A stretch of DNA of 63,950 nt, the filler included, from Dirinaria sp. TL-2023a (taxonomy: Eukaryota): the NCBI GenBank assembly GCA_051941275.1. It is 4 parts of 4 records of this genome, joined end to end, with 100 filler letters (N's around TTAATTAATTAA, not from the genome) between each part and the next. Parts side by side here need not be neighbours in the genome. Positions count along the whole stretch, not along the records: positions 32,865 to 49,179 come from JAVEBF010000497.1; 3 more parts are not named here. The stretch is one strand, 5' to 3'. Of the stretch, positions 1 through 63,950 are shown piece by piece. The position numbers and the translations under genes are program-made. The notes beneath the pieces are model-generated. The model did not search any database. It was not told where the DNA came from and worked only from the letters and a program-made list of their open reading frames with translations. Within the stretch, counting starts at the first letter, position 1. Each line of letters opens with the position of its first letter.

Positions 1-345
1 GCCCTGCAACCTCCCCCAGACGTGCAGAAACACACAAGCGAAATGTACTGAAATTAGCAAAACAGCAAATGCCAAGGCTCAGGCGCGCATTGATCCTCCG
101 ACAGTCGCAAGATCCAATCATCAACCACGGAGAAAACAGAGAAACAAGGTCCAATAAGTTTCGGAGACTGATTGTGGAACATTCGGAATGGGATCCCTGA
201 AATCGACCGCCAGACGAAAATGTGGGAAAATGTTGCCAAGCTCCGACACTTATGCCAACCCAGATTCCCTCCGGGAAAGAAGGAATTCTGCTGACGTTGA
301 CCTAATTTCTTGCCCCCGTGGTCGAGAGCCAAGAGGGCGGCGCAT

Positions 346-735
346 TTAGAGGATTTTGCCGGTGCAGATATTGCCGATGTTGATCAGGCCCTCTTGGCTA
401 CCGGTTGTGCAGCATGTGGTGGACTGGCTGGCAGCGCAGGCGCCAGAGCCGTCGGCCAAGACTGATCGGGGTCAGCATCAAATTCCTTGGGAGGAGCATA
501 GAATAGTGCGAAAGAACTTACTTGGGATGGCAGTGCAAGTCAAACCAACGAAGAGATCGATGCCGAGGAGTGCGGAGAGAGGTGCGAGGGCAGAAGATTT
601 CTGGAGCGAGTCGCAGCATTTGGGCGAGAAGTTGTTGGAGCATGTTGGGGGAGGGTTGTTGCGCTCCACCACAAGTGGTGATGCGGTGGCCGCAGCAGCG
701 ACGGAGAGGACAGCGAGGATGGATTTGAACTGCAT
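346..735 (-). CDS. Hydrophobin (class I-like), 109 aa, 2 exons (735-522, 461-346)
   Basis: Signal peptide MQFKSILAVLSVAAAATA. After removing a GTAAGT..CAG intron (521-462) the product has the 8-Cys pattern C-X7-CC-X25-C-X12-C-X7-CC-X14-C and ends ...GNICTGKIL*. Confidence 0.92.
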
Positions 736-3700
736 TTTGATTTGATGGATGGGGGGGGATCTGAAAGATCTGAATTTGGCTGAGAAGAAAAAGATTGGAA
801 GTTGGGTTTGAACTGTAGATTCTTGCTGTATGCTTGAGAGACTGAAGATGAATACAGAGAGTGGGAGGGTGAGGTCCATTATATAGACTTCTGAAGACAC
901 CATACAGTAGGTATGCTCATCCAAATCACCTTCTCGATGCCGATCTCACCCACCCAGGGCATCCCAAGATCCAATAGTCCGTGCATTAGGATCGAACAGC
1001 ATGGAGACACATTGAGCGTCACACGAACAACGCCTGCGAGACTGTGCATCATGGCGGGTAGGTGAATGAAATGACGCCAATACCTCCACCCCTACAATGC
1101 AAGGAGATGATCGGCGTAAATATTTCCATCCTCGGACGTCATTTCAAGATATGCCGTTACATTTCTGTAGAAATGATGGTGTCGTCGCCAGCGGCAAGAA
1201 AAACTCCTCTAGGCCGCTTATACATCAGAAACGACGGGATGTTCCATTGCTAAGGCGATGCCCAAAGGAAGCTATACTCAAAGAGCAAGAAATAGACGAG
1301 AAGCAGCAGCAAAACCACGTTGAATGACGGTGGTGGTGTTTAGGAGGAATGCAAAAGTGGCGATGACTGCATAAGCTCCCAGCCAGCCGCACTGCAAACT
1401 TGCGAAGGTAAACAGCCCCATACGTCAAAAAAGCTCCTATGTATGAAGTATACTCATGGGCCGTGCAGTCCTGCAGCCGAGTACCGTATTCGCTAGTAGT
1501 TGCGTTGGTTACGAACCTCTCAAGTCTCAACAGCAGGCTCAGGGGGCCGAGGCGCGAGCGCGTACTCTGGAGGAAAATCTTTCATGTTGAGCTCGCGCTA
1601 CGTCTGAACCCTGCATCGAAGCTATAATGAGTATGCATGTTAGGTATCTGGCATATAATTTTGCCGCTTGCCAATGAGATACAGGCGCGTTGGATTCGAA
1701 TTTGTTTCATGAGGTGGCAGCGTACATGTATCAGTCAGTTTAACCAGCTCCTCACCTCTCACATCTGCATGATGAACAGATCATGACCAGTCCCAGCAGT
1801 CAGCATGCGATCTCTCATCAAAGAATCCGACTCAGTATCTTGGGCTTAACTGAGACGCATGGTGGCGGTGGAGCAGGCTTGGTGTGCACATCAGCCAAAG
1901 AGGCATGGCACTAGGACCCCCAATTCTAGTTTCACTCCCGCCTCTTTACAAAAATCTAAGTCTGCCGAGATGCCTTGCCAATGATTCGCCTTCGGTTCTT
2001 GACAGGTTCGAAGATCAAGTTGACCAATAATGACGGACGAAGTGTAAGGAGAGTTGCATCTCATTAAGGTTCTGACCATGCAGAATCTCATTTCAAGTCA
2101 GCGCCCTGGTGCGGTGTTAAGCAACGCTACAACCTGTGGTCATCTGAAGGATGGTGGTGAATCAATTCGTGCATATGAAGTTCCAATGACCATTACAGTA
2201 TTGTCAGCATACTTTGCCGAAGTCGCGGTTGATGGGCAAGAGCGACTGCCAGCCACGACGTATGACATTTGAGCCATACAAACCACAATAGTGGAGCGAC
2301 TAGGCCGATGATCATGCAGGTTGGCGGCTCCCTCTTCGTAAGTGTGTGAGACGATCCATTATTACCAGTATTGCCGTTGCCGGATCTCCCACAAATTTTT
2401 GCTCGGCTTCTCAAACTACTCCGCAACAGAGCAAGGACCAGCGAATCATATGACAGTTCACTTTACCCCAGCTGGGCAAGGTGGCGCGATTGAGGATGCT
2501 AGCAGAAGTATGTAATTCTGTATCCTTGGTTGTTTCGCGTGAGGCGACCAGGCTGGTGGGGAAACAGCTTCGTAACCGTTGACGCCACAACGAGCTTTTT
2601 CGAAGTGCAAGATGCAACCAGTGCGACATTATGGCGTGAACATCCTTCCCCAGGATTTCTCCACGACACACGGATGTGCCTCGATACGTTGTCAGGCCGA
2701 AGTCGCACGGCCGCCGATCTCGAAGGTCCCGGCCCGAAGGAAGAACTAGGCTCGGATCAGACAGACAAACCAGCAGCATGGTACGTCCCGTTCCCCTGGC
2801 AAAGTATGATTAAGTAAAAGCTTTACTCTATTGGGGCGGCTTGCAGGTGCTTTTCCAGGAAAACCCGGTACATGGGATATTCGTAAAGTCGACATCCTTG
2901 AGATGAAGCATCTTCTCCCATACACGTATACAGAGAAATTCTGGCGGTTAGGATGCTGAAATGCTGACAATAATGCGTGGATTAGGCTCTTGCATTCATT
3001 CAGCCAAGCTGAATTATGCCTCATCATGATGATACAGGCTAGCCAAAGTTGCAAGCCACGGCGGATTCTGGCGTTGTTTGGTCGCGTGCAAGAGCGGGTA
3101 CGTCCATGCGCGTGCGCTTTACCCCACACATCAGTAGCGGCTGTGGTATGACACAAGGCAAATGCCGTGGCCAATCGATTTCCAAACACTGTTGTGGCTT
3201 TTTTTGCCCTTGTCCAGAAGCAGACAGGGTTATGCATGCATCCCATACACACGCTCCAATGGCTGGAGTTTGGTCTTCCCGCCGCCTATCCACTTTCGGT
3301 CAATGGAATGACTTTCGCTTGGGGTTTCTTGGCTCATTGACTAAACGAGCTTTCGATCTGCAACAGCTGTAGCTAGACAATTCCTGGAGGCACCTCCTGC
3401 TTCGGTGGCGATGCTGAATAGGGGTGAAAGTCAGCGACGACTGTCTCGGCGCACCACCTTTTGGTAATTCCTTCTATCATAGAATCGAGAGCATGCTGTG
3501 ACCCTCGGGATGGTTCGAGGATGGTTCGAGGATGGGTCGAGGGCCAAGGGATCAGAACCAGATTCTGCTGGGCTTGGCTCCATTACGAGCACATTCTGCA
3601 GGACGAGAGGAGGTGCAGAGCAATCGGAGCTGGCGTGACATCTGGTGGAAGCCGAGAACGGTCGCCGAGGAGTGGCAGCTGCTGAGGTGATAGTGTCGAC

Positions 3701-6700
3701 CGTACACATGGATTGATGGCAGTACGAGCAACGAAAAGTGGGCAACATGCCCCTTAGCAGCGCCACGCTTTGCGAATAACGAGGGATTCCCAAATCCAGT
3801 GTCCTCGGGTGGAGCTATCGATCAAGGCCTGGGTCGAGACAATGTGCGACGAGCCTGGACGCACATCGGCTGCTAGGTGCTGTGGGTATGTGGTGTTCCC
3901 TTCAATGCTTCTGCTTCTGCCTTGGAGGACTCATGGATCTTGCTGGTGAATAGCAAGACCGGTTTCAATTGTGTCGACCACCACTCATGGGACTAACATT
4001 TATGTCGTCAATTTGTCCACATTCTCGGAGCAGAAGCTGTCGTCGATGTTCGTCTTACCTGGAAGGTTGGTGCAGAAGCAGGAGCAAAAGTGAGTAGGAA
4101 ATATATATCAATGTGGAGCATGCCCTGATCGGCAGCTGTGACCATACTCGGAGCATCATAAGCAGCAAGAAGTCGTCATCCAGTCTTTAAGTCATTGCAA
4201 TGCGAAAGATAAAAGAGAGTTCTGGCTCCGAGAGTGAGAAGAATCAAGACATGACTGTGTATTTGGACAGCGAGGGAATGAATGAAATGTTTGAACATCC
4301 AATTGTCGGTGATACTCTGACATGTGTCTGGCAGGTCGCTGCTTACAACAATAGAGTAGGACAAAACAGCAAACAATTTTAGGCACAACGATGGCAAGCC
4401 AGAGGGAAAGAGTCTTGCAGGTCCTGCTAGAAAAATGAGAGAAGAGCACTCTAGCGGGAGCGACAAACAGCTTCTTTTATCAGCAAATTCCAACATAACC
4501 ACGGTATCGACTTTACCTAAGCTCTGACGTTCAAAGTCGATAGCCCATCGTTCAGATTGCATACGCGCCCGGCTGTGATCGGACAAAGGAAGCCTCTTTC
4601 GCCTTAAAAAGGCCCTAAGACTTGTCCCTGCGTCGATAGGTCTGGTTATCATTACGCCTCTTGTCGACTGCGTGCCTGTGGCATCTCGCCATCGTTGGCA
4701 AGCACACATGCCATCGAGATCCAGGTGCAATCGTGGTCCGTAAGTCAATCTTGGCTTCGTCATATTCTCCGGAGCATCATTCCAAAACCAAGGAGGCTGT
4801 CCTTGTCAAAATGAAAGGAATCGAGAGTTATTCCGGAAGGTTGAACGGACTTGAATGAATGGAGTGTTCGTTTCCGTTCGATTCCGGGGACTTCAGCTTT
4901 AAATGAATCTGCAATGGAACATCTGACTGTACACCAACATAGTCGGAGCTGTGGGCTTTTGTTATAGGTCGGGTAGTCAAACTTTGAGTGATGACTCCTT
5001 ACGTGGCACGGATTGGCAGCAATTGAGAGCCTTCCAGTCATCTCTGGCTGATCCTCAGGTCGGCCGAAAGACGGCCAAAGCCATGGAGATGCATGGGGAT
5101 GCTCTGATCTCTTAACACGATCTAAAAGCCTATTCGTTAGCATGAAACACATTGCGCTACTGTCAACGGTTATGTCGTGCTTTGGACGTCGATCCTTACC
5201 CTTTAGAGCAGACAGTTTATCGAATCAGAATAAATGTCAGCTTCCTAATCTGGATTTGCTCGCAAATTCAAGGGTCGTCGCTCAGCAGTAGTAACGATAA
5301 TTGAACGGTGACATAGAAGCACACATATTCAAGCGCACCGCAACTACAGGGATCCAACACAGCCTTTTCATCCAACCTTGGAAAGCAAGTCAGCTTTCCA
5401 TAACTGTACCGTCATCGCTCCTTATGAAAATTTTCTTCACCATGCTTGCCTTCTTTGCCCTACATGTTCTCAATTCTATCCTGTATGCCTGCGGATTATA
5501 CGACGTCTGCGTCAAACATTGAATGCCCTTCGCGACGGTGCCGGCTAATTGTTGCTCCACTGGCGTCGTAGTCCAAGGATCAGTTTTCGAGATGGGAAGG
5601 TAGCGCCAGCTTCAATGCACCAAAGCTGAGAGTGAGCGCAGATTGTTTTGCATCGACACATGGCCATGTCTGCAGCGGGGTCGAAAGGCATGTTCGTGTG
5701 AGATAGAGCGTGCTTTCCCAATGCATGGTTACATAGTGCAGCCTTCTGTCCGGCGGCTAAGCTTAATTCAGCCGATGTGAGCCAATCTGACCCCAACGAA
5801 CCATGGTTGACTTGAGGCACTTGATCTCGTCCTGGTTATGACATGCATGACGTGCATCTGCTAGTCCTCGTTCGATGTGCCGAATGTTGCTTGACATTTG
5901 ACAGTACTGGCCTAACCTCTTCCGGCCTTCAGGCCATGCGTTTGCAGGTCCAGCTCTCGATTGTAAGTGTCTCGCTCTGCCGGCTAAGCAACAGCTTGGG
6001 TACAAGAAGGTTCGCGAAATGCTACGCTGCAAGTTATGTCGACGTCATTCATCCTTCATTGCAGGCTCGCAGGCTCGCAGGCTCACGTTGGGGAGCCAAG
6101 CAAAAGCAGTCTGCAGGTCTAATGTAGGACCGACTAGTCGTCAATGTGGGGTTGGATCGATACTAACTGATCATCCTGCTAGAAGCCGAGCCACTCATTC
6201 GCACAGAGCCTACTGTATGCTCGACCTGGGCGGAGATCACAGGTCAGTCCAAGCATGGTCATCACGGAGCAGATTTCAAGATCAAGATCAGACCCAGTAA
6301 TGAGATGAAGTCACCAAAATTGCGAATCCGTATGAGAAATGTAAATAAGAGGATCAAATGGCAGTAAGATGGACGTTCGAGGAAGGCATTCGTCTTACCA
6401 GGCTAGGCTTGAACGGTTTGTTCTTTGCACATATCGAGCGCGACTCATCTGTATGAATACCTTATCCCATCCCGAGGCGGCGGATGAACAACATGCATAT
6501 GTTGGGGAGTGGAATGTCATGGAGGTGCAGCGCAATTATTACACAATACGTAGAATGCCAAGATACAATCACAGGCGTTTGCCATGATGCAAACCTTGAC
6601 TGGTGTAATTTCCATGTGAGGTATCTGAAGGTAGAGGTACTTCAATCTACATATATTCTGGGGAGTAAAGATTTTTGAGGTTTGCGTTAGGGTTGTAAGG

Positions 6701-7160
6701 ATGTTTTATCAGCCTCGCTAGCACCGCGATACGAGGCAAGATACATTACCTAATAAGTATCTTAGATACAGTAAGGTACTTTCTGATGTAATGAGCAACA
6801 GCCAATGAAACCTCAGGCCGCCTTCGAATCTACTTTAGTGTTTGCCTTGGGAAGTAGCGCAAAGTGCTGTCAGTGGCAGCTGTTCTGGCGTATTTGGTGA
6901 TCGACACAGATTGCACAGGGTAGCTGAAGCGTCCTGTATTGCGAGCTGGAAACTGCAATCAATGCCGATCTTGGACAGAAGAATTCTCCCAAACATTATT
7001 CGCTAGTCGTGCATTAGGCCGTATCAATGCCCTGAGATTCTGTAGCTGTGATGTGTGTTGCGTTGATTGGTAATGTAAGGTTCTGTGCCACTCCTTCTAC
7101 GATCCAGGTCAGCGTTTGCAGACCACAGGCAAGCAAAGAGCATGGAAAGGAGGAAGTCTG

Positions 7161-7694
7161 TCAAAGCCGTTTCAACCACTCACCTGCTATCCTTCCCATT
7201 AGAGAAGGTGGGCCTTCGCCAAGGGTTCTCACATATCTCGCGAGAATGGGACCCTGCTGTTCCAGGGTATAATCTCCTAACCCCAGCGCTATGTAATCCG
7301 GGAACTTCACTCCTGTCGTAGCCATGCGTCCCATGGATGCGCCACTGATTCGGTCATAATTGTGGTTAGAATTCCACCTTTCTGGCGCGCTGGGTTTGGA
7401 TTCTGCCGGCGGTCCAACGCAATGCCATGCACGCTCGAACACGTTGAACTGCCGGCCCTGAGATACAGATTGGTAGAAAGAGGCGCGCTGGGGTCTGAAG
7501 CTCCAAACTCCACCGGTGCTGAGAGCGTAGAGATCAAGGGGAACGCAGCATTGCCCGGGGCCGACACCGTGATATTCTTGTGAGATATGGTTTTGCTCGT
7601 CTGCATTGTAGTCGGCAAGCACGACCCAGTCATTGGAGAGGGCGCTCCGTGCAATGCACAAGATTAGGAGTGTTAGCGAAAGCGAGATGGCCAT
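7161..7694 (-). CDS. Small secreted Cys-containing protein, unknown function (3' end may be spliced)
   Basis: 177-aa ATG ORF with signal peptide MAISLSLTLLILCIARSALS and a GVGPGQCCVPLD motif. A possible GTGAGT donor lies near the C-terminus. Confidence 0.55.
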   Translation of the reverse strand: MAISLSLTLLILCIARSALSNDWVVLADYNADEQNHISQEYHGVGPGQCCVPLDLYALSTGGVWSFRPQRASFYQSVSQGRQFNVFERAWHCVGPPAESKPSAPERWNSNHNYDRISGASMGRMATTGVKFPDYIALGLGDYTLEQQGPILARYVRTLGEGPPSLMGRIAGEWLKRL

Positions 7695-9386
7695 CTAATC
7701 GGAATTCTCTGGCCCCTTCAGTCTATTTCCCTTGACATGACAAGCAAAAGGAGCGGGCGGTGTGCCGATTGTCAACTGGAGTCTTTCCCAGGGGACACTC
7801 CCGAATATCAATAGCGTGATCCAAAGTATTGCGCTGCCGGTGTCCTCAAATACCCCACGCGCCAGACAAGGTCGCTACAAAGAATGATTGAGACATTGAC
7901 CAACGCACTCGCTAACGTAGACTTTGCTACTTCTTTCGTTAGCTATAGCTATCCTAACGAAGTCTACCCACGTGAGATTGGCTCGAAGGCACATTTGTTG
8001 TCGCATAGAAAGTTGAAAACGGACTAAAGATACACGTGGCGGCTATGTGATACTTTCCACCCTCGAATAGCTGTTGTCGCCGTTCAAGCGACATTGTAGG
8101 CGCGTAAATGGCTCACCATGCTCGCAAAAACCCCACTGGCAACCCAGTATTCCGCGGGATTCGCGCATGGTCTATACATCATCTAGGGTTTGAACTCTTC
8201 CCGTCCGCCGGATGGATGGTCAGCATGGTGAGCACGTTAAATGCTGTTATGGCAGTATATTTCCAAAGCACGTGCAGGGTGTGCGAGACTGGACTGGATG
8301 ATTGTCCCTTGTCTCATCTTTCTGGACGCTGACAACGACACTTCTGACAACGTTTGAGGTGGATGGAAGCCTGCGTAGATGGCGAAGCTATGGAAAGAAT
8401 TAGCACCATTCTTACTAAAGCCGATAGTAGGAGAGACTGACTCTCGAGAACGAACAAATTTATATGGTACTACTGCGTTCGGAGCCTAGCTTAAAGGACT
8501 AAATTGGTGGGGAATTTCTAGCGGCGAAGGGACATCCGCCACCCCTCGACCCGAGATTGACTACCTACCTTGCCTTACTATTCGTACCCGCCAAGCCTAT
8601 CAAGCCGAAGAAACTATTAGGGTTGTTGAGGTCTATTCGTCAAACGTCAAGCATCAAACATGGGAGAACTGTACACATGAGTGCAGAGTCAGGTTAGGTG
8701 CAGCTATCTTTCATTGAGATATCATGACTAAGAAAAAAAGAAGAAGGAGGAAGAAGATTTAGGATCGCGAGTCAGGCATTCATGCGTGCGTTCGAGGAAT
8801 GATCTCGATGGAAGTTCACTGTCTTATCTACAAATTACACGAGGTCGCGGAAACCATTTTCGTAGAGTTGATAGAATGACGAGTGAGATAGAATGACCAG
8901 TGAACTACTGTACATGTAGTCAACCATTGAAGCGCCGTTGGCAACCGGCAAACCGTTGATGCGAGAGACCTTGGGAAAATGATAACCTCATAACCCTAAA
9001 GTAACCTGGAGGCTTTGAGACGTGGAAATCATGTCTGACCCTTCGACCGACTTCAAGATAGACAGATGACAGCGACTTGGAGAGCTTGGCAAATGCTGCT
9101 TGTTTGCGGCACAGCACTCGCAGTGCGGCTGAAATGTCATCTTGCAGATCGCCACATCCTGGAAATCTCTTCAGGGTCATATTAATAATATCCCAGGATG
9201 TGAGGAATAATCTAATAATGAGGCAACCTTCTCAGGTATGGACATGGGATGTCTGTGGGAGCCTGGGAGGATGAAAATGAACATCGTGATCGATTCTTAA
9301 GAGGAGAGACAGCGTCGCAATGAGCCGGGGGTTCTCGCTCGCTATCACCCTGAATCTTCCGTCCGCGCATCGACCGCGATTCAAGC

Positions 9387-12300
9387 ATGGATGCTAGCAC
9401 CATCGCTGCAGTTGCAGCCCTTGCCGTAGCTTTCGTTGCTCTTCTGGTGGCTTTCGCTCAAGCAGTCCAGCAGTATCTGGTGTCCGGGCAATTGATTCGA
9501 ATATGCGATTCCGTCGTCTACGGCAAAATGCCGGGACAGGGCCACCGTGTGTGGCAGTACTCTCAATTTCGTTTCCGCGTTGTGTACTCGATCCCACAGA
9601 TCAGCTTATCGCGTCAGCTTTGGCTACATTCATCGAGCCGGGGGATCCAGCCGGAAAAAGAGCATCGACTACCGAGGCTTAGCCTATCAAAGTCGAGAGC
9701 CAACCGTTCATCAATAGCGGGTGAAGCTTCTTGGGTTTCTTTTACCAGAACTGTCCAGAATGCGAGTGGAGATTCATTACGCTACGAAATGGTCGAAGGT
9801 GATGCTGATAGATGTCCTACTGATTTACCCGTCGTTCCAATGCAGCTCTCCATGAAAGACGTAGTTGCATTAGCACTCATGGCAGGCATGCAATGTACAG
9901 ATGTATCATTCGAGTCGCAGTCGCTCTCCATGCAAGGCAGCGCTGGGACAATTACGAGCTCACGTCATCCTGTGCTGGGCGCGCTGATCCATTTTGCACC
10001 GAAGCAGCCTTTTGAGACTCATGGCGTACGAACAGACAATGGTAATCTGCACCGTGACTGGATAGTGCGATTGTCTGATACGATCACTGTCGCCGGCTAC
10101 AGGTATGATCGGCGTGGCAGAAGACACTTCGAAGAGGACGAGGGTTCCTGGATTCGGTCATCTAGTGACAAGAGTATTGTGCAGATTGTGGGCGCGGAAA
10201 CGAAACCAGCACACAGCCCATATTATGAAATCAGAAGACGACGGTGGATTTCCAAACAGCAGTCAGACGATTCCCCTGATGAGCATTTGACGGCTGGCCA
10301 AGACCTGGCTATTGGCAGTAATTACACTGAAAACAAACAACATAGCTTTAATGACGATCTACGTCGATCGCAGGATGGAGAATGGTCGTTGGCCACAAGG
10401 GATCTGCAGAGCCAGGAAAGTAAAAGTCATCATGATCAACAAAAGTCAGAGATCCCATGTGCGCAGCCATCACGGGGAGAAGTCTTCCCTCAACCGGCCT
10501 CATACCTACGAAGGAAATTTCGCATGCTGATAAAGTTCCTGGGCTCTGGAAGCTCAAACAGCGTTTTGCCAATATCAGAGCCTAGAGATGACGACGTGCG
10601 AGTCTCGACGTCATATCTTGCACAGGCCCAGAACAATTCGCCGCCGGCGACTGCGAAAGTCGAAAACGCCGGGGCTAAGAGTACCATCAGAATGAGGAAC
10701 AATACTCAATATCACCTCGATAAGCAGGATCTAGGGGATTACATTTCTGAAAAGCGTCGGCTGGAAAATTCCCAACATGGCAGTGACATGATTCCTAAAC
10801 CGGGCTCAAGTCAGCTACTGTTGACGAGCAAGGACCACCACAATGATCCCGACCCAAACTTGTCGGCGATCCGAAACTCACTTGCTCCCCACCAAGGTAA
10901 CTCGAGCGAAAGTCTTCGGACGCAGTACGTCGTCGATAAATGGCAGGAAATATTTAAGAGAAGGCAAAAAGAGCGATCTCGCCGTAGGTCTAGAGTAGGA
11001 CGGAACAGCTCATCCGCTCAAAGCCGAATCAGACAGCGTAGCCGAGACGATTCCTCTTCGACGGCAGATATAATATCCCCTCATGAAGGAGCTCAAACTC
11101 GAGACTGGGCAAATGAAAATCAACGTCGAGTTAGCACGTGGCCACCGTATATGGGAAGGGACCTAGGATATGGCGGTAAATTTTCATTTGCCAGGGAGTT
11201 GAAACTCACCGGCTTGTCAACACAGAAGCGCCAACGTGATGCTGAAACAAGGCTTAGCAGAACTAGCAGTCAAAATTATCTTACCAGTAGCGAGCGTCAA
11301 GAAAGTGAACCATTTAGTGCTTATCATCCCGAAACCATCCGCGCTAGTCACAGGCACCGTGGAAACAGTCCACATGGCCCTAGCTTTGCAACTGCTTCAC
11401 AAGATGAAGGTCCACACTTCCGGAGAGGTCGTCGACGCAACTCTAGTCTCGCAGGGAGGAGGGTCAATTTTCGCTCTTCTGATGGTCCATTTGTCTACGG
11501 TAATGCACCAGTACCAAGTACGTCCGGGGGAACAACTTCCGCACACCACTACCGATCAGTAGATTATAGCGCAAAGCCCCCACAACCACGGAAGGTTCGA
11601 ATGCGGTCGCCATCCAGGTCGCCGATTACTTCTGACGACGAAATACAACGTAAGCGGCTTGAATCTCCAACGAGCAATTCACATAAAGCTGCACCATCGA
11701 AAGGTGTTCTCCGAGAGCCACGCGAAAGGTTCCCTGAAGATCCCAATTTCACTAGAGAAGGCGTGGCACCCGCCAGGCTGGCTCACGGGGAGCGCAGTAT
11801 TCCGGCCGAAGCTCGCTACACGAAAATAGACAGACGCCTTGTTAGTCCCGCAGCCTTAGACATGGGTGATGAGCGTTACGAAGCGACACCAGACCACGTC
11901 ATTGTTCTGCGGGTACTCACAAAAGAAGAGATACAAGTCTACGCAATGGAAACGTCCCAAATTAGAGGTAGGTGGCTCTACTTGACGAGTATCATTTTCT
12001 TGTCAAATTCTGTACACCATGTCATCCATACGACCAGTATGTTACGAAAGTCTGTAGAAGTAGCAGTTGGGCCACTCATCTTCTCGTTTATTTCGTGCCT
12101 TGAGAGGGTAGATACAATGTCGTTTACAGACTTGGTCTCATGCAACAAGTTGGTCATCCTAGGTGATGATCGGCCTGCCAATTTTTCCAGCCATTTTTTG
12201 CGTTGCGCAGCGTCTATTTCCTTGTCCTTCGCTTACCCTCAGCTTTCATTGCTGCTAACTAGATACATGGTGCTAATATATTCGACTTCGTGCAGATCGT

Positions 12301-14355
12301 AAGAGAGCTATAAGTCGACGTCACACAAGAGAACCATCGTCGTCCCCCACAAGTACTGAGCTGGACGTCCCCGAAGTCTCGTCAGATGACTCTGGCGATT
12401 CTGCCGCTTCATTCGAAAGGATTCCACTAAGCCCTGCCGTTTCGGAAGGTGCAAAGTCCAATTCGATTGTCCGACACCTTGAAGAAACAACGGACGAGCC
12501 AAATTCGCCAAGATCGACGGAAACAGATGATCAGAACATAGAACAGACGACAGATGTCCGCAGCGATTCTGTAAGACGCAATGAAAATGGAGCTCCACAT
12601 TCCAAGCGCTCAAGCGTTGGCGCTTCATCGTTAGCCGCTGCTGAGGATATGAGCCAACATAATTCTCAATCACATGCTTTTACGCATGAGTTGGGGAGGA
12701 TGTATTGGCAGCGAAAAAGATCCTCAGGCTCGACAGCCTCGACGCGGCGCAAGGTTGATAGGCAGTCACTACATAGAGATAAGCTTGCCATCCATCATCA
12801 GCCTCTAGACGAAGCACCGCAACCTCTCACCTACGAAGAGGAATTGATTCTCATTAAATGCGAAAACATCTTGAAACATACTCGCTCCAGTACAGAAGAG
12901 TGCAAAGATGTTTCAGTCACCCTTAAATTCTTTCTGGACAATCAAGCACAACTCGACACCCGTGCTCAGGATGCACTGGAACATGTCAGGATTCTAAATA
13001 ATCTTCTTAAAGATCTACTTTTGATCATTGAGCCAATACAGTACGAGAAAAAGACCGCAACGTTCGTACTAAGCGAGCTTGATATTTTGATGCGCAGCAC
13101 ACGTACTCCGCTCAGCATGCTTAAAGAGGATTTTGCCCTCTTCGATATCACTCCTCTACCGTTGGAAGCTAGGCGCCGAGAGTGGAGCAAACTGATGCTT
13201 GCTTTCCAAGAGGAGAACCCCTTTTCATTGCCTGAGCATCTGGAGCTAAGCTGCCGTTACGGCAGCGAGATCCTTGCCAACGTTAAAGCTGGGATCCTAT
13301 CAAGTTCGGAGAGCGACCTCTTAAAATCCCGAATCTGCCGACTGAATGGCTTCGTACAAGAGTCGTCCTCGTCGTATACTCTAGATTCAAAAGAACCAAT
13401 ATCCAAATCCGCGGCTCACCACCGCCGGCGGGTCGCTGCGTCGCGCCACTCTAGCCCGGGGATACTCCCCGCAGCTGTGACGAGACATAACCAAGCGTCT
13501 AACAGGGACACAACGGCATCCGACGATACCGATTCAGAAGGTCTATCAGACAACGACGAGAGAAGCTCACTGGCCTCAACACTTGCAGAAAGCAAATCCA
13601 CACCAACAGGCGAAGTCAACTGGCTGTGGATATGTCAGGCAGACATTATTCCCGGGTTTTGGGCAACGCCGTGGACGCACCTCTTTTCCGACGCAGTGTG
13701 TTTGGGCGCCATGTCGGTTGTTCTCAAGGTTCTGGAAACTTTCACCACCAAGGCGAACATGAAGTACGTTGAGTCGCAACCGCGCTATAGGAGATGGCAC
13801 GGCGACGGGAAAAGCACCTATCCAAGCTATGCGCACAATTCAAGAGGTGGGATCGTTGTCTCTGGCGTTTACGAGCCTGTGCGTTTTTCCGCGTTCGAGC
13901 ACCCGATCGCAGCGATCGAGCTCCTCCACTCGTACGACCATCAAGTCAGCCGATCGCCCTTTTTGACCACGGAATCCGTGGTCGACAGCATCGGCGAGCT
14001 GATGGGCTTGGACAGCTGGCTGTCGATGGCTGGCCGCTTGCCGGAAATCGAGCTCGGGCCCAGCGACCTCCTGCGCACCTTACCGACCCTGATCCAACAG
14101 CTCATGACGGACTTTGACCTGGAGTTCTCGAGCCTCGATCGCACGTCCAAGGATGGAGGGTTACGGATCATTCAGACCATCGCAGCAGGGCTGCTCCAGA
14201 CTTTCACGGAACAGAATCTGTCGGAGGCGGAGCAGCTTTTTACAAGTATAGCGCTGCTGAGGGCTGCAAAGGTGGGGCTTTGTATTGCGAGAGGGCCGGA
14301 CACGAGCAAGCTCAGAGACGTCTTGAGGCATGATGTGCAGGTCTATTTAGCCTAG
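9387..14355 (+). CDS. Large (~1546 aa) modin-like protein: N-terminal TM/modin-like module, disordered R/S-rich middle, YTKIDRRLV module, helical C-terminal region
   Basis: ORFs 9387-12302 and 12649-14355 join in frame via intron 11968-12295 (G|GTAGGT...GCTAAT...TGCAG|ATCGT). The N-terminus VALLVAFAQAVQQY...FRFRVVYSIPQI resembles fungal 'modin' proteins (recognised from memory). A small extra exon inside the 328-nt intron cannot be excluded. Confidence 0.75.
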
Positions 14356-14826
14356 CAGTGGAAGGAAGCTTGCAAAAGGAAAAGAAAAAGAAAAAAGGAA
14401 AAGAAAAGCAAATCCGTTAACTCCGGCTCCCAAAGTATACGGACAACAAGCATTAATTATACTCTCTTAGCTCGATGGGGAAGAGAGCTGAGCACAACTT
14501 CCGCCTCAGAGCTAGTCAGTACTTCCAATTCCAGGACATGAGATTCTGCCACTTTCGCCACGCAATCCTCGCTGTATATAAAGCGTCTTTACGCCAATTA
14601 CCCAGGATCCACCCAATCATGAAACGAACAAGTTATGTTTTGAACCGCAAAACTCCCATTAAACAAACAAGCGAGCAAAAATCAAGAGGCATAATTGTGC
14701 AACAAGTTCCCCAACCAAAAACACGCAATATCCTGAAATGATAATGACAGCTAGAAAAAATTACCCAAACCTGTCCCATCCACCTTAGACAGCCGTAACC
14801 CAGCTGATTCCTCCCATGTCTCCAAA

Positions 14827-16063
14827 TCATGTCCACTCATTCCGCTCCCCATTCTCCTGCAGCCTCGAAGGCTGCACGACCGGAAGCAACCGGTCACCGG
14901 GCTCATTGTTGTTGACTTCTCCATCGTTGGCCGTGATGGCCTTTGGCTTGCCACTATCCTCGTCATCTGTCTCCGGTTCATCACGATACTGAGCTTCGAT
15001 CCTGCGATTCTTGCCCCGACCAGAGCCCCGAGCCTTATTGTTCGCCAAGTGCGCTGGCGTGGTATAGCGATCATTGGGCGATGACCATGACGGGCGAGCT
15101 CGGAAGAGGAGTATAACCACCACCTAAAATTTAATCCATCAGCTCCGGAGCAAGATAACGTCCACCACCAAAAAAAAAAAAAAAGAAAAAGAAAAAGAAA
15201 AAAAGAAAAAGCAAAGCGATACAAAGAGACCGAGAACCACCAGCTCACAGCACAGCCCAGCACGCACCTTAACCAAAAACGTCATGACCGCCACAAAAAC
15301 CAACAACCCGGCACTAATCTGCTCGTCCTTCCTCCACCTCTTGAAACAACTCCTGTGACCCCTCCCCTCATACATCTCCACACACGCCTCATCCCCCCTG
15401 CCCCGAATCGGAAGCGGATACGGCCGGTCCCTCACACTGTGCAGCCCACAGCACCGATGCCGGTCCTGGATCCGGCGGATCGCGTCCCCATTTTTGCCCG
15501 AATACAGCCGCTGCCACTGCTCGTCGAGCGCGCACTTCAACCAGCTTTCGGGCCCGAGATGCGTGATGGCCAGCGTCACGATGACGGTGTCGTAGATGGT
15601 CAGGATCACGAAGACGGAGACCGTGGACCAGGTGAAGGAGCCTTCTTTCGTGAGGAAGGCGCCGTGGGAGCGCCGCGCGAGGGCTTGGGCCCCGCGCAGA
15701 CTGAGGCCCGTGAGGATCGGTAGGAGGAGCGTTGCAATGGGCGTGGAGCGCGCGATGGGCACCGAGAGGCTGGTGATTTGTTGGAGGGACACGCTGTTTT
15801 TTCGAGGGCGGGTTAGATTATTAGCTAATGGGAGAAATAGAGGAGAGGAGAGGGGCTTACGCGGCGGTGACCACGAGTCCGAGAAGGAGCTATATTATGG
15901 TTATGTCAATTTATATCAGTTCTCAAGAAAAAAAAAACCCGTAAGGTATATCCAAACCGCCGGGCTGTGAAGATCGAAATCAAAGAACGGGTCAAGGGCC
16001 GCGTAGTCGTATCTTACGTACCAAAGCAATAACAAAAGAAAGGATCTTGGTCGATGTCCGCAT
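14827..16063 (-). CDS. Fungal tetraspanin (Tsp3-like), 4 exons (16063-16022, 15889-15861, 15793-15268, 15123-14827)
   Basis: Four hydrophobic segments; large loop with IRRIQDRHRCCGLHS (CCG motif) plus further Cys; canonical splice sites give a continuous frame. Confidence 0.82.
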
Positions 16064-16343
16064 CCTCACTCTTTCTCTTTTTACTCTCTCTCAAATCCTG
16101 CTTCTCTCTCTCTCTTTCAAAAAAGTCTATCTTCACAAAAAAAAGTGCAAAAAAAAGTGTAGTAGACAAAACAAAATGGGAATGCATTCCATTCCATCAT
16201 CACTCCCCTCGCGAGCTGAAACCCCCGCTAAGCTAGAACGTAAACGCAAGAGATCGACATGCGAAGCATGCGATTACCCCTCTATTTTTGCACGTGATTT
16301 TTTGGAGGGTGAGAAAGGGTCACGTGATTGGGTGTTTCTGGTG

Positions 16344-16443
16344 NNNNNNNNNNNNNNNNNNNNNNNNNNNNNNNNNNNNNNNNNNNNTTAATTAATTAAN
16401 NNNNNNNNNNNNNNNNNNNNNNNNNNNNNNNNNNNNNNNNNNN
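16344..16443. other. Artificial contig linker (N-run with TTAATTAATTAA)
   Basis: 100-nt N spacer with a six-frame stop cassette, identical to the other two linkers. Confidence 0.98.
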
Positions 16444-17317
16444 ACTTAAATCCTTGAAAGAATAATAATTTAATCCCGAGAGCCGACGCAGGAATCAGTA
16501 ATCTGCGCTTTTTCCTTCTCACCTCCCCCTCTGCCCCTTCTCTTTATGGAACTTAAATTGAGAAATCGATAGTCTCGATTTCGAGAAGGAGATGTTAAAT
16601 CAAATAGTCCCCCTCTTTTTGTCTAAGGTCGAATTTTTTTCACCTTAACCGCCTTAACCTGCTTCTCATTCTTTAAGTAAGACATGCATTCTCCCCCGTC
16701 CAAAAAAAGGTCATATAGTTGAATCTTACCTATTAAATTCTTGTATATTAATTAAAAAATATATGTTTTTTTGGGACATCGTTGAAGGGGAGATATGCAT
16801 TCTATCTATCAAAAATCGACTATCGAGAATCTGGAAGCCACTACTTTCTGTAATATAAATAAGATATAGATAGATCATGGCTAAGTTCCGAGGGAAATGT
16901 TTGTGCTGCATTGTGTGTTGGTAGAAGAAGGAAGGGAGACATATGTCCTGTGGTTGTAGGTCAAAGTGTGAGCATAAGAGATAAAATATATTTTCTGTCA
17001 ATGCACACCGCAATACTTCTGTTATGACGTTCTATATGGCATAGTTTTACCGTGTAGTTACCATGGCATTCTGAGTGCCTGCCATGGCAGGCCTGTGACT
17101 GCCTTCCCAGGCCTTATGGCGTTAGGCCACTAGGCCGTCTTTAGCTAGTATGATTTCTGCCTACCTTGTATAGGTCCTTCTATAGCTTCTTTAGAACTCA
17201 GATTCTTATTCCCCCAACACCCTCACACCTTCATAGAACTCCAGAAAAAAACCAAGCATGACGAAGTTTGCTCCACGAGCGAAATTGGAACTCCGAGCAT
17301 GATTTTGATATTCATAA

Positions 17318-17351
<34 letters not shown>

Positions 17352-18056
17352 CTTCGAAGTGCCGTCGAATTTCCTTCATTTCCCCCTTTCATCAACTTTC
17401 AACTAGCACCTCATAATACCCTGCTATTATAGATTGATACACCACCCACACACACAGAGAAAACATATAAATCGCGACTAATCAAGACTTACTAAGTAAG
17501 TACCTTTCCTAAACTCACCGCATTCCGCAGCCCCTTTTCAAACTGCCACAAACCCCTCCTGATTCGTAAGCTCTGTACTTGGGCTCTCGGATAGATTGCC
17601 ATTGTTGGGTAGTACATAGAGCTTGGATTTTTTTTACGTCAGAGGGTATAGCGGTGGGGGATACTATAAGAACATTGTTATTGTTATATTTGAACAGTGG
17701 GGTTACTGGATGGACTATGCTATATAGCCTTGGCTGGCTTGAAGTTGTGGTATTTTAGTAGGAGGGGGAAGCGAGGTGATATGTTTATTTAATACACGCA
17801 GTTACAGTGAGTTGCGCTCTATCATAAGATGAAGGAAGAGGGCAACTTTGCAGGCAGGCGTGATAGAATGAATACTTGCATTTCCCAAGGACAAAATCTG
17901 TAGGACTCAGGCACGCCGGATCTCGATAAGTGTAGATATGTACAGTAAATAGTACATGGACAGCCTTGATCCTCCCCCTTGAAAAATTAAAATGACATTG
18001 ACCCTAAAGTCCAAAGTCTCGAGATGAACTCATTCCACCGCACTTTTGCCGTGCCA

Positions 18057-18227
18057 TACTCGTTTTCACCTACTTTCTTGCCTCACCTACTTTCTTGTCA
18101 GGGTTAGGGTTACAGGCGATTTTTCACCCCATTAAAACACCTTTCATCAACCCTAAGTGAAAAACTGCGTGTAACCCTAACCCTGACAAGAAAGTAGGTC
18201 AGGCAAGAAAGTAGGTGAAAACGAGTA
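18057..18227. mobile_element. MITE-like element, 171 bp, 58-bp terminal inverted repeats, TA-bounded (Tc1/mariner-like)
   Basis: 18057-18114 and 18170-18227 are reverse complements with 1 mismatch. Each arm has a doubled ACCTACTTTCTTG subrepeat and AGGGTTAGGGTTA. Both ends are TA; no coding capacity. Confidence 0.75.
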
Positions 18228-21200
18228 CGACTTTTGAAAACGCGCGCCAATCTTTTCTTTTCTTTCCTTTTCAGCTGCGACGCACTTTGACAGCTACGAT
18301 AAAAAGCATTGAGGTGGATATAGAAGCCATTCAAGAAGAACCCCACGCGAGAAAATAAACCTTGTATCAACGCGCCTTGTCGTGGAAGCAAAGGACCAGT
18401 GGTCATTGTAATACTGGGACTATGTACATTATATTTTTCAAGTAAGATACTTGAAGTTAGCCATCTGGACCAAGAATGTCTGCGCCGGTGAAGGGGCGAA
18501 GAAAAGGGTGCGTGTGACGGTGTTCTGCTGGACTCCGGGAAGGATAGGTTCCTCATGTAGGGCTTTCTCGACGGGATTCTTGGGGGAAAAGGGTATTGCC
18601 TACGTAACTTACATGCCTTGTTTAGATGCGCCTTGTTGGCGTTGCTTCGGTATTTTGGCAGGAAAGGGCCAGACAGATGACTTTTTACTGTCTTACGTGT
18701 GGGTAGAAGTCTCAAAATGAAGAATAGTTTCGTGAATGATGCCTTCGAGAGGTAAGATACGATACAATGACATGTCTATGCTTTAGGAATTTGACCCTGG
18801 TGCTTAATAGGAGTTTTTTTTTTTCAAGAATGGGAAATTTTCAGCAAGGCAGTACAAATTGACACTATTTGATCTTCTGTCTTTCGAAGCTTCCTCTTGG
18901 ACTTTGACATACTTAGAAGCTGATACTCCCTCTTCAATTATTTAAAATGTAAGAATGGGTATCGGAGGATATTCCTTGAATGCCTTTGCTTTGCTTGTCA
19001 ATCATCTAGCTTGAGACTCGAAATTTACGCCACAAAAAGCATAGACAAATACCCCTGCGATAGAGAAATGCAAAGAAGTAGATGGTACATTGGACGCTGG
19101 TAAAGCCGTGGCCCAAGAATCAAAGTAATCATTTCGCGGTTTTGGATGTGCCAGCCGCTATGATAGCCTGAAGATCTTGGCATCGAACATTTGGGCGCAG
19201 AAGAAGGATCTCTACAATCCTCTTACCGACTTTAGACTATCTCACAAATCTTCCTCAAGCCAAAAACATATTTCTCTCTTCCCCACAAATTGAATACAGT
19301 ACAGCGATAGGAAAGTCAAATGGCGTTGCCCTTCAAGCCCCCTTAAGACCAAATGGGATAAGAGACACATACTTGGAGAAGCCAATAGGGTCAGGAGAGT
19401 AGATCCCGAATCCACCTGCTTAGGTCAGAAACGTAATTGGCGCTTTCTGCGGGACAACAGCAAAATTAGGGACGAGTGCTATGTCTGGTAGCTTCGTCTC
19501 AAGAGCCAAAGGTTTTCCAGTGCGGCTGGAAATTTGGCTGTGGCTTGTGTGGCTAAAGGAGGAAGGAAAGGAGGGCAGCGTGCAGGCGGATAGGTTGTAT
19601 CGATGAAGAATGAAGAAACAAGACGAATGTGGAGGTGGTCAAGGGCATGTTGGAAATGAAAAATAAGAGATTTGAGGTGCTTAGATCAATATTTCTCGGG
19701 CAATTCTCCGGCCAGAGTAGTGAAGCGCTGAGATATACAGCTGCGCTGGTGTATTTAGAGAGCGCTCGCGACGGAACATTAGGTGGCGAGTGTCAGTGTT
19801 CTCGAGAGTTCGAAGTGAAAAACGTTGTAGAAGGTCCGACTTTGATGACGCTAGAAAACGACGAAAGAGAGAATCTCATTGAATAAAGGCCTAAGGTTTA
19901 AAGAAGAAACATGGTTAAAGTACGCACGAGCTTTTGGTTGGCAGGGTACGCAGATATTAGTACCTCCAGGTATTATTCCCGAAACATTCTGACAGCCGAG
20001 CCAGCCGGTCCTCGGATACTAAGCGCACACTACCAAACTCAAATGTCGACAGCTTACCCAAGATCCATGCTGATGGTAGTGGTTGTGACGGGAAAAAGCA
20101 CGCACCTTTGACATCAACTTCCGAACTAGGATCCCCCTGTTTTAAGCCTCAGCATCCGAGACTTTACCTTTGGAGATGTGATACATGGTTCTCATCGTAG
20201 CCTTGCGGATCAAATGAAATGAACAAGCTAAGCAAAAGTATATGTTTGTTTGGACGTAGGTGATAGGTAGTAGAGGAAGCATCGAAAGGAAAAGAGAACG
20301 CACGGCGACCTCTCCGACGCTTGTAATGTGACTGCGTTCAGGATGGGATAAGAGTCACCTTCGTTGATACGGCAGCAGTATTACCACGATATAAGTCTAG
20401 GGGCAAAAAACCAACGATGACATGCTGTGCTTTCGTGAAAGCATTCGGCTCGGCCTGAGATCCTTCTACCACCTCTAGCAATTTCGATAGTATTAGAAAA
20501 TGGCTCATGCCAAACGTGAAACGCTATCACGGGCAAGCCGTTGCGCCGAATCAATATACTGTATCTGTGGACTATATTTGGTCACGGTGCTTGCCTTGGA
20601 GACGTCTGTCTTCGGGTAGGGATCAAGGCGTGTTCAACGGAAATGCTGTTCCAATTGTCTGATCATATCTTGACTGACCAAGGCAACCACTCGGTTAGCA
20701 GGCAGTGGGAGCACACACCGGTGATTTTTGCTCAAAGCTGCGAGAGTTCAAATTCGGCAGGGCAGCACCAGCTTGGACATTGAAGATCCCGACGAAACTG
20801 TTCATTGCTGCCCAACAAACGTCCTCATTATTTTCCGCCGAGATGTCTTATTGCCAATTGTAGAATGGTGCAAAGGCATCGGCGGATTGGGAGCTTGAGA
20901 GAAGGTTCAATGATAGTGTTGCGCTTGAATGGACAAGCTCCATGCCACAAGAATGACGTCCGCTTTCAGACTTTCAGTGCAAGCTGTGACACTATACTAC
21001 GATCGGCGATCCGGAGATTGAACCTTCAAAGTCTCAGCGACTTCCCATTTGCTGTTCAGGCTCTCCAATGAGCACTTGAAGCAAGGAGGTTGGTCCCCTG
21101 ATCTTCAAGGAGGTCCGTGACACAGACCTGGGATCCTGTCGTTTTAACGTTGCTGCCGTTCAGTCGCATCGCACCGCAGCTCGGAAGTGAAGGACCGAGC

Positions 21201-22444
21201 TGTCAAACCTGCATCGACGTCGCATACTTTATCCGATCTTCAACGGTCTGACTAGCTGCCGATTGGGTGCGATATTACACCCGTCGGAGTAGCGGTGAAG
21301 AGCCCCTATCATTCCCTGAGTCTTGTCTCTGAACACTTGGGTCGAGAGTAGCAAACAAATGGGTGTGAATGGACTCGGTTCAGTACTGAAGCATGACGGG
21401 ACCGGCTGGGTGCATCCTGCGGCTGCAGCATGCAGATACGAGGATTAGGGTTCGAGGAGCCGGGTGGAAGGAGCGCGTCGGTGGTGTGGAAAAAGTCCTA
21501 GGGAGAGAAAAAAGTCGTAAGGCATGCCAGAATGGTTTGCAGGGAGCACTAGCGACGCATCGAGGCGTGACCCAAGTCCATGATAATGACCCTGTCTAGT
21601 TTCCTGGGTGCCCTGGCATGTCATTCGTCGCGAACTGCGGAAGGTTATGCCTTTCGTGGGGGGTGGACGACGGTACGGAGCGCTGCCTGCCTGGTGACAG
21701 AGTTCAGATAGTACGATACCCGTCGAGGCTCAAGGCTCAAAGCTCGGTGGGCACGGCCCACTGCATTGGCCCCTAGACGAGCAGTGCGGTTCAACGGCGA
21801 GCGGGCGCTGAGCGCTTGCTCGCTGCTTGCTACTAGTCGCATGGATTGAAACGTTTTTCCAGAATTTTATTACTGCAGACGAGGTTGGTGGAGATGCTCC
21901 GCAAGGAGCTTAATAGTCACCGGAGCGAATCGGATAGCATTGCTTCAAGCACCGCAACTGCGAACAGAGGCCCCAAAAGTGACTCGGTTCTGTTCCCCCC
22001 AGGGAAAGCCTGATATCAATTGTTGCGATTCTGTGAGGAAAGACGTCGAAATCGATTGGGGCCCAAGAGACGATGTCTCAAGCCGACAAGCTTTGCACTG
22101 AACTTCGTCACATCACACAAGCGCCGCTTAACGGAACTCCGTTGCCTGGCTGCAGCAACAGTAGCTCCTCGAGACTCGAAGAAAGGCAAGATTCAATCTG
22201 AAATTACGTTTGCCAATGCCTGTCTCAACTTGTTTGCTGCCGTATGTGCAGCTCTAGCGTCCACTAACAGGGGAAATCAAGAGGACCATCGGAGCGGATA
22301 TAAGTAAGTACTCAAGACCCAGCGTTGTGACTTTGACCTTGGACGTTACCAGTGGACCGCATCGACGTGGCAATCACTGATGCTATCACCCAGGTCTCAA
22401 TTTGGTTAAAACCAGCTTGTCGAATTCCCTTTTTGGAGCAGACA

Positions 22445-23046
22445 ATGATGCCTTTAACACCGCGAGTCAGAAGCGCGTCGAAAGCAGACTTCATGAGTGG
22501 CCTCGGACTAACGTCTGGGGATCAACTTCATGAGAATTTATATGTTGCAATGAAGGTATTTTGTCGCGCATCGCTGTTGCTCTGGCGAGTACTCGGTCTG
22601 ACCAAGGACACAGCGCGAAGCCATCAGCGCCTTCAACTCGCACATGAGAGGGAGACGCGACCTGCTCCGACCACAATATGCCAATTGCAATCCTCCATTT
22701 GCCGCAAATCAATTCACGGATGACGCCTTCAACACCACCGTTCGCTATGTCTGGCAACATGCTGATCCGCATACTCGGATATGGTACGATAGAGCAGCGA
22801 CTCCTAGCGGTGACAATTGGATCGTGGCTTGGATGCTGTACCACATTTGCCGCTACCGCGATAGCCGGAACTCCAGGGCCCAATCACGGAATTTCCATGA
22901 CGACGACAATTTAGACCACGGCGAAGGTATGAGAAGGCTACGCAACTGAATTTGCTTCAATACTGACCCGTGAAGGTCATTCGTCTCCTCAGTCTACGAG
23001 GACTAATGGGTACTATGACCCAGCGAGAAATGGCTATGCAAATTGA
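22445..23046 (+). CDS. Small hypothetical protein, 3 exons (22445-22555, 22614-22926, 22976-23046)
   Basis: Canonical introns join three ORF pieces in frame; contains DNWIVAWMLYHICRYRD and ends GYYDPARNGYAN*. Confidence 0.7.
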
Positions 23047-23577
23047 ACTACTGAAAAGAAGTGGGAAATCACGGTTATGATAGGAGAAAAGAAGGAAATG
23101 CTCCACAGCCGGTAAGGATGATGCCGCGGCTCGTTATACTGGAAAAGCACTCGGTGGAGGTGGGCGGTAGGGCCAGGTTTGGTGACTTCTGTATTTCGTA
23201 GGACGTAAGTCGTCTGGTAGCCGCGTTAGCCCATCATTCTACTTTCGTTGCATATGCCTATCTAATCGACGTACCATGCTTCATACATGAGGTAACTTCA
23301 TTGAGCCTTAGCTCCCACCAAATGCCCCATTCCCAGTTATGCTGCTCCTGTGAAGCCTCCAAGCATCGGCTAGAGCTGCTTGGACCCAGTCGAATCACAT
23401 CGCAAAGTGCAAACCAGGGAGTCTAGGCTTAAGCCTCTACCGATTCGCCATCAGAGAAGCTGGAGCTATCAATTCTGCATTGCATGCTCCTTGGCCCGGG
23501 GCTGGAGGACCAGATCGAAAACGTGCATGACACCGCGTACGTCTCACCTCTTCCAGTAAGCGAAGTGGCTTTTCATA

Positions 23578-25230
23578 CTACTCATCATCGTCCTCCTTTT
23601 TCTGTTCCTTGTCGCCGCTACGGGATTTTCTCTCCTGTCTGATTTCTTTTAATGCTTCTGTTACTTTTTCGTCGCGCTCGTCAACTGTCTCATCCCAGTC
23701 GACATCATACTCCCTTGCCACGGCCTTGATTTCTTTCCTCAGAGCGTTGGCTTCGTCCGTCAGGGACTCCCATCTCTGAAGGTCGAAACCCCGGGCCTGA
23801 TAAAGCTTGTTTTGCCGCCGACTGACCGTGAGATTCATAGCTGAGCGGTATGAGACTTCGCGATTGTGGTAAAGAAACCACAAGTAGCCGCAGATCAAGG
23901 TCGATAGACCAACAAGATACTGTAGAAGATGAGAATTGGAAGATGGGATGCGTGCCTGCTCGCTTACCGTGACCGGTTCCATTGTATCCCAACCAAGATC
24001 TGTCTCGAAAGTCAAGCGATACACGGCGTACCAATAGACGAAGAGCAGTCCAGCACCCCCCATTGCCACCCACTGCGCCCCTTTATGCGCTGCAATATCG
24101 CACTCTTTCTTGATCTTTGTCATTCCCAGTATTTGACTTGATGTCTTGCGCAATCTTGTCCGAAGATAGTAGGTCCTGTCGTTGAAAGAAGGCACCCCTA
24201 TCCGTATCTCTCGCGGAGCGCCTTCGATCTCAACGGCAAACTCCTTTCCCCTAGCAGCATCACGGATGAAGTCTCCGATTTCCGTAGACGTGGACCATCT
24301 GACAAACCTGCCTTGTGAGCCTGTCTCCTCCAATGACGGCCCTTCGTGGCCCAGTCCACTGTAACTCTCGACTCCACCATCGCCTAGTGTTTCACGTTTG
24401 CCTCCCGTCTGCTTTTTACGTCTTAATTTTCCCGTTCGTTCCGTTTGTCCACCAAATTTGCTCTCTTCGAGTTCGCCCTCGTCGTACTCATTCTGCTCCG
24501 CCTCCTTTTCTTCTTCGGCGGTCCTGAGTTTTGGTTTGATCTCATCTTGTTGCGAATCCTCGGCTCGAAAGTGCACGGCAGGTATTTTTTCTTTGCCCTC
24601 TTTATCCTTTACGGTTGGTAGCTCCGACTGAATCAGTCGCTCCAGATACGAAAGAGGTTGCTGTGGGTGGACTATTTTCCTGTTAATGAAAAAAGCTGTC
24701 AGGAACCTCGTAAGGAAGCCTACCCAATAGTGCCAGCGGCTCAACATCTTTCCTGTCAGTATTCTTGTCCAGCGTCGTCAGAGGTATAATGAGTTTCAAC
24801 AAGCGTGACGGCGTGGTCAGTAATTTACCTACAAAAGATATGATCAGGTACCAGTAATCACTCGGTGTGGGGAGTAGTGAGGGATAGTGCTACCCTTTGT
24901 CATAGCTCCAGCAGAGCGGGGTCGTGCAACTGGGGGCAGATGCGATCCCTCTCGATGCCATGGTGCTCGCGTCTGCTTCTCTTTCTCCTGTGCGATTGAA
25001 TCTTCAAGGGTTGAATCCAACCTGTCTGACGAGGTATGATTGCCGCTCCTGGTAGCAGCAGCATCGTCATGCTCTGTCCTTCTGAAGCTACTACCCCAGA
25101 AGAATCGAGATCTGAGACAGCCTGCGCCGCACCTTAGGTGCGGTAAGGTAGAATCTAAGAGTGTACCATGTGGCTTCGATGTCAGCACATTTCGCACAAT
25201 GAAGGCTGTTCGAGAAGCAGCTGGCGACAT
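23578..25230 (-). CDS. MCU: Mitochondrial calcium uniporter (MCU), multi-exon
   Basis: Two TM helices flank the selectivity motif WDTMEPVT|Y (WDxxEP). VHPQQPLSYLERLIQSE and PSFNDRTYYLR are typical of fungal MCU. Arg/Ser-rich mitochondrial-type presequence. Confidence 0.92.
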
Positions 25231-25808
25231 CGCTGTCGATGCACAACAACCGTGTGATCGCAGCAATTGAAGCTGACCGGAGACATTGAAGAATCCCGCG
25301 TGTAATTAATCGATAATTAATAAGCCCGAAGATTGCACCAAGAACCTGATTTGTGAAGCCAAGACACAAAAGTGAAGTCACAAACCGGCTGCACGCAACG
25401 TTTGCCAAGACACGCCCCTGTCGATCCTCGACCCCTATTCGGTCTATTAGGTCGATTCCATCCCTTGGCTGTTCTCTGTCTACCTTACCTTACTACTGCT
25501 ACAGTGGCTGCGGTACGATTATCTCAACTCAAGGTAAGATACTTCCACTGTCGTCACATGTAATATTTGGTATTTTGATTTACCGGATTTCCATCATCCA
25601 TCCCTGGTTGATGGTGGAGGGAGGAATGCAGGTTCAGTGCTTGATTGCATCAAAAGTCCTCCGCTATGCTGCTGAGAAGTCGACCGTTGAATTCCCAAAT
25701 TAATGAATGCCTTGCTTCGGAGAATGCGGCGTGAGAATTCGCCTCGTCTAATGAAAGAGTAAATATGTTACAGCCATTTGCGAATCATCTTCGCACAAAT
25801 GCAACGCT

Positions 25809-25840
<32 letters not shown>
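25809..25840 (+). repeat. (GAT)n microsatellite
   Basis: About 10-11 tandem ATG/GAT units, intergenic. Confidence 0.9.
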
Positions 25841-25843
<3 letters not shown>

Positions 25844-26023
25844 AAAAGCATTCGTGGGAGTTTTCCCAAGCCCATGGTCTACGTAGTCGTCAAAAGTCGT
25901 CAGTCATCTCGTAAGGTCATAATGCCGTTCAAATCGTGCATGTCACTCTCATCGTCCATCTTCAGAAAAGGATGTTGTCTCAAAACATAACATAACGGCA
26001 AACAATTTCCGGCTCCACGGCAA

Positions 26024-37754: not shown

Positions 37755-39266
37755 GGCACGGCTGCTAAACCACTCTATCCAAGGAATCAGCTAACGTGAT
37801 ATCCCAAAAGCTCGTCGCAATTTGCATCATCAGCAGTAGCGGACAATCGAGACAGATGACTATGTACGGCGGCGTGAGATGGTTGAAGGTCGAGCTGAGC
37901 AATTTTAAGGCCAAGCTAAGCGACTTTGTTGTGGGTCTATTCGAAGGGTGATTGTTTTTTGGGTTGCGAAGGCAGCACGAAATGGAATGGGTCACGTGTT
38001 TTGGAGTTTAGTTTCCTAAGTCGAATTTCTCTAGCCAGAGAAGTGCCTCTTATACGAACCATTCTTACAATAGGAGTCTTCAATCCAATTTGCAGTGCGC
38101 TTAAGGGAGCTGAACGCAGGACATGATTCGTCATGCCAATTGCGAGTTATTCAGCTGATTCAATCGTTGAGAAAGTGCATATCTGTGAACAAGTAGTGGC
38201 CTTGCCACGGAACCCAAGTAGGGCCTTAAGGTTAGGTGACAAAGTGCGAGTAAAATGAAAATAAATCAGTCCTGCTTTCGAGGAAAGTATACCAATCCTA
38301 GTTTTGGCACCCGCTACCTACTTACCCTGTACTAGAAGCGTATTTTTGGTGGCTTGGAGCCCAGGGTTCTCAGGGCTTTTTGGAATCGAATGTCGCGGAT
38401 GGTGAAGTGTGTAGTATAGCATGTACAGAGCTAGGGAAGAGCTTTACCACTGCACAATTTAACGCGCTTATAATTCAGTAATTGGAAATTAGAAATATAT
38501 TTGTTCTTTTCTTTCGTGTCATTGTATGATTGATCATCATGCCAATACATTACTGTAATGCACGCTCCTTGGAAAGATGAGAGAGGCTACCTTACATAAC
38601 TGCAGTAAAGTACATTTACATAAGTAAGAGGAGATTATAATGTAAGAAAAGATTCGTTAATCAGTAAACTGCAGCCACAACACCGATCAGGCCTGTATTA
38701 GGGCTACGCTAAAAAAAAGTTTGATAAAGCTGGGCTCAGAGCTGATAAGAAACCTTCTTGGAGTTTTCTCATCAAAATCCGGTACCCGTGATTGAGAAAC
38801 TATGGAAAGGGGTTTAGCGTCCTAAATACGCCTAAGGTATTTGGGTTGGATAAGCTTAGGCTATCTGACTATGCGTCCGTCGAGATAGATTAAGCATGTA
38901 CTCCGTTCCACTTTCAAACAGAATTAGGAAGAGATGTCGATCATGACTATTACTATAGGCTGAGGTTCCTTTTAGGTTAGTCTCAGATGTATATCTGCTA
39001 ACGTTAAGCAGATTTCGGTACGGTCGAGAGTACGAATCCGATTTTGAGAGGGGTGGATGATTGCGGTTTTTGGTGAGCTATTTCTAACGAAGCGTAGGAT
39101 TAATTATACCTCCATGTTGGGAGGATAGATAGAAATGAGGTTGTTTTGTTACTTATTGTAACTGAAGATGCTCTGCTTATTATTCAGATATCTCGAGCGC
39201 ATGAAAGAAGTTTGGGCATAATAGAAGTCAGTGGATTATAGGATCTCAGGCTGTAGGCTATGTCCT

Positions 39267-39600
39267 TCAATCCACGTGCTCGAAGAAACCGTCAAGCCTC
39301 ACATGTCTTGGACTCCAATCTGAATAATATACCACGTATTCACGTGTTAGATCTATGATTCTGCTAATAAGTCGCCATTCCAGGTCTGTAACAAGTGCGT
39401 CATTTGTGTACGACTTTTGACGCAATCTCTTTGTACAGGCGGATATGTGGACGCCTGTAAACTTTCGCCCTCTCATGTCTTGCTCCTGATCTAGATATCT
39501 TTGCTGTCGGCCTTGAGATATGGCAAGAATCTGTCAGCAGCCATATCAACAATACTGCGATCGATCTCGAAGACCTCCCAATAGCCATCTTCGCATGATC
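39267..39600 (-). pseudogene. Possible degraded gene relic
   Basis: Protein-like CEDGYWEVFEIDRSIVDMAADRFLPYLKADSKDI is interrupted by TAG/TGA and an apparent frameshift, within an AT-rich gene-free stretch. Confidence 0.25.
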
Positions 39601-41127
39601 CTCCTTACTACCGGATCGGCGACAAAGCTAACATGTATGCAAAGGCGGCACAGATTGGCATCGACGGACATGCTGTGACGAGATCAAGGCGGCTTGGACA
39701 CCAGGCATGATATTGCCGCGGGTTCGGAGGTGGGTTCCTCGACTCGAACGAGGTCAACAAACACAGACGAGATGCGACGTAAGGGAGAAAGAAAAAAATA
39801 GAAAAACAAATGACGAAGCTTGACCGAACGATGTACAATGAATCAATTAGGTCTGAATCGAAGTATGATGTTAGACCAAACGATAGGGAGCGCAAAGGTA
39901 CGATGATGTACGTTCAAAATCCGGTTCCGAACGAGCGTCGGCCACGAGTAAGCACATGCTTCGAGGCATAGGAGAATTAAGAAACCTCCGAACATCCGGA
40001 CAAAAGCACTCCGCCAAGTATGAAGGTCGGTAACGCTTATCTTGCATTCGCATAGCATGTCATAGGTCATGCTGACTCACTCCAAGAGAAGAATACGTTT
40101 CACTTGAGATATTGCCTGAGCTGACATCTTGGCAGCACCATGCATCAATCGCATGACATCACTTACTCTGTCTCTGAATACAAAGTGTCATATCTTTTAC
40201 TGTGATCGTAACACATGCTCGCGTTACTCCATTTTCGAGCATGTCAAGCAATTCCTGCTCGCACTATTCGCTTTTCGAATATGTCGAACATCTCATGCTC
40301 GCGTGTCAAAATACGCGAGCATATTAATATATATTTATGTTTTGCGTAATTGAAATTTGAATTCTGTTGCTTTATAACATTATCTTTTCTTTATTCTTTT
40401 TTATATCCCTTATCGTTGCTCGAAACTGCAGTTGTAGTCAGTTTGAACAGAGTGATAGCTGTATTATTTTGGTATCCGATGCCTTCCGCTCATCGAAATT
40501 GAGTTGAATAGATAAAGAAAACGTCACGGATAAAGAACCGAAAGTTCGCTTGCGCATGCTTTTTGGCGTTGTTCGCCCAATTATTCGCCTATAGTCGTTT
40601 GGTATCCGTCGTCGGTCTCGGACCCATTCTTCCGCGACTTTGGAATCGAAAGCGTACTTTCTACCTGGTTATGTGGCTTTTTCCCCATCGCATCCAGCCG
40701 CCTACTTGAACCTTGGCTTTCTAAGATCCTTCCTCCATGTCCTGGCCATAGGCCCATAATTGGGAGCAGCAAAACGCTCCAAAAATGAGAAGAGAAGCTG
40801 TGCCAACGGGGTCAAATTGAAAGCTGCAATGACAACCGGAAGCCCAGAGTCACTTACGAAGGTGCCGGACTTGGGAATTTTCCGTCGCTCTCCGCGTACA
40901 TCCATTGCGCGCAAGTTTATTCAACGAAAGAGCAGATTGACCTGCGAAGAGCTTGACAAAGCGTGATTCAGCAGCAATGACTTCAATATCTACATGTAGC
41001 TTGGCCAGCGCACAGAAATCGGTGCGTATGGAACATCACTTGAGGGAAGAGCCAGAAATCGAGATAAGGTCATGGTAAAGATCCTACAAACCTGAGACCC
41101 GATTCAGAACATCTACGCAAGAGATGG

Positions 41128-43713
41128 TCAGGATTTCACCGAGACGCAGTATCCCTCTCCTGCTTGGAACTGCAAGTTGCAATTCTGCCCGGTCGTTCCG
41201 AGGACTGGATTCCACGCATAGAGCTGAGCGGTCGTGATGCCTGGTGTTGGGCATTAGGCAACATGCAATCAAAGGGAAGAACGTTTGACTCACCGTTCGC
41301 TTGAGCAAAAGAGAAACACGTGTCCCCTTGCTTGGCTTCGACTATGCTGTTACAATTACTCGCTATGCCACTCTGTGTAGGTATGGATGACTTCGTGGTG
41401 CTAGTGGCTTTAGACGAAACGCCAACCTGATGCCTGTTTAGTTTCACGGCGAAACGTCGATTAGAAAGCAAAGTGAACGTACGCAGTAGTCATATCCAGC
41501 TTGGAACTGGTTGGAGCAATTGGCGCCATTAGGACCGAGTATCGTATTCCAGCTGTATAACTCGTCGGTGGTGATACCGTTATCTTGCGCAAATTTGAAG
41601 CAATAGTCCCCTGTCTTGGCCTCGACATACTTGTTGCAAGCAGGGCTAATCCCACTTTGAGTGGGAAACGGAAGGCTCGAAGTCGATGAAGGGCCCGCCC
41701 TGCTGGTGCTTGACGACACAGCAGACCCTTGAGTTCCTACGCAGTAGTCATAGCCGGTCCAGAACTCTGTGGTGCAATTATGACCATCCGGGTACCCAAG
41801 GACCGGGTTCCATGTTGTCAGCTGTGCAAGCGTGATATGAAATCTTTGGGACATGTCATAACAAGTATCGCCAGCGGTAGCGTACGCAAAAGCGATACAG
41901 TCCTTCGCAATGCCTATTTGCGTGGGCGCGCTCGTTGTGCTATTTGGTGTAGGACCATCAGGGCCGACAGGACCGTCTGGATTAGTGCCACTACCTTGTC
42001 CGCCTCTCTGTTGGTCGCCAGCATTAGTGTTGGTGCCATTGATAGGCGGTGGAAGAGTATAGCCCCCGCCAGGTGGACTGTAGAACATTTTAAATGAAGT
42101 TGAAGTGTAAGTGGAAAGGACCTTCTTACCCACTACAAACGTACTGGCCCCCAACCAAGTTGTCGCACAGCCCTATGATGTTTGGATTCCATTGAAGGAA
42201 TAGGGCTACCGTTACGTTGAGGTTGCCTGATGACGAGGAGCTTGCAACAGTCGCGCTGTGGTATGTAAGCGAATCAGAGGTAGGAAAAGAGTTGGATGAC
42301 GACGAACCACGTCTGATTCTGACCGATCTGGACCGTGTCACACTTGAGAGGTGCGCAGATTGAACTCGACGAAGAGGAGCAATCATCGTTCCCAGTGGCC
42401 GCTTGAAGGTCTCCGGTGGTCACACCGTACGTTTGCGACAGAGAGTCGCAAGATCCTGCTGAAGCTCTGCGAACTCTTGCATGGCTTGAAGGATCCTCGT
42501 CTGACTCGACACGATCTAGGTTCCGCTCGACAGGCTGGACTTTATCACGCTTCGAGCTGCTCAGTGAAATCACCTGACCACCACAGCCCGAGGTGTTGGG
42601 TTCAGTGGCGTTTGCATTTGGATCTGTGCCAGGCGGAAGAAACGTTGGCGACGGTGCTGCTGGATAGGAAGGCAAAGCTCGAATGAGCGACGGGGGTAAC
42701 GTTACGTTACAAACGTCGGAGATGTCTTGAACTTGGGAAATTAGATCGTCTGATTCATCTGTATCCGGCAGAAAAGGAGAGTTTATGCGCCACCACAGAA
42801 CGCTCAAAAAGCAGTTGCTACAAAGCTGGGAAAAGTCAATGAGTCTTGCGGAGCTCCAAAATGTGCGAATGCTTACAATAGTATCGTTATAGAAGTTGGC
42901 CTGGTACACATTGTGAGGATCATCTAGACATGGAGATAAGGATTTTGAGAACTTACAATGCGAGTTGCAGCATCCGGGTCCGTGCAAAGTGGGTTTCCGG
43001 GGTCTGAACTGCAATCTGGCTCAGCAACATCAACGCCCACCCAGTTTTGTGCCTGCAGGAAACAGAAATCAGACGTGATATTATTCGACTGGACGGATAA
43101 GCCAGTAGAGCTTGTCCCGGGCGGGGATGTCAGTGTCGGTGCGGCTGAGGCTGGCAAAGACGTGGGCTCCGGATCGACCTCTGGAGTCTGATTAAAGGAT
43201 AGCATGATTGGCAGTTGGCTATCAATCGATTAGTAACAAGGCCTTTGCTTCCAGGGGAAAACAGTTATTCACATGTCGGTAAGACAAGCTAGACCAATGC
43301 CGTCGGCATACCGAATAGCTACCGATTCAGTCGGCACCATCTTTCCGTCAATGGTGATAGTTTGGCCGCCACAAGCGTCTTGCACAGTCTGCAGCCAATT
43401 GCTCGAGGACTGGATACAAGAATCTGCGCAGAGCTGGGTCAAGTTGTCCTGCACCCAGTAGTAGAGATCGACCTGACCAGTCATGCGAAAGAGGTCGGGA
43501 TCGCAGGCTACTGTCGTATTCCTGGCCAAACATGAGAGTGTTCCCCAAAGCATGTCAGGGGCCTTTTTCATCGTACATCGCATTGAGACAGTCGGTCGAG
43601 AAGCCCAAGGAAGAGGCTAACTGAGTGGGATCTACCGACGGCCACATATTGAACTGAGCAGCGACAGTCGTCATGATCGAAGTCCAAAAGAACGAGATGC
43701 TGAAGCCTGCCAT
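41128..43713 (-). CDS. Secreted multi-LysM (CBM50) protein, about 9 exons, about 5 LysM domains
   Basis: Signal peptide [20 protein letters not shown], Cys-rich N-terminal region, and LysM-type repeats [97 protein letters not shown]...GYCVSVKS*. Confidence 0.92.
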
Positions 43714-44501
43714 GGCCGTTGAATACACCGATGTATGGCGCACAAGCATGGAACGCATATGAAAAGGATGAATGAAGAGAGGGAGAATACTGAGAAAATC
43801 ACGAGAAAGCGCCAGAGATCAAGCGATATGGCCGTCCCAATTGCAGGCAGAGAGTCCCGAGCGACGAAAGGGTGCTGATGTCTCATGATGCAGTGGGCAA
43901 GGGATGTAAGATGAAGGGCAGGGCTCGAGCTGAACAGCATCAGCCCGGACGCTTTCATCATCGATATCCTCTCTGCGATTCTCGGTGGTTGTTTCCGCAC
44001 CGGGTGGGGGCCCACTTGGGCCAAATGGGCCTGACAGGGCTCAGCGCTTGCCCTGTTAGGCCTAGTCACAGGCTTGGCATGCATCTCGTTCAGCTGCCTG
44101 CACCGTCTTGACTCTTGAGGTACTAATCTTTACCTAGTATTGCAGGGCAGTTGGAACATTCCTCTGCCTTGTAAAATGAGTATCTTCATTTCGATCCTTC
44201 GGAGGAGCGCCCGGGACAACCTGCTGAATGGAGTAATCCACCTGCGGCAGGTGCCTGCCTCAGCAATGATGGCCTGCGCCTCTTCCCTGCTTTCTCTTGA
44301 CACCGCTCCCCCTTACTCTTGCAGAGAGGCTTCTGATTTCTCCATCAGCTCGGACGCTCTTCATGTAACAGTGTGTGGGATACGGTTTTCCCTTTTAGAT
44401 CTCAGATCGGCCCAAGATCATCACCCAACACTCCCGCTCTTCATGTGCAGACCTATTTCCTCTCTTCTCTTTCATCTCCATACTGAGATTGTGCCGTAGA
44501 T

Positions 44502-47500
44502 ATGAGGTCGCAATGGTTTGTCTTCATTGCCGCTATATCGTCGACCGTCCATGCCCGCATTCTACCCCGGCTTAAGACAGCTCACGCTCTCCAGCCTTTA
44601 GACAGAAGGGATCTGCCGATAGGGACATGCACTGCAGATATCCCATGCGAGAACGGAGCCTGTTGCGGCTCGAACAAGCTATGTGGATATTCTCCAACCG
44701 AGTGTGGTAGCGGATGCACCTCCAACTGCAATGCAAAAGCAGAATGTGGGCAATATGGCAACCCAGGCAAGCAGAATTGTCCTCTCAACGTCTGCTGCTC
44801 GCAATTTGGGTCGGTTCAATGCTCAGAATACACTGCGTCCCTGATTGACTCCTATCCGTAGATTCTGCGGTAGTACATCGGATTTCTGCGATAAAGGCTG
44901 TCAAGCCGGGTTTGGAGGGTGTGGTCCGCCTCCTCGGCCATCTTGTGGCGGCTCGAAAGTTGGTCAACGCACTATAGGGTATGTGCAGAAGCTCTTGGAA
45001 GTGGACTGATGCTGACAAGAAACTACAGCTATTATGAGTCTTGGTCTGCCACTCGGACTTGCCAATCCGTCAGTGCAAACTCCGTACAAGAGCTTTGATA
45101 CTTTGCTAATTTGATCCTAGGTCATGCCTGAGGAACTGAATCTTTCTGGCTATACCCATGTCAACTTTGCGTTTGCCTTTTTCGACCCGAGTAATTTCCA
45201 AATTGCGCCCATGGACTCCAACTCGGCGTCGCTGTATAGTCGGTTCACAGCTTTGAAGAACAAGTATAATGGGCTCGAGGCTTGGGTATCCGTGGGCGGG
45301 TGGTCATTCACCGATCCTGGTCCAACGCAGAATGCTTTCACGACCATGGCTTCATCATCCGCCAATAGACAATCTTTCATCACTGGCCTGATCAAGTTTA
45401 TGAACCAGTACGGTTTTGATGGTCAGTTGGCTATAGTAGGCTGGAAGAAAAGCTGTGCCTGATCGCTGACTTACATAGGAATTGATCTCGATTGGGAGTA
45501 TCCTCAAGCAGATGATCGCGGTGGCCAGCCGGCTGATACTGAAAATTACGTGGCTCTTGCGAAGGAGCTAAAAGCTGCCCTTGGCGGCAAAGGTCTATCG
45601 ATGACACTGCCAACAAGCTACTGGTATCTCCAGCATTTTGACGTGAAATCGCTACAGGATTCCGTCGATTGGTTCAATTTCATGACATATGACCTGCATG
45701 GCGTATGGGATGCTCAGTCGCGTTTCCTGGGTCCTTATATTCAACCTCACACCAACCTTACAGAAATCGACTTGGGACTGGATTTGCTTTGGCGGGCTGG
45801 CGTGTCCGCTGACAAGGTCGTTCTCGGACTGGCGTGGGTAGGTAAAAATCCCCGAAACTTGCGATTCCGATGTAGACTGAGTAGCTGGCCTGCAGTACGG
45901 AAGGTCTTTTACCTTGACGTCGCCTTCGTGCAACACACCAAACGGTGTCTGCAAGTTCTCTGGAGGGGCCAACCCAGGACCATGTTCTGGCACTTCCGGA
46001 ATCCTCGACGATCAGGAGATCCAGGATATCATAACCAAGAATAGCCTAACACCAACGTGGGATCATACGGCTGGTGTCAAATGGATAACCTGGGACAGCA
46101 ATCAGTGGGTCTCATTCGATGATGCAGATACTTTCCAGCAGAAGAAAGTAGGTCTTCTCTCCTTTCACCACAAGCCAGCAAGGCTTATTTGATCCGGCAG
46201 GACTTCGCCAGTCAACGCTGTCTCGGCGGACTGATGGTGTGGGCCATAGACCAAAAAGACCAAACCCAGTCAAATGGGCTGGGCTTGGCTCCTAATGTCT
46301 CGCCAGACCAGCAAGCAAACGCGCAGCAAATGTCCAAAGACCAAGCTGCCTCTCTGAGCTGCTATACTACCAATTGTAACGCCAAGTGTAAAAAGGGGAC
46401 AAACAAAGTCGCCGAGGTCTTCGGTCAGCCGGGACAAGTGTCGACCAGGTTCGTTAGCACCATGACTAGAGTTTCTTTGCTCTTTTAACGTTCGTGATCA
46501 GGGATCGTTGTCCGAAAAACCAGTATCGGAGCGTTTGCTGCAATGACGGAACATCCATGGGCCACTGCCAATGGCGTGGATACCGTGGGGTCGGCATGTC
46601 ATGCATCCAAGGCTGTGCTGACGGTAATCGCGCCCCGGCTGAAAAGAAGCAACCAATTTCTAACGTGGGACTAGGCGAAACGGAAATTGTTACTGACACA
46701 AGCGTGCATGATGGAAGTAAGGTACGAGCTTAAGGGAATATCCAGCAGACTGGGGAGACCTCGTGCGCTAATCGGCCTCCTAGGATCGAACTTGCAATGG
46801 CGGTCTCCAGTCCTACTGCTGCGCTGGGTTCTCACCGCCGCCTTCTAAGAGCCAGCTGCAACAAGAAGCTGCGGATGCTGCAAAGGACGCTGCTGAAGCC
46901 GCCGCTGAACAAGCAGCCCTCGACGTGGCTGCGAAGGCTTTTTGTCGAGTCGCCGTTCCTGCCCTTCTTGCGCCTCTGGAGCTTGCGGAAGACCTGATCC
47001 CTATCGTTGGTTAGCTTTTGATATCTGATTTAGGGCTACTCAGATCCTAATCCGGTCCGGTGCTCTAGGAGAGATTCTCGACATTGCTGAGATCGCAGCA
47101 ACGCCCGCCTTAATTGAAGGCTGTGTCAAAGGCATCGAGAAGGAAGGCAAGGCGGAATTCAAAGTCTTTGGCAAAAAGCATACCCTTTCACTGGGTAAGC
47201 TGCAGGATCGGTCGTATTGAGCCTTTGCTGATTCGGACCGCTAGACCAGCGAAGTGATCTTCCAGAGACGCGACCTCCAAAATCAAGCCATGATCCGGAG
47301 CCAACAAGTTCAGCCTGCAACAAACGCGCTCCGAATTGCAAACGTGTGACGAAGGTAACGTCAGCTAGACAACCAATCATCACAGAGCGTAAGTCAGACT
47401 GTGACGTCTCTCAGAGCCTCTCTAATCCAGATATAAATCAGACCCTGGAATCCCCCCAAGAGTTTGTGATGGGGCTCGCTGGCCACAGGCTTGCCAGCAT

Positions 47501-48603
47501 TATTCCTCTGTAATCCACACCGAGCAACCCCTGGTCGACCCTCATGAGCCCGGCTTTAACCCTCTCACCTGTCCTACCAGATCGCGGAACAACTATCGTG
47601 GGGGTGGGAGGGGTGAGCAAATCACCGTTGATTGGACGGATCAGCATGCTGATAGCTGGTAAGTGATGATGCTGCAACGCAGCCAACTTCTGGTGTCATT
47701 GAAAGCAAATTTCAACGCTCAAGCCTTGTGATGCCTTGCAGCATACTTTTCCTGCACTGGAGTTAACTGGAGACCAGGTGGCATGGTTACATGCAACAAC
47801 TCAACGTGGATTGCCAGAGGGACGAATATCCTCCCATCGGCTTCTGGCAAAACCTGGATATCCATGAGCAACGGATCAGAATGAATCCCCAAAATCAGAA
47901 CGGGCCTGCGGGAGCAGCATTGTTCGGCTTGGGGTTCTGCCGTTTCGATGGACAAGGTAACCCACCGGTGTCGACTCGAAATCCCGTGTTCGATCACATG
48001 ATTCATGGACCCGATCGTGACACATCTGTCTTCCTTGCGGATGTGACTACTACACTTTCCACTGTGTCCATCAGATTTGATAGATTTCCCAACGATCCAG
48101 ACTGGGGAATCACTGCAAACCCTTGCTGGCCTTCAACACTGATTGATGATCCCGGGTTCGCTTTATTGACAAGCGACCCCTGGTACTTGGACTACCCACA
48201 GCGACATCAAGGCGCAGCTGCGTACGCGAAAGCACCTCCTGCAGCGCTTACTCAAAACAACCCTCCTAGACCCGGGTATCAAAAACGATTTATTGACGCA
48301 GGAGAGGAAGTCTTGGCATTAATAGCAGCTAACATGACAGAAGAGGCCCTAGAGCGCCTTGCTGGGCAAGGAATCGATATCTGTGTGGATGAAGAATGCG
48401 CCGGCAAGCTTAAAACCGATGGGAGTCCATTTCGAGGCTTTGGCTCGCAATTTAGCTCGTCTATGCCGAAGCCTCATGATGCAGAACCGACAACAGAAGC
48501 CAGCCGTTCACCACCTACTCCGACATCGATGGCACCTGAAGCCGGTAGCGGCATTCAAGTTGCTCTGGAAGCCACAGCAATGCCTTCTGGAGGATCTGAA
48601 TAG
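44502..48603 (+). CDS. Subgroup-C (killer-toxin-like) GH18 chitinase with CBM18/hevein domains and a long C-terminal extension, many exons
   Basis: Signal peptide; hevein motifs CENGACCGSNKLCGYSPTEC and CPLNVCCSQFG|FCG; SVGGW; spliced catalytic motif FDG|IDLDWEYP (DxxDxDxE intact); FMTYDLHGVWD; LGGLMVWAID; then Cys-rich and C-terminal domains. Confidence 0.93.
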
Positions 48604-48815
48604 CATTTGAGTGATTCTTCAGATCAGAAAGACTCTTGTGACCAAAAATGGCAGTACTCAAGCTGGAGGTGGATCTGGGCTGCTTCACTCCTAGTATATT
48701 CAGCCTAGAAAGAGCGCCGTTTACGGTCCTCGATGGGTTCGGGGTTCTGGATAGCTGGCTGGATCATTTGCCGCAGATAGCCTACATTACCTCCCAGTTA
48801 TTAGCGAGACGGCTG

Positions 48816-49179
48816 TCAGTGCTTTTGCTTTAAGAACTCTCCAAGTTGCGTGCTGCATCTCTCCCTGCTAAAACCGGGACCTGGCCAGCCATTGTTGACA
48901 TAAATCTCGTAAACAATCTGTGTCAATGACACTAAAGTCAGCAATTGAAGCTTCGCCGCGGTCAATGACAAAGCAGTAAAACTTGCCCTGGTCTTCTCAG
49001 GAAGGCTGCCTATCTCCAGTCCCAAGGGACCACGAGCTGCAGACTCTGATTGCACCGCCAATTCTGCCGCTTCGGAAGCTTCTCCCGCATGGCTTTCTCC
49101 CTTCTCCAACGCCAGTCGCATCTGCTCCGCTGCCTCGTTCCCATACGCGTCAGTTATCAGCTCCGTCAGCTCCGTCTCT
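48816..49179 (-). CDS. 3' fragment of a hypothetical protein (5' part beyond the contig end)
   Basis: Frame open from the contig end: ETELTELITDAYGNEAAEQMRLALE...IYVNNGWPGPGFSRERCSTQLGEFLKQKH*. Confidence 0.55.
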
Positions 49180-49279
49180 NNNNNNNNNNNNNNNNNNNNN
49201 NNNNNNNNNNNNNNNNNNNNNNNTTAATTAATTAANNNNNNNNNNNNNNNNNNNNNNNNNNNNNNNNNNNNNNNNNNNN
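49180..49279. other. Artificial contig linker
   Basis: 100-nt N spacer with TTAATTAATTAA. Confidence 0.98.
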
Positions 49280-51138
49280 CCCCCCCCCTCTCTCTCCTCC
49301 CCACAGACTTCCATCAATACAAATACCTACAAAGATTAAACCACGCTTCAGCAACCCAGGCAGAATGGCTTAACGATCATTTGCGATAAAATCAACCAGA
49401 AGCTCCACCGTTCGAGCCCCCCCGCTAACAAATATATTCTACAGACATCCCAACTATCCAACTAAACTTAACAACTAATCTAAACTGCAACCCCCACCGT
49501 AGCCACTTATCAAATCCACGTCCCCTATCCATATCCTCCCATAAACTACGATAAGATATGGTGGATATAAGCCCCCCCCCCCTTTTCGCCGACGAATCCC
49601 CACACCTAGGGTCTCTTGTTCCGTTCGTGAATCTTTGGCACAACAGAGTACATGTTTGACCCTCTCCCCCCGGACAAACACATTTGCTCCAGTTTAGTGG
49701 CTCTTTGCACGATGGAGTTAATATGTTAAAGCGGACGGACGCCTTTCGGCCTCTTTGGCGGAAGGTGTTCGCTCGTATCCTTTAGATTGGCGGATTACGG
49801 GATAGGTTTGTTGGGTCGAGGTTGGTGTGGATATGAGTTGTGAGTAATATAAACCCCGTGTCGACTTCGCTTTGGAGGATAATTTGGGAGTTTCTGGTTG
49901 GTTGGTTTATTTTTTTCTTCCTCAAAAAAAAAAAAACTTAGATCTCGATATCTAACAAAGCACTAAATCCTCTACTCCGCTCCAAGATCAAGACAGTAAT
50001 CTTCTTTTCCAAAACACCAAGTCATACCTTCATCATATCCACAATCAAATCAATTCGGGCTAAAGCTGTGTATGATACATAACACTAAAATCTTGTAAAG
50101 CACCATATATAAACGCAGTACTAAATACTCTGCCATCTTCATATCATTCTATGAACATGAAGCTAGCAACGCAGATATCTAAAAAAAAAAAAAAAAAGAG
50201 ACTGCATAGGTACTTGCCTCAGCACGAGCAGAGCTAAGAGGGTCTACGACGTGGCCGTCCTTCCCCTCTTTTCCTTTGCAATAGAGGACGGACGCTTATC
50301 ACGTCATTTTGTGTTAAAGGGGCAGTGGTTCCACTACTGTCTTGCCCTTTCTTTGCAACGTACGAGTACAGCATTTGAAGCGGGAACAAAAAGTTTGTTT
50401 AGGTTTTGGAGTGATGGTTTTGTAGGAAGTAGGGCGCGGCATCTTGTCCTCTCGGATGGTGCGGATCGATCCACAGGCACATTAGAATCACGAGAAAATG
50501 TTCTCTGGAATATGGCTTGCAGCTTGATACTATTTTTGAAACCAACAGGAGGGTTCAATTTTGAATGAATGGGCGTCTGGACTAATCATGATAGGGATCA
50601 CTTTATCATCGTCGAGATCGTGGTTTTAGAGAGAATGGGGGCAATATATTCCAGATTCCAGGGAGCACATTGTCGAAGCGAAGCGGCCGTCCTACGCCGC
50701 TTATCAGATGTTCTAGACACGGCATATGATAAAAGTAGAATGGCATGACGGAAGTGGATTCCTGGGTTGTATGCTTCGGCCATGGGGAGGATCTTTCAGA
50801 TTCGAGTTCAATGAAGAGCATCCCGGGACAAATTTCGTGAGAGTGACTGGGCTTGATCCGAGGGTTTGGAAGCCTTGAATCAGACACTTCGGTGGGCATG
50901 TGCTTAGAGTTCGAGAGGGCGCCTGAGATTTCAGAGCTTTAGAAGTTTTGTAGTTTGTGCTTGGCCATTAGTCCCTATATGACAAGTCGAGGGAAAACGG
51001 CTCTCGCTTGGAAATTGGTCAGCGTCGGCCGTTCATTAGACACTGTAGATGCTGCAGCACCGGGCCAATGCATAAATGAGACCTTCCTTCCTCTGCAATG
51101 TTTGATTGATAGCTTCTACTTCGTGCTTTGATTCATTG

Positions 51139-51902
51139 TCAATTTTGCAACTGTATATTTCTCGGAACCCGCTGTCTGAATGGTTGGTTTGTGAGAAAAC
51201 GCCCCCAGCCAAGTTCTACCTGAAGACTTGTCGCTCGAGGTACGAGGACCCGAACAAAGAAATCGCATTCTATGAACCCATAGCGTGCACCAAAAGAGGA
51301 CAACAGAGCCATCACCGCCAAGACATGGTGATATTGCATGTTAGGGATTTTGGGTAGAACCTCTAACGTCACGTGGTTTTGAGGCCACGTGAGAGTCCGC
51401 AGTACAGGTCTGCGAGCAAAGTCGGGGGGATTCTCATCAATGAGCTCCTGAATCCTGGAGGTCTTACTGTCAGGATATGCCATTTTCGGAGGCAGGTGTT
51501 GGACTGGCTTACTGGGTCAGACCTTCCAGTACCGAGGCCGCAGCGTCTTCGAAATGGATAGATTCTCCATAATTTACAAATATCAGGGCTACGTCGGAGC
51601 TTATTGTGCGATACAGAAATGGTGCGGGCGGCATAGGTAAGGGGTTTTGACTAATGAGTGAATTAGTACAAGCGAGTTGACCGGGAGGTTGGCGTGGCCA
51701 ACTTTGATGGCAGGGCCGATGATGTCTCATTAGCGAGAATTATTGAAGGAAATTGCAGCGTGCAGTTGGCGTTGGCATCAGTGAGTATCCGTCGAGTAGT
51801 GCATGGAGTAACTGAAATGGCCCGCGCGGAAATCTCCATCAGCTGGCAGTGCAGGAACACCAGCACCATGTCACGGTATTGCCAAAAATATTTGATCCGC
51901 AT
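51139..51902 (-). CDS. Putative secreted orphan protein, 217 aa, 3 exons (51902-51703, 51650-51513, 51454-51139)
   Basis: Three short ORFs join in frame through 52- and 58-nt GT..AG introns with CTAAT/CTGAC branch sites; motifs PPAPFLYR...LIFVNYGESI and YGFIECDFFVR...LGWGRF. Confidence 0.65.
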
Positions 51903-52739
51903 CTTAATGGAACGTCTTGTATGTAGCGAGCTATCAAAAATGGAGCCGGAGCATCAATGGTTCTTGTTCTGAACCTGCATCACCTGCAAGGGCAATTTGG
52001 ACTTTTTGTACGCCATATTGAAGAGGAGTAGCGATTTGCATCGGACGACAATGAGATCTGTGCGCTGCGCATTGTCGGCCCGCCCCTCCTGTCTGAGAGT
52101 TCGGCGCCTGTGGAGTAGTGATACCGCTTAAGCCGACTGACAGCGCATAAACAGCGAATGAGCGAGTGTTATGAGATGCGCCTAATTTCAAAGCCAGCGT
52201 CCGTGAGCCAAGCATTCACTAGTACGTACCCTTGTTGCGACGAGGAGGGCAATCGGAACGTACTGTACGGAGTAGCCCGGACCCCAATTCGGTAGGATGA
52301 AGTTGGCATTTGCTTCTTTATCCAAGGTCCCGTACGATCCCTGACATACAGAAGTGAGGTGCCACGACCTGTGATTCTTGTCTTGCGTCTTAAGCAAACC
52401 CGTGTTTGCCTCCCTTCAAATATGTTGTCTGGCTGGTTCGTGCCCATAGTAGGGGGCAGAGTCTCTGATTCAGTGGTGCGAGTTACCGATCATTCCGCTT
52501 TGATCTGTAGAAAGCGTCACTTAATGACTGGATCGGAATTACCATGAACTAGACTCGTTTACCATTGGAACGGTCGTTTGTAGCTATCAAATCGTCTCAT
52601 GACGAGATTAGATGAGAACGAAGATCGAATCCTCCGATTAATGACTTCACTTTCCTGCAACATATCAGCGCATTGTTCAGTCTAAGCTCAAGTTACGAAA
52701 TCAGCTTGCCCACATTGTCGCTGGTCAGGCTACTTGGGA

Positions 52740-53958
52740 TCAACCACCAGAGCTGCTCCCTCGCTCGCCATCCTTTGCTGGATCGTACTCATCGAGCTTC
52801 TTAGGACCCGACCTCGACTTTCTAATGCTCTCAGTAGCTCCCTTATCTGTAATCTCAGTGACGCCGACCCGGTCGGTATCTTTGGTGGCACTATCTTGGT
52901 CACTATCAATCGCCCCATCCACACTATGACGCGGTCCTCTTGATCGCCGTCTCCTTGGCCGCCTGTCGTGTTCATCCTCACTTTGTTCTCCGTCATCGCT
53001 GAGGATCGGCTCGTGCTCGCCGTGCTGTTGATTTTTGATAAAGCTATCAATGATGTAGTATTGTATCGCGTTCATAACCACGGGGAAAAATAACATCACG
53101 AAGAATATCTGCACTGTTTCGTTGCCTTCCGTCCATCGTAATGCCCAATCGCCGACGCGAATAATCCACGGACACAGCTGGAAGATGACAAAGACACAGA
53201 ACTTCATGCCCAGCAGCCCCAAGAAGTAGATGATGCATTGCTTGCCCCACCAAGCTGCTTTTGGAGGGTGGCCGTAGTTACCGGACTCGATCGATTCCGG
53301 TGGGTTGGCCAGAGGCGTAAGAGCGAACCCGTGATGGAGAATGCGGAGGAGGATAACCAGTATTGGAATGCCGATCGTAGTCTATTCGGAATCAGTGCTG
53401 ATTAGCTAGCTTTCAAGGCTCGTGACCAATGGACAGACGCAAGCCAGTAGCTCTGGGGCATTCACTCACATCAATAGCTAGATTCAGGAGGTAGAAAGAG
53501 CACGGATTCGCCTGATAGTCTCCGGCTTTGACGGTGAATTGCCCGCTTGATAGCATCGACATGAGCAGATTTGCTACATGCAAAAGCGCGGATCCAACAA
53601 CTTGTTTCGAAGCATCAAAAGCCCATATCTTGATTGGTCGCTGTGGCCGCTCCCTCCACCTCTTATACACCAGTGATAATAACGCTAGAAGCCCGAGAGC
53701 GCCTTGTATGAAGAGAGCGAAGGGTCCAAGAAGGCGACATTCACCATTTTCAGCGCCTGGCCGGTTATTGGAATCGCTGGTAGAATTCGACGAAGGAGTC
53801 GCGGTTGAAGTGAGCATTACGGTCAGAGTAGTCGATGTGATGATAGTGGGAACGATTTCAAGAGAGGTCGGAGGTAGCATGTCTGGAAAGGTTACGCTTG
53901 TGGGTAGTGTTCGTAGAGGTGACAGCGTGGAGGAAGAACCATGTTGGAACAATGACAT
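52740..53958 (-). CDS. STIMATE-family / YPL162C-like vacuolar membrane protein, 2 exons
   Basis: CRLLGPFALFIQ, KRWRERPQRP.KIW.FD.SKQ, NPCSFYLLNLAID|TTIG, SGNYGHPP, VMNAIQYYIIDSFIK. Confidence 0.88.
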
Positions 53959-55052
53959 CAGGATGCGCGTATGGGTATATGATTCACCATAAGAAGTGAC
54001 GCCTTGAATGACCTGTAAAGCGAGTTGAGAGCTGATTGACGATAACTAGAAAAACGCAGTAATCGTACTAGGTATGGAGGGTGAAGTTGGTGGGGTTGGT
54101 ATCATTCACGTCCGAGGTCGAGGTCAAAAGCGATCAAATGTGATCTTTGACGCTAGGATGAAGCTTAGTGCAATTCAGTCGCATTCCGCGTGATCATGCT
54201 ATGATGGATGTCTTCGCAGTATTGTAAAAGATCAAGCTTAAAGAAAAAGGAAAAGTGGCTTCTCTAGAAGAGTGAGTCGTTTCAAGTGTGAAGGAGGATG
54301 TCGACGGCGAAGGCGAAGGCGGGGCGGAGGCCGAGGCTTTTCACTTCAAGGTTGCCTAAAGCGGCCGTTAGCGCAGTTCCTTCCATCCTACAAGAGCTTT
54401 TGGTTCCACCGCAAGGGACAAAGGCACTGCAATCATGCAAAACTTCCTATCCTTTACGCCTTGATAGCTTGGTCGATTACATGTATGTACTTATTCTTGA
54501 TTTTGGCTGACATATTTGCGCACCAAAGCCTTACTAGGCTAGATACAGATTGGAAAATCAGTTTTCGAGGATTTTCACGTTTTTGAAAAGCCGCTATCCA
54601 TCTCCATACCAATGATGAGCATAGTCATATGATAGGAGAATCTATCAAAAGCTTGACTGAACGCATCCCCTGCGCTACGAGATGACGGTGGATAAATCTT
54701 TGATGAAATGCAGCTAGTACCGCCAACTCCAGCTGTAGATATTACCGGAAGCTGTTCCTATCAATAGCGCGGACGCTGAAATCAGTCTGTCAACATGGCT
54801 CTGGCTTTGGGGTTCATCAATGAGCCAGCCAATGTTAAAGTCTCACACACAAAAGAAGCGAAGCCACCAAAGTTACTATTTCAGATAGTCGATGTTGAGT
54901 TATGGTGTAGCAGCTGGCATACACAAGTGGACAGCACGTCTCCAGCACTTGGAGGCGCTCATGAGCAAACGTGCCCCGAAATGATCCGCCCTAGAATCAT
55001 CCACCAACATAGTCTGTCGCCTATCAAACGCCGAAAACGCCGTAAAAGCTGA

Positions 55053-55742
55053 TCAGTCAATGCCATGTTGCTTCTTGAGCTTCTCTAGATTCTCCTGACG
55101 TTCCGCTATATCCTCTTTCGATTTAACCATCTTCTCCGGCTGATGATAGAGGACTGTATGGATGGGAGATATTAGCAGTATGACTTGTAGTAGGCTCTTC
55201 GAGCATTGACCGCGTAACTGGTGGCTGGAATAGCGGGCCCACTCACCAACCAGATATCGGTTCTGGAAATTGAAACCATTGAGCTTGTCGCAAGCCTGCT
55301 TCGCATCCATGACATCTTCGTATACGACAAAAGCAGTACCCTTCGTGTTGCCAGCAATTCCCTGACGGATTTGGCTGTCAATTTATCAGTCAATTCCTCT
55401 TGCCCATGCTTTGGAATACGAAATATTCGCCGGCGTGCAGCATACCGTATGGGCCCGAATTTTCCAAAGAGGTCAAAGAGCTCTTCAGGGGTGACGTTGT
55501 AACTGCACTGCTGTGTTAACTGATATTGATGCTTTCGAGGTATCTAGGGCCGCTGGTCGATAGAGACATGTGCCTGAGAATCATGCAATACTGACCTCAG
55601 ATTCTTCACAAAGAGGGCCCTGGACAGTTTGTCCGGTTAGCAACAAGCCCATAGTAAGTGGTCGAATAGCAGTCAAGCATCGACCAACCATGACGGCGGC
55701 TTACCGATTTACTTCAGGTGCAAGTTTACCCGCGCGGCTCAT
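55053..55742 (-). CDS. SF3B6: Pre-mRNA branch-site protein p14 (SF3b subunit 6), 5 exons
   Basis: [90 protein letters not shown] (RRM). Confidence 0.95.
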
Positions 55743-56802
55743 CGCTCGTGTTTCTTACGTACTTCGAAAATTTTGAATTGCGCAGAGATCGTGGAAGTCG
55801 CAGAGTATGTAATGTCTAAGTGCAGCGGGAAGGTGACTTCAATATTAATAATGAAGATGTTACGCATGTACCTACTTTCGTTGCAGCTGGTGTAACCCTA
55901 ACCCTTATCATTGCTCCCTTCCGACCCGGTTTGCAAAATATTAAATGCGCCAAGCCTCACCTAAAGTTTGCCATGGTGAGGTACATACAATAGCTCGCTT
56001 GGGCAGGTAAGGTATGTACTCCCAGACTTATCTTACCTTGTGATGAAAAGACCTCCTAGGGCTGTCGCATGATTTTGTTTATCCTGAGGTAGCCACATGT
56101 ACGGTCGATAAACACTCTTAAAAAAATTCTGCCATGAGTCTGAGTCCTGAGGCAGACCCAAAGTGTTCGAATAATTTTGCAAACCACCTACCTCACCTAC
56201 CATAGGTATGAGCTCGGCTACATGAACCTTAGGTACGAGCTACTCTACCTTTCGGTAGTAAGATAAGATACCTAAGGTGCCCTAAACATACCATCGCTAC
56301 TTGAGTAGCGGTGCGTGCGTCTTCCAAGAATGTAGGACCTTACATACAATAGCTGCAGAGTTCATGTCGATTCTCATTGATATAGAGGAACTAGCTCCGA
56401 TCATGACTATAGCGTTGGGAACCTCCCCCATAAAGTATCTGACACATTACTGTAAAATGCCGATGGCACTCGCACTCCTTGATTGCAAAGTCCACGAAGG
56501 GCGCTCTTGAGGGAACAGCTACTCCGCTGCAACGTCCAATTCGAAAAGGTCGTCTCGGCCCCCAGATGGCGCATAAGATTGTTGAATCTTCATAGTTCGA
56601 CGTAATACTAGGCTTTTGCCCGGCGTGGCAAAAACCATACCACGGAGCATGAGGAACCATGGATGTATTTACCCTGGGAACGACCCGGCGCCCAAGACGA
56701 GGAAATCCGAGATTCACTGTCGAGGTATAGCTAAAACTTCGTAAGATTCTCGCCATAATATCGCGTTGGTGTCAGTTCGTGTGCAAAGGATGATTTCTGG
56801 TC

Positions 56803-58934
56803 TCATCGCTCATTGCCGCCATTGTTTCGGTCTTCCTCGTCTATAAGTATAATGGTGCCGTCGTCAGCAGCGACATGCTTCCGACCCTCAAGTTCTTTCC
56901 CCATCTCCGCTGCAGCCCGTTTACCTCTATCAACGTCTACCAACAGCATTAAAGGAAGGGGCGTGAAGATCAAAATGGCCAGGAAGACAAAAGCTGGCCG
57001 AATATCCCCGTACCGTTGAGTAATAACGCCGACGATCGTCGGGCCAAAGACGCTTGAGCCTTTGTCTGTAATGGCATATAAAGCGTAGAATGCTGCTTCG
57101 AAACCAGGAGGAACTAGTTCTCCGAACAGGCTGCGGCAGTATGAGGAAAGGCCGCCAAGAACGACCCCATAGACAGCGCCCAGTAGATACATCTCCCAAG
57201 GTTGCTGGAGCCCTAGAACGCCCAGCTGCTTAATCGCTGGCACGAAACCGAGGAGCCCATAAAGTGGAATCAATTCGAATAGGACGATGCATGCGACAAT
57301 TGTCTGAGACGGCCGAGCGTTGAACAAACGCGAGATCTTGCTCCAAGTGAATGCTCCGATAACACCAGAAATGGTGACAATGACATTGATTCCGGCAAGC
57401 TCAGGGGCGCCCATACCCAAATCCGTTTTTGCGAAAAGTACTGCAGTGCCACTAACTGTTGCAATAGCATCACTAAGGAGAAACCAAGCCGATAGGAACA
57501 GCAGCATATCTGACAGAACCCGCGCCCGAAGAGCAGTTCTACCCAAAGAGCGCCATGCGTAAACTACATAGCTGACCCAGTTGCGTCTTTGCTTCCCATT
57601 TCTGGTAAACGGCATTGGCGGGCCAGGGCGAGGACGTAACCACAAAGCAGCAGGTATCGTAAATACGAACCACCACGTTCCGACGAACAGCAGGGCAAGG
57701 CGTAGTCCCAGTGTGCTAGATTTGCTAAAATTGCCCGCAATCAATAGTATTACGATAGCCAGGCTCTGCACGACTACCGCTGCTATATAGCCAATACCAA
57801 TACCGTACGATGAGATCTTCGTAGAAAGTAGGAGATCTGGAGACACGTGACTGGATCGATCGGTACTAGCAGATATAATCGGATCCGCAGATGAGAGTAA
57901 TGCATCCGTTGAGGACTCGAGGCGATGCTCTTCATGATCTTCGTCTTCATCTGGGAGATTTTGAGGATCACTGCTCGCGCAATGAGGACTCTCGACAATG
58001 TGCTGCTGTATATCGGGATGATGACGGACCAGCAATGGCAAAAAGGAATTCAGAAGGACGAACGACGCGCCAAAGCATGTGTTCGATATGATAGCAAGTA
58101 TCGCACCTAGGAGGTAGACGCTCGGCACAGCCACAATGAAGAGCATGGTCGCTACTGCTCCAGTAAAGGCAAAGGTTAAAAGCAAAAGCTTTCGATACCT
58201 GCCGTGGTCTGCTGCGCCAGACATTGAAATGATGAGTAGAGCCTGAATGAGGACGCTGAACGAGAATGTGTACATTGCGAAACTCGCCGTATTGACATCT
58301 CTGCCAAGGAATTTAAATATGCATTGCTTTTGGTCGCCATGCGCAGCTCTCAGCTCTATCTGTCTACGAGCTGGAGCCGTACTGTTGATGACTGCGGGAT
58401 GTCTGAAAACCGGCTGACAAGGGCGAGATCTGTCCGAGAGCAGGACGCCTCGTTCTCTAACCAATTGTTCTAGGATTATCGGTATGAAAGACCCTATAAG
58501 ATGTAATTCAGCCGGTATTCTGAGTATTGTGGGCGTTTCTGGCAAGCATACCGATACCGCAGACCACGAAAACTTCTGCAGCAAAGCCATAACTGTACCA
58601 GCCCGACAGCTCCTTCTTACTTGTTAGTCGTGTATCTTCGCCTGAATATCGCGGAGGCTCCTTGCGCTTATCGCGCTCCGAGTCTGACTGCATGCTCTGA
58701 CTCTCTCGGGATGGTCCGAACAGGGAATCCTCGTCGTCAGCTTCGAAGGAAGAGCTTGGAGAAAGGAAAGAGGCTTTGGCGCTCGAGGGCTGTCGAAGGA
58801 AAGCTGGCGTTGTCGCCGTGAGCTCTTCATGACGAGGCACCTGCGATGTCAGGTTTAGGCCCAAGCGCACAGTGGAGGAAGCGATCCATCAAGCATGGAA
58901 GGCAATGACGAAGTTCGTAGAATAGACAAACCAT
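56803..58934 (-). CDS. ATG22: Autophagy-related vacuolar amino-acid efflux MFS protein, 3 exons (58934-58932, 58840-58552, 58493-56803)
   Basis: [41 protein letters not shown] [41 protein letters not shown]; multi-TM. Confidence 0.93.
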
Positions 58935-60202
58935 CGTTTGGAATCTAAAACTCTCGCCCAGCACATCAGGTACTCGTACGAGTACTCCGTACTTTTATCC
59001 TTCACACCCCGTCGGCCCGTTCTACCTTCCGCAGCCCCACCCTTGTCCCTGTTTCACCGGAGCTTAGTAATCGCAGCGGATGGACCTGAGAATCCTCCGA
59101 AGAAATGTCCGCAAAAATCATCCTGTTTCCCCATTATGGCTGCCCGGCGCACAAGCAATCAAGCATTGTTATGCCATTGAACCCGTATCAGCAGGACTCG
59201 AGGACGAAGATCGATTGTTGGAGGGGTTGAATGAACAAGTACTAAGATAAGAGGCACATGGCCCCATGCTAGCTTGGCGGCAGGACCCATGTGATGTGAT
59301 CGCCAAAACAGCTCTCTCATGCGACATTGCTGAACTAATTGTATTACCCATATTCCAACGTCCTCATCGTGAACGCCAATCGCTTTGACCCTATCGATCA
59401 CACGCCAGTTTCATGAAGGATGAATCTCGGTCGCCTGAGCTGGGATTGTGTGCAAAGATCGTGGTCCCATTGGCTCTTCTAGTCGAGGGTTTGCGATTGT
59501 GACAATGTGTTAGAATGGGGAAAAGGGACTCCGCGATCCTTTCTTACTTTGAAAGTCGAAAGAAACTAGAGGTGGGATGGTTATTGGTCAGGCCAGGGCT
59601 GAGAACGACAAAGCATTCCTTGCAAGGGCTCTGCTTTGTGTATTTCGGAAGTCCGAAGTCAGTAGATCGATCGTTGAGCTTTTTGTGGTACTGGATGAGC
59701 TATTGTTGTTTTTCAACATGCGGTGAGCATGCAAAGTACTTCCGTACTCTAATGTCGGTATCGATAGATCGATGGATGGGGCTCTGGCGGCGGCGGCTGC
59801 AGCGCGAGTCATAGCCTTCTGGGCGATGAGCATCTCTGCACACGGCACATGTGAAATCAACGGTGATGGCCAACGCATTCTTGCGATAGAGTAGTGTTCC
59901 AGGGACCTTCTAAGAAGTAGTACTACTGTACGAGATGTACCTTTATGATAGGTGTGAGGTACTTTAGACTTGTAAAGGAAACACTTAATCCTTTAGCTTC
60001 TACTAGCGGAATTGAGGCGTCTTCAGTAGTTCAGTCTTCACACGCTCATCTAATAATCGCAGCAATCAGTGCCGGGAACCAAAGTGGCTAGCGCCCTCGG
60101 CCCATGTCTGGCCTGCTCGATGCCGCCTCTCCAAGCATCAGCCACCAAAGTACAGTACAGTACCGTAGTAGACTAGTACTGAACAAAGGCGCCGTCTCAT
60201 TC

Positions 60203-60265
60203 CACCATTCACCATTCACCATTCACCTTCACCTTCACCTTCACCTTCACCTTCACCTTCACCTT
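60203..60265 (+). repeat. Compound microsatellite (CACCATT)3(CACCTT)7
   Basis: Read directly from the sequence, upstream of MED14. Confidence 0.9.
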
Positions 60266-60690
60266 GACCAGCACCTGCCACACTTCCTTACTCCTTTCGT
60301 ACCTTCAACGTCGCAACCACGTCCTCATGCTATCGCAAGCCAAAGCGGCCAAACCTCCCTACCGCTCTTGAGTTGATTGCTTGAGACATCCGCGCGCAGC
60401 CTAGGCCTCACGCATTCCTCTACTAACGCTCGAAATCGCGCCATATCGCTCAGCGTACTTCGACACCCTGCTTGCTACCACTGACTGCGTGACTCAGAAG
60501 CCCATCGAGGGAGTCCTGGTCGCCGTGCTCTCGACCCGTTCATGTCTCCAAAGGCTTTTCGAATGTTTATCGCTTGTGCAATATAGAGTCGTCACAGCGT
60601 GCGGAGCCGGAGTGGTCGGAGGGGCGGGAGCAGGAGGCTCGGAGTGTCGATGTTGTGGAAACAGAAGGGTCGCAGCAGGCAGAAGAAGTC

Positions 60691-63600
60691 ATGCCTGGCG
60701 TTTTGATCGAGGCACAAGACACCACGAAGAGATCGAAGATGAGCAATCCCGCCGTCAACGGTCGCTTTGACGACACGGCGCCTTATGACCATCCTAAAGC
60801 GATGCCCGAAGCTCTCAGCAACGGAAACCGGCTGACCAACGGCGACCACGAGCTTCCAAACGGTGTCTACTCCAAAGGCGACCTCATGGGAATGGCGCAG
60901 GACCAAAGCCCACCAATAAATGGTGTCGAGGGTTTACTCGGCGGTCAGCTCCCACCTGAAATCGAGCATATCACATTCGGCTATCTTCCGCTTTCCAGCT
61001 TGATTAAAAGACTTGCTCAGGAGACCTTTAACGGACTGAACGAAGTCGTCAATGACATGTCCGAACAGACTTCATCGCAAGCCAGCAATTACAGCTCCTC
61101 TGGTACTCGTGTTCAGGTGAACGGAGCCAATGCTGAAGACGCATCGCAGAGAAATGTACAGAAGAAGCTACGGATGCTCGAATTCGCACAGCAACGACGG
61201 CAGCAATTTATCAAGACATTGGTTCTCTCCCAATGGAGCCGTCAAGCCGAGCAAGTGGGGAAATGCATTGATTTGAAAGTTTGGCTGGACGGCCAGAGAA
61301 GGGTCTTAAACGATGCTGTAGCGTGGACTGGGGAGCTGAAACGGGTTGTAGAGCCCACGAAGCTACAGAATCCGGATATACAGACCGCTTTGGAGGCACT
61401 TTCGCTTGGGAGAGCATTATGGCTTCCAGATCTGAACTACCTGCCATTGCGCAAGATGACCGCCAAGGAGCTCCTCAAGGCATTCCGAAGAATCAACACA
61501 CTGCTTTCCGTGCGGCTGAACATTGAGGAAACAATCCCGTTTCCACTTCGTGATTTTTCAATACGGTCTGGACGGGCTACGTTCCGCGTTAAAGACGAAT
61601 TTGAGCTAGATCTATCCATAGCAGACCAAGATCCGTCATCCCAGCTCTTCTTCGTTGACTTCCGATTTATCTTCTCCCCAGCAGCATCGGAGATCCCAAT
61701 GAGCCAAATACGAGATCAGATAGAGCTTAAGGTCAACGAGCTGCTCAGAAGCAAAGGCTTGAGTGGCTGTTTTGACTTTTTGCACGATCTGGTACTGACC
61801 CACAAATTGAGTATCCTCAGACAAGAAGCCAGCGCATTGGCCAGAGGGCATTGGTCTGACCATATCAGGGTCGAAGCCGTTCATCGTTCGGTGGTCGTCC
61901 AGTACTGGATACAGAGACCAGGTGGCAGAAATTGGGTCGAGATCGGGGTGCGGCGTGGCGAGGAGAAGCATTCAAATTCTCTTCAAGGCAGTCGTCCTGT
62001 GCCTCAAATTGCACTTCGATGGTTTCGCGCTGGCAAGGAAGTTTTAGAACCATCAGTCGACCTAAGCTTAGGGGATCTCTCATTGGCTTACATCTTGGAG
62101 CAGGTGATTGCCAAGCACACATCATCCATCTTTGCAGAGACCACGAGAGCGTTGAGGGCTGAGGCATTGTACGGAGAGCGGGTCTTGAAGTTGAAGCAAA
62201 ATTCATCGGTCAAGGAGCCTACTGAAGCATCACTGCTCATCCAGCTCACACCTTCGAAAGCGATCAAGATCGTCCAAGAGCCCGTGACAGGTAGATTCGC
62301 GGTTTTACCGGCTAGTCAGCTCAATATGCGCATGGAACGAGATCTCAACCGCCTGGCCTCTCCTGCTACAGAAGCTACTTCGCGGATAGCAAATCTCAGA
62401 TGTGTTTCCGTTCAATCGGAATTTGACGAACATGCTCGATGTGCGGGCTGGGAGCCAGTTCGCTCATTGCACCTAGATCGGGAGGTGATGCAACGGTTTT
62501 TCCCGGATAAAACTCTGAGGATCAGCTTTTTCCGCAAGAAAGCCTGGGCTCCAGGGTGGGTCCTGGCGCTGACTACAAGCCTTATGGGAGATGCCACATG
62601 GATAGTGCAGACGATCGATCAAAATCCGACAACCGAGAATGCTGGTGCAAGTGTGAAGAGTGGGCCAGCCCTGCGTGCTGCGCTCAAAATCCCAAGCAAA
62701 GCCCTTAGAGCGCTCTTGGTCGATCCTTCGTTCGAAAATCTTGCCAACATTGAGCGCGTACTAGTTGGCATGATCTCTCAGTACCTTAATACCCGACACC
62801 TTACAATGGAAGGCATTCCTCACAAACTAGACCCTTTTATAGCTGCTAGGCCCGACATGCGGACAGCTCGTCTTTGTATTCGTTTCCCTGCGCCTAGCTC
62901 TGGTTGGGAAACGGGTACGCCACCTCCTGTATCGAAGGCCTGCCGTAATGACATGATTGCCCTCGACTACCACGGTATCGACCCTCCCAGCTCATCTGGG
63001 ATCCATATCGCCGCTGCCCGCATACACAGAGGCATTGCTGGGATCAAAAGTCTTGCAGCCAGCCTTTCCTCCACACTTGCCTTCCACCCAAGGTCTGGCG
63101 CCTTCGCCTTTCGCCTTATCACTCCCGTCGGCACCACTACTATTCCGGGCCTGCTCGACCGTCTCTCAACTGTTGAGCGTCTCTTTCAGTGCCTATCTAT
63201 CATACAGCATCGAAGACTTGTCTGCGAGATCATATCGCTTACCCGCCTCAGCTTCACCTACCATTCCAACCCTTCGATGAAAGCAGTCCTCGATCTCCCT
63301 CCCGGCAAACCGATGCAACTGTCTTTCGACTCCTCGAGTCCGCATCTCCGCATTCAGGATGCCCTGAACATCATTCTCCGTGCTCCTGACGGTGGCTTGA
63401 TGCAGGCTCTGCTCCATCTCGACACTACCCTACCTCTCCTTCGCCAGCTCTCACATATTGAGACTCTGCATCAAGAGACCGGAGATTGGATTGATATTCT
63501 GCCTCGATCGGCGGAGTGGTTCGAACTTCGCTACCATGACCCGAAATGTCGCATCAACATCACCCTGCGAAGACGACAACACGGGGTCAAATGGTTTGTT

Positions 63601-63876
63601 CAACATCTCGCGGCTCAGAAAGGCGAAGCAGCCAACGAAGACCTGGCTGCAGGAATGAAAGAGCTGTTCAAAGGTCAAAGCGAAGGTTGGCAAGGACTCA
63701 AGAGCGGTATCGCCGCGTCCGCAACAGGCATCCAGGAGCTGCTCGAAAGAATCGACAGCGTATGCCGCTCTGCTCGCAAGACGGCCACGACCGGAGTGAG
63801 TGAAGAGAAGCCGCCGACGGACCCGCCCAATCCACGGAAGCGCAAAGCAGAAGGCGAAGTGGTGGTATTGGATTGA
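60691..63876 (+). CDS. MED14: Mediator complex subunit 14 (Rgr1), intronless, about 1061 aa
   Basis: LPPEIEHITFGYLPLSSLIKRLAQETFN, KKLRML.FAQ..RQQFIK.LVLSQWSR, PDIQTALEALS, I.SGRATFRVKDEFELDLSIAD. The start MPGV is the first ATG in the frame. Confidence 0.95.
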   Translation: MPGVLIEAQDTTKRSKMSNPAVNGRFDDTAPYDHPKAMPEALSNGNRLTNGDHELPNGVYSKGDLMGMAQDQSPPINGVEGLLGGQLPPEIEHITFGYLPLSSLIKRLAQETFNGLNEVVNDMSEQTSSQASNYSSSGTRVQVNGANAEDASQRNVQKKLRMLEFAQQRRQQFIKTLVLSQWSRQAEQVGKCIDLKVWLDGQRRVLNDAVAWTGELKRVVEPTKLQNPDIQTALEALSLGRALWLPDLNYLPLRKMTAKELLKAFRRINTLLSVRLNIEETIPFPLRDFSIRSGRATFRVKDEFELDLSIADQDPSSQLFFVDFRFIFSPAASEIPMSQIRDQIELKVNELLRSKGLSGCFDFLHDLVLTHKLSILRQEASALARGHWSDHIRVEAVHRSVVVQYWIQRPGGRNWVEIGVRRGEEKHSNSLQGSRPVPQIALRWFRAGKEVLEPSVDLSLGDLSLAYILEQVIAKHTSSIFAETTRALRAEALYGERVLKLKQNSSVKEPTEASLLIQLTPSKAIKIVQEPVTGRFAVLPASQLNMRMERDLNRLASPATEATSRIANLRCVSVQSEFDEHARCAGWEPVRSLHLDREVMQRFFPDKTLRISFFRKKAWAPGWVLALTTSLMGDATWIVQTIDQNPTTENAGASVKSGPALRAALKIPSKALRALLVDPSFENLANIERVLVGMISQYLNTRHLTMEGIPHKLDPFIAARPDMRTARLCIRFPAPSSGWETGTPPPVSKACRNDMIALDYHGIDPPSSSGIHIAAARIHRGIAGIKSLAASLSSTLAFHPRSGAFAFRLITPVGTTTIPGLLDRLSTVERLFQCLSIIQHRRLVCEIISLTRLSFTYHSNPSMKAVLDLPPGKPMQLSFDSSSPHLRIQDALNIILRAPDGGLMQALLHLDTTLPLLRQLSHIETLHQETGDWIDILPRSAEWFELRYHDPKCRINITLRRRQHGVKWFVQHLAAQKGEAANEDLAAGMKELFKGQSEGWQGLKSGIAASATGIQELLERIDSVCRSARKTATTGVSEEKPPTDPPNPRKRKAEGEVVVLD

Positions 63877-63950
63877 GTGAGAGCTTGCATGCTGTGTGCA
63901 TGATGGACTAATGTTTACTATTTCTTTGTCTTGTGACCCAATCTTGGGCC

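What the first reader, a model, noticed from the sequence alone, without database searches (positions are those of the whole stretch)
47328..48288. GH18 chitinase carries a C-terminal NucA/NucB-like nuclease (toxin) domain
Seen after splicing: ...VCDGARWPQACQHYSSVI...WTDQHADSWWHGYMQQLNVDCQRDEYPPIGFWQNLDIHEQRIRMNPQNQNGPAGAALF... Established: NucA/NucB-family DNases (PF14040, e.g. Bacillus NucB) have a (D/C)RDE(W/Y)P...(V/I)R....DN.GAG catalytic signature preceded by a YP....HI..AI helix. Subgroup-C chitinases resemble the alpha subunit of Kluyveromyces zymocin, which delivers a nuclease toxin. Inference: a single-chain chitin-targeted toxin that binds and degrades a competitor's wall and delivers a DNase, i.e. 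a fungal polymorphic-toxin-like architecture. The similarity was judged by eye.
Basis: partly seen in the sequence, partly recalled or inferred. Interest (0 to 1): 0.7.

Follow-up and report, generated by a model that had tools for sequence, protein, structure and literature searches.

The report
Fungal chitinase with NucB-like nuclease tail
A secreted chitinase gene of a lichen fungus ends in a domain that folds like the small bacterial DNase NucB and keeps its catalytic residues, which suggests that this widespread class of "killer-toxin-like" chitinases carries its own nuclease, though no activity has been measured.

Summary

Single-sequence Pfam and PDB searches find nothing for that domain. 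A profile of 89 relatives hits only NucB in the PDB (E 2.1e-4, catalytic motif only). An AlphaFold model (pLDDT 86) matches only NucB (Z 6.5-7.5, 103-104 of 109-110 residues). NucB's catalytic Asp-Glu and Asn equivalents are kept in 88-89 of 89 relatives.

The domain is not special to this gene. It ends hundreds of Pezizomycotina proteins, mostly subgroup-C chitinases, but also a GH55-like glucanase and DUF7029/DUF7223 proteins.

There is prior art. A 2021 paper reported a "fragment of DNase NucA/NucB" after a transmembrane region and KEX2 sites in a yeast killer-plasmid chitinase, untested.

So the nuclease kinship is supported, and the toxin-delivery mechanism remains inference. Relatives' loci share an unannotated, signal-peptide-less neighbour gene, a possible immunity candidate. 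In this window the contig ends before it could be confirmed.

The parts
44502..48603 (+). Whole chitinase-nuclease gene: 14 exons, 13 GT-AG introns of 50-119 nt, 3333-nt CDS, 1110 aa
   Evidence: My exon model has no internal stop. It aligns end to end with Xylaria P0007 (66.8% identity over 1088 columns) and with P0001 over residues 157-1110. tblastn exon map. The deposited model P0001 starts only at 45124 and lacks 4 residues at the 45838 junction.
44502..44555 (+). Probable signal peptide (MRSQWFVFIAAISSTVHA)
   Evidence: Read from the translation. Hydrophobic N-terminus. No predictor was run, so this is inferred.
44598..44978 (+). Chitin-binding (CBM18/hevein-like) region, interrupted by intron 44810-44861
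   Evidence: PF00187 E 1.3e-5, 25.8 bits (cut-off 27.8) on the exon-1 translation. Aligns to the PF00187 region of P0007.
45121..46254 (+). GH18 chitinase domain (with introns), catalytic DGIDLDWE motif present
   Evidence: PF00704 E 3.2e-62 on P0001 residues 5-317. Exon hits. Motif located.
46907..47118 (+). Ala-rich/hydrophobic helical segment (AAKAFCRVAVPALLAPLELAEDLIPIVGEILDIAEIAATPALI), spans intron 47010-47068
   Evidence: Most hydrophobic non-signal stretch of the protein (Kyte-Doolittle 19-residue maximum 1.49). The same position is the hydrophobic maximum in P0007, P0009, P0207 and P0221 (1.6-1.97). A role in membrane insertion is inferred.
47316..47345 (+). Linker loop C-NKR-APN-C-KR: two dibasic (Kex2-type) sites bracketed by cysteines
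   Evidence: Sequence read. The pattern is conserved in the close clade. Dibasic sites occur in 63 of 91 linker windows against 95 of 307 control windows. Cys-bracketed sites occur in 30 of 91 against 13 of 307. Cleavage is inferred.
47388..48081 (+). NucB-like core of the C-terminal domain (P0001 604-777), with introns 47389-47441 and 47659-47777
   Evidence: AF2 model pLDDT 86.4, pTM 0.83. VIA-align: model residues 1-174 against NucB 34-142, Z 6.5-7.5. Foldseek top three hits are NucB.
47812..47832 (+). CQRDEYP: first strand of the beta-beta-alpha motif; D (47821-47823) and E (47824-47826) align to NucB Asp93/Glu94
   Evidence: HMM alignment to NucB FDRDEWP. Strand E85-90 in the model. D conserved in 88 of 89 and E in 89 of 89 relatives. 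NucB residue roles from PMC5758888.
47899..47901 (+). Asn (P0001 N717) aligning to the NucB metal ligand Asn117, at the start of the motif helix
   Evidence: Alignment seNggAG / SDNRGAG. Helix 111-122 in the model. Conserved in 88 of 89 relatives.
48082..48255 (+). C-terminal extension of the domain (NPCWPSTLIDDPGFALLTSDPWY) with no counterpart in NucB
   Evidence: N790, G802 and D809 invariant in 89 of 89 relatives. It lies outside the NucB-aligned range. pLDDT is about 90-96.
48256..48603 (+). Tail module (N-x-T, ...C....C..E motif, then low-complexity) and stop codon 48601-48603
   Evidence: Homologous tails (GNSTRKATDEEL..G..RC..DC..E) in relatives. ORFs of this tail family are present in 18 related loci. 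Function unknown.
41139..43713 (-). Divergently transcribed neighbour: secreted LysM-domain protein gene (multi-exon)
   Evidence: PF01476 E 3.8e-10 on 41447-42172. The same neighbour lies upstream of the chitinase in L002, L005/6, L008, L009/10, L019, L027 and L029. This layout is known for sgC chitinases (PMC4392113).
48819..49179 (-). 3' end of a convergent neighbour gene, cut by the contig end; possibly a member of the conserved neighbour family
   Evidence: Best of 988 window ORFs against the neighbour-family HMM, but only E 0.16. It aligns at the C-terminal IYREHGWP motif. No Pfam hit. Not shown.

Best explanation
The gene encodes a secreted, roughly 120-kDa subgroup-C ('killer-toxin-like') GH18 chitinase. 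Its last ~230 folded residues are an enlarged, divergent member of the NucA/NucB branch of beta-beta-alpha-metal (His-Me finger) nucleases.

Shown:
- The domain order: signal peptide, CBM18, GH18, Cys-rich region, hydrophobic segment, dibasic linker, NucB-like domain, tail.
- The NucB-like fold.
- Near-invariance of the residues that correspond to NucB's catalytic Asp93, Glu94 and Asn117 across a large fungal family.

Inferred:
- The domain is a metal-dependent nuclease.
- It is the effector part of the protein. The CBM18/GH18 part binds and opens a chitin wall. A Kex2-type cut in the Cys-bracketed linker frees the C-terminal piece, which stays held by a disulphide. The hydrophobic segment helps it reach the target membrane, where the nuclease attacks the nucleic acids of the other fungus.

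This is the layout proposed, untested, for the Debaryomyces hansenii killer-plasmid protein pDH5A ORF2p. It is functionally analogous to nuclease colicins (recalled).
For: Fold and sequence kinship:
- The profile of 89 relatives hits only NucB in 177,635 PDB sequences: E 2.1e-4, aligning CqrDEyPP...liRllpgseNggAG to [33 protein letters not shown].
- The AF2 model (pLDDT 86.4) has strand-strand-helix exactly on this motif.
- NucB is the only structural match: 1 of 48,161 chains with Z>=2, at Z 6.5 and 104 of 109 residues. The three NucB entries score Z 6.5-7.5, 3 of 251 chains. Foldseek ranks 1-3 are NucB.
- The three best ESM-Atlas feature hits are PF14040 clusters, score 0.87.

Conservation of the active site:
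- D 88/89, E 89/89, N 88/89, R710 88/89, H623 80/89, H672 87/89.
- D and E are kept in 28 of 29, and N in 29 of 29, chitinase-length proteins of 1399-1568 aa from Trichoderma, Fusarium, Trichophyton and others.
- The NucB residue roles come from PMC5758888.

Features that fit a delivered effector:
- A hydrophobic maximum lies between GH18 and the domain in 5 of 5 proteins checked.
- Dibasic sites are enriched just before the domain: 63/91 against 95/307 control windows; Cys-bracketed 30/91 against 13/307.
- The domain is fused to other wall-active or secreted N-termini: a GH55-like glucanase P0225, DUF7029+DUF7223, and others.
- A signal-peptide-less neighbour gene family is present in 18 of 30 distinct related loci.
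- Independent prior report of the same layout in a yeast VLE (PMC8472843).
Against: Weakness of the kinship evidence:
- Pfam's own threshold is not reached by any member: best 20.2 bits against 23.8, and no hit at all for this protein.
- The sequence match covers only ~35-41 residues and depends on the alignment: E 0.16 with 54 sequences, no NucB hit with 14.
- Foldseek E-values are 0.1-0.3.
- The VIA tool warns that Z under 8 can reflect a common arrangement.
- The domain is twice NucB's size. The D and R of NucB's DNRG motif, and the first D of DRDE, are not conserved.

Weakness of the toxin reading:
- No activity, expression or uptake data exist.
- For zymocin, the alpha/beta chitinase is described as a carrier of a separate gamma toxin (bioRxiv 10.1101/2024.10.25.620242). 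If the zymocin beta subunit is the homologue, a carrier role is as likely.
- The yeast VLEs carrying the NucA/NucB fragment showed no biocontrol effect, and no plasmid-encoded DNase activity has been found (PMC8472843).
- The hydrophobic segment of this particular protein is only borderline (1.49).
- No immunity gene is shown in the window.
Confidence: 0.5

Rival explanations
1. The domain is an active nuclease but not an intracellular toxin. It is a wall-tethered extracellular DNase, working like Bacillus NucB. It degrades DNA released from lysed hyphae or extracellular-DNA matrices next to the chitin the enzyme is digesting, for nutrition or to clear the matrix.
For: The only characterised relatives, NucB/NucA, are secreted extracellular DNases that degrade biofilm eDNA (PMC5758888 abstract and passages). 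The catalytic residues are conserved. The domain is fused to several polysaccharide hydrolases, as expected for a co-operating degradative module. No uptake machinery or immunity gene is demonstrated.
Against: This reading does not explain the conserved hydrophobic segment, the enriched Cys-bracketed dibasic sites before the domain, or the conserved cytoplasmic-type neighbour gene. Subgroup-C chitinases are linked in the literature to antagonism between fungi (10.1101/2024.10.25.620242 Discussion).
Confidence: 0.25
2. The domain is a nuclease-derived but non-enzymatic 'beta-subunit' module. It serves as carrier or translocator for a separately encoded small toxin, as in zymocin, or as a structural or binding domain.
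For: [quoted passage not shown] In zymocin the toxic principle is the separate gamma subunit. The contig ends 575 bp after the gene, so a neighbouring toxin gene could not be seen.
Against: Near-invariant Asp-Glu and Asn in 88-89 of 89 representatives at 50% identity or less argue for a retained active site. None of the 29 long chitinases carrying the domain has a Cys in its last 24 residues; P0215 has one 25 residues from the end and P0222 one 14 from the end in an aberrant tail. This protein's last Cys lies about 75 residues from its end. The near-terminal Cys is the feature used for gamma attachment. I could not obtain a zymocin sequence to test homology or residue retention.
Confidence: 0.17
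3. The resemblance to NucB is convergent or a chance match, and the domain belongs to an unrelated fold class.
For: Every individual score is modest: profile E 2.1e-4 and 0.16, Foldseek E 0.1, Z 6.5-7.5. Pfam does not include the family.
Against: Four different kinds of evidence point to the same single family and to nothing else: the profile search, two structure aligners, language-model features, and repeated sub-threshold PF14040 hits in 8 of 89 members at the same motif. The aligned residues are NucB's proven catalytic ones. Nearly the whole of NucB (104 of 109 residues) is covered.
Confidence: 0.06

Closest known systems
Bacillus NucB/NucA secreted DNases (Pfam PF14040; PDB 5OMT, 6EJS, 9FJ7)
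   Same: Beta-beta-alpha-metal core. [quoted passage not shown] A preceding helix bearing a conserved His. Secreted and disulphide-containing. The whole 109-residue enzyme superposes on model residues 1-174.
   Different: About 12-15% identity. The Pfam threshold is not met. It is twice the size, with a 28-60 insertion and a ~60-residue C-terminal extension carrying invariant N, G and D. It has six conserved Cys. It is fused to a chitinase instead of standing alone. Activity is untested.
Debaryomyces hansenii killer-plasmid (VLE) protein pDH5A ORF2p (PMC8472843)
   Same: Signal peptide, chitin-binding domain, GH18, a hydrophobic/transmembrane region, KEX2 sites just before a 'fragment of DNase NucA/NucB' at the C-terminus. 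The authors likewise hypothesise a killer DNase, and it is likewise untested (passages read).
   Different: pDH5A ORF2p is encoded on a cytoplasmic linear plasmid of a budding yeast, has no introns, and has a LysM fragment. The window's gene is nuclear, has 13 introns, has no LysM, and carries an extra ~115-residue tail. I could not compare the sequences because none was available to the tools.
Subgroup-C 'killer-toxin-like' chitinases and the zymocin alpha/beta precursor
   Same: Large secreted GH18 with N-terminal CBM18. A LysM-protein gene sits next door. The same C-terminal domain ends classical LysM+CBM18+GH18 chitinases of Trichoderma, Fusarium, Metarhizium and Trichophyton at E 1e-65 to 1e-100.
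   Different: This protein lacks LysM modules (C-I-like). It has no near-terminal Cys. No gamma-toxin gene is visible. The papers I read describe the C-terminal part only as a TM/beta-subunit region, not as a nuclease.
Nuclease colicins/pyocins such as colicin E9 (recalled, not tested here)
   Same: They work alike on paper: a receptor-binding part, a translocation part, a C-terminal beta-beta-alpha-metal DNase, and an adjacent immunity gene.
   Different: No sequence or structural match to HNH colicin DNases appeared in any search. This is a eukaryotic secretory protein. Immunity and uptake are unproven.
Hce2-chitinase fusions (class III Hce2; ChiC2-2, TVC3, GH18-6/8)
   Same: Subgroup-C chitinases that carry an extra putative effector domain.
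   Different: It is a different domain (Hce2/Ecp2-like, not a nuclease). No Hce2 hit was found in this protein.

Membership tests
NucA/NucB deoxyribonuclease family (PF14040) | Score at or above Pfam's gathering threshold (23.8 bits) | tested here: not met
   No hit for P0001 or its isolated domain. The best relative reaches 20.2 bits, E 9e-4 (P0084). 8 of 89 relatives have hits at E<=1, all sub-threshold.
NucA/NucB deoxyribonuclease family (PF14040) | DRDE motif with catalytic Asp93-Glu94 on the first strand of the beta-beta-alpha core (the NucB paper's discussion places it on 'the second beta-strand' of the sub-structure) | tested here: met
   QRDE in this protein. D is kept in 88 of 89 and E in 89 of 89 relatives. 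It aligns to NucB DRDE. Strand 85-90 in the model. The first D of the motif is variable (Q 43, E 20, D 18 of 89).
NucA/NucB deoxyribonuclease family (PF14040) | DNRG motif with metal-ligand Asn117 at the start of the helix | tested here: met
   QNGP here. N is kept in 88 of 89 relatives and aligns to the N of SDNRGAG. Helix 111-122 in the model. D, R and G of the motif are only partly kept.
NucA/NucB deoxyribonuclease family (PF14040) | His53 that positions Asp93 | tested here: inconclusive
   H623 (80 of 89) sits in the first helix, at the position expected from the structural ranges (model 1..174 against NucB 34..142). No residue-by-residue superposition was available. H672 (87 of 89) is an alternative.
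NucA/NucB deoxyribonuclease family (PF14040) | NucB fold (five-strand sheet plus helices around a beta-beta-alpha-metal finger) | tested here: met
   It is the only structural match. Z 6.5-7.5, rmsd 3.3-3.4 A, 103-104 of 109-110 residues. Foldseek ranks 1-3, TM 0.42-0.44 normalised to NucB length.
NucA/NucB deoxyribonuclease family (PF14040) | Small (~110 aa) stand-alone secreted enzyme | tested here: not met
   The domain is ~230 aa with insertions and a conserved C-terminal extension. It is fused to larger proteins.
NucA/NucB deoxyribonuclease family (PF14040) | Mg2+/Mn2+-dependent non-specific DNase activity | not testable with these tools
No RNA or activity data were found.
Subgroup-C killer-toxin-like GH18 chitinases | GH18 domain with the catalytic DxxDxDxE motif | tested here: met
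   PF00704 E 3.2e-62. DGIDLDWE is present.
Subgroup-C killer-toxin-like GH18 chitinases | N-terminal CBM18 chitin-binding module(s) | tested here: met
   PF00187 E 1.3e-5 at 25.8 bits, just under the 27.8 cut-off, in exon 1. The region aligns at 84% identity to the PF00187 region of P0007, which scores 40.4 bits.
Subgroup-C killer-toxin-like GH18 chitinases | LysM (CBM50) modules (defines subgroup C-II) | tested here: not met
   No PF01476 hit in P0001 or in exon 1. Exons 2-3 (52 aa) were not scanned on their own, but they align to the CBM18/linker part of P0007. The architecture is therefore C-I-like.
Subgroup-C killer-toxin-like GH18 chitinases | Adjacent LysM-only protein gene | tested here: met
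   LysM ORF at 41447-42172 on the - strand. The neighbour is conserved in 9 related loci, 7 of them distinct. Literature support in PMC4392113.
Subgroup-C killer-toxin-like GH18 chitinases | Placement in clade C of a GH18 tree | not tested
   No tree was built. The assignment rests on architecture and on the closest named relatives.
Zymocin-like three-gene toxin cluster (chitinase + gamma-toxin + immunity) | Separate small secreted gamma-toxin gene beside the chitinase | tested here: inconclusive
   None was seen between the LysM gene and the chitinase. The contig ends 575 bp downstream. Gamma toxins are too divergent to search for without a query.
Zymocin-like three-gene toxin cluster (chitinase + gamma-toxin + immunity) | Cysteine near the chitinase C-terminus for the beta-gamma disulphide | tested here: not met
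   The last Cys of this protein is ~75 residues from the end. Among the 29 long relatives, none has a Cys in its last 24 residues. P0215 has one 25 residues from the end, and P0222 one 14 from the end in an aberrant tail. The feature is described.
Polymorphic toxin systems | Conserved delivery part with variable C-terminal toxin domains, plus a cognate immunity gene immediately adjacent | tested here: inconclusive
   Here the C-terminal domain is constant and the N-terminal parts vary. A conserved neighbour family exists in 18 of 30 distinct related loci. Its role is unknown, and it is not confirmed in the window.

The most novel reading that the evidence does not exclude
Subgroup-C chitinases and their relatives are single-chain, colicin-like antifungal toxins. 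A wall hydrolase serves as the targeting part, a hydrophobic segment as translocator, and a Kex2-released NucB-type nuclease as warhead. The unannotated ~280-aa, signal-peptide-less protein encoded beside them in most related loci would be the producer's immunity protein. The beta subunit of yeast zymocin-type toxins would then be a descendant of this nuclease.
Probability: 0.2. Interest if true: 0.85.

Novelty: new member of a known kind. Interest (0 to 1): 0.58.

Why it matters
Subgroup-C chitinases are expanded in mycoparasites and have long been called 'killer-toxin-like'. However, no toxic principle is known for the many members that have no gamma-toxin gene nearby. In 2015 a review stated that none had been characterised biochemically (PMC4392113).

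A conserved nuclease active site at their C-terminus gives a concrete, cheap test: a nuclease assay plus point mutants. It could explain their antifungal effect and reinterpret the zymocin beta subunit. It would also define a Pfam-invisible branch of the NucA/NucB family, with 725 representatives at E<=1e-3.

The conserved neighbour gene offers a second testable handle, as a possible immunity protein. If the domain proves inactive, the finding reduces to a domain-annotation note.

Tried and rejected
Searches that gave nothing usable:
- Single-sequence searches of the domain gave nothing: Pfam on exon pieces and on the 244-aa stretch, and PDB phmmer (only a cyclin at E 1.5).
- The 14-sequence profile against the PDB gave only a spurious FAM166A hit at E 0.12 and no NucB.
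- The first AlphaFold run with 14 sequences was unusable (pLDDT 44.7).
- Foldseek gave no match at E<=1e-3.
- The viral structure library gave nothing.
- The window's whole genome is not held.
- The scan's earlier findings had nothing for this sequence.

Tests without a verdict:
- Complex prediction of a relative's domain (L026:3690-4433) with its own neighbour protein (L026:4863-5696): no verdict, score 0.00, and the alignments were not used by the tool. This is neither for nor against binding.
- The window's downstream ORF against the neighbour-family HMM: top of 988 ORFs, but E 0.16, not significant.

Things I could not do:
- I could not obtain a zymocin alpha/beta or pDH5A ORF2p sequence. 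Homology of the zymocin beta subunit to this domain, and retention of the catalytic residues there, therefore remain untested.
- Gruber et al. 2011 (Glycobiology) is not held.
- Tables S1-S4 of the bioRxiv preprint are closed. They may say whether the long chitinases found here sit in toxin clusters.

Literature searches for prior description of a nuclease domain in chitinases:
- 0 papers; 1 irrelevant paper. Only PMC8472843 was relevant.
- A 2026 review of yeast toxin-immunity pairs does not mention NucA or DNase (0 occurrences).

Readings considered and rejected:
- An Hce2 domain: no hit.
- A membrane-anchored chitinase: the hydrophobic segment is borderline and lies between two secreted, Cys-rich parts.

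Full report
**What is at the coordinates.**
The window is a chain of contigs joined by N/TTAATTAATTAA linkers. The finding lies on the piece 32865-49179. On the + strand, a gene runs from ATG 44502 to the stop at 48601-48603.

I derived a model of 14 exons and 13 GT-AG introns of 50-119 nt. It gives an open 3333-nt CDS and a protein of 1110 aa. That protein aligns end to end with a Xylaria chitinase (P0007, 66.8% identity over 1088 columns).

The deposited protein for this locus is P0001 (950 aa, a MAG record of a Dirinaria lichen fungus). It is identical except that it starts at residue 157 of my model and misses four residues at one junction.

**Architecture.**
From the N-terminus the protein has the following parts:
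- A hydrophobic leader, read from the sequence; no predictor was run.
- A hevein-type chitin-binding region: PF00187 at 25.8 bits, just under the cut-off.
- A GH18 domain with the catalytic DGIDLDWE motif: E 3.2e-62.
- A Cys-rich stretch.
- An Ala-rich hydrophobic segment. It is the hydrophobic maximum of this protein and of four relatives checked.
- A basic linker containing C-NKR-APN-C-KR.
- A conserved ~230-residue domain (P0001 604-835).
- A ~115-residue tail.

No LysM module was found, so the layout is that of subgroup C-I rather than C-II.

**Is the C-terminal domain NucA/NucB-like?**
By single-sequence methods, no. Pfam and PDB searches of the domain return nothing.

Relatives gave recurrent sub-threshold PF14040 hits, always at the same motif. 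These were P0003, P0050, P0051, P0083 and P0084, and in all 8 of 89 members, best E 9e-4.

Profiles against the PDB sequence library gave these results:

| Profile | Result |
|---|---|
| 89 sequences | Only NucB (5OMT/6EJS): E 2.1e-4, aligning CqrDEyPP...liRllpgseNggAG with [33 protein letters not shown] |
| 54 sequences | Again only NucB, but E 0.16 |
| 14 sequences | NucB not found |

Structure prediction depended on alignment depth. With 14 sequences the model was useless (pLDDT 44.7). With 89 sequences it reached pLDDT 86.4 and pTM 0.83. That model has a strand on CQRDEY, a strand on RIRMNP and a helix starting at QNQNGPAG, which is a beta-beta-alpha unit.

Structure searches then gave these results:
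- Foldseek ranked the three NucB entries first, at weak E-values of 0.1-0.3 and TM 0.42-0.44 on NucB's length.
- The Foldseek-independent search of 48,161 chains returned a single chain with Z>=2. It was NucB, at Z 6.5 and rmsd 3.3 A, with 104 of 109 residues aligned to model residues 1-174.
- The second look gave Z 7.5, 7.0 and 6.5 for the three NucB entries and nothing else among 251 chains.
- The language-model look-alikes were three PF14040 clusters at score 0.87. That is a lead only.

Each score is modest, but all point to one family, and the match covers essentially all of NucB. I take the kinship as real, with probability about 0.85-0.9.

**Are the catalytic residues there?**
The NucB paper (passages read) shows that Asp93 and Glu94 of a DRDE motif and Asn117 of a DNRG motif are essential, and that His53 positions Asp93.

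In the 89-sequence alignment of representatives (all at 50% identity or less to each other), conservation is as follows:

| Residue (P0001 numbering) | Conserved in |
|---|---|
| Asp aligned to Asp93 | 88/89 |
| Glu aligned to Glu94 | 89/89 |
| Asn aligned to Asn117 | 88/89 |
| Arg on the second strand (R710) | 88/89 |
| His in the first helix (H623) | 80/89 |
| Second His (H672) | 87/89 |
| Six cysteines | 87-89/89 |

The other letters of the two motifs vary.

The Asp-Glu pair is intact in 28 of 29, and the Asn in 29 of 29, long chitinases found by name in Trichoderma, Fusarium, Metarhizium, Colletotrichum, Trichophyton and others. Conservation of exactly the catalytic positions, with drift elsewhere, is what an active enzyme predicts.

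The domain also has parts with no counterpart in NucB. These are a C-terminal extension with invariant N790, G802 and D809, and a loop insertion.

**How widespread is it, and on what does it ride?**
The profile search of 1.84 billion representatives found 725 proteins at E<=1e-3 and 499 at E<=1e-10. Only the best 150 were listed.

Where the N-terminal part is recognisable, it is mostly GH18, with CBM18 and with or without LysM. It also includes a GH55-like protein named glucan 1,3-beta-glucosidase (P0225) and a DUF7029+DUF7223 pair (P0179, and loci L013/15, L024, L025). Several signal-peptide proteins have unrecognised N-termini. Many listed hits are fragments or exon-sized ORFs from metagenomes.

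So the window's gene is one ordinary member of a large Pezizomycotina family whose C-terminal domain Pfam does not annotate.

**Features bearing on mechanism.**
Dibasic sites are enriched in the 90 residues before the domain, compared with other upstream windows of the same proteins:

| Feature | Linker windows | Control windows |
|---|---|---|
| [KR]R site | 63/91 | 95/307 |
| KR site | 52/91 | 58/307 |
| Site with a Cys within 12-14 residues on both sides | 30/91 | 13/307 |

The sequences are related, so the Fisher p values near 1e-10 overstate independence.

A nicked loop closed by a disulphide, preceded by a hydrophobic segment, is the classic layout of a two-chain toxin. That step is inference.

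None of the long relatives has a Cys in its last 24 residues. P0215 has one 25 residues from the end, and P0222 one 14 from the end in an aberrant tail. The near-terminal Cys is what zymocin-type chitinases use to hold a separate gamma toxin.

**Neighbourhood.**
Upstream and divergent lies a multi-exon gene for a LysM protein. That is the known companion of subgroup-C chitinase genes (PMC4392113). It is conserved in 9 related metagenome loci, 7 of them distinct.

Comparing the 37 related loci (30 distinct) turned up something I had not looked for. It is a family of ~280-300-aa proteins with these properties:
- No signal peptide.
- No Pfam match.
- Only Ascomycota 'hypothetical' look-alikes in the Atlas.
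- Conserved motifs: FY..L...YL....I..PP..GWP, LL.HLPY, LLLDT..G, IYREHGWP.

The family is encoded within 10 kb of the domain in 18 of 30 distinct loci, in varying positions and orientations. Of the 12 loci without it, 6 are contigs under 4.5 kb, 3 are of the DUF7029 type, one (L033) is a 5.8-kb contig with only a partial domain match, and 2 (L017, L019) are GH18 loci with flank.

In the window, the convergent ORF at 48819-49179 is cut by the contig end. It resembles the family's C-terminal motif only at E 0.16. Membership is therefore not shown.

A nuclease toxin would need an immunity protein, and this family is a candidate. A complex prediction on one relative's pair gave no verdict.

**What is known.**
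- NucB is the founding structure of its His-Me subgroup.
- Subgroup-C chitinases are called killer-toxin-like because they resemble the zymocin alpha/beta precursor.
- Heneghan et al. (bioRxiv 2024; abstract, sections 5, 8, 9, 10, 12 and passages read) found gamma-toxin and immunity genes beside many C-II chitinases. They noted that several C-II chitinases have none. Their cartoons show only SP, CBMs, GH18 and TM.
- Polomska et al. 2021 (PMC8472843, passages read) reported that a D. hansenii killer-plasmid protein has ChtBD1, GH18, one transmembrane region, two KEX2 sites and then a 'fragment of DNase NucA/NucB'. They suggested a killer DNase with small intracellular protective proteins. They also stated that no DNase activity has been found for any plasmid protein, and that their plasmids gave no biocontrol effect.
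- My searches found no other paper linking chitinases and NucB.
- A 2026 review of yeast toxin-immunity pairs does not mention it.

**Verdict.**

The mechanism has these approximate probabilities:
- The domain is an active nuclease: about 0.6-0.65.
- It is a delivered toxin: about 0.35-0.4.
- It is a wall-tethered extracellular DNase: about 0.25.
- It is a non-enzymatic beta-subunit-like carrier: about 0.17.

The architecture was already described computationally in yeast plasmids, so the gene is a new member of a known kind. Four points add something beyond the prior note:
- The fold-level evidence.
- The family-wide conservation of the active site.
- The alternative hydrolase partners.
- The conserved neighbour gene.

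Noticed in passing
L026:4863-5696 (+), L012:2817-3719 (+), L027:161-1054 (-), and 15 further loci; window 48819-49179 (-) possibly: An unannotated Ascomycota protein family of ~280-300 aa. It has no signal peptide and no Pfam match. It is encoded within 10 kb of the NucB-like domain in 18 of 30 distinct related loci. It is a candidate immunity or partner protein.
   Followed up: partly
window 41139-43713 (-): A multi-exon gene for a secreted LysM-domain protein, divergent from the chitinase gene. The same pairing recurs in 9 related loci.
   Followed up: partly
window 45124 and 45838-45895: The deposited gene model (P0001) starts 156 residues too late, so it loses the signal peptide and the chitin-binding region. 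It also mis-splices one junction and drops WYGR.
   Followed up: yes
window 48256-48600 and tails of relatives (e.g. L001, L002, L005 downstream ORFs): A conserved tail module after the domain (N-S/M-T sequon, then ...G..RC....C..E) is present in 18 related loci. It is absent from the long LysM-type chitinases, which end right after the domain. Function unknown.
   Followed up: partly
P0225; P0179; loci L013, L015, L024, L025: The same C-terminal domain is fused to a GH55-like beta-1,3-glucanase and to DUF7029+DUF7223 proteins. This hints that those DUFs are also wall-active or targeting modules.
   Followed up: partly
P0136, P0138, P0150, P0152, P0158 and others; L026:3273-3690: A second conserved module (AAQ.A.Y.YP..EDP.GAF.WWLSPCGGTDLVPD.IKK.F) lies between the hydrophobic segment and the domain in many family members. 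It is absent from the window's protein.
   Followed up: no
window 33580-33957 (-): An ORF fragment with a strong match to the UstYa mycotoxin-biosynthesis family (PF11807, E 2.1e-19), on the same contig, 10 kb upstream.
   Followed up: no
window 16344-16443, 32765-32864, 49180-49279: Runs of N around TTAATTAATTAA show that the window is several contigs stitched together. Neighbourhood arguments therefore stop at 32865 and 49179.
   Followed up: yes
P0173 (866 aa): The domain sits at residues 149-391 and is followed by a subtilase (Peptidase_S8) domain. This is either a different architecture or a merged gene prediction.
   Followed up: no
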